34,484 nucleotides of DNA from a virus, in UHGV virus genome UHGV-0211321. One strand, given 5' to 3'. The position numbers and the translations under genes are program-made. Shown piece after piece: positions 1 to 34,484 of this stretch. The notes under the pieces are model-generated. The model made no database searches. It was not told the origin of the DNA and saw nothing but the letters and a program-made list of their open reading frames with translations. The stretch's first letter is position 1. Each line of letters begins with the position of its first letter.

Positions 1-30
1 ATTATTAATAAAAAAGGAGGAGAAAATAAC

Positions 31-870
31 ATGCCAAGAAAACCATTATCAGAAGAAGATAAAAAAGCTCGCTCCATTATCGCTAACAATTTAAAAAAAA
101 TTACGCATGGCTACACAAGAGCACAATTGTCAGATATGACAGGTATTCCTGTTACGACGCTATCGGGATATTTTACTGAAAAATCAACTATCAGTATGGA
201 AAACGCTGAATTAATAGCTAAAGCTTTTAATGTTGATAAATCTGATATAGATCCAAGATATTCCAGAGAATACAATTATTATGATTTAAAGAAAGAAGTT
301 TTAGATGAATTACAGGAAAACAATAAAAGTTTCGTTGCTGATAAATTTGTAGAGTTAGCAGAAAAAGCAAATGCAGCAGGGATGACTTTGAACAGAACTA
401 AAACTGATAGAGGAAACATTATGACAGTTCTATCAAGTGATATTCAAGAATATAACTTTTTTGACACTTCTGTTGCTGCCGGCATACCTTCTTCAGTCGA
501 AGCTTTTGATCAAGACCATATTGAGCAAATTGCTATTCCTGATTATGCCATGGGAAAATATGCAGGATATCAAGATGTATTTTTTACTAAAATAAATGGA
601 GATTCCATGAATAACGTTATTCCTGATGGATCATTAATTGCTGTAAAGAAAATAGAGAGCTGTGATGAGTTAAAAGATGGAGATATAGTAGTCTTTAGCA
701 ACGATAACGAATTTTCTGTAAAAAGATATATAAATGATCAACAAAATAATCGCATCATTTTTAGACCTGATTCTTCTAACATTTCTTTCACTGATATTGT
801 GGTTAATTATGATGATACTAAATACGTTCAAATTTATGGGAAAGTCGTTGTATATATTGTCCAACTATAA
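31..870 (+). CDS. CI/LexA-like phage repressor (N-terminal XRE-family HTH, C-terminal S24 autopeptidase)
   Basis: 279-aa ORF with strong SD (aaaaaggagg 8 nt upstream of ATG). N-terminal HTH segment 'YTRAQLSDMTGIPVTTLSGYF', C-terminal S24 motifs 'GDSMNNVIPDGSLIAVKK...DGDIVVF'. Divergent from the cro-like gene at the other window end. Confidence 0.85.
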   Translation: MPRKPLSEEDKKARSIIANNLKKITHGYTRAQLSDMTGIPVTTLSGYFTEKSTISMENAELIAKAFNVDKSDIDPRYSREYNYYDLKKEVLDELQENNKSFVADKFVELAEKANAAGMTLNRTKTDRGNIMTVLSSDIQEYNFFDTSVAAGIPSSVEAFDQDHIEQIAIPDYAMGKYAGYQDVFFTKINGDSMNNVIPDGSLIAVKKIESCDELKDGDIVVFSNDNEFSVKRYINDQQNNRIIFRPDSSNISFTDIVVNYDDTKYVQIYGKVVVYIVQL

Positions 871-890
871 TTAATTTGAGAGGGTATAAA

Positions 891-1091
891 ATGAAAATTG
901 GAATGAGAAAACCGAGCATAAAGAAATCTATCAGCGCTAGAACTACTGGAAAGGCAAAAAGAGCTGTGAAAAAAGCTGTGATTCCTGGTTATGGAAAGAA
1001 AGGCTCTGGATGGATTAAAGACCCAAAAAAGGCTGCGTACAATAAAGTATACAAGAAAACTACATTCAGTTTTTGGGATTTATTTAAATAA
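891..1091 (+). CDS. small lysine-rich basic protein (about 66 aa), unknown function; cargo gene between cI and int
   Basis: ORF in track as 876-1091. Internal ATG at 891 is preceded by gagaggg, so 891 is the more likely start. Very high Lys/Arg content, no recognisable domain. Short hairpin ccgtg-cagcaa-cacgg follows the stop. Confidence 0.4.
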   Translation: MKIGMRKPSIKKSISARTTGKAKRAVKKAVIPGYGKKGSGWIKDPKKAAYNKVYKKTTFSFWDLFK

Positions 1092-1177
1092 AAAAAGCCC
1101 GTGCAGCAACACGGACTCGAAACCTTATTTCTAAGATTCCCCAATAAAAATCATATCACAGAAGTGAGGAATTAAAA

Positions 1178-1483
1178 ATGAAAAATAATGTAGGGCAAAA
1201 TATTGTTATATGTAAAAATTGTGGCAGCAATAAAGTGAATGTCACAACTCCAGGAGCAAATGGTTGTGCGGCCTTTGGCGTAGGGTTTTTACTTATTTGT
1301 ATTGGTGTTTGGATTCCAGTAATTGGTTGGTTTGTCATTGTTCCAATAGGGGCTTTGATAGCACTTAGTTCTTTCATATTTCCACTCTTCCAAAAAAAAT
1401 ACGGGGTAACATGTAAGGACTGTGAACATAAATTTTATATTTCAAAAGAACAATATAAGCAGTACATCAAAGCTGTAAAATAA
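1178..1483 (+). CDS. Zn-ribbon membrane protein (CxxC...two TM helices...CxxC...H); candidate superinfection-exclusion or lysogenic-conversion protein
   Basis: 101 aa with SD agtgagga. CKNCGS at the N-terminus and CKDCEH at the C-terminus flank a hydrophobic hairpin 'FGVGFLLICIGVWIPVIGWFVIVPIGALIALSSFIFPLF'. It sits between repressor and integrase, the usual place for sie/moron genes in Gram-positive temperate phages. Confidence 0.5.
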   Translation: MKNNVGQNIVICKNCGSNKVNVTTPGANGCAAFGVGFLLICIGVWIPVIGWFVIVPIGALIALSSFIFPLFQKKYGVTCKDCEHKFYISKEQYKQYIKAVK

Positions 1484-1618
1484 AAACACGCCCCACCGAC
1501 CAAAGCGAGCGTGTTTAAGTCCAAGAGCTACGGTAAAGTAGGTCTATTTGTTGTACCCTATTTTACCATCTCGAAATCCGCTGTACAACCGAACAAACGT
1601 ACGAAAGGAAAGATAAAG

Positions 1619-2824
1619 ATGGCAAAAAAAGAAATTGATAAACGAATTAAAAAGCACTTAACAAAAAAAGGCGAAGAAAAATATCAGTTTAGTCTGTACT
1701 TAGGAGTTGATCCTCTAACAGGAAAAAAAAGAAAAACAACGAGACGAGGTTTTAGTACGCCATTAGCCGCTGAGAGAGCTTTAAAAAGATTGGAGGCAGA
1801 TATACAGGAAAAAGGACTGCAAGCTTCTACAGCTCAAAAGAGCAAGAAATTCGAATATGTTTACGGCTTATGGTTTGAAAATTATAAAAAGACAGTTAAA
1901 GAAAGCACTTGGTCCTCCACCAAACAAATTTTTGACACACACATCTTAAAAGTGTTTGGAGATAAGTTCATTGACAAAATAGACGTTTTTTTCTGTCAAG
2001 AAGCAGTAAACACTTGGTCCGATAGCCATCCTAAAATTTTTAAGAAAATAAAAAATTACACATCTAATGTTTTTGATTACGCTGCTTCTTTACAAATTAT
2101 AACTAGCAATCCTATGAAATTAGTTTCTATTCCACGTGGAGAAGCTCTAGACATCGAAGATAAAAATATCGAATTTTATACTAAAGAAGAATTAATCGAA
2201 TTTCTAGAAGCAATAAGAAACGATGATGATGAAAGATATTTATTCTTTTCCCTATTGGCTTTTACAGGTATAAGAAAAGGAGAAGCTTTTGCACTGACCT
2301 GGTCGGATATTGATTTTAAGAGCAAAACACTCAATATTAATAAAACTGTAACAAGAGGTTATCAAGGGAGATTGATCGTAAATACTCCTAAATCAAAATC
2401 TGGAAAAAGAAAAATTTATCTGGACAATGATTTGATCAGTTTATTGAGAAAGTATTATACAAAAAACAAAACGATCGTTACAATCCAAAGCGAAAACTTA
2501 ATTTTTCACCATGATGGTCTTCTCTATAACCCTACAGTTTCACGTTCGTGGCTTAATGTCATATATAAGCATCATCCAGAATTGACTAAAAGAATCACTA
2601 CTCATGGTTTTCGACATACTCATGCCTCTCTCCTTTTTGAATCAGGAGCTTCTTTAAAAGATGTTCAGGAACGTTTAGGGCATGCAGACATTCAAACTAC
2701 TTCAAATATTTACACTCATGTAACTGAAACTCAAAACAAAAAAGTCATCAATAATTTTGTAGCATTTATGAAGAATAGTACTCAGGGGGAGTCAAAAGGG
2801 GAGTCAAAAAACATTTTAGGCTAA
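1619..2824 (+). CDS. int: tyrosine site-specific integrase (phage integrase family)
   Basis: Track ORF 1511-2824 begins with GTG. The ATG at 1619 (MAKKEIDKR...) has an SD (aaaggaaag). C-terminal catalytic region 'HGFRHTHASLLFESGASLKDVQERLGHADIQTTSNIYTHV' (H-x-x-R ... Y). Its 3' end overlaps the first 22-bp att repeat. Confidence 0.9.
   Translation: MAKKEIDKRIKKHLTKKGEEKYQFSLYLGVDPLTGKKRKTTRRGFSTPLAAERALKRLEADIQEKGLQASTAQKSKKFEYVYGLWFENYKKTVKESTWSSTKQIFDTHILKVFGDKFIDKIDVFFCQEAVNTWSDSHPKIFKKIKNYTSNVFDYAASLQIITSNPMKLVSIPRGEALDIEDKNIEFYTKEELIEFLEAIRNDDDERYLFFSLLAFTGIRKGEAFALTWSDIDFKSKTLNINKTVTRGYQGRLIVNTPKSKSGKRKIYLDNDLISLLRKYYTKNKTIVTIQSENLIFHHDGLLYNPTVSRSWLNVIYKHHPELTKRITTHGFRHTHASLLFESGASLKDVQERLGHADIQTTSNIYTHVTETQNKKVINNFVAFMKNSTQGESKGESKNILG
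2785..2806. repeat. 22-bp direct repeat copy 1 (GGGGGAGTCAAAAGGGGAGTCA), itself a tandem of the 12-mer GGGGAGTCAAAA; candidate Int arm-type site or att core
   Basis: Identical 22-mer recurs at 3028-3049. Copy 1 lies in the last codons of int and encodes ...GESKGESK.... Confidence 0.7.
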
Positions 2825-2831
2825 ATTACAA

Positions 2832-2860
2832 CAAAAAAAGACACGATCGAAATCGCGTCT
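2832..2860 (-). terminator. rho-independent terminator for leftward (late/lysis operon) transcription
   Basis: Hairpin agacacgat-cgaa-atcgcgtct (2839-2860) with the A-run 2833-2839 on + reading as a U-tract on the minus-strand RNA. There is no T-tract after it on +, so it is oriented for minus-strand transcripts arriving from the lysin/att side. Confidence 0.6.
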
Positions 2861-2879
2861 AATCGTTGATATATAAGGA

Positions 2880-2938
2880 AGGTACAGGATTTGAACCTGC
2901 GCGCCGGTATTAGCCGGTTCGCCGGATTTCGAGAATAG
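2880..2938 (-). other. GC-rich tRNA-like 3' fragment (T-arm GCAGG-TTCAAAT-CCTGT plus 3' acceptor strand) on the minus strand; candidate attP core homologous to the 3' end of a host tRNA gene
   Basis: Minus-strand read ...ccggcgcgcaggTTCAAATcctgtaccttcc: canonical T-loop TTCAAAT (T-Psi-C-R-A-N-Y) with a 5-bp stem and G53/C61, followed by 7 nt of acceptor. No complementary 5' acceptor strand (GGAAGGT) exists nearby, so this is not a complete tRNA gene. It is a GC-rich island in AT-rich DNA, lying between convergent int and lysin. Confidence 0.45.
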
Positions 2939-3027
2939 GGTTTAAGGCTGATTTTAAGTGTTTTTCGCTTATTATCAGCTTTTTATAATCTAAAAAAACA
3001 ACTTTTAGAGACATCCATATACTGCTT

Positions 3028-3049
3028 GGGGGAGTCAAAAGGGGAGTCA
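3028..3049. repeat. 22-bp direct repeat copy 2 (GGGGGAGTCAAAAGGGGAGTCA)
   Basis: Perfect identity to 2785-2806, 243 bp away, immediately 3' of the lysin stop. Confidence 0.7.
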
Positions 3050-3052
3050 TTT

Positions 3053-3829
3053 TTATAGCTTATTCGTATTTAATCGACGCTGTAATTCTTTCACTGCATT
3101 AGATACAGGACTAATCACACCGTCTTGTGTTGTGCCTAAATATCTTTGTAATGCTTTTATTGTATTTTGGCCACACAATCCGTCTTGAGCAATGCCTAAG
3201 AAACCTTGTAAAGCTCTAATGACATTCGACCCAGTTAATGTATTGTCAAATTGAGCAGCGTAAATATTTTGATTAAATGTTTGTTTGAACTGATGACTGA
3301 TCACACCATCTTTGCCAGCTGTGTCAAAGTATTCTTGTAAACGTCTAGCTGTTGCATTGCCAAACTGACCATCAAGAGCTAATTGGATCATCTGTGGTTT
3401 ATTGTCTGTATTAGCAGTTCCTCCATCGAGAATACGGTAGAAATTATGTTGCAGTTTTGTACTCATGTATGCATCATTAGTATCTACTGCGATCCCGTTA
3501 TGCGTATAAGAGCAATGGATAAATGAGCTGTTACTTAGAAAAATACCTGTATGCCCAGCTGATCCATTTGAACCACCAGGAGTACCTGAAATAAAGATAT
3601 CCCCTCTTTGTACTTCTGATCGACTAATCTTTTTCAGTTTCGTTCCAACCATACCGAACAACGTTTCAGTATTTCCCATTGATCCAGAAGGTAGAAAGCC
3701 TCCAGCAATCATTGAGAAGAAAACTGCAGAGCTGCAATCGTAAGAATTAGGTCCAAGCCGATGGGTCATTGAATACGTCACTTTACCTAGTCGATCCTGC
3801 ATCCATTTAATCATTGACTCTTTACTCAT
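3053..3829 (-). CDS. endolysin: N-terminal NlpC/P60-CHAP-type cysteine peptidase (Amidase_5-like) plus C-terminal PG_binding_1-like repeats
   Basis: 258 aa. Cys/His pair 'YDCSSAVFF ... GHTGIFL'. C-terminal repeats 'DGQFGNATARRLQEYF', 'IRALQGFLGIAQDGLCGQNTIKALQRYLG...DGVISPVSNAVKELQRRL' fit the peptidoglycan-binding LxxLGxxxDGxxGxxT...L pattern. Last gene before attP, after the holin. Confidence 0.85.
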   Translation of the reverse strand: MSKESMIKWMQDRLGKVTYSMTHRLGPNSYDCSSAVFFSMIAGGFLPSGSMGNTETLFGMVGTKLKKISRSEVQRGDIFISGTPGGSNGSAGHTGIFLSNSSFIHCSYTHNGIAVDTNDAYMSTKLQHNFYRILDGGTANTDNKPQMIQLALDGQFGNATARRLQEYFDTAGKDGVISHQFKQTFNQNIYAAQFDNTLTGSNVIRALQGFLGIAQDGLCGQNTIKALQRYLGTTQDGVISPVSNAVKELQRRLNTNKL

Positions 3830-3831
3830 TT

Positions 3832-4236
3832 TTATTGTCCTCCTTCTTTTTTGTTTTTCCCTTGTTTTTCAGTTGAATCTTTTAGCTTGCTGAATCGATC
3901 TTTCACAAAATCTGGAATCGGGATCCCTAGCTGACCTAAATTCTCAATCACCGAGATTCCATAAACAGCAATGTACGAAAGCACAAAAGCTGTTGCGACT
4001 CCTTCAAAGTTCATGATTTTAAGATAGGGGTAAGCAATCAGTACAAGCGCCACGACCAGCAAATGTTTTACTACCCCCATTAGTCCTTTAGTACTATTTG
4101 TTTCTTTTCCAGCAAGTCCCTTACAAACTCCTGTAATGATATCCGCAATGACAATCCAAACAAAAATTTGAATATAAACGTTGCTTACTAGATTTTTAAA
4201 CTCTGATAACAAAACTAAATTATCAATGATCACCAT
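3832..4236 (-). CDS. holin (phage_holin_4/TcdE-like 'toxin secretion/phage lysis' holin family)
   Basis: Three hydrophobic segments (IFVWIVIADIITGV, LLVVALVLIAYPYL, VATAFVLSYIAVYGI) and a charged C-terminal tail. The ATG at 4236 (MVIIDNL) has SD gaagggtgg. Track start 4251 is a GTG lying within that SD. Confidence 0.8.
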   Translation of the reverse strand: MVIIDNLVLLSEFKNLVSNVYIQIFVWIVIADIITGVCKGLAGKETNSTKGLMGVVKHLLVVALVLIAYPYLKIMNFEGVATAFVLSYIAVYGISVIENLGQLGIPIPDFVKDRFSKLKDSTEKQGKNKKEGGQ

Positions 4237-4265
4237 GTTTCCACCCTTCACTTTCTATTTTTGGC

Positions 4266-4295
4266 CATACAAAAAGCGCACTCGTTCGAGTACGC
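4266..4295 (-). terminator. rho-independent terminator (minus strand) upstream of the holin-lysin cassette
   Basis: Stem gcgcactc/gagtacgc (with one G.U pair on the RNA) plus T-run on the minus strand (aaaaa 4271-4275 on +). Confidence 0.5.
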
Positions 4296-4308
4296 TATAG
4301 TGACTAAC

Positions 4309-4437
4309 TCACTTGTGGATGTTTACAATTGCTCGTTTTGAAACCTTATTACCATTAAATTTTGTTACAAGATAAATTCTTGTAATTTTTGAATTTTCTT
4401 CTGTTTCTAATAACCAACTTGGTTTGAATGCTAACAC
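4309..4437 (-). CDS. small ORF (42 aa) with GTG start and strong SD; not in the supplied ORF track
   Basis: Minus-strand aaggagggg-ataaaa-GTG. Hand translation gives MLAFKPSWLLETEENSKITRIYLVTKFNGNKVSKRAIVNIHK, then stop, followed by the 4266-4295 terminator. Confidence 0.3.
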   Translation of the reverse strand: MLAFKPSWLLETEENSKITRIYLVTKFNGNKVSKRAIVNIHK

Positions 4438-4536
4438 TTTTATCCCCTCCTTTCTTCTTCGATAGTAATATAGCACAACACGTCTAAAATACGATGCGTA
4501 TAAAGAAAAAGTTTATTTATATTAACTATGTTGTTA

Positions 4537-4671
4537 TCACAACACTTTAGTTTTATTAATAATTTTTTGTGCTTCTTCGTCCGTAATACATAATGGAACG
4601 AATTGTCGAACTTGGTCAGCAGTAAAACAATTCCAGTCATACATCATCTTGATATCATCATAAGAATACAT
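4537..4671 (-). CDS. xkdX: XkdX-family small phage protein (44 aa); not in the supplied ORF track
   Basis: Minus-strand GGAGG-8nt-ATG at 4671. Translation MYSYDDIKMMYDWNCFTADQVRQFVPLCITDEEAQKIINKTKVL matches the XkdX pattern (Y.W..FT..QV..FV...IT.EE...I). Canonical position between tail fibres and holin. The track's 4440-4640 ORF is a low-complexity overlap in another frame. Confidence 0.6.
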   Translation of the reverse strand: MYSYDDIKMMYDWNCFTADQVRQFVPLCITDEEAQKIINKTKVL

Positions 4672-4672
4672 A

Positions 4673-5080
4673 TTATTTTCCTCCGTCAAGTTGTTCTTTG
4701 ATAGTAGCAATGTCTTTTGTGTTTTGAAGGGATGTCAGCATGGTTTTCGAATTAATTTGTGCTAGTGATTCTGCTTTTGTAGTAAGCTCTTCATTTGCTT
4801 TTTTCAATGCAGCATTATCTACCTGTAAACCTATAGATAAATTTTCTAGTAGTTCTAATTTTTTAGAATAATCTTGTGTAACTGCTTCTTCCCACTTATT
4901 TTCAGTGAAGTTAAAAAATTGCGACTGTTGTCTTCTTCCGAAACCTTCATCCGTTTCATCTTCCTTCTTTTCAAACAAAATAGGTGGAACTTCGACAAAT
5001 GGTAAAGATGTTGGAAAGTTATCTTCTACTTGATGTTCTTCATATCCCATTGGATACAATACTTTATAAATTGTTTTCAT
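4673..5080 (-). CDS. phage protein preceding XkdX (possibly XkdW-like), coiled-coil C-terminus
   Basis: 135 aa, translationally coupled to xkdX (its stop TAA sits 2 nt before the xkdX ATG). Acidic N-terminus and helical C-terminus. The XkdW assignment rests on position only. Confidence 0.4.
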   Translation of the reverse strand: MKTIYKVLYPMGYEEHQVEDNFPTSLPFVEVPPILFEKKEDETDEGFGRRQQSQFFNFTENKWEEAVTQDYSKKLELLENLSIGLQVDNAALKKANEELTTKAESLAQINSKTMLTSLQNTKDIATIKEQLDGGK

Positions 5081-5107
5081 TTTACTCTTCCTCCAATTAG
5101 TAATCTG

Positions 5108-5632
5108 TTAAGCCGGCCAAGGATCTTGAGTGATCCACATACCTGAAATATATGAACTACCTGAACCTGATTTGGCTTGTATGATGCTACTTTGATCAAT
5201 GAATGCACGTGCATCCGCTGGCTGACTTGCATTTCTAACTAGTGAAAGCGCGGTTTGCGCTGGATAGCCTTGATCACGTTTGAAACCGTCCGGGATTTTT
5301 AAAATCCAACGAGTTTCTGATCCTTCGGGCCATGTGCCACATTTAAAATTAAAAGTAAGAAATACGATGTTTCCGATTCTGATTATTTTTCCATTCACAT
5401 CAGTTACGTTTGTTGTATCACTTCGATCAGCTAGTGTGATAGCTCGCTCGATCATACCTGCTTGCACAGGCAATCCATTGAATTGCAATCCGTCTTTAAA
5501 ATTTTTCGTTCCTAAGACCGTTTCATTACCTGTGGCTTTTACTAAAACACCCTCCACACCATCAATTCCTTTGGCATGAGTTTTCAAATACTTAGCAACT
5601 CCGTCTTCTTTTAATTGCACAATATCAGCCAT
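5108..5632 (-). CDS. tail fibre / receptor-binding module protein (paralogous N-terminus with 5632-6000)
   Basis: 174 aa. N-terminus MADIVQLKEDGVAKYLKTH parallels MTDIVKVKQNDVQVYPQTH of the upstream gene. Start overlaps the preceding stop (TAATG). Confidence 0.6.
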   Translation of the reverse strand: MADIVQLKEDGVAKYLKTHAKGIDGVEGVLVKATGNETVLGTKNFKDGLQFNGLPVQAGMIERAITLADRSDTTNVTDVNGKIIRIGNIVFLTFNFKCGTWPEGSETRWILKIPDGFKRDQGYPAQTALSLVRNASQPADARAFIDQSSIIQAKSGSGSSYISGMWITQDPWPA

Positions 5633-6000
5633 TAAACCGTCCCCACTTTCTCAAATGTAATATTGGCTAATCCATCGAGTTTCACTTTATCTTCTTTGGA
5701 CATCAAACCATTTGCTGTCGTCGTAGCCACAGCTGTCGTTGTTGCATTGGCTCCAGGATCGCCTTTGTCCCCTTTATCACCTTTTGGCAATACAAAATTA
5801 AACTTTGCTGCACTTGCAGTACCAGCATTTGTGACACTAGCTGTTGTACCACTCGTTACTGTCCCTACAGTAATTGTGGCAGCCTGTCCAGGGTCTCCTT
5901 TATCTCCCTTGATAGTTTCGGGTTTACCCTCAACAGCATCCCAATGGGTTTGAGGGTAAACCTGAACATCATTCTGTTTTACTTTTACAATATCTGTCAT
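5632..6000 (-). CDS. collagen-like tail fibre protein (GDKGDPG repeats)
   Basis: 122 aa with KGDKGDPGQAA and KGDKGDKGDPGA collagen-like triplets and Thr/Ala-rich linkers. Ends ...ITFEKVGTV. Confidence 0.65.
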   Translation of the reverse strand: MTDIVKVKQNDVQVYPQTHWDAVEGKPETIKGDKGDPGQAATITVGTVTSGTTASVTNAGTASAAKFNFVLPKGDKGDKGDPGANATTTAVATTTANGLMSKEDKVKLDGLANITFEKVGTV

Positions 6001-6004
6001 TTGT

Positions 6005-6793
6005 CTATACCTCCCCTACTTTTTCAAACGATACATTTGGTATTTTGGAATCTGTATAAGCTTGTGCATTTTGATAAGCTTCACTCATTTTTTGATCAAC
6101 ATATTCTTGAGAGACGCCGCCACCTTCTCCACCACCTGTTGCAGAGATTACTCCTGTGTTTGAAATACTGATATTAGCTCCGGCAGTATAGTTGAATTGC
6201 TTATCGGCCGATAAAACATCATCAGTCATCGTTAAACCTTCACCGACACGAATACCACCTTTTACAAATTCGGAGGCAGTGGGTAAAACGTAAAAACCAG
6301 TCACTTCTGCATTTATTTTTCCATCTTCATCAATAGTGATGTTTTCTCCAGCAGTATAATTTTTCAGTGAATCGAGTTTTTCTTTTAACTCCAGCGAAAA
6401 ATTGACATCAGATTGTCTGACTGCAGAGACTTTCCCTGTCTCATCAATCGTCAATAATTCACCAACTTTTATGCCACCCAAACGGTCGATAGTGGCAACT
6501 GGCAACACATAGTCACCTTCTCCACTGTTTAAAATTTTTTGATACATTTCTGCCGTGATAATGCCGTCATCTTCTTCACTTGCATAGGGTAATTCTGTGA
6601 GAACATTCTCTAATCCCAAATCTTCTTTAGTAATGACGACGGCTCCAACTTTTCCATTAACAGATAAAACTGTTGCTTCTCCTGCTATTATTTCTTCTAA
6701 CCCAAGAACTGCGGAAGCATGTGTGATTGGAAAGAATTGGCGTTGTACACCTGTTTTTTCATCCGTTTCCATCATTCGTTTAGTTTTAGCCAT
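6005..6793 (-). CDS. tail fibre / receptor-binding protein with internal repeats
   Basis: 262 aa. Internal duplicated segments (LPVATIDRLGGIKVGELLTIDETGKVSA / LPTASEFVKGGIRVGEGLTMTDDVLSA; YTAGENITIDEDGKINAE / YTAGANISISNTGVISA), a Gly-rich stretch, and C-terminal ...VSFEKVGEV. Confidence 0.6.
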   Translation of the reverse strand: MAKTKRMMETDEKTGVQRQFFPITHASAVLGLEEIIAGEATVLSVNGKVGAVVITKEDLGLENVLTELPYASEEDDGIITAEMYQKILNSGEGDYVLPVATIDRLGGIKVGELLTIDETGKVSAVRQSDVNFSLELKEKLDSLKNYTAGENITIDEDGKINAEVTGFYVLPTASEFVKGGIRVGEGLTMTDDVLSADKQFNYTAGANISISNTGVISATGGGEGGGVSQEYVDQKMSEAYQNAQAYTDSKIPNVSFEKVGEV

Positions 6794-7701
6794 TAGATCA
6801 CCCCGACTTTCTCAAGAGTGAACACATTTTGCTTTGGATCATCAACGGTTGCGATGATCAAGGCTCCTTCTTCAATCGGGAATTCTACAGTTCCAACTTT
6901 TTCGACTTCGTGATTATCTGAAAAGAGATCATCCTGTAAAATATCAGTCACTTCAATCTCACCGTATTCAATCGTGAAAAGTGTTGCTCGTAATTTCTGA
7001 TATAGATAATCCATATCTGCCAGCAAGCGCTCTGAAATAGACGCATGACGAACTCCTTGAATATCAACACGTGCATCCATTAATTCGGCTAACATTACTC
7101 CACCTGGATCGATAGACTTCAAAATATCTTTGATTGATTCAAACCATTTTAAATAATCGGTTTCTTGTCCTTCTCTCCATGCTTCAAATGTATTTTGTTG
7201 ATCTTGTCGCCATTGTTCAAATTCTTTTTTGCGTGCATTCATCCAATCTGTGAAGTCGCCTTTGTTTTCATTGATAAAAGCTGTCATATCCGCAATTAAA
7301 TCTTCGACTGTCTGCCAATACGATCCCATTTCACCCTCTGTTTTTGAGACGGCTTTAATCACAAAATAGGAGAAGTCTTGCGTCGTAGCAATTAATTCAT
7401 CATCTCTATAAATGATAAAATCTGCTGTTTGGCGATGTAGGCATTGCATCGAATATTGATCAAATGTGTACTGAATTTTTCCTTTTTTTGCATCAATGAC
7501 TTTAGTACCTAATTGAACTGGGTATTTGTCTCCGACAACTGATTCAAAATAGACTTTACAACCAGTTAGATCATAGGGCATTCCATTTTCAGTGATGGTT
7601 GCTTCCATAACTTCGGAATTCTTATTGCCTTGCCGTACCTGAATCATTCCGACATAGTTATAAGGCTCAGTTGTGCTGAGTACTACGTTCCACTTTGCCA
7701 T
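6793..7701 (-). CDS. baseplate upper protein (BppU-like) / receptor-binding protein anchor
   Basis: 302 aa. N-terminus MAKWNVVLSTTEPYNYVG typical of BppU N-domains, central coiled coil. C-terminus carries the EKVG motif twice (...HEVEKVGTVEF...FTLEKVGVI). Confidence 0.55.
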   Translation of the reverse strand: MAKWNVVLSTTEPYNYVGMIQVRQGNKNSEVMEATITENGMPYDLTGCKVYFESVVGDKYPVQLGTKVIDAKKGKIQYTFDQYSMQCLHRQTADFIIYRDDELIATTQDFSYFVIKAVSKTEGEMGSYWQTVEDLIADMTAFINENKGDFTDWMNARKKEFEQWRQDQQNTFEAWREGQETDYLKWFESIKDILKSIDPGGVMLAELMDARVDIQGVRHASISERLLADMDYLYQKLRATLFTIEYGEIEVTDILQDDLFSDNHEVEKVGTVEFPIEEGALIIATVDDPKQNVFTLEKVGVI

Positions 7702-8233
7702 TAATTACCACTCCTTTCTCAAAATCAGGCGGGATACAAATAGAGGCTATCTGACCAGATCCGAAGAATTCACGGTCATATTCTGCCACAATTCCACCTG
7801 ATTCTGCATTTTGTTCATAGGTTTGAATACGCCCATTTTCCAGACCTTTGATTACACCTGTGTGGCCGTAATATTCATGGCTTTCAAATGTATCACTGAT
7901 TTTTGCGTTTCTTTCCCAATTGATAATTGAGCCAACAACTAGCTGGTCATACTCAGGATGAGCGATGACCGTCCATAAATATAATGACCATGGATAGGCT
8001 CGTCCAATTTCAGCAGCGGAAAATACATTGCCATGACGTACTTTAATCTCGTATTGTGTACCTGCCCCCATGTCAGGACCAATCATCACACCGGCATATT
8101 CCGCAGATAATGCATAACATTGATGGTTTCCGATAGGTTGATTCAACAAACTTTTCAAATGATTTAATCCTTTTTCTTCGATCACAAAATCACCTCTATT
8201 TCTTCGCTCTGGCGAGACAAACATCGCCGCCAT
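7667..8233 (-). CDS. standalone CHAP-domain (cysteine, histidine-dependent amidohydrolase/peptidase) protein
   Basis: Motifs GNHQCYALSAEYAG ... YGHTGVI ... TYEQN (Cys...His...E-Q-N). The ATG at 8233 has a weak SD. An alternative GTG at about 8185 has SD agaggtga. Either way it overlaps the Tal stop slightly. Confidence 0.55.
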   Translation of the reverse strand: MAAMFVSPERRNRGDFVIEEKGLNHLKSLLNQPIGNHQCYALSAEYAGVMIGPDMGAGTQYEIKVRHGNVFSAAEIGRAYPWSLYLWTVIAHPEYDQLVVGSIINWERNAKISDTFESHEYYGHTGVIKGLENGRIQTYEQNAESGGIVAEYDREFFGSGQIASICIPPDFEKGVVINGKVERSTQHN

Positions 8234-11018
8234 TTAATAAATACCCGAAGGACCAATCGACGCGACCGATACCAACACCATTGGAATTCATGCCACCCAT
8301 TTCAACAATAGAAGTGCTATATCCCTTCCAATCCTCTGCTAAAATAGCGGTATGTCCATCATTACCAGCACCAGCACCTAAATTAACAATGATGATATCT
8401 CCGGCTTTCGCTTCATTTGGAGATATTTCAGTCAGATACTGACGTGCCCCTCTTGCATCTGCGGCCATTGAACCTGTGTACCACAGAGTCCCACGTGTTG
8501 CGGTTTTATATCCTGCTTTTGTCAAAGCCAACCACACAAAAGAAGAGCAGTCAGCATACCCATTACGATCAGGATTCTCGACGCTACCAAAATTCCAACG
8601 TAACGGTTGCGAGTAATGGAAATAACCCATCAAGCTTTTGGCTGTACTGAGAATACTGCCAGCAGATGGGACTTGAAGATCTTTGAATTTGTTATACCAA
8701 TTAACTGCCCATCCTTGTCTTTCTGGATGAGTTGTGGCTGGTCTTTCATAGTTTCGTTCAAATGTATAAGCAGCAGCTGCTGGATCAGTCATTGCTTTAA
8801 ATCCAGAAACACTTGCCGGTTGAACAATTCCTAACCATTGACCATTATACATTGTCCAATCTAATAACTTTCCTTGAGCTGACATTGTTCGATAATCTTC
8901 TGTAATTCCTGCAGCTCTCATCAGGTTTTGAACATAAGTCCTGCCATCCCATGTTGCTGGAGGAACCAAAGGATATGCTGAACCATCCCATTGAACGATT
9001 CCATAGGCTGGACCGCCAACTTGTGCAATATCTGGATTCATTGCAGCACCGGCTTCTCCTTGAACATTTCCAAGGATTCCAGCGATGGATGCTTTGGAAT
9101 ACCCTCTAGAAAGAAGCATGACCCATAATTCCCATGCAAATTTGTCTGCTTGACTGGTAACCTCTGGTGGGTACATGCCATTCCAACTACCGCCATCATT
9201 ATTTCCACTTCCGCCTTGTCCAGGGAATACTTCTTGTCCGTTAATTGTGAGTTTTCCGCGAATATTGACGTTTTTCATAAATTCCGCATCACCAAAGGCA
9301 TTTAGCTTTTCCTGTAGGTTTAAACTTCCAAATAATATAGAAGTTCCATTCCCAAGTATTACCCAACCTTTTCCTTCTTTTGGTGAAATGAGAATATATT
9401 TTCCATCGCCATTTGTTCGAATGACTAATGAATTATCTTCTAACGGTGTAGGAGTGGATGCGCCAGGAAAAGGATTGCCTGCAGAATCAGTAGTACCAAT
9501 TGTGCCGATAGATTCCTTGGTGTTCCAGAACTCCATTCCTTTCTTGGTTAGTTCCATGATTTTTTTATTATCATTCCAAATTTGTAACGTACCTTTGACA
9601 ATTTTTAGCACATCGCCCAGATCATTAATTGAGCTTTCAAGAACTTCGGCATTAATAATCCCAACTTTAATGAAGTTAGCTACGATTTCACCCTTCGACG
9701 TCATTGCGATGCCAAACGGGCCATTTACTCCGTTGTCTGAATAACCTAAGCCATTTAAATTCCAACGCCACACACGCTTCGCATTCGCTACATTGGGAGT
9801 ATCCATAATAAGAATCTCTGATGGAGCTTTTTCTGGACGAAAAACGACATGCCCACCAGAATTACCAGTGATCCATGCCGTCGCATTCAACACATTTTGA
9901 ACTAACGTTTCTGTTCGATTGTCGATTTTCTTTTTCAATTCTTGTGCTTGAGTATTTACTGCCGAAGTGTACAGTGATAAATCATTACCTAAAACAATAT
10001 CCTTATATTTCCCAAGCGTTGGGAAATAAGTGTATTCGACCATACGCTCTTTTATCTCGATGTCTAGCTCTTTCGCCCTAACATGAGCGACATCACCAAA
10101 GTGTAAAGACGCTAGCTCTTGATACATCTCACCGTATTCGAGTGTGTGTTCCAACGCCACCATGCTGACTGTATGAGTAGCTTTTGGCTCGTGAATACGG
10201 TCATTGTCAAATAAGGTTTTGCCCCATTTGATCAATTCATCAACTGTTTTACAATCACCATTTTCACGTTTGGCAATACGTCGATTCTCATTGGTCACTC
10301 CATCAATTTCTAAATAACCATATTCGATAGGTTCTTTGTCTTCATCATAATCGTTATCAGGAACCCCGCCAATCAAATACAGGCTATTTACGATGGATTC
10401 TTCATCTATTTCTTCTTCGATTGCTTCTAAATTGATACCAAAATCGATTCGGAAACCATTATCTGATCCAATCTGTTTTACCAGTTTCAAATCATAGTTA
10501 TCCATATCAAGTTCCGCGCTAGTCACGCCAGTCAAATTTTGGTTACCGTTGTTTGAACCAATGATTGCTTCAACTGGCGCGACTTGTCTTGCTGTAAATT
10601 GGTGCGTTGTCCCTACATTCGAAAGATAGTTAAATTTTTGATCAAATGCCAAACTGTTTTTAAGATTGGTCATGATCTGAGAACCGTTGCCGTTATCCGT
10701 GAATGACTTAACGATAAAGTTTTTATTGGCCATAAATCCAATATGACGAGCAGTTACAGAAACAGACGTCAAATTCTTTTTGATATTGTAAATTTCGAAG
10801 TATTGCCATGATCCATCTGGCACCTTCGCTTTTATGAAATTTCCTTTTTTTAAGTAAGACCGATACTGTCCGCTTCTTGAATAGTTACCATAAAAACGAT
10901 ATTGGCCATTCAACACACGATTGATTTCTGGCAAATCTTCCCAGTCAACTAACGACGCTCCGTTCACGCTCAAATCATCTGGCATTTTTTTATAAGCATA
11001 AATAAATTCTTGCGTCAC
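8196..11018 (-). CDS. tail-associated lysin (Tal): prophage-tail N-domain, lysozyme-like domain, C-terminal NlpC/P60-CHAP peptidase
   Basis: 940 aa directly downstream of Dit. Lysozyme-like segment 'ASIAGILGNVQGEAGAAMNP...GPAYGIVQWDG'. C-terminal 'YADCSSFVWLALTKAGY...DGHTAILAEDW' resembles the endolysin catalytic domain. Confidence 0.8.
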   Translation of the reverse strand: MTQEFIYAYKKMPDDLSVNGASLVDWEDLPEINRVLNGQYRFYGNYSRSGQYRSYLKKGNFIKAKVPDGSWQYFEIYNIKKNLTSVSVTARHIGFMANKNFIVKSFTDNGNGSQIMTNLKNSLAFDQKFNYLSNVGTTHQFTARQVAPVEAIIGSNNGNQNLTGVTSAELDMDNYDLKLVKQIGSDNGFRIDFGINLEAIEEEIDEESIVNSLYLIGGVPDNDYDEDKEPIEYGYLEIDGVTNENRRIAKRENGDCKTVDELIKWGKTLFDNDRIHEPKATHTVSMVALEHTLEYGEMYQELASLHFGDVAHVRAKELDIEIKERMVEYTYFPTLGKYKDIVLGNDLSLYTSAVNTQAQELKKKIDNRTETLVQNVLNATAWITGNSGGHVVFRPEKAPSEILIMDTPNVANAKRVWRWNLNGLGYSDNGVNGPFGIAMTSKGEIVANFIKVGIINAEVLESSINDLGDVLKIVKGTLQIWNDNKKIMELTKKGMEFWNTKESIGTIGTTDSAGNPFPGASTPTPLEDNSLVIRTNGDGKYILISPKEGKGWVILGNGTSILFGSLNLQEKLNAFGDAEFMKNVNIRGKLTINGQEVFPGQGGSGNNDGGSWNGMYPPEVTSQADKFAWELWVMLLSRGYSKASIAGILGNVQGEAGAAMNPDIAQVGGPAYGIVQWDGSAYPLVPPATWDGRTYVQNLMRAAGITEDYRTMSAQGKLLDWTMYNGQWLGIVQPASVSGFKAMTDPAAAAYTFERNYERPATTHPERQGWAVNWYNKFKDLQVPSAGSILSTAKSLMGYFHYSQPLRWNFGSVENPDRNGYADCSSFVWLALTKAGYKTATRGTLWYTGSMAADARGARQYLTEISPNEAKAGDIIIVNLGAGAGNDGHTAILAEDWKGYSTSIVEMGGMNSNGVGIGRVDWSFGYLLNGGDVCLARAKK

Positions 11019-11734
11019 AGATACACACTCCTATTCCAAAACCGCACTTCTTTAAATTTTCCGGATATTTTTACCTGATTCCATTCAGGCTGCAATACTG
11101 GCCAATCACCACGCGTAAATAAATTCAAACCTTCTTGTATTGCTTTTCCAAGCTGAGTATCAACCACGATTGTTGCAGCTAACGTATTAAGTATTGTTAG
11201 GCTTTTATCGCCGATAGCAATCGTAATATCTCCTCCGTTCGATTCTATTTCCAGATAGGGATGTGCAATTTCGTCACCATGATCAAAAATATCCATAACA
11301 CTAGAATGAAAAATTTTAGGCGCTTCACCGATTTTTCTTTTGAGTGGCTGACAACGAAAAGTAACATCGAATGTATAAAAGAAGCCCCACTCGTTTTCGA
11401 ATGGGACTTCTTTATCCATGCTGCAGATAGCATCTAGATACTTGTCTGGATCATTATGAGTGATTAATTGGCTTTTACCAGTAAGCCATCTTTTGACTTC
11501 CCTCAGTTTGGAATGTGGGATAGTGATCCCTTCTATTTCTAAATCAAAAGGTTCATAATCATCAAACGTCTCCGTCAATTCTCCGCTTCGGCCCTGAACC
11601 GTGTAAGTTTCGTATCGCTTGTTCGGCATAATATCTGGAAGCTCTACCTCAATGATGCAATCCATATCAATTACTGCATTCCGATTTTTCCAAATAAAAT
11701 TTGGTTCATCTGGATTCATAAATTGTCGACTCAA
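11015..11734 (-). CDS. distal tail protein (Dit)
   Basis: 239 aa, between the tape measure and Tal, overlapping both by 4 nt. This is the canonical siphophage order. Confidence 0.7.
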   Translation of the reverse strand: MSRQFMNPDEPNFIWKNRNAVIDMDCIIEVELPDIMPNKRYETYTVQGRSGELTETFDDYEPFDLEIEGITIPHSKLREVKRWLTGKSQLITHNDPDKYLDAICSMDKEVPFENEWGFFYTFDVTFRCQPLKRKIGEAPKIFHSSVMDIFDHGDEIAHPYLEIESNGGDITIAIGDKSLTILNTLAATIVVDTQLGKAIQEGLNLFTRGDWPVLQPEWNQVKISGKFKEVRFWNRSVYL

Positions 11735-14034
11735 ATAGGAACACCCCCCAAATCATAAATAGCCTGTTGGTTTGCTTTAGCAAATTTACGATTCATACGA
11801 TCTAACTCAGATGGATTGTTTGCATCGACTTTACCAATGTGTATATGCTGTTCAATGCTACCTCCGGAAACTCTTCCGCTGATTCCTTTGCGTTTTTCTT
11901 CGTCAGATAATGGGGTAACTGTTGTTTTTCCATTTTTTGCAGTCAGTAACTCTGGACCAGCTTCACCAACGATTGCTTGACCATTGATTAGATGACCGCC
12001 TTGTGCTAGATAAGGTATCTTATCAAAGTGAATACCTTTTCCACCTACAATTGGAACACCTTTAGGTACTTTTATTTTATTAGCTAGACCTATGAAATCG
12101 TTAATTAAACCTATTAATCCATTAATTGGTGCTTTTGCTAGTGCTACGATTCCATCAAATATCCCACCAAAGATATTGACAACACCGTCCCAAGCTTTTG
12201 ACCAATTACCCGTAAATACACCAGTTACAAAATCGAGAAAACCGTTAAATATTCTTTTGCCAGCATTAAAATAATTATTGAAGTTTGCTATGATTCCGCC
12301 AAACACTCCGCCAATAAATCCGCCTAAAAAATTGAATACTTCAACAGCTACATCTGATACACCTTTGAAGAAAGCATTCACGCCATCACGAAACCATTTG
12401 ACTTTGTTATATGCTAAAACAAAACCAGCGATTAACACTGCGATGCCTGCAATCACTAAAACGAATGGATTAGCCGCTAAAAACCCAGCCATTGCTTGCC
12501 AAACTCCTATAAAACTTTTAACTCCCCCAACGATTTTTGTAACAGATCCCATAAGTGAACCAAGAACGATTAGTACTGGTCCAACTGCTGCCGCTATACC
12601 AGCAATTGTTATGATCCAATTCTTTGTATCTTGATCTAGAGACCCCCACCATTTAGAGAATTCCTGTAATAAGGAAGTTGCTTTTTCAAAAAAAGGAAAA
12701 AGGCTTACTTGGACTGCTTCACCTACGTCAGCCATTGCTAATTTTGCATTGTTCATAGCTTGATCGGCTTGATCAATTGGGTCGAGAGTAGCATCGAATG
12801 TGTCTCCTACAGCTCCCCCACTTTCTCCAGCAGTTTTTGCTAAATCTTCCAGGTTCAAAGTACCTCTACGAATTGCATCGGCCATTCTAGGACCGCCTTT
12901 AGTCCCGAATACTTCTGCTGCTGCATTGATGGCTTCTGTTTCAGAACCTGCATTTTTTACCTTGTCTTGCAATTCCCCGAGACCCTGACTTAGAGATTTT
13001 CCATCTTTTGCATAAGCTACTGTCGCTTTAGATAAACTACTCAAAGCTGCACTTGAGTCAACACCGCTTTGTTCAAATTGTCCAAGCAAAGTGACTCCTT
13101 CTCCGAAGCTCAATCCTAGTTGTTTAATTTGTGGTGCGCCATCAATTGCTTTTTGCATCAAGTCGTCTACAGATTGACCAGTATTCTGCGATGTTTTCGT
13201 TGTTACATCAAGGACAGAATTCAAATCATCATATTCTAGTCCATAAGCATCAATAGCTTGTCGAGCAGATATTGCTGATTGCGAAACATCTGTATCATTG
13301 ATTTCAGCGTACTGTAGGAGATAATTGGTTGAATCTTCCAGTTTTTTATCCATGAATCCAAATTGTGTATTTACCTCACCAATAGCTTCCCCAACCGTTT
13401 GTAAAGGTAAATGAGTATTTGAACCAACGTTTTTGAAAGACTGTGAAAGTCTATCAGCTTGATCACCTGTTGCTCCGGTTTTTGTAATGATGGTATCAAG
13501 TGCCTCGTCAACTTCACCAAATGCTGCAAGTCCTGCTGCTCCTGCCGCTACAATAGGCGCGGTTACTCCAACAGACATTTTTTCACCAACGCCTTTTACT
13601 TTCTCACCTGTTTCTTCGATTTTCTGGAGTTTTTTTGCTGTATCAACAGAAACGTCACCTTGTTCTTTAAGTGCATCGTTCGTCTGTTCTAATGCTGTAC
13701 GAAGCTTATTTTCTCCAGTTTCCGAATTAAGCAATTGCTTATATAATTTTTCTGATTCAGCAGAATATTCGCCTGTCTCTTTGACAGATTTTTCATATTC
13801 TTCTCTCAACATTTGAGATCGTTGTTCAGCTAACCCCAGTTGTTTTTCTAACTTTTGTTTAGCCGCTCGCAATTTTTCTGTTTGAGTTGCATCCTTGTCC
13901 ATCGCAGACACTTGGTTTTTGTACTCGGCAGCGGCTAAGTTCATTTCTTTGTTGATTTCTTTGATTGTTTTCGAATAACTGACTTCGCCATTCGTTTTAA
14001 AATTAAGAACGACATCAGATTCTTTACCAGCCAT
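11731..14034 (-). CDS. tail tape measure protein
   Basis: 767 aa. Long coiled-coil N-half (EKLRAAKQKLEKQLGLAEQR...), central hydrophobic/Gly-rich transmembrane-like block (ITIAGIAAAVGPVLIVLGSLMG...), SD aaaggag. Confidence 0.85.
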   Translation of the reverse strand: MAGKESDVVLNFKTNGEVSYSKTIKEINKEMNLAAAEYKNQVSAMDKDATQTEKLRAAKQKLEKQLGLAEQRSQMLREEYEKSVKETGEYSAESEKLYKQLLNSETGENKLRTALEQTNDALKEQGDVSVDTAKKLQKIEETGEKVKGVGEKMSVGVTAPIVAAGAAGLAAFGEVDEALDTIITKTGATGDQADRLSQSFKNVGSNTHLPLQTVGEAIGEVNTQFGFMDKKLEDSTNYLLQYAEINDTDVSQSAISARQAIDAYGLEYDDLNSVLDVTTKTSQNTGQSVDDLMQKAIDGAPQIKQLGLSFGEGVTLLGQFEQSGVDSSAALSSLSKATVAYAKDGKSLSQGLGELQDKVKNAGSETEAINAAAEVFGTKGGPRMADAIRRGTLNLEDLAKTAGESGGAVGDTFDATLDPIDQADQAMNNAKLAMADVGEAVQVSLFPFFEKATSLLQEFSKWWGSLDQDTKNWIITIAGIAAAVGPVLIVLGSLMGSVTKIVGGVKSFIGVWQAMAGFLAANPFVLVIAGIAVLIAGFVLAYNKVKWFRDGVNAFFKGVSDVAVEVFNFLGGFIGGVFGGIIANFNNYFNAGKRIFNGFLDFVTGVFTGNWSKAWDGVVNIFGGIFDGIVALAKAPINGLIGLINDFIGLANKIKVPKGVPIVGGKGIHFDKIPYLAQGGHLINGQAIVGEAGPELLTAKNGKTTVTPLSDEEKRKGISGRVSGGSIEQHIHIGKVDANNPSELDRMNRKFAKANQQAIYDLGGVPI

Positions 14035-14046
14035 TTATCTTAGCGC

Positions 14047-14250
14047 TCCTTTCTACCACCAAGGCGATTTATCCATAGTTACAGATTGAGGTGGTTCAAA
14101 ATCGGTGTTTTGTTGTAACCACTGTAAATAAGATTTGAGCCACAAGTTAGGTGTAGACTTCAAAAAGAAACTCTCACTCCAATTCAATAGAGTGAGAGCA
14201 ACGTAAATATAAAAACTCCAAGGAGTTCCTATCTCTTCCGATTCTTTTTG
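14047..14250 (-). CDS. -1 frame extension giving a G-T type tail chaperone fusion (programmed frameshift product)
   Basis: After the chaperone stop (14229-14231) the -1 frame stays open for about 63 codons (KESEEIGTPWSFYIYVALTLLNWSESFFLKSTPNLWLKSYLQWLQQNTDFEPPQSVTMDKSPWW), ending just before the tape-measure SD. A run CAAAAAG sits about 14 nt before the G stop. Confidence 0.5.
14171..14210 (-). terminator. hairpin plus U-tract inside the G-T extension (terminator/attenuator-like)
   Basis: Perfect 8-bp stem tctcactc/gagtgaga with 10-nt loop, followed on the minus strand by gtttctttttg. Confidence 0.35.
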
Positions 14251-14692
14251 TTTACCTTTCTTTTTGCTTGCGTTTTTTGAAAGTCTTGTGGCTTCTTGGA
14301 TTTTTTTAGGTCTTCCACCTGAAATGTCTGGCTAGCAAAAATTTCCATACAGGTACTATAAGCAGACAACACCTCTCCACTCATTCCCAAAAATTTGAAA
14401 ATAGTTTCTGGATCTTCCTCTAAACCACCAGTACGCAGCATGGCATAAATCAAGGCACGCATGATTTTTAGATCACTAGGCGATAAGTTAGCAGAAGAAA
14501 TTTGTCCTTCTTTTTTAGATAGCATGGCGTTCATATCAGATTCAAATTGCGAATAATCTCCACCATACACATCTGCTATAAATTCCATCGTTTGCATAGT
14601 AAATGAAATAGGGAATTCTGCGCCTTGAATAATGACAACAGCAGAATTCTTTAAATCATCAACATGAATCCCATAATCGGCAAGTCTGGCCA
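14229..14692 (-). CDS. tail assembly chaperone (gpG-like)
   Basis: Track ORF 14229-14747. The ATG at 14692 (MARLADYGIHV...) overlaps the major-tail stop (taATG) and has SD ggaggtgg. Acidic protein with a basic C-tail, between major tail and tape measure. Confidence 0.7.
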
Positions 14693-15337
14693 TTATTTGC
14701 CACCTCCAGTTTCTGGTGGTGTAGTTTCTGCTATCAACGTTTTCCATTGTGCTTCGTCGTAGACTGGTTGTGCAATGAATTTTTCAAATAAATCCATTGT
14801 CGCTTCTTCACGATTCGAATCAAAACTTGCATACATCACATTATTGTATTTCAGTCCTGTAGAAACAAAGTTTGCAGTTACATCATCGATTTTTGTTTCA
14901 TCTTCAGCAGTAGCGTATTCTTCATCAATTACATTAGATAGTTGCGTGTTTGGATACCATACAGCTTTTTTACCTCCGCCTTCAATATTTCCAATGAATC
15001 CAAATGCAAGGTAAGGAAATTCTCGTGCGGTATTTTTACTAAATGTTACTCCGCTTTTTGCAATCATCCCTTTGATTTCATCCATTACCGCAATTGGAAT
15101 ACCTACATGATCCAACGCAATTTCATGTTTTGTTTCTCGGGACACGCGTCGGAACATTTTGCTTGATGCCCATTTTTCCAACGCTGTACCATTGCCTTTG
15201 ACTCCAATTTTTGTAGCGATAGGCAACCGGACAACTTCACTATAAGTCGGAGCAGTTCCAACAGAATCTGGCGTTGCCATCATCGCGATTAAAATGTCGT
15301 CCAATCCTTCAAAATAAAAAGTATCTTGCTTTCCCAA
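14693..15337 (-). CDS. major tail protein
   Basis: 214 aa in the position between head-tail connectors and chaperone. Residue composition typical of siphophage major tail proteins. Confidence 0.75.
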   Translation of the reverse strand: MGKQDTFYFEGLDDILIAMMATPDSVGTAPTYSEVVRLPIATKIGVKGNGTALEKWASSKMFRRVSRETKHEIALDHVGIPIAVMDEIKGMIAKSGVTFSKNTAREFPYLAFGFIGNIEGGGKKAVWYPNTQLSNVIDEEYATAEDETKIDDVTANFVSTGLKYNNVMYASFDSNREEATMDLFEKFIAQPVYDEAQWKTLIAETTPPETGGGK

Positions 15338-15343
15338 TTAAAA

Positions 15344-15709
15344 TCATCCTTCCCATAAATCAAGTATTTTCTTCGTCATGATCTCTTCGATTTTTTCTTT
15401 ATTTTGTTCATACGTACCGCTTGCAAAGTGTTGTGCTTTTTGTTTTGTCGTACCATTTTCGGTAAAGCGCCAGTAAAAAGCAGTCTCTTCAAACTGGACT
15501 TTCACTCGGTCTTCTTCAACAACAACTTTTATTTGTTCGCTCATATGCTTCTTTTTAAGCAGGGACTTAGGAATATTAGGAAGCAACTGCTCTAGGTAAA
15601 ACTTTGCAGCTTCTTCTAAAGATTCCAATGATAATTTTTTTGGATCAACTCTAGAAAGATTCCCTAAATAATCCGATATTTCAGAAAAACCATTCTTATT
15701 ACTTGGCAT
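15344..15709 (-). CDS. tail terminator / tail completion protein
   Basis: 121 aa, the fourth of four small genes between capsid and major tail. Confidence 0.5.
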   Translation of the reverse strand: MPSNKNGFSEISDYLGNLSRVDPKKLSLESLEEAAKFYLEQLLPNIPKSLLKKKHMSEQIKVVVEEDRVKVQFEETAFYWRFTENGTTKQKAQHFASGTYEQNKEKIEEIMTKKILDLWEG

Positions 15710-16037
15710 TTTCCATACACCTCACATATGTGTAATAGTTGGTTACGGTATCGTCGTTCTCATCACCTTGTATACCTGTAAAATCTGAATATGGAATACC
15801 AGCATTTTGTAACGCTTCTTCAATAACAGCTAAATCCTGTTCTGTTCCAAGTGTGAAAAAAGAAATTTGATAATACGGTAATTTTTTATAGACTTTACCG
15901 GATGCCATTTTTTTACTGTTACTCACATTTGAGTACACGATGTATGGATACATCGTCCCTAATCTGGCTTTATCTCTGAACACTGGCAACTTTGTTGATT
16001 TCAGCGCTGTTTTCAATTCATCAAAGCTAATCGACAT
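15699..16037 (-). CDS. HK97 gp10-family head-tail joining protein
   Basis: 112 aa. Size, order and N-terminus (MSISFDELKTALKST) fit the gp10-like family. Confidence 0.5.
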   Translation of the reverse strand: MSISFDELKTALKSTKLPVFRDKARLGTMYPYIVYSNVSNSKKMASGKVYKKLPYYQISFFTLGTEQDLAVIEEALQNAGIPYSDFTGIQGDENDDTVTNYYTYVRCMENAK

Positions 16038-16353
16038 AAGCTAAACTCAACTCCATTTCTCTTGTATCAGGATTCGTATAAATGCGAGTAATGTTATACG
16101 TTACAGAATCAATTTTGAGCGCACTTAATTTCTCTGTGATGGATTTATCCCATCTGACTTTAATTCGTCTGACAACGTCTGTCTTGGCTTGCTGTGATAA
16201 ATATTTTTCTTGAGAAGTCACACCGAGTTCTTCATAGAATATTAGACGCTTGGATTCATAAACCGTAGTTGGACGATCGTTCTCATCTGTTCCTGTTTTG
16301 ATTTCTAGCAATTCAGCTTTCCATCGCAGATTATTGGTCTGTCGTTTCGGCAT
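16027..16353 (-). CDS. head-tail adaptor / head closure protein
   Basis: 108 aa, third gene after the major capsid gene. Confidence 0.5.
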   Translation of the reverse strand: MPKRQTNNLRWKAELLEIKTGTDENDRPTTVYESKRLIFYEELGVTSQEKYLSQQAKTDVVRRIKVRWDKSITEKLSALKIDSVTYNITRIYTNPDTREMELSLAYVD

Positions 16354-16610
16354 TTTGAATCACTCCTTGTACAATAAATGGCGTAATAGCGCTCAAAGCT
16401 TTGTCTAACTCATCTTCAGATACTCGGTATTCGTAGGCAATGCCGGCAACCATCAAAATAAGATATTCTTGTTGGCCACCAGTTGCTGTTTTGACATAAT
16501 CTTTTGCCATATTTAAATAAAAAGAGAGCAAAGAATCATCCATGCCCTCTTCAAAATGAATATGTGATTTGAATTTTTCCTCTAAAGACAATTCTTTAGT
16601 TTGCTCTTCC
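16331..16610 (-). CDS. head-tail connector (gp6-like)
   Basis: The ATG at 16610 (MEEQTKELS...) follows the capsid stop by 1 nt, SD ggtgg. The track start 16687 would overlap the capsid gene by 74 nt. Confidence 0.5.
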
Positions 16611-16613
16611 ATC

Positions 16614-17978
16614 TTAACCACCAACTGGTTTTGTAATTTCGTAGCGATATACTGCCGGTTCAAATGGAGAATAAACCAATTGACCATCTAGCAAGTTGTA
16701 AATTTGGAATCCAATTTGATTTTTACCAGAGAATTTTTCAACAAGTTTTTGAATTTCCAAGGCACCAATAACTTCTTGAATTTTAAATGCAGAAAAATCG
16801 CCAAAATATAAAACTGGTGTGTCTGGTTTACCCTTTTTATCTGCTGCATCTGTCCAATCCACAGGATAGCCAACTAATTGGTAACCTATTCCACCTTCTG
16901 CTTGTGTAAATGGACGCAACAAAGGAAAACCATCATCTGTTTTCATTTTTTCAATAGCAGTCAAAGCAGCTCGATTAATAATAAAGCGTCCCTTTTTCAT
17001 CACTTCTGTCACTGGTGTATTTTTAAATTCGATTAATGCATCATATAATTTTTGCCCAGCACCTGCAGCAGTTAGATCTAAAGGTTTTTCAAATGCTACA
17101 GCCTTTTTGGCTAATGCACCAGGATTTTCATTTCCAGCGTCATCACCATTGAACATATAATTGATTTCTTTACGCACATAAGCTTTTTTCAATTCTTCCA
17201 CAACAATATCTTCAACTGGAACACCAGACATTTTTAGTAATTTTTTAGTTACTGTTGCCAAAGCATCGAATTCGGCAGGATCAAGCAAAATTTCATCAAA
17301 CTGAATAGCTGTTTCAGCAATATCAGTTGAACGCTCTTTCTTGTTTACATTCGCATCTGCTTTCTTCACAAGAATTGGATATTTGACATCTCCTGATGTT
17401 CGCACCACTGTTCCGTATTTACGAAGTAAATTTTCTTCTTGAGCATAAGTAATAACTTCAGATGCAATTACTTCTGGGACAGTAACTGAGCCATTGCCAG
17501 CTTCAATCCCTAAAGCTCGAGCTTCTGCTTCAGAAATATTTCCAACTACAAAATTAGCAAATGCTTTTCGTAGTTGTTGATCTTTTTGTTTATTGGTCAT
17601 TTTTGCACGTGCCTCCAATCCGTTCTTAATTGATCCAAGTAATCCATCTCGTTGCTGTTGAGTAATCATTCCAGAACGATTTTCTGAACTATCTTCACTG
17701 TCTGAATCTTCTTCTTGATCGTTGTCTTCACCAGAACGGCTTTCGTCTGAATCCGTACTATTCGATTGATCATCTGTATTGTCGTCTGTTTCATCAGTTC
17801 CAGAATCTGCGCCTAATTCGTCTTTAATTCCGTTCAATTCATCAATAACACTGTCAATTTCTTCTTTCACGGCTTCTAAATCTGCTTCGCGTAATTCTCC
17901 TGATTCAACTTTTTCACGTAATTCAGTCAATCGTTGCTCACGACGTGCCTTCATTTTTTTCAATAATTCTTTATCCAT
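16614..17978 (-). CDS. major capsid protein, HK97 fold, with N-terminal delta/scaffold domain carrying an acidic Ser/Asp-rich insert
   Basis: 454 aa. Coiled-coil N-terminus, about 45-aa acidic low-complexity stretch (DETDDNTDDQSNSTDSDESRSGEDNDQEEDSDSEDSSE), HK97-like C-terminal body. Confidence 0.8.
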   Translation of the reverse strand: MDKELLKKMKARREQRLTELREKVESGELREADLEAVKEEIDSVIDELNGIKDELGADSGTDETDDNTDDQSNSTDSDESRSGEDNDQEEDSDSEDSSENRSGMITQQQRDGLLGSIKNGLEARAKMTNKQKDQQLRKAFANFVVGNISEAEARALGIEAGNGSVTVPEVIASEVITYAQEENLLRKYGTVVRTSGDVKYPILVKKADANVNKKERSTDIAETAIQFDEILLDPAEFDALATVTKKLLKMSGVPVEDIVVEELKKAYVRKEINYMFNGDDAGNENPGALAKKAVAFEKPLDLTAAGAGQKLYDALIEFKNTPVTEVMKKGRFIINRAALTAIEKMKTDDGFPLLRPFTQAEGGIGYQLVGYPVDWTDAADKKGKPDTPVLYFGDFSAFKIQEVIGALEIQKLVEKFSGKNQIGFQIYNLLDGQLVYSPFEPAVYRYEITKPVGG

Positions 17979-17990
17979 GTATTTTTCCTC

Positions 17991-18569
17991 CTACGCTTCT
18001 AGCGCTTGATTAATTTTTTTGATTAATTTTTTTCTTTCTTCGACGTTTTTTTCTAATTCATCACGACTTCTTAATGCAGCTTCTGTATCTTCGTATGCTG
18101 GCAAAGGCACAATAGAAACCTCGTATAATTCCACTTCATGGATTGTTCGAAGCATTGGTTCAGAATTGTAGTCCCACGTTTCTTCAGTCGGCACAAAACC
18201 AAAACTACATTGGTTGATGTCTCCTCGTTCCATAGATTTAACTAAGTCCCTTGCTACCGTTGTGTCTGGCAAATCGACTTCGAATTTCAAACCATGATCG
18301 TCTTCTGACAATCGAAGGGTTCCGCTTTTGGTTCGCCCTAGTACATTAGACCAATCGTGGTTAAATAAGCAACGTACATCGGAGTTACTAATCGTTCTAG
18401 CAAAAGCGCCTGGTGCAATGACTTCACTCAAATCGTCCCATAATAGTGTTGGGCTATTGAATACAGCAGCATATCCACTAATGGTCCTCGTATGAGTTTC
18501 TTCATCAGAACGCGTTGAAAGGTTGGTGATGTCAATCGTGCGAATTTCCTTCTTCTTCATTTCCATCAC
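17991..18569 (-). CDS. prohead maturation protease (HK97 family, S78)
   Basis: 192 aa, 'ISGYAAVFNS...FNHD...GLKFEVDLPDT...FGF', between portal and capsid. Confidence 0.75.
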   Translation of the reverse strand: MMEMKKKEIRTIDITNLSTRSDEETHTRTISGYAAVFNSPTLLWDDLSEVIAPGAFARTISNSDVRCLFNHDWSNVLGRTKSGTLRLSEDDHGLKFEVDLPDTTVARDLVKSMERGDINQCSFGFVPTEETWDYNSEPMLRTIHEVELYEVSIVPLPAYEDTEAALRSRDELEKNVEERKKLIKKINQALEA

Positions 18570-19761
18570 CTCCTTTCAAGTTTTGATCATTCGTTGGTAA
18601 GGAATCATCTGTTGCATTTTTCTGGCCAATCCTAGACAAGTCATTTGAAATATAGATAGCTTGTGTTTCTGGAGTGTTCTGTTTAGGAAAACCAAGCATT
18701 TCTGCCACATTATCTGGACTTGTAATCCCAGTACGAACAATGTTGTAGCCAATATTTGTTTTTGTTGAGTAAGGAACAAAATCCAAAATGTTAATTTTCC
18801 ATTCCACTCGATAGCCAGAATTAGGCATAAAAAAAAGAGCGGTGTAATGTTCGCTCTTGTTCTTCAATATTGGTTTGATTGCTTTGTTGTGCAGATACAT
18901 CATCGCTTTTTCGATGTCTGTTTTCATCAACGATTGATACGTATCAACATTGATTCCTAAAAATTTACCTAAGTCTTTTTTATAAACACCTAAATAGTTC
19001 AAAATAGCCGCGTCATCAACAGGACTTTTTAACGTCTCGATGGAATATCCTTTTCCCAGAGGAATCATCTTAACAGAATGATCACTGTCATTTTGCGTTC
19101 CTTCCAGTTGATCCAATATAGCTTTGACAATTTTCGTTTGGGCGCTATTATTTGGATTGATGTGGGCGTCCAGTTTAAGCATGAACGCGAGTAAACCACC
19201 TTTAGTATATTTGTCCGTCAAAACTTTTTCAGCGCTCAGAACGCCTTCCAGAGTGTTTCTTGCAAGGTCAATTATTCCAGCACCTTTTAATGAATCAGTT
19301 CCGATGTTCTTAATATGTCGAATCATTTGACCAGGTATTTTTTGTCCATTCATTTCAAATTCTTCTTGAAGTCGTTCATTGATTTTAGTGGTTACACCGT
19401 ATGCCAAATGAAGCTGGTCCCGATCTGTTAATGGGAATGTCTCACCATTGATCAGTAGGGTATTTGTTTCCAATTTGGTAAATTCGAATCCGGTCAAATA
19501 ATCATTGGGATTCTTCAAAATTTTTAGCAAGTGGTGGTCCTTCACTTCATTACCGTCTGGACCTATGACAACAGGTGAGGACAACGCTACCTGGTTTGAG
19601 ATATCCTGGACCAATTCATAAACATCAGAAGATTCCATGATAGAGGAATCTGTTACATATCTTTGACCGTAACGCGTATAGTGGCCAAACATATCCTCGA
19701 TGTACCCACGCTTTTCCATAAAGGAATAGACTGCATTCGATAACCGATCACGTAATTTCAA
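18532..19761 (-). CDS. portal protein (HK97 family)
   Basis: 409 aa, downstream of terL and upstream of the protease. Size and composition typical. Confidence 0.75.
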   Translation of the reverse strand: MKLRDRLSNAVYSFMEKRGYIEDMFGHYTRYGQRYVTDSSIMESSDVYELVQDISNQVALSSPVVIGPDGNEVKDHHLLKILKNPNDYLTGFEFTKLETNTLLINGETFPLTDRDQLHLAYGVTTKINERLQEEFEMNGQKIPGQMIRHIKNIGTDSLKGAGIIDLARNTLEGVLSAEKVLTDKYTKGGLLAFMLKLDAHINPNNSAQTKIVKAILDQLEGTQNDSDHSVKMIPLGKGYSIETLKSPVDDAAILNYLGVYKKDLGKFLGINVDTYQSLMKTDIEKAMMYLHNKAIKPILKNKSEHYTALFFMPNSGYRVEWKINILDFVPYSTKTNIGYNIVRTGITSPDNVAEMLGFPKQNTPETQAIYISNDLSRIGQKNATDDSLPTNDQNLKGGDGNEEEGNSHD

Positions 19762-20203
19762 TATTTCTCACCGCCTTTCTATTTATTTCTTTTGATAACA
19801 CCTTACGCCCATCAAAATTTCTAAAGGAATAACCTCTGCTTTTTAAACCTCTATAATAAATATCCCTTCGCCGATTATCATCCCAACCAATATTGATAAA
19901 TATTTTATTGTGACAATGTCCAAATTCTGAAACAATGAACTCTTCAAATTCAGCCAATGCTTCTTTTGCAAAAAGCAACGTCTTTAAACCATCTTTTCCC
20001 GTCTGTTTGAGAAATGAGTTAGAAATATCTTTTCTTTTTTTATAAACAATAAACCAAACTGTAAATTCAGCAGTTCTTTGATTATCCCAATAATCACCAT
20101 AAAAAGTCATTTGAGCAGTCATTCCACTTGGCATTATCCACTTTGTAACAAACGTATACTCATCTTCTTTAGGCGTTAAAAATTCCAAAGCAACCATCCC
20201 CAC
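19748..20203 (-). CDS. hypothetical 151-aa protein inserted between terL and portal
   Basis: Tightly packed (starts 2 nt after the terL stop, overlaps the portal start). No recognisable motif. Trp/Phe-rich N-half, basic C-half (NRRRDIYYRGLKSRGYSFRNFDGRK). Confidence 0.45.
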   Translation of the reverse strand: MGMVALEFLTPKEDEYTFVTKWIMPSGMTAQMTFYGDYWDNQRTAEFTVWFIVYKKRKDISNSFLKQTGKDGLKTLLFAKEALAEFEEFIVSEFGHCHNKIFINIGWDDNRRRDIYYRGLKSRGYSFRNFDGRKVLSKEINRKAVRNIEIT

Positions 20204-20204
20204 C

Positions 20205-21932
20205 TTACCTATAGATACTATCGAGATATTCGTCTAATTCATCCGAATCAATATCTGTCATCTGATTCATCGTTTCCTTATGACCACACAAAAACGCCAC
20301 GAAGCCATCAATCTTCTTTTTTGACTGACGTTTACTTGGCGCTTTTTGTCCGTTGATGTTAGTGATTGCTACAACGTTCAAGGTGCAATAAAGGAACAAT
20401 GGATTATCAAATTGAATTCGTTTCTCATAAAACAACCGTTCGACATCATCAAAAGGAGCGTTCAACACTTTAGGATATTGGGCAACCTCAACGCATTCCA
20501 ATCCTAAGTTCTCCAATTTCTCAACAAGTTTGTCGCTCATCGCTGGATCATAATTCACTTGTTGTATATCGTATAAATCCATGCAGTCTTCGATGTACTG
20601 CAAGATTTGATCTTGATCAATCATTTTACCATCGCAAAATTCAACAAAACCTTGTTCAGCTAAATCGCTGTAAGGCACGTTATCTTCTTTTTCTCGAAAC
20701 TCTAAATCTTCATTGGGAATAAAATAAAGCTGCTTCACTTTAAGGACCGCTTTTCCATCTTCATCCCACGTTGGGAAGTTTAAAGACACACAGGTCAAAT
20801 CTCGTGTGCGTGATAAATCCAAACCAATGTAACAAGGTTCACCACTTAAATTTCCAAGCTCTTGGGTAGTAACCAAACACGGCTCTACTTGATCCTGTTC
20901 AAAGAAATTATCCGCACCGTTTACAAATACATCCAAGTGCTTCGTTAGAAACTCGGCTTTTGAATGTGCTGAACGTTGTGCCGTTTTAAACGCTGACTCC
21001 AAGGCGGAAAGATCAACTGATATTCCCCAGTTAGGATTGCACATTTCCCAAACTTTTCTATCCGTCCAATCATAGTTTTTATTTGGTTCATAGATTAGAA
21101 CAAAGTTCGAATCATTATCATCACGTTTCAACACTTCTTTTGCTTCACGATATACGCGCATTCCAACAGACGATGAACCTTTCCCAGCAGTTGAAATATT
21201 AAACATCAATGGTTGTGGCAAAGAGATTTGTGCAGACTTAAAATTGTCATACTGTTCCATTTTCTCTTGCTTATGCAGCTCATCATTCAATACAAAATAT
21301 GGATTAGAACCCTCAATGTTATCGATATTCTTCGTTTGAACAATAAATTTATTCGAATAAGCCATATCTTCATGAATATAATCATAAGTAATACTAGAAA
21401 CAGTTCCCTTTGGTCCTTTGAATATTTTAGTTCCTTCAAGTAGGATTGAATTGTTTAATATTGTAGCTGCAAAAGGTTTGGCAGCATATTGAGCTTGAGC
21501 AAAGTCAGAAGCGCATGCATAACAATCGACTGACAAAGCACCTTCTCCATACATTGCATAGCCTAATGAACCGACAGCAATCAATGTTTTACCGTTCTTT
21601 TTAGGGATTTGGACATACGCTTCACGAGTAACACGGACAATTTGCCCTTTTTCATTTTCTTTAACCCATCCATACATCCACGAGTAAATAAATTTTTCCC
21701 AAGGTTCTAAAATGAATGGCTTTCCAACCATCTCACCTTTTGTGTGAACAATAAACGACTCAACCCAGTCCATCATTTCATTCGCACGATCTACATCAAA
21801 CCAAATATCTTTACGTTTTTTCCACCGATACCAACGATCCACTGCCAAACGAACAGTTTTAGGATATTTCCCAGGTTTCTTTCTTACTTCTTTTGCAAAT
21901 AAATCGGCATAATTTACACCAGGTTCGATCAT
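20205..21932 (-). CDS. terL: terminase large subunit (Terminase_1 family)
   Basis: 575 aa. ATPase N-domain and nuclease C-domain arrangement. Overlaps terS by 4 nt. Confidence 0.85.
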   Translation of the reverse strand: MIEPGVNYADLFAKEVRKKPGKYPKTVRLAVDRWYRWKKRKDIWFDVDRANEMMDWVESFIVHTKGEMVGKPFILEPWEKFIYSWMYGWVKENEKGQIVRVTREAYVQIPKKNGKTLIAVGSLGYAMYGEGALSVDCYACASDFAQAQYAAKPFAATILNNSILLEGTKIFKGPKGTVSSITYDYIHEDMAYSNKFIVQTKNIDNIEGSNPYFVLNDELHKQEKMEQYDNFKSAQISLPQPLMFNISTAGKGSSSVGMRVYREAKEVLKRDDNDSNFVLIYEPNKNYDWTDRKVWEMCNPNWGISVDLSALESAFKTAQRSAHSKAEFLTKHLDVFVNGADNFFEQDQVEPCLVTTQELGNLSGEPCYIGLDLSRTRDLTCVSLNFPTWDEDGKAVLKVKQLYFIPNEDLEFREKEDNVPYSDLAEQGFVEFCDGKMIDQDQILQYIEDCMDLYDIQQVNYDPAMSDKLVEKLENLGLECVEVAQYPKVLNAPFDDVERLFYEKRIQFDNPLFLYCTLNVVAITNINGQKAPSKRQSKKKIDGFVAFLCGHKETMNQMTDIDSDELDEYLDSIYR

Positions 21933-22381
21933 TTTTCAGTACCTGCCTTCTTACGCCATTTGTTTCTGTGCGCTGCTAGTTCATCTACTGGCTTTTCTTC
22001 TGGACGTGTAATTTCTTCATCTTTTCTTGCAGTCGATCCGCCAGTTATTTGTCTACCAGTTTTAGCCTTATTCGTTAGCCCCAACAAATCTAGAGCTTTC
22101 ATTTTCTTATCTGACCAAGTTTCTACTTGCTGCGCCAATGGATGCTTCGATTGATTAGTGGCACCTGATTTATTCGTGAATTTTTGCGTCTCCGGAAAGC
22201 CTTTTTCCTTCCACAAAAGATATTTGTGTTGGTAAATTTCAAAAATATCCAAATATGATTCGATTAATGGATCAAGAGTGATGGTGTACAAATCAGACAA
22301 ATTCATTATTTTTAAAATACGAGCTTTTTCAGCACTTACTTTTTCATCAACAATCGCTTTACGTTGCGCTTTAGTCGTCAT
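21929..22381 (-). CDS. terS: terminase small subunit (P27 family)
   Basis: Track ORF 21929-22393 starts with GTG. The ATG at 22381 (MTTKAQRKAIVDEK...) has SD aggggggtg. About 150 aa, followed by terL and preceded by an HNH gene, the arrangement typical of cos-packaging phages. Confidence 0.75.
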   Translation of the reverse strand: MTTKAQRKAIVDEKVSAEKARILKIMNLSDLYTITLDPLIESYLDIFEIYQHKYLLWKEKGFPETQKFTNKSGATNQSKHPLAQQVETWSDKKMKALDLLGLTNKAKTGRQITGGSTARKDEEITRPEEKPVDELAAHRNKWRKKAGTEK

Positions 22382-22393
22382 ACTTGTATACAC

Positions 22394-22492
22394 CCCCCTT
22401 TGTTTTTTGAAAAATTTGACCTAACGATGCGCGTGACTCCCCGCTACCCTATCTCCCCACGCGAAAAAATTTTTAAAATGGATAGGGGGGCT
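22394..22492. other. candidate cos / packaging-recognition region between the HNH endonuclease and terS
   Basis: 99-bp non-coding, relatively GC-rich stretch. Poly-C (22394-22399) and poly-G (22485-22491) tracts. Inverted repeats cgcgtg...cacgcg and ccctatc...gataggg. Confidence 0.3.
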
Positions 22493-22873
22493 TCAATTGA
22501 AATACGAAGGGAAAACTTTCTTATCTTCCGTTTCATTTTCAACAATTGGATGACATTTTGAACATAAAAGCATGAGATTGTTTGGATCAAGCTTAAGCAG
22601 TTCATTGTCTTTGATTGGTACAATGTGATGGACGTGTGCCCTCTTTCCAAAGATGAACTGACCACATCGCTGACAGTGGCCACCTTCTCTTTCGTAAATA
22701 AATTGGCGCATATCTTTCCATGCTTGCGTTCGATAGAATGGTTTGTTCTCATGATGATAAACAGACTTTGCTTGCTGCTTCTTCTTGCGTGATCTGCTTG
22801 ATCTCTTGTGTTCAGTACAGTAGATACCCTTTGCTATCTTGTTCGTGCATCCGTCAAACTGACAGTACTTCAT
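22493..22873 (-). CDS. HNH endonuclease
   Basis: 126 aa, 'CQRCGQ...HVHHIVPIKD...LLCSKCH' plus an N-terminal C..C..C zinc motif. Immediately upstream of the cos/terS region. Confidence 0.8.
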   Translation of the reverse strand: MKYCQFDGCTNKIAKGIYCTEHKRSSRSRKKKQQAKSVYHHENKPFYRTQAWKDMRQFIYEREGGHCQRCGQFIFGKRAHVHHIVPIKDNELLKLDPNNLMLLCSKCHPIVENETEDKKVFPSYFN

Positions 22874-23256
22874 TCTGCTTCACGAATAAGATGGATGATG
22901 TCTCCTTTTGCACGGACAGCACCAGGAATATCAATACCATGTTTCTTAGCATATGCACGCAATTCTTTTGCAGTCATGTTGTCCAGTTCATCCGTTTCTT
23001 CAGCGGACTGATCATTAGTAGCTTCGTCTCCATCAAAATCAGCAGCGGTGTTTCCATCGCTATCAAGAATTTCACTGCTATCAGTAATAAGTTCACCATT
23101 AACCGCCACAAACGTTTTACCATCACTTAAGATTCCTTTTTCTTCCGTTACTTCAAAATCAGGTTCTTGACCTTTTGGAACTACGACAGTCTTTTTCTTT
23201 TCTGAATCCCAATACTCTGTTCCTGTGATGGATGTTCTAATTTTGATCATTACCAT
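22870..23256 (-). CDS. phage protein with C-terminal Rho_N/HeH-like DNA-binding motif
   Basis: 128 aa. Acidic middle, C-terminus 'MTAKELRAYAKKHGIDIPGAVRAKGDIIHLI'. Confidence 0.45.
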   Translation of the reverse strand: MVMIKIRTSITGTEYWDSEKKKTVVVPKGQEPDFEVTEEKGILSDGKTFVAVNGELITDSSEILDSDGNTAADFDGDEATNDQSAEETDELDNMTAKELRAYAKKHGIDIPGAVRAKGDIIHLIREAE

Positions 23257-23641
23257 TTTGATTCTCTCCTTTGTAATTTGTGCTAATTACTTTTGCACCC
23301 ATTCGCTCATACCATTCAACCTGTTCTTTTAAGTTAGGTAAGGTCCTAGAGATCAATGCTATGGTCAGCTGAGTTTTGCGTTCTGTTCGATCAACTATTG
23401 CTCCAGAATATTTTTCAATAGTCAGGCTATTATCAATACTGACACTACAGTGGTTGCCATTCCAGCTTGGCTTGATATCGCTAATCACAATATTTCCATT
23501 GGCATCTTTTATTTCATTTTTAATCCAATGTCTACTGTTGTCATCTTCAATCGCTTTTTTATAAACTTGCCCCATACCCGCTGGAACATCAAAAGTAAGT
23601 ACAGCCTCATGAAAATCATTCATAGATAAAACTCCTTTCAA
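23237..23641 (-). CDS. hypothetical phage protein
   Basis: 134 aa ORF with SD, no recognisable motif. Confidence 0.45.
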   Translation of the reverse strand: MKGVLSMNDFHEAVLTFDVPAGMGQVYKKAIEDDNSRHWIKNEIKDANGNIVISDIKPSWNGNHCSVSIDNSLTIEKYSGAIVDRTERKTQLTIALISRTLPNLKEQVEWYERMGAKVISTNYKGENQNGNDQN

Positions 23642-23683
23642 AATAAAAGAAGAGAAGCCTGATATACATCAGACTTCTCACAC

Positions 23684-23980
23684 CTATTTTATCCAATCTC
23701 TAATTTCTTTTGCCATTTTATATGTTTTAGAAAATGTTGAGTTCTCTGCTAAAAAAATTTCGCCTTTTTCAGTCAGTTTTAAAAATCTATAAGTAGCAGG
23801 TAATAAAACATTGCTACCGTAAGTTCCACCAACAATGTAACTTTCATTTTTCAAAAAATTTAACTGGTCATTAAATTGTTCTTCTGAAATTCCCAATATA
23901 CCAAAATCAAGATTTTCGTAATTTCCATTTTCAATTTCTTTTAAAATGGCATATCGTATTTTTTGGTTTTCTTTTATCAT
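23684..23980 (-). CDS. YjcQ-family phage protein
   Basis: 98 aa. N-terminus 'IRYAILKEIENGN' characteristic of YjcQ. Confidence 0.55.
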   Translation of the reverse strand: MIKENQKIRYAILKEIENGNYENLDFGILGISEEQFNDQLNFLKNESYIVGGTYGSNVLLPATYRFLKLTEKGEIFLAENSTFSKTYKMAKEIRDWIK

Positions 23981-24004
23981 TTATGAATAGCCTCCTTTTC
24001 ATAA

Positions 24005-24045
24005 ATGAATTATACCATTTAAACAATTCATTTTGCTCATTGTAA
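24005..24045 (-). promoter_or_regulatory. extended -10 promoter (TGgTATAAT on minus strand) upstream of the yjcQ-to-packaging operon
   Basis: Minus strand aaaTGgTATAATtc about 25 nt upstream of the SD aaaggagg of the 23980 start. -35 element weak. Confidence 0.4.
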
Positions 24046-24157
24046 AACAATAATAAACAGTAGCCATTGATAGAATAGATAAACACGAAAATTTAAAAGA
24101 AACTTTTCCATTTCCTTTTAGTTTATTTTTGTTTATTGCTGTCTAATCAAAGCAATA

Positions 24158-24220
24158 GAAAAGAGCCACAGATACCAATTAATAAAATAGTTGGGATATC
24201 TTGGCTCTTTCATATTTTTT
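24158..24220. terminator. long imperfect hairpin with U-tracts on both strands (bidirectional terminator)
   Basis: aaaagagcca...tggctcttt 9-bp outer stem with additional inner pairing (cagatacc / gggatatct). T-runs follow on both strands. Confidence 0.55.
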
Positions 24221-24247
24221 TGACACTAATAGAATATCATGCTGCAA

Positions 24248-24293
24248 ACAATGTTTACATAGCTACAATGTTCGAACATTTAGTGAACATTGT
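24248..24293. promoter_or_regulatory. cluster of ACAATGTT / AACATTGT half-sites including a perfect 14-bp palindrome AATGTTCGAACATT (24267-24280)
   Basis: Direct half-sites at 24248 and 24265, inverted at 24286. Lies just 3' of the ArpU-like gene stop and 5' of the terminator. A -35-like TTGACA is at 24220-24225 on +. Confidence 0.35.
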
Positions 24294-24297
24294 AATT

Positions 24298-24783
24298 TTA
24301 GAATAAAGACAGCTGTTCTTTGTACTTCTCGCTATTGTAAAACTCGATTTCACTTTCTTTTTTACATCGATCAGCACGTCTTTGCTCATACTCGTCTATA
24401 AAATTCAGAGTTTTTCTTATTTCTGCATGTCGCTGTCTAACATACGATGGAGCGTAGTCGATTTCCTCTGCGATGTCTTCCAGCTTCATTCCGTCAATAT
24501 ATTTCATCTTTATGATTTGATTATCAATACCAGAAAAGCTATCTATTAGTAATAGCATTTCTTCCTTTTGATCATTTAATAGTCTCAATTCATTTTCTAT
24601 CTTTTTGATGTTTTCTTCTAAAGAAGCTGATCTAGAGTTTTTTTCGATGCGGACGTCTGCTAAATCTCCATTGACCCATCGATTCAATTCAAGCTTACTT
24701 TTATTAAGATTCCACTTTAAGTAAAGAATCTGCTCATCAAGTTCTTGGTAATCTTTTAACCACTGAAATCTCACAAACGCCAC
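24298..24783 (-). CDS. ArpU-family / sigma-70 region-4-like late transcriptional regulator
   Basis: 161 aa. C-terminal HTH 'IIKMKYIDGMKLEDIAEEIDYAPSYVRQRHAEIRKTL' resembles sigma region 4 / ArpU proteins. Confidence 0.6.
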   Translation of the reverse strand: MAFVRFQWLKDYQELDEQILYLKWNLNKSKLELNRWVNGDLADVRIEKNSRSASLEENIKKIENELRLLNDQKEEMLLLIDSFSGIDNQIIKMKYIDGMKLEDIAEEIDYAPSYVRQRHAEIRKTLNFIDEYEQRRADRCKKESEIEFYNSEKYKEQLSLF

Positions 24784-25032
24784 CCCTTATATGATAAAAT
24801 AGTATTGCGCTGCTATCTCGAAAGAGGTGGCTTTTTTTATTTTTTCTTAGCCGTTCCATTCTGGATTGCCTTTTGTTCCAAACGACGTTTTTTCTTCTTG
24901 ATTTTCGATTTTGTTTTTCCCATACAAACATCCTTTCTGGAATATATATCGTTCGATTTTTACTGTTTAACAAGAGATGGCCAAATTTTATTGTTCGCTT
25001 TGAATCATCTCTTTGAAAAAATTTTAGTATTT

Positions 25033-25072
25033 TTGTAAGACCCCCTAAATCAGCTTTTTTATTTGATATAAT
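25033..25072 (+). promoter_or_regulatory. plus-strand extended -10 promoter (TGaTATAAT, 25064-25072) for the opposite-strand moron
   Basis: ttTGaTATAAT about 45 nt upstream of the 25119 ATG. Possible -35 TTGTAA at 25033 has poor spacing. Confidence 0.45.
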
Positions 25073-25118
25073 ATCTTCACAAGGTATTTTACTTGTAAAT
25101 TAAATCGAGGTGATAATA

Positions 25119-25547
25119 ATGGAAATTGAAAATTTTGAACAAAAAAAACAGATTTTATCAAATTTATTAATTGATGGTTTTGATAACGCAAACTATTCAC
25201 ATAAACTTTTATTTAAAAGCGAGCTAGATGATGAAAAAGAATTTGATAAGCAAAAAGACTTAATGTGCGCCTTAACGTATTTAAATCAGGCTCACGCCAG
25301 CTTCACAAATGCCTACACCTTTATTGCTCTTAACGATGAACTTCTTGGTGGTCGTCAAGAATTTGACAACATATTACATCAGTTCACTGAATTTAATACA
25401 GAATTCTTAAATAATGTACGAACCAACCACAGCCATCAATGGAGTGATATAGAATTTAAGCGTTTAGTAGATTTCTTTGAAGCAGCAAGCGGTTTATTAA
25501 ATGGCCACGAAAGAATTCAAGGTCTGATTAATGAGGCTAGAAAATAG
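25119..25547 (+). CDS. opposite-strand moron gene: 143-aa acidic, predicted helical protein of unknown function
   Basis: The only plus-strand gene inside the minus-strand block. SD gaggtga, own promoter, own terminator. No recognisable motif. Track start 25110 is in frame but lies inside the SD. Confidence 0.6.
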   Translation: MEIENFEQKKQILSNLLIDGFDNANYSHKLLFKSELDDEKEFDKQKDLMCALTYLNQAHASFTNAYTFIALNDELLGGRQEFDNILHQFTEFNTEFLNNVRTNHSHQWSDIEFKRLVDFFEAASGLLNGHERIQGLINEARK

Positions 25548-25563
25548 ACAATAATTGTTTCCC

Positions 25564-25590
25564 AGCCGACCTTACACGTCGGCTTTTTTG
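25564..25590 (+). terminator. rho-independent terminator of the moron
   Basis: agccgac-cttacac-gtcggct followed by TTTTTTG. Confidence 0.7.
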
Positions 25591-25653
25591 CTTTTTTTAA
25601 CATTTCTAACTATTTAGCCGAGCAACTATTATTCGTTACGCGATATTCTTTTT

Positions 25654-25851
25654 TTATTTATCCCATTTGGTAAAAATCATTGGTTCCGGCATAATCTGAT
25701 CATCCTTTAGCAACGCATCAGGATATTTTTTTCTTAGCTTCTTATTATTCGTATATGTTTTAAGCAACCATTGACTTGCTTCACTTTTGCTTTCACCGGA
25801 AAAATAAATTTTCCCTGTTTGGATGCCTGCAAGTTGAATCATCATTTCCAC
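25654..25851 (-). CDS. hypothetical early protein (65 aa)
   Basis: ORF with tight spacing to its neighbour, no motif. Confidence 0.3.
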   Translation of the reverse strand: MEMMIQLAGIQTGKIYFSGESKSEASQWLLKTYTNNKKLRKKYPDALLKDDQIMPEPMIFTKWDK

Positions 25852-25852
25852 C

Positions 25853-26041
25853 TCAAATTAGATTTTTTTCTGCTAAATGGAGCAAAAGTAATCCGACATC
25901 AAGAATCTTTTGATCCATTATTTCAGCTACTTTGCTCGGCTTAACTCCTTGAGAAAAGAGCAAGCGTGCTTGCTCTATCTCTTCGTGAGTCCAAATAAAT
26001 TTGGCTTCCTCAAGGATAATTACTGGATCAGTTGATCTCAT
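25853..26041 (-). CDS. hypothetical early protein (62 aa)
   Basis: ORF overlapping the upstream stop. Possible HTH. Confidence 0.3.
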   Translation of the reverse strand: MRSTDPVIILEEAKFIWTHEEIEQARLLFSQGVKPSKVAEIMDQKILDVGLLLLHLAEKNLI

Positions 26042-26613
26042 TGTTCCTCTGGAAAAATGATGTCTTCCTTATGTTTGGACCAGCTATCTGCATATGGAGC
26101 AAAGTATTGTCTAGCTAGTTCGATTTGATCAATTAAAGCAGTCTCTGATAATTCATGATCTGCAGCAATTTCACTCATACTATCGCCTTCATCTAAACGG
26201 ATAAGAACGTCTCGAATATTTACGGTGACATTTTCTGGTAGTTGTAATGTCGTTGCTGTTTTAATAAAATCATCAACAGTTTCTTTCGATACTAAGATTG
26301 TTACATTTTCAACTTCTTCTACACCATCGCCGACATCAAGTGAAGTCTGTTCTTCTTTGAGCATTTCGATTGTGCCATCTGAATTCACAACGTATTCAAT
26401 ATTTGGTTTCTTCGTTTGTTTGTTTACTGGCACTGTGTATTCGATTGTTTCTGGTTGAATTACTACAGTCACTGTTGATCCAAGAAACTCAGTTAGATTT
26501 TCAGTGCTACCTCTCAATGATCCGTTGCTAACAACTAGTAATACTTCTGTGTTCCCATTTGATTTTGATGTTACTTTCTTTAATTCTGGTCTGAAATTCA
26601 CTTGTTTTGTCAT
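26038..26613 (-). CDS. hypothetical early protein (191 aa, acidic)
   Basis: ORF translationally coupled to its neighbours. Confidence 0.45.
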   Translation of the reverse strand: MTKQVNFRPELKKVTSKSNGNTEVLLVVSNGSLRGSTENLTEFLGSTVTVVIQPETIEYTVPVNKQTKKPNIEYVVNSDGTIEMLKEEQTSLDVGDGVEEVENVTILVSKETVDDFIKTATTLQLPENVTVNIRDVLIRLDEGDSMSEIAADHELSETALIDQIELARQYFAPYADSWSKHKEDIIFPEEQ

Positions 26614-26614
26614 T

Positions 26615-27070
26615 TTATTTTCCCTCCATTAATTTCTTTTTTCTTCGTTCCGTTTGTCTTTTCCGCTGCTGTCTTGCTGATTCAAAACAATCCATTTCAA
26701 TGAATTTATTGATTTTTGAATCGAACTTAGCAAATGTCACTGGAAAGCCGTATCGATGAGCAAACATCTTCATTTTCAGCATAGAGATCGCATCTTGATA
26801 ACCTTTGACATCAATCACTTTTTTCACTTGGCCATTCTCATAAATCACAAAATCAGCTCGGTAATAAATCGGTGCAATCTTACGATCGTTGCATAGATAC
26901 CCTTCTTGCAGCAGAACATTTTCTTGCATGGCACAGTAGGTTTCAGATAAAGGCATAAAACTCATACCGTTTCGTTTTAACTTCATGTAATAACGAGCTT
27001 CTGCTTTAGAATCAAAAGTGATGCCGTCTACTTCGTGCTTTTTGTTTCCGTATTTGCTTCTTGTTGCCAT
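26615..27070 (-). CDS. DUF1064-family phage protein (PD-(D/E)XK-like)
   Basis: N-terminus 'SKYGNKKHEVDGITFDSKAEARYYMKL' matches the DUF1064 signature common in Firmicute phage replication modules. Confidence 0.5.
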   Translation of the reverse strand: MATRSKYGNKKHEVDGITFDSKAEARYYMKLKRNGMSFMPLSETYCAMQENVLLQEGYLCNDRKIAPIYYRADFVIYENGQVKKVIDVKGYQDAISMLKMKMFAHRYGFPVTFAKFDSKINKFIEMDCFESARQQRKRQTERRKKKLMEGK

Positions 27071-27258
27071 TTGCTATACTCCTTCTTTAGTCTTTCGAGT
27101 CGTTCTTTCGAACGTCGTCCATTTTCATTGCATATTGGACAAGGTTCACAAGTTGACCATCCAAGCGATGTCTTATACCAAATAACCGTTTCATCGTTGC
27201 ATTTTAGGCAAGTCATTTTGCACCTCTCATCCAAGCTTGATTGCTTTTCGGACGGCAA
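27028..27258 (-). CDS. small Cys-rich zinc-ribbon protein (76 aa)
   Basis: CLKC...CEPCPIC pattern. Confidence 0.35.
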   Translation of the reverse strand: MPSEKQSSLDERCKMTCLKCNDETVIWYKTSLGWSTCEPCPICNENGRRSKERLERLKKEYSKWQQEANTETKSTK

Positions 27259-27455
27259 GCCTCTTCCCTTACTGGTATAGCTTTTGGTCCTGAAAAACGC
27301 CGTTCTGGTTTAATAACCTCTACTACTTCGCCACCACAGACGCTGGCAACAAGCTGGGCTTCTTCTTTTGTTTCGTGGTGATCCGCATATTCAAGACTTG
27401 CTTCACCATATCCACGATCATTCAGATAACACATTTTCTTTACTACAAAGGTCAA
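27213..27455 (-). CDS. hypothetical early protein (80 aa)
   Basis: ORF overlapping both neighbours. Confidence 0.3.
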   Translation of the reverse strand: MTFVVKKMCYLNDRGYGEASLEYADHHETKEEAQLVASVCGGEVVEVIKPERRFSGPKAIPVREEACRPKSNQAWMRGAK

Positions 27456-28306
27456 ACTGGATTCCTCCTTTTATCTGTCGTTGTTTTGAATACAGCGATG
27501 TTTCCTTTCGTTCCATTCATCACACGAGAGAACACTCGCTCGCCGTATGCGTGTTTTAATTGCTTCGATGATAAATTAGTTGTGAAGATCGTTGCTTTGT
27601 TTAGACGAGCTTCTGTGAGCGATGTGAGAACATCGACATCGTATGGCGTTGCTTGGTTGTTTTCTTCCATTCTTCCTAGCTCCGCACCTAAATCATCAAT
27701 CACTACAAAATCCGTCTTTTTAATTTCAGCCATCAACGAACCTGTCACAGCTTTTCTTGCTTCTGGATCATTCATTGCAAATTTCAATTGCTCTAATAAT
27801 TCTCGATAGCTTATAAATGAACAGGCAATTTTATAATTAGATGCCATCATTACTTCTTTGATCACTGCAGCACCTAAATGAGTTTTTCCAGCTCCTGTTC
27901 TACCGGTTATCACTGCATGGATCGTGCTACCATTTACAATTTTTTTAGCCCATTCTTGAGCCATCGCTTTTATTTGTGCTGTTTCCTGATCAACTACTTT
28001 GTATCCATCAAAATCGAAGGTCCATATGGCATCATCTGTAACCATTGAACTGTTAAGCATTCGATTGATAGCGTCCTTTTTCCTTGCTTCATTCGCTTTT
28101 TGGATAGCTTCTTTTTGATTTTTAGTTACCATTTCTCGGTAACCACAAATCTTATTGATACATGTAGGACCGCATCGATCAGTACCATCTTTATTTTTTG
28201 TTTTCCAGATATACAATGGATCACCACATTTCGGACAATTATGATCTGCTGTTTTTAATCCGCCGTAAGGTGCAGCCATTGCACTTAGTTTTTTATTCAT
28301 TACCAA
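27452..28306 (-). CDS. DnaC/IstB-like AAA+ helicase loader with N-terminal zinc ribbon
   Basis: Walker A 'GRTGAGKTHL', Walker B 'FVVIDDLGAE'. N-terminal CPKCG...C..C. Confidence 0.8.
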   Translation of the reverse strand: MVMNKKLSAMAAPYGGLKTADHNCPKCGDPLYIWKTKNKDGTDRCGPTCINKICGYREMVTKNQKEAIQKANEARKKDAINRMLNSSMVTDDAIWTFDFDGYKVVDQETAQIKAMAQEWAKKIVNGSTIHAVITGRTGAGKTHLGAAVIKEVMMASNYKIACSFISYRELLEQLKFAMNDPEARKAVTGSLMAEIKKTDFVVIDDLGAELGRMEENNQATPYDVDVLTSLTEARLNKATIFTTNLSSKQLKHAYGERVFSRVMNGTKGNIAVFKTTTDKRRNPV

Positions 28307-29085
28307 TCCTCACCTGTTTCTGGTAACTCATCATTAGAAATATTTTGTTGTTTTCTTTTGTTTTTTTGGACAGCCATCTTATCAAAATGTTTTCTCAAAC
28401 TCGTTGGAGATAAGATCACACCTGACCAGAAGTCATTACTAGTAGCCCAAACGATCATGTCTTGTACTTCTTTTCCAGTTCGTTTGTCAGACTCGATTGT
28501 TAAACGAATCGTATTCGCCCATTTATCCAAATCAGGTTCTTTGATGTTTTGATTTTTTCGAATGAGTTTTAATAAAAGAATGGCCAATTTTTTATTTGGA
28601 TCATCGTCTGCGTACTCTCGTTTTTTTCGAGAGGTACGAGGATTATTATTGTTTACATTGTTATTCATTGTTTTATCATTGTTGTTTGTGTGTTTCTGTG
28701 ATGCTTCTGCGTCGTTTTGCTGTCGTTTCTGTGTCGTTTCTTTAGATTCGTAACGTTGATAAAAGTCATAATTGACAATGGTTATAACAGTTTTTTTACT
28801 GTCGCTTTTTCGAATCAACATTTGATCATCTTCCAACATTTTTAAAAACCGATTTACTTTGGTGTTTGACCAACCCCATCTTTCACATAGCTGTCTTACT
28901 GATGTAATAAATTCCCCACGATTTACCTCTATTAGTTGGCCGTCAAATAAAAATTTATTATTCTGGTGATTGGCATCCATCAGCAAATCTAGCCACGCTT
29001 CGTATTTAGAGAAAACTCTTTTTTCTTGATATACCCAGTGATCTCGGATATTTCGGTGAAGTGCTATCCAGCCTTTGTCTGCCAT
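28300..29085 (-). CDS. replication initiator / replisome organiser (winged-helix N-domain, low-complexity linker, C-domain)
   Basis: N-terminus 'WIALHRNIRDHWVY...KYEAWLDLLMDANH...ITSVRQLCERWGWSNTKVNRFLKML' resembles phage replisome-organiser N-domains. Asn-rich linker. Immediately upstream of the DnaC-like gene. Confidence 0.65.
   Translation of the reverse strand: MADKGWIALHRNIRDHWVYQEKRVFSKYEAWLDLLMDANHQNNKFLFDGQLIEVNRGEFITSVRQLCERWGWSNTKVNRFLKMLEDDQMLIRKSDSKKTVITIVNYDFYQRYESKETTQKRQQNDAEASQKHTNNNDKTMNNNVNNNNPRTSRKKREYADDDPNKKLAILLLKLIRKNQNIKEPDLDKWANTIRLTIESDKRTGKEVQDMIVWATSNDFWSGVILSPTSLRKHFDKMAVQKNKRKQQNISNDELPETGEDW
28640..28750. repeat. iteron-like direct repeats inside the replisome-organiser linker region (candidate origin of replication)
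   Basis: CATTGTT repeated three times with about 10-11 bp period (28656-28683), and TGTCGTTTCT repeated twice (about 28730-28750). Confidence 0.4.
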
Positions 29086-29100
29086 ATAATCACCACCGTT

Positions 29101-29919
29101 CTATAAATCGTCCATGCTAGTGAATCCAGTTATTGGAAGATTACCTCTACAGTACTCGCACAAACCGCAATGGTTCGGCTTCTCTTCGCCGTTCTTCACT
29201 CTGACAATTCTTTCAATTTTTTCTTTTAACATAACCAGCTCATAATCCATATTGTCCTGATCAATCGTGATCAGTCTTGCTTCGCTTGGTGTCTGCTTGG
29301 ACACTGCGGCGATGATCGGCATAAAACTTTTTCCATATTGTTGGAAAAGTAATTTCTGGTAAATCGCCATCTGAAGCACGTAACCAAAATTGACAATGAA
29401 CGTTTCTCTTGATCCATAGTTTTCGTTCCATTTCCGCTCGTGCATGTCTTTGGTTGTTTTGATATCAACAAAATACTCATCCTCAACATTCAAGCAATCA
29501 ATCTTGCCTTTCCATGTCGTTCCGAATAGTTCCCCAGTCACAATCGTTTCTTTCTCACCTTGATAGATGTTCATGAACACTTCTTCTTGTTTAAGTCGTT
29601 CAATCATTTGTTCAGCAATTTGGAAATCTTTCAACAATCCATACGGCTTCCGACTAGAAAACATTTTTGATTTATTTTCTTCTTTGAACGCTTCATGTAC
29701 TTCTTTTGATTCAAAATAAGAATGTACGTAGTTTCCTACGAGTAAGGCTTTGGGATCCGACGTCGGTGCCCAATCGCCTTTCAACTTTGCTAAGGCTGCG
29801 GCTTCACATTTTAAAAAGGATTTATATTGTGATGTTGACATGTACTGCCAGTCAGCTTCGTTGGAGTAATAATTTTCATCAGAAAGGGTACTCATCGTCT
29901 TCAAATTCTGAGACATCAT
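29101..29919 (-). CDS. PD-(D/E)XK nuclease (Cas4/RecB-like) with C-terminal Cys cluster; partner of RecT
   Basis: 'IDCLNVEDEYFVDIKTTKD' (D...E.K) and C-terminal 'HCGLCEYC'. Directly downstream of RecT. Confidence 0.6.
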   Translation of the reverse strand: MMSQNLKTMSTLSDENYYSNEADWQYMSTSQYKSFLKCEAAALAKLKGDWAPTSDPKALLVGNYVHSYFESKEVHEAFKEENKSKMFSSRKPYGLLKDFQIAEQMIERLKQEEVFMNIYQGEKETIVTGELFGTTWKGKIDCLNVEDEYFVDIKTTKDMHERKWNENYGSRETFIVNFGYVLQMAIYQKLLFQQYGKSFMPIIAAVSKQTPSEARLITIDQDNMDYELVMLKEKIERIVRVKNGEEKPNHCGLCEYCRGNLPITGFTSMDDL

Positions 29920-30901
29920 CTACACCTTCCTCACGTCCAAAATCTGGAATATCGATCAGTTCTTCTTGCACTGGCTCGATATCTTCTTTATCAATAAAAT
30001 GAGCTTGTTCAATTTCTGGATGACCAGGAACATCAGCAACACGCGTTGTTCCTTCTTGTACATCATCAGGAATCACGATTGGTTCAGCTTCTGTTTGAAT
30101 TGGTTCAGCAATATTTTTGTTTGAAAAGAATTTTTGTTCGAGAGTAGCCACTTTTTCTGTTTGTGGCGTTACATCTTTCCGATCATTGTCAAATTCATTT
30201 TCTAACGTATCTTTTGCAGCTTGAACTAACAAACCGTTATCGTTGCTTGTGTTGATTAATGCTTTAGCTGCTCGATTAATCACTGTCCGTTTAGCCATTT
30301 CTTCTGGAAATTCCTTTTGTGGTCCAGAACCCTTCATTTTTGACTTCGCCCAACTTTGATCGATTTGCTTTTTCGTCATGACTGTTGTGGTTTCTTTACC
30401 ATTTGCTAACTTGATGACTACATAGGCTGCAATGATTTCGTTGTCTAAATTCTCAAATTTTGTTTCATGTTTTTTGACAACCATGTTTGGTCCATCCATT
30501 GCAACTTCAAACTCATCGCCTTGTCGAACGACTACAGGCGTAATATCTGCCCCTCCAGTTACACGATCAAGGACCGCCATTGTTCCAAAATATGAACGCA
30601 TTAGCTGAACCTTATTTCCGTATTTAATGAAATAGCATTGTTTTTTTGCTGGAGATAACCCTTGAATAACCATGTCTAAAAGTGCATTAGAAATGGAGGT
30701 TTTCATTTCTTGATTGTTTGCAGCCATTTGTAGCAAATTTCCACCTGTGTTGTTAGTAAGTTCGAAAAAAGCACTTTTTAACGCATTTTGTGGACTATAT
30801 CCTGGTGGCATTTCTAAGCCTTGTTCTTGTAACCGTCCAAGATTACTGATTACCTGCTCATCTAATGAACGTTGTGTTGTTTGTGTTAAATCATTTGCCA
30901 T
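29879..30901 (-). CDS. recT: RecT-family single-strand annealing recombinase
   Basis: 340 aa. Core region consistent with the RecT family and acidic C-tail. Paired with a nuclease gene. Confidence 0.7.
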   Translation of the reverse strand: MANDLTQTTQRSLDEQVISNLGRLQEQGLEMPPGYSPQNALKSAFFELTNNTGGNLLQMAANNQEMKTSISNALLDMVIQGLSPAKKQCYFIKYGNKVQLMRSYFGTMAVLDRVTGGADITPVVVRQGDEFEVAMDGPNMVVKKHETKFENLDNEIIAAYVVIKLANGKETTTVMTKKQIDQSWAKSKMKGSGPQKEFPEEMAKRTVINRAAKALINTSNDNGLLVQAAKDTLENEFDNDRKDVTPQTEKVATLEQKFFSNKNIAEPIQTEAEPIVIPDDVQEGTTRVADVPGHPEIEQAHFIDKEDIEPVQEELIDIPDFGREEGVDDVSEFEDDEYPF

Positions 30902-30903
30902 TC

Positions 30904-31110
30904 CTAAATTCCTCCTAATTCAATCTTTGGATAATGTTGCTGGACGTACTCTAGAATTGCGTCTACTGGTACATAGCCTTCTTCTGTTAGATAGCAAGTA
31001 TCACCTGGATACAAAGAATTTCCTTGCCAATCAACACCGACAGGACTAACTTCTTTTGGTGGTTGCTGTCTTGCGCCTAAAGAATCAAAATCATTCATCG
31101 TGATCACCAC
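30904..31110 (-). CDS. hypothetical early protein (68 aa)
   Basis: Translationally coupled ORF. Confidence 0.35.
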   Translation of the reverse strand: MVITMNDFDSLGARQQPPKEVSPVGVDWQGNSLYPGDTCYLTEEGYVPVDAILEYVQQHYPKIELGGI

Positions 31111-31444
31111 GATAATAAATCATTGCTCTCAACTCGCTTTCAAGTGCTTCAATCCTTTTTTGAACTGATTTGGAAACAAGATTACGAATTTCTTCTTGAA
31201 TCTCTGTGATACCAAGATCACGTTCAAGTTGGACCTTATGCCACCTGCTTTGTTCTTCTTGGAAAAAACCTCTCCCTAAAAATTGAGTAGACACACCGAT
31301 GGAAATATCAGTCGTAAGCTCATTAAGATTATTCAGTGCTGGTGATTTCAAGCTGATAAGTAAATCTTCCGCCTCGTTGATTTGATCAATGATATGTTCC
31401 ATTTTTAAAATTTGCTTTTTAGCTACATCCTTTACACTCATCAT
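31091..31444 (-). CDS. hypothetical coiled-coil early protein (117 aa)
   Basis: ORF with SD, helical composition. Confidence 0.4.
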   Translation of the reverse strand: MMSVKDVAKKQILKMEHIIDQINEAEDLLISLKSPALNNLNELTTDISIGVSTQFLGRGFFQEEQSRWHKVQLERDLGITEIQEEIRNLVSKSVQKRIEALESELRAMIYYRGDHDE

Positions 31445-31451
31445 TTACCTC

Positions 31452-31676
31452 CTAAAATTCCCAAAATAATTTAACACTTCCATCTTCACGTTGAATGTTT
31501 GAAATACCTTCACTTTCTAGTGCTGCTAGAAATGATGGTGTAAATCCTTTTGAACAAACAGTGCAACTCGTTTTTCCATAGCCTGCTGCAGTCAAGATTT
31601 TTTCTTGGATATCTTGTTGCGCTTTATTCATCATTACTTCGAATATTTCATCGCCTAGTCCTTTAACTGAAATCAT
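31452..31676 (-). CDS. hypothetical early protein (about 74 aa)
   Basis: Track ORF 31452-31742. The start at M23 (31676) is coupled to the upstream stop. Confidence 0.35.
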   Translation of the reverse strand: MISVKGLGDEIFEVMMNKAQQDIQEKILTAAGYGKTSCTVCSKGFTPSFLAALESEGISNIQREDGSVKLFWEF

Positions 31677-32005
31677 CAGAATTTGATACCACCTTTCTTG
31701 CGATCCATTTTTTCGGCAAACCGTAGAAAGTCCTGATACCATTCCTCAAACTCTGGATCTTCATATTCAATGCCAAACAATTGTTTTAAAGTACCATGAG
31801 TTTCACAATTGCAATTATTATTCTGCAAATCACGTTTTGTTTTCTCATACTGTCGGTAAACACTCCACGCAACCAAGCTATCGTTTCCAGCTTGTCCAAG
31901 AACGACTTCCCCTTTTTCATCGACTACACTAACTGACATTCCTAGATCATCATTCGCACATTCAGCTGCTAACTCTTTAATTAAATTTTGGATTTTTTCA
32001 TTCAT
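31676..32005 (-). CDS. hypothetical early protein (109 aa)
   Basis: ORF with SD. Confidence 0.4.
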   Translation of the reverse strand: MNEKIQNLIKELAAECANDDLGMSVSVVDEKGEVVLGQAGNDSLVAWSVYRQYEKTKRDLQNNNCNCETHGTLKQLFGIEYEDPEFEEWYQDFLRFAEKMDRKKGGIKF

Positions 32006-32036
32006 TGTGATAAACTCTCCTTGTAATTAGTATTTT

Positions 32037-32744
32037 TCAGGACACGATTCTGCTTGCCGGCGTTCGTGTCTTTTTTTGATAGCTATATCGAGCAGCTATC
32101 AGTTTGTGATGATTATCAATTTGTTTTTTCATTACGTCATACCAGTTCTGACTAGCCTTTGTACGATCGGGTTTTATAGTTATTTCTCCTTGTTTCCTTA
32201 ATAGACAAATTTTTCTGAAAAGCTCGTGCTTTGGTCTATGCAGTAGTCTAGTTAAATAATCAATATTTAATACGTAACCATTTTTATCGAATTTAATTTC
32301 TGATATTAATAACTCAACTTCTCTTTTTGTGTACCTGCGTTTTCGATTGCTTTCTAATTGTCCATTTTTCTTCATGATATTAAGACGACAGCGAATCGCG
32401 TTTTCAGTTCTATTCAATTCCTGCGCTATTATTGTTACTGGACAACCTGACTGATACATAGAAATTATTTTTTTATCTTCTTGCTGACTGTAACGTTTGT
32501 TAGGCGGTTCGATTGGATCATCCCAATAAACTTCATCGATCAAATCTTTTTTACGCATTTGATGGATTTTGGGCCAAATACGCTTTTTATCTATCCCAAG
32601 TAACTCAGCTAATTCATTACAATTACAAACAAATCCGCGATGGTCGTATCTGACATTTTGAATAAGAAGTTGCTCCTCTTCCCTTGTCCATTTGTTGTAC
32701 GACAATTTTCCAACCTCCTTTTTATAAAATGGCAAAAACAACAA
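32037..32744 (-). CDS. protein with three tandem HTH (Myb/SANT- or sigma-r4-like) repeats
   Basis: Three about 45-aa repeats: 'WTREEEQLLIQNV...ELAELLGIDKKRIWPKIHQMRKK', 'YSQQEDKKIISMYQSGCPVTIIAQELNRTENAIRCRLNIMKKNG', 'YTKREVELLISEIKF...LTRLLHRPKHELFRKICLLRKQG'. Confidence 0.5.
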   Translation of the reverse strand: MLFLPFYKKEVGKLSYNKWTREEEQLLIQNVRYDHRGFVCNCNELAELLGIDKKRIWPKIHQMRKKDLIDEVYWDDPIEPPNKRYSQQEDKKIISMYQSGCPVTIIAQELNRTENAIRCRLNIMKKNGQLESNRKRRYTKREVELLISEIKFDKNGYVLNIDYLTRLLHRPKHELFRKICLLRKQGEITIKPDRTKASQNWYDVMKKQIDNHHKLIAARYSYQKKTRTPASRIVS

Positions 32745-33003
32745 ACAATAAAATGACGTTTAGAACTAAGCTGATATAGCAAAGTGCTTGCAGCTGACGA
32801 ACTTTGTATACTGGCTCTTTGTGTTCCGCAAGTGTTGCGAGCAGCATTTTATTGCTTATACGTCGCTTAATTGGTTTTCTAAATTCCATCATGTGTACAT
32901 GCTCCTTCCCTTCTGAAAAATATCGATCAATAATACGTTGTGCCTCTTCTTTTGTCTTAACAGTATGAGACATATGTCCATCTGTGATTGTGATTTCTGT
33001 CAT
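32722..33003 (-). CDS. small C-terminally membrane-anchored protein (93 aa)
   Basis: Hydrophobic C-terminus LQALCYISLVLNVILLFVVFAIL. Confidence 0.35.
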   Translation of the reverse strand: MTEITITDGHMSHTVKTKEEAQRIIDRYFSEGKEHVHMMEFRKPIKRRISNKMLLATLAEHKEPVYKVRQLQALCYISLVLNVILLFVVFAIL

Positions 33004-33016
33004 GAGTGACCTCCCT

Positions 33017-33319
33017 TTAAACTTTGTATTTAGCCATCAGTTCATCGATGTCTTTTTTGTCATACCTTAAAAAGCCATCTATACGAATTTCTTTTAAACC
33101 GTGAGCTACTAACTTCTCAAAACCCTGATCATTTACACCTCCCACATACTTTCTAGCTTCGATTTTTTTCAAATATCGTGTTTCTGAAAGATTCTTTTTT
33201 GAAAGCTGATTAAGTGCGTCCTTCACAACTTCAACAATTGCAATTCTCAAACGAGTCAGAAACTCTTCGCTTAGAATATTCATGACTTGCCTCCTATCGA
33301 ATTTTATTTTTCTTTCCAA
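33017..33319 (-). CDS. excisionase-family HTH DNA-binding protein
   Basis: 100 aa, 'RYLKKIEARKYVGGVNDQGFEKLVAHGLKEIRIDGFLRYDKKDIDELM' fits the excisionase/MerR-like HTH_17 pattern. Located in the early operon, not next to int. Confidence 0.45.
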   Translation of the reverse strand: MERKIKFDRRQVMNILSEEFLTRLRIAIVEVVKDALNQLSKKNLSETRYLKKIEARKYVGGVNDQGFEKLVAHGLKEIRIDGFLRYDKKDIDELMAKYKV

Positions 33320-34059
33320 ACTCCATACTTAATAGCGAAATCCTTGACTACAGATAGATAAATTTCTTTTAACCTTTTATCACTTTCGATTACATCTAAC
33401 TTATTTGTCTTATCTCGCTTGGATTTTGGAACACCTTCGCCAGCCATACGGTTACGTAAATTGGTTAATCTAGTTTTGAGAGAGGAGCCAGCTCTACGAT
33501 CAACTTCTTCATATATCACTGTTTGAATTTCTTGATAAGCACCGTATCCGCCTTGAGTTTCCGCCATTTTATTTACGAGCTTTCGACATTCTCTACGCCA
33601 GTCAGTTGTATTCAATGCCACAATTTCAGTAATATTCTCCATTTGTGTTGCTAGACGTTTTGTCTCTAACTCTTGCTTAGCTACTGCGTTAAATATTCCT
33701 TGGAACATTTGAAGTTCTGGACTTAGCTTTGAAGTATCAAGTAATTGTTGTTTGTATTCTTTTTCTACTTCAATAAAATATTGACGCGCTTGTTTTCCTT
33801 TTTCTGTTCGTTGAATCATTGAGATTTCTTTTGCCATGTCCAATTTCATTGCATGGTCGGTAATATTCTGAATTCCTCCAGGGGTCGGACATTTTTGGGT
33901 CACCCTTACGAAATCTATATTTTCAACAAAACCATATTCCGCCATACGACTAAACCATTTTTTGTATTCTGTTGCCACCTCCAAAAACTCATGCAATTCT
34001 CTGCCGTTTACTAACTGCTCATTCTCCTCATTTGTTGTTACTTTGATTAGTTCTTTCAT
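33304..34059 (-). CDS. Rha-family phage regulatory protein / antirepressor
   Basis: N-terminus 'LVNGRELHEFLEVATEYKKWFSRMAEYGFVENIDF' resembles Phage_pRha N-domains. Second gene of the early operon after cro. Confidence 0.55.
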   Translation of the reverse strand: MKELIKVTTNEENEQLVNGRELHEFLEVATEYKKWFSRMAEYGFVENIDFVRVTQKCPTPGGIQNITDHAMKLDMAKEISMIQRTEKGKQARQYFIEVEKEYKQQLLDTSKLSPELQMFQGIFNAVAKQELETKRLATQMENITEIVALNTTDWRRECRKLVNKMAETQGGYGAYQEIQTVIYEEVDRRAGSSLKTRLTNLRNRMAGEGVPKSKRDKTNKLDVIESDKRLKEIYLSVVKDFAIKYGVWKEK

Positions 34060-34101
34060 GGATTACACTCCTTAAAAATGAATAAATATGTTTTTCATAA
34101 G

Positions 34102-34350
34102 TTATTTTATTAAAAATGAATCGTTATGAAGTTTATATCGTATAAACTCGTCTTTGCTTCCAAAAAAAATATTTGCTGTTGGAAAATGGTATATTTCTGG
34201 TATTAATTGCACATATTTTTGCTTCATTTTATTCGGATCTTGTTCCCAATTTGCTAAGGTTTGATGGTGAACATCAAAGAGTTTTGCTGCTTCTTTTAAA
34301 GAATATCCCATCATAACTCTAGCTGCTTCCAAAGTAATTTGTAATTCCAT
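34102..34350 (-). CDS. cro: Cro-like XRE-family HTH regulator
   Basis: 82 aa 'GYSLKEAAKLFDVHHQTLANWE'. First gene of the leftward early operon, divergent from the CI gene across the operator region. Confidence 0.7.
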   Translation of the reverse strand: MELQITLEAARVMMGYSLKEAAKLFDVHHQTLANWEQDPNKMKQKYVQLIPEIYHFPTANIFFGSKDEFIRYKLHNDSFLIK

Positions 34351-34374
34351 TTTTATTCCTCCTTCGTTTATGTA

Positions 34375-34480
34375 AATTATTTTATACTAGTTTATACTAC
34401 CAGTCAACGATTTTTGACGTTTTTTAAATTAAAAAACACTGTTATAAAACTACTTTATACTTGTTTATATTGATTTAATT
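34375..34480. promoter_or_regulatory. genetic-switch operator/promoter region: two pairs of tandem 9-mers (TTTATACTA G TTTATACTA; TTTATACTT G TTTATATTG) overlapping a cro promoter (minus: TTGACT-17-TAAAAT) and a putative cI promoter
   Basis: Minus-strand -35 TTGACT (34402-34407), 17-nt spacer, -10 TAAAAT (34379-34384), about 20 nt upstream of the cro SD. The operator 9-mers cover the spacer and -10. A second pair sits at 34455-34474 next to TTGTTT-17-TATTAT spanning the window end and position 5. Confidence 0.5.
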
Positions 34481-34484
34481 CGAT

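Follow-up and report, generated by a model that had tools for sequence, protein, structure and literature searches.

Relation to described attachment sites

The closest described counterpart of the site analyzed here is that of the Lactobacillus delbrueckii phage mv4 (GenBank U15564). Gel shift assays with this system have demonstrated that the integrase is stabilised on the core only by direct repeats of 11 bp arranged in adjacent pairs, of which the 215-bp attP has one at each end (bioRxiv 10.1101/2023.11.06.565760). The site reported here belongs to a viral DNA stretch of 34,484 nucleotides (the window) and shares with mv4 a homologous integrase and the same tRNA-Ser(CGA) target, the location of attP directly after int, a first arm repeat placed at or over the int stop codon (an overlap in the mv4 record) and, at each outer end of a site measuring 215-265 bp, one pair of adjacent direct repeats of 11-12 bp. 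The repeats of the window have a period of 12 bp and their pairs, both on the plus strand, are 243 bp apart. In both phages a terminator occurs directly 3' of the tRNA piece, the mv4 one having been found by a terminator scan. Beyond their hosts (Lactobacillus delbrueckii versus Enterococcus), the two modules differ in how they use the gene. In mv4 the exchange occurs at the tRNA-Ser 3' end, within a short core of about 17 bp of identity, the tRNA piece lies on the int strand and the int-distal arm rebuilds the tRNA. In the window, in contrast, identity with the attB tRNA spans 58 nt, the exchange falls in the anticodon stem and loop (2919-2933), the tRNA piece lies on the strand opposite to int and the rebuilding arm is the int-proximal one. 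Because of the opposite strand of the tRNA piece, the arm-to-core geometry is not identical to that of the mv4 model. The module is mv4-like at the arms and uses another subsite of the same gene.

The attP of phage Lambda (P1, P2, COC', P'1-P'3) also combines a heterobivalent tyrosine integrase with sites on both arms that are distinct from the core sites, the arm sites of the window being putative. Both sites measure approximately 240-265 bp, with arms that part into attL and attR upon integration. However, Lambda has five arm sites in a mixed arrangement, additional IHF, Xis and Fis sites and an attB situated between genes, whereas the window has two symmetric tandem pairs in direct orientation, a tRNA gene as target and no identified host-factor sites. 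With regard to the subsite, the site resembles the anticodon-loop (A) class of tDNA-integrating islands and prophages (Williams, Islander database; PMC4383910), whose elements restore the gene with a tRNA 3' part that starts in the anticodon loop, have the displaced fragment at the far end in the same orientation, and can form tandem arrays. This previously uncharacterised Enterococcus example shows no essential difference from that class, and a literature search recovered no paper describing an Enterococcus prophage with its attB in a tRNA-Ser gene. It is an ordinary attachment site, with part of the tRNA-Ser(CGA) gene of the host between two pairs of putative arm sites, in a layout known experimentally from mv4, and it leaves the understanding of site-specific recombination unchanged.

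Genomic context of the site

With a probability of about 0.85, positions 2785-3049 of the window make up a complete attP, by which a temperate siphovirus of Enterococcus integrates into the gene for tRNA-Ser(CGA), binding of the integrase to the two 22-mers at its ends being predicted. As outlined in a preliminary description of this DNA, int (plus strand) and the lysin gene (minus strand) converge on an intact site, with the tRNA piece and both 22-mers in between. The endolysin gene (3053-3829, minus strand) was recognized by domain matches to Amidase_5/NlpC-P60 and PG_binding_1 repeats, and its counterpart in OY731397 is annotated as endolysin. It is the last late gene and its stop codon (3053-3055) begins just past the int-distal 22-mer, which ends 3 nt before.

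The genes of the window run from a cI-like repressor (31-870) to a cro-like gene (34102-34350) and form a single complete set. Neither host genes nor a second copy of any module were found in the 34,484 nt. Since the window corresponds to a whole phage genome without host genes, the excised or circular form that had been proposed for it is the simplest reading. That it represents instead the junction of two tandem prophages, or a prophage circularised computationally, is unlikely: arrays are common at this tRNA-Ser in related loci (L003, L005, L013, L022 and L029) and do yield attP-like junctions, yet the window carries one complete gene set with no host gene or duplicate module, and its length of 34.5 kb is that of one prophage.

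Within the site, a minus-strand ORF of 46 aa (2910-3050) starts 2 nt past the lysin stop and extends through the int-distal 22-mer as far as the tRNA piece. No homology supports this ORF, which was taken as probably spurious. A promoter-like match on the same strand (2978-2951) was given no weight, its score of 9/12 being within chance expectation.

The integrase and its putative arm-type sites

The tyrosine integrase gene (1619-2824, plus strand; 401 aa), assigned by Pfam and alignment, is contained in an ORF spanning 1511-2824, of which 1619 is the likely start. Its product comprises three domains, for arm binding at the N-terminus, for core binding (SAM-like) and for catalysis (Pfam Arm-DNA-bind_4, Phage_int_SAM_3 and Phage_integrase). 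The arm-binding domain (PF14657) covers residues 21-64 with 37.3 bits, against a curated cutoff of 22.3, and the catalytic domain (PF00589) scores 98.4 bits. Residues R219, H329, R332, H355 and Y365 of the catalytic center are invariant in the alignment with the related integrase Int2. The protein is 99.5% identical to the integrase annotated in OY731397 and 33.5% identical to that of mv4 over 88% of the query (tblastn, E = 2e-38). A sequence search of the PDB returned relatives of the catalytic domain only, and no solved relative of the arm domain.

The 22-mer GGGGGAGTCAAAAGGGGAGTCA occurs exactly at 2785-2806 (R1) and 3028-3049 (R2), in both cases on the plus strand and at the positions originally given for two perfect copies. 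No further copy exists in the 34,484-nt window, even allowing 3 mismatches, and 100 dinucleotide-preserving shuffles produced 0 matches. The putative arm-type sites proximal to int (P arm) are those of R1, delimited to 2785-2809 (plus strand) from sequence, junctions and variants, in which the 12-nt unit GGGGAGTCAAAA occurs twice (2786-2797 and 2798-2809). R2, the int-distal (P'-arm) pair (3028-3049, plus strand), delimited from sequence and lysin-side junctions, has its units at 3029-3040 and 3041-3049. The proposal that each copy is a tandem of a 12-mer is accurate for R1 and applies to R2 with the exception of the final 3 nt of the second unit, which differ. When 2700-3120 was searched for extra single units in either orientation, only weak matches with 2-4 mismatches inside int were obtained. 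The units of R1 and R2 bear no resemblance to the core (CGCCGGA/TTTCGAG).

R1 is embedded in int codons 390-397, which encode GESKGESK as had been noticed before. The repetition in the peptide is probably incidental to that in the DNA, homologous integrases stopping before or at their own repeats. R2 lies outside any supported coding gene. The distance between R1 and R2 is constant (243 nt) in 8 contigs that have the attP form (the window, L001, L003, L004, L009, L080, L086 and L089), and in three R1 variants found next to near-identical integrases the motif GAGTC is retained in both units every time. Many of the sequences with this integrase type (type 1) were gathered with the 22-mer itself as probe, and the conservation of R2 is statistically light because all of them are at least 97% alike. 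The conservation of R1 is also subject to coding constraint.

Each of the relatives with 24-61% integrase identity has a distinct tandem 10-12-mer of its own right past the int stop, and those in attP form have a second repeat pair 170-245 bp off; altogether, the tandem repeat starts at or right after the int stop in 7 lineages. Int2 (41% identity) is followed past its stop by two copies of ACGTATTCAAAG, with ACGTAGTCAAAAACGTATTTAAA 218 nt off, across the core. The repeats are GGGGTACTAAAAGGGGTACTC in L043 (61% identity), ACGTAGTCAGTAACGTAGTCAAT in L066 (37%) and two copies of AAAGTGTGGCAT in L068 (36%), while L074 (24%) has TGGCATTAT twice, flanking a tRNA fragment on both sides, and L070 (26%) has TGTCAGT pairs on both sides. 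In these sequences the repeat changes with the integrase lineage and keeps its position, supporting the arm-site reading of the 22-mers. The arm-binding domain, the lineage-linked repeat and the mv4 experiments strongly support the prediction that the 22-mers are arm-type binding sites of the integrase.

It is decidedly unlikely that attP is genuine but that the protein bound by the 22-mers is one other than the integrase with its arm-binding domain (a repressor, an excisionase or an architectural protein of the host). The Xis sites of Lambda are adjacent direct repeats as well, a single exact copy of a 9-mer of the repeat motif occurs elsewhere in the window (22434-22442), and no excisionase has been recognized with confidence in this phage. 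The only candidate recovered by a search of the window for Xis is a generic helix-turn-helix protein of 100 aa encoded in the early region (33017-33319, minus strand), with phrog_668 'HTH DNA binding protein' as its sole match (E = 3.5e-12), which makes it a weak candidate for an excisionase or directionality factor. No function is assigned to the small ORFs located between int and the repressor gene. However, the arm-binding domain of the integrase needs a target, the repeat varies with the integrase lineage and starts at or just past the int stop in 7 lineages, the equivalent pairs of mv4 act through the integrase, and Xis sites are normally restricted to one arm.

The tRNA piece, spacers and terminator

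The segment shared with attB is the 3' part of a tRNA-Ser(CGA) gene (2876-2933, minus strand), comprising the anticodon loop from position 32, the 3' strand of the anticodon stem, the long variable arm, the T arm, the 3' strand of the acceptor and the discriminator. It is identical to the matching part of the tRNA-Ser(cga) genes called by ARAGORN in L002, L019, L030 and L027, and the block of phage-host identity begins exactly at anticodon-loop position 32. The identity to the 3' part of a host tRNA gene anticipated by the preliminary description was thus found in Enterococcus tRNA-Ser(CGA). The segment is indeed a host tRNA fragment on the minus strand, but its limits are 2876-2933 and not 2880-2938, and it reaches the anticodon loop, containing more than a T arm and acceptor. 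Because the piece is only a fragment, no tRNA was called by ARAGORN in the window or by an Rfam E-value search of 2700-3150; the Rfam matches obtained in this interval were discarded as chance-level sRNA matches to the terminator.

Similarity to the chromosome continues past the tRNA end to 2858, over a spacer (2858-2875, minus strand; TCTAATCGTTGATAT) in which the phage has a 2-nt TA insertion. On the opposite side, the P'-arm (int-distal) spacer between core and R2 (2934-3027) consists of phage-specific sequence. The window and OY731397 are 100% identical over this spacer, whereas they differ in the int-proximal spacer and the tRNA piece, and in lysogens it is joined to the displaced tRNA fragment.

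Directly 3' of the tRNA piece, in the sense of the tRNA, lies an intrinsic terminator (2832-2860, minus strand) with a 9-pair stem and 4-nt loop (2860-2839) followed by a T run. Direct reading of the attP of a second integrase type (type 2, see below) reveals an equivalent hairpin and T run at the same place, which the terminator scan did not call because its loop is too long. The conserved role of this terminator is probably to end the rebuilt tRNA transcript and to shield int. It can also be used to end late transcription in the circular form. The minus-strand terminator initially described is present, and replacement of the terminator of the rebuilt tRNA is a better reading of it than the closing of the late operon.

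Lysogen junctions and site of strand exchange

Junctions were taken from Enterococcus genomes and metagenomes. At int-side junctions (L019, L030, which is Enterococcus sp. ZJ1622, L081, L087, L088 and L091) the order is int, R1, terminator, full tRNA-Ser and host DNA, and the regenerated tRNA-Ser is called by ARAGORN. At lysin-side junctions (L016, L020, L029 and L085) the order is flank, tRNA 3' fragment, AATAGGG..., R2 and prophage. In lysogens the two 22-mers are therefore located at opposite prophage ends, R1 together with int beside the intact tRNA-Ser and R2 beside the displaced fragment. Full tRNA-Ser genes without an adjacent intact prophage were found in L002, L083, L084 and L092, the last being the one directly verified as unoccupied.

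The position of the exchange was obtained from a metagenome contig, k87-727561, that holds both junctions of one locus (L085 and L091). It was compared with the unoccupied site L092, which is from the same species and 98% identical on both sides (5.3 kb and 2.1 kb). In k87-727561 the resident tRNA 3' part (allele B) lies on the lysin side and the phage part (allele A) is joined to the tRNA 5' half. As the last difference between the alleles is at 2918, the crossover must be to the right of this position, within 2919-2933, the anticodon stem and loop. Recombination thus takes place inside the tRNA-like segment, as the preliminary description supposed, and not in the 22-mers. The boundary of identity and the subsite class (PMC4383910) point to the anticodon loop (2927-2933, TTTCGAG) as the predicted 7-bp overlap, with predicted core half-sites at 2920-2926 and 2934-2940. 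OY731397 has a natural C-to-T change at its counterpart of position 2930, from which poor integration would be predicted for that phage. The right half-site, AATAGGG, is almost without symmetry to the left one, CGCCGGA. The remainder of the tRNA piece, beyond the end at which exchange occurs, supplies the tRNA with a new 3' part.

A crossover at the tRNA 3' end is disfavoured and has very little probability. This subsite is used by the homologous integrases mv4 Int and Int2, and the ends of contig 3300045988_123684 (L008 and L019), with allele A in a copy resembling attP and allele B in the junction on the int side, had suggested it. Nevertheless, such a crossover should leave the host allele in the int-side tRNA, the opposite of what k87-727561 shows against L092, and the interpretation drawn from contig 3300045988_123684 was rejected on this ground. 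In addition, L019 and L002 have alleles B and A, respectively, despite 98.8% identity of their flanks, and the identity block starts precisely in the anticodon loop. An arm with allele A that was already resident, as a fossil or a tandem prophage, accounts better for how L008 begins.

The chromosomal flank downstream of the tRNA in L002 (positions 1-157) was considered as plain host DNA and rejected as such, because the degraded 3' end of an int gene precedes it and identifies it as the fossil of an older int-proximal arm. This ancestry accounts for the 18 nt of phage-host identity past the tRNA end.

Finally, the notion that the 22-mers are a structural by-product, either a target-site duplication around a 221-bp tRNA-fragment cassette or a duplicated int 3' end, can practically be dismissed: two perfect direct repeats do bracket a discrete segment, and approximately 2812-2932 is the only part of the region that differs between the window and OY731397, but in lysogens the copies are at opposite ends of a 34-38 kb prophage with recombination occurring between them, both positions are taken by unrelated repeats in mv4 and in further integrase lineages, and the variable segment is explained by the differing tRNA alleles of different phages.

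Proposed mechanism and replacement of the tRNA gene

In the model that we propose, the heterobivalent tyrosine integrase would act on the core (about 2919-2940, anticodon stem and loop of the tRNA copy) through its catalytic and core-binding domains, while the predicted targets of its N-terminal arm-binding domain are the two GGGGAGTCAAAA pairs at the outer ends of the site. Bridging of arm and core by the integrase would generate an intasome, as is known for the homologous mv4 integrase. Upon integration, phage positions 2876-2933 replace the 3' two-thirds of the host tRNA-Ser, and the phage terminator (2832-2860) would then end the rebuilt tRNA gene and keep its transcription out of int. The resident tRNA 3' part is displaced by approximately 34 kb, to a position beside the int-distal arm, R2 and the lysin gene.

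At least 4 alleles of the T arm and variable arm, with compensatory differences, were found to travel with the int-proximal phage arm. Also, beside the full tRNA-Ser genes that lack an adjacent intact prophage there are still a phage-type terminator, one arm unit and the degraded 3' end of an int gene. On balance we favor the idea that phages of this family may repeatedly overwrite the 3' two-thirds of the Enterococcus tRNA-Ser(CGA) gene, the native-looking gene being a chimera derived from an earlier, since deleted, prophage. If this were the case, these phages would spread tRNA alleles between Enterococcus species.

The precise definition of an attP/attB/integrase module for uncharacterised temperate phages of Enterococcus (faecium group) is of help in marking prophage ends, and the module is a possible basis for integration vectors. 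Many of the IMG/VR proviruses considered here end at the int stop, and therefore lack the arm downstream of R1, the terminator and the regenerated tRNA. The sequences compared further suggest a rule for integrases with Arm-DNA-bind_4, namely a tandem 10-12-mer placed from the int stop codon and repeated 170-245 bp off, that could aid the automatic location of attP and arm sites.

The second, likewise uncharacterised, integrase type found at the same Enterococcus tRNA-Ser (L005, L026 and L027) has an integrase 41% identical to that of the window and the same layout of int, tandem 12-mers, terminator, tRNA piece, spacer, tandem 12-mers and lysin. It differs in its arm motif (ACGTATTCAAA) and in having only about 21 nt in common with the tRNA (TATAAGGAAGGTACAGGATTT), and thus uses the T-loop or acceptor subsite. 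Elements of this type can consequently use as insertion site the displaced fragment that a type-1 prophage leaves behind.

Organization of the attachment region

The window comprises the complete genome of a temperate siphovirus, and no host gene was found anywhere along it. A cI-like repressor gene with HTH and Peptidase_S24 domains (31-870) and the integrase gene int (1619-2824) lie on the plus strand. The minus strand encodes all other real-looking genes of at least 100 codons, starting with the endolysin gene (3053-3829) and extending to a cro-like gene (34102-34350). As the preliminary description proposed, int and the lysin gene converge on an intact attP, which passed the sequence-level tests for the attP of a heterobivalent integrase. 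The 22-mer GGGGGAGTCAAAAGGGGAGTCA occurs between the two genes at 2785-2806 (R1, int-proximal) and 3028-3049 (R2, int-distal), both copies being exact and, as also claimed, each a tandem of two 12-nt units (GGGGAGTCAAAA). No further copy with up to three mismatches occurs in the window, and none was obtained in 100 shuffles. The attP form is contiguous in eight contigs, all with 243-nt spacing.

The only close GenBank relative is the metagenomic record OY731397, essentially identical on either side of attP. Between 2812 and 2932, differences affect only the terminator, tRNA piece and int-proximal spacer; over the int-distal arm (2934-3049) the identity is 100%. Direct repeats with a 60-nt period in the 3' half of the lysin gene (3120-3347) correspond to repeated PG_binding_1-like cell-wall-binding modules. 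A minus-strand ORF of 46 codons (2910-3050) begins 2 nt past the lysin stop, with its ATG made by the end of R2, and its frame extends over the int-distal arm to end within the tRNA piece; lacking homology support, it is probably spurious.

The tRNA-Ser segment and the lysogen junctions

ARAGORN and Rfam called no tRNA in the window. By megablast, 2858-2933 matches at 97% wastewater contigs labelled 'UNVERIFIED_ORG Listeria phage', in one of which (OR847155) ARAGORN calls a full tRNA-Ser(cga) across the matched segment. Minus-strand 2876-2933 equals this tRNA-Ser(CGA) from anticodon-loop position 32 through the discriminator, long variable arm and T arm included, and past 2933 the phage reads AATAGGG versus TCCGGTG in the tRNA gene. 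The tRNA origin of the central piece thus stands, but the extent first assigned to it, a T arm plus acceptor, was too small. OR847155 and OR849225, labelled Listeria phage LM 4-11-1 / 4-14-1, hold Enterococcus chromosomal DNA including the tRNA-Ser and flanks 98.8% identical to Enterococcus-type metagenome contigs; they look like bacterial contamination rather than phage.

The 22-mer or an anchor across the int-proximal arm and core served as probe in scans of IMG/VR, of one genome per species and of metagenomes, which recovered Enterococcus durans and Enterococcus sp. ZJ1622 along with many gut contigs. Int-side junctions (L019, L030, L081, L087, L088, L091) show the order int, R1, terminator, full tRNA-Ser and host, and lysin-side junctions (L016, L020, L029, L085) the order flank, tRNA 3' fragment, AATAGGG with a further 95 nt, R2 and prophage; a full tRNA-Ser without adjacent intact prophage occurs in L002 (OR847155), L083, L084 and L092. 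The 22-mers therefore part to opposite prophage ends and recombination falls in the tRNA piece, which favors the initial interpretation over exchange within the repeats. Many IMG/VR proviruses are simply truncated at the int stop, 18 nt past R1. The literature search yielded no description of an Enterococcus attB within tRNA-Ser.

The strand-exchange site

The tRNA 3' part occurs as several alleles, whose differences are compensatory changes affecting the T stem and the variable arm. Contig k87-727561 carries both junctions of a single prophage, its lysin-side fragment (L085) being allele B and its int-side gene (L091) allele A on the tRNA 5' half, and the unoccupied site L092 has allele B. 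L092 aligns with L085 positions 1-5336 at 98.2%, stopping exactly at TTCGAG, and with L091 positions 7222-9325 at 97.8%, so integration moved the resident tRNA 3' part away and put the phage copy in its place. The alleles in k87-727561 and L092 put the crossover to the right of 2918, where A and B last differ, and left of 2934, an interval comprising the anticodon stem 3' strand and anticodon loop. Junction L019, which has allele B and a flank 98.8% identical to that of L002, whose site has allele A, agrees with this placement. Such a crossover uses the 'A' subsite known for tDNA integration from work on the Islander database (PMC4383910), and we infer a 7-bp overlap at 2927-2933.

OY731397 (around 3640, window 2930) reads TTTTGAG versus TTTCGAG in the window, a change that in the tRNA sense turns anticodon CGA into CAA and that falls inside the overlap as predicted. 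A further attP with allele B (L086) shows the usual TTTCGAG; the change is a private mutation or sequencing error, and would be expected to impair integration.

The repeats as putative arm sites

Three lines of evidence support the 22-mers as putative Int arm sites. First, Int has an Arm-DNA-bind_4 domain scoring over the Pfam cutoff and therefore needs arm sites. Second, repeat sequence varies with the integrase and position is constant: a second integrase (type 2, 41% identical, same tRNA) has ACGTATTCAAAGACGTATTCAAA beginning 6 nt past its stop and, in the attP form, AAACGTAGTCAAAAACGTATTTAAA 218 nt off, past the terminator and a 21-nt tRNA core; relatives at 61, 37, 36, 26 and 24% identity each have their own tandem 10-12-mer directly past the stop, and two (L074 and L070) a second repeat pair on the far side of the core. 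In three R1 variants from near-identical integrases, GAGTC is retained in both units. Third, the Int of Lactobacillus delbrueckii phage mv4 is a homologue (33.5% identity) with the same tRNA target; its 215-bp attP has one pair of 11-bp direct repeats per end, and in gel shifts only adjacent pairs stabilise Int on the core (bioRxiv 10.1101/2023.11.06.565760). In mv4, as its sequence record shows, the first of these repeats overlaps the stop codon of int. The window site would work like the attP of mv4 and lambda, and is well formed and ordinary. The phage mv4 differs in arm motif, in how the tRNA piece is oriented with respect to int, and in using the tRNA 3' end instead of the anticodon loop.

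Homologous integrases end before or at their own repeats, and the GESKGESK tail of Int is thus probably read-through of DNA sites. On the minus strand, a terminator is formed by a stem at 2860-2839 and the T run after it. A hairpin and T run directly 3' of the tRNA piece (tRNA sense) are shared by the window phage, the type-2 attP and mv4, a placement that makes ending the regenerated tRNA and shielding int its most likely conserved role; when the genome is circular, the window's terminator is also found about 190 nt beyond the lysin gene.

Remnant arms and neighboring elements

The most interesting by-product is evidence of int-proximal arm fossils at full tRNA-Ser genes without adjacent intact prophage. 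Decayed int 3' ends, comparable to window 2760-2875, lie beside tRNA-Ser in L016 (around 600-915), L020 (around 770-1081) and L083, L084 and L092 (about 110 nt left of the anchor). The remnant includes a terminator and just one arm unit, either GGGGGAATCAAAA or AGAGGAAATCAAAA. The flank downstream that looks native is therefore the fossil of an arm left by an earlier phage, which suggests that phages overwrite the 3' part of this gene repeatedly.

Tandem arrays occupy this tRNA-Ser in L005 (7360-7700), L013 (1170-1450), L022 (reverse strand), L029 (6400-6700) and L003; in these the type-2 phage, using only the tRNA 3' end, sits in the displaced tRNA fragment of a prophage with the window's integrase type. 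In Enterococcus sp. ZJ1622, the DNA flanking such a prophage on the left is what remains of an arm belonging to a third type of integrase (GGAGTACTAAAAGGGGTACTC).

In related prophages a tRNA-Met(CAT) gene lies about 40 nt past R2 in place of the window's lysin gene (L003 5825-5898, L006 210-283, L013 1486-1559, L020 1294-1367, and L017, L022 and L031), and about 28 nt past R2 are still similar to the last lysin codons. In L005 the tRNA-Met breaks off within its T loop, beyond which the DNA is unrelated, as though another element had used it as a target. In two related prophages, L016 (1408-2756) and L005 (8211-9559), the tRNA-Met and the amidase lysin gene are separated by an inserted element of the IS3 family, whose two transposase ORFs overlap.
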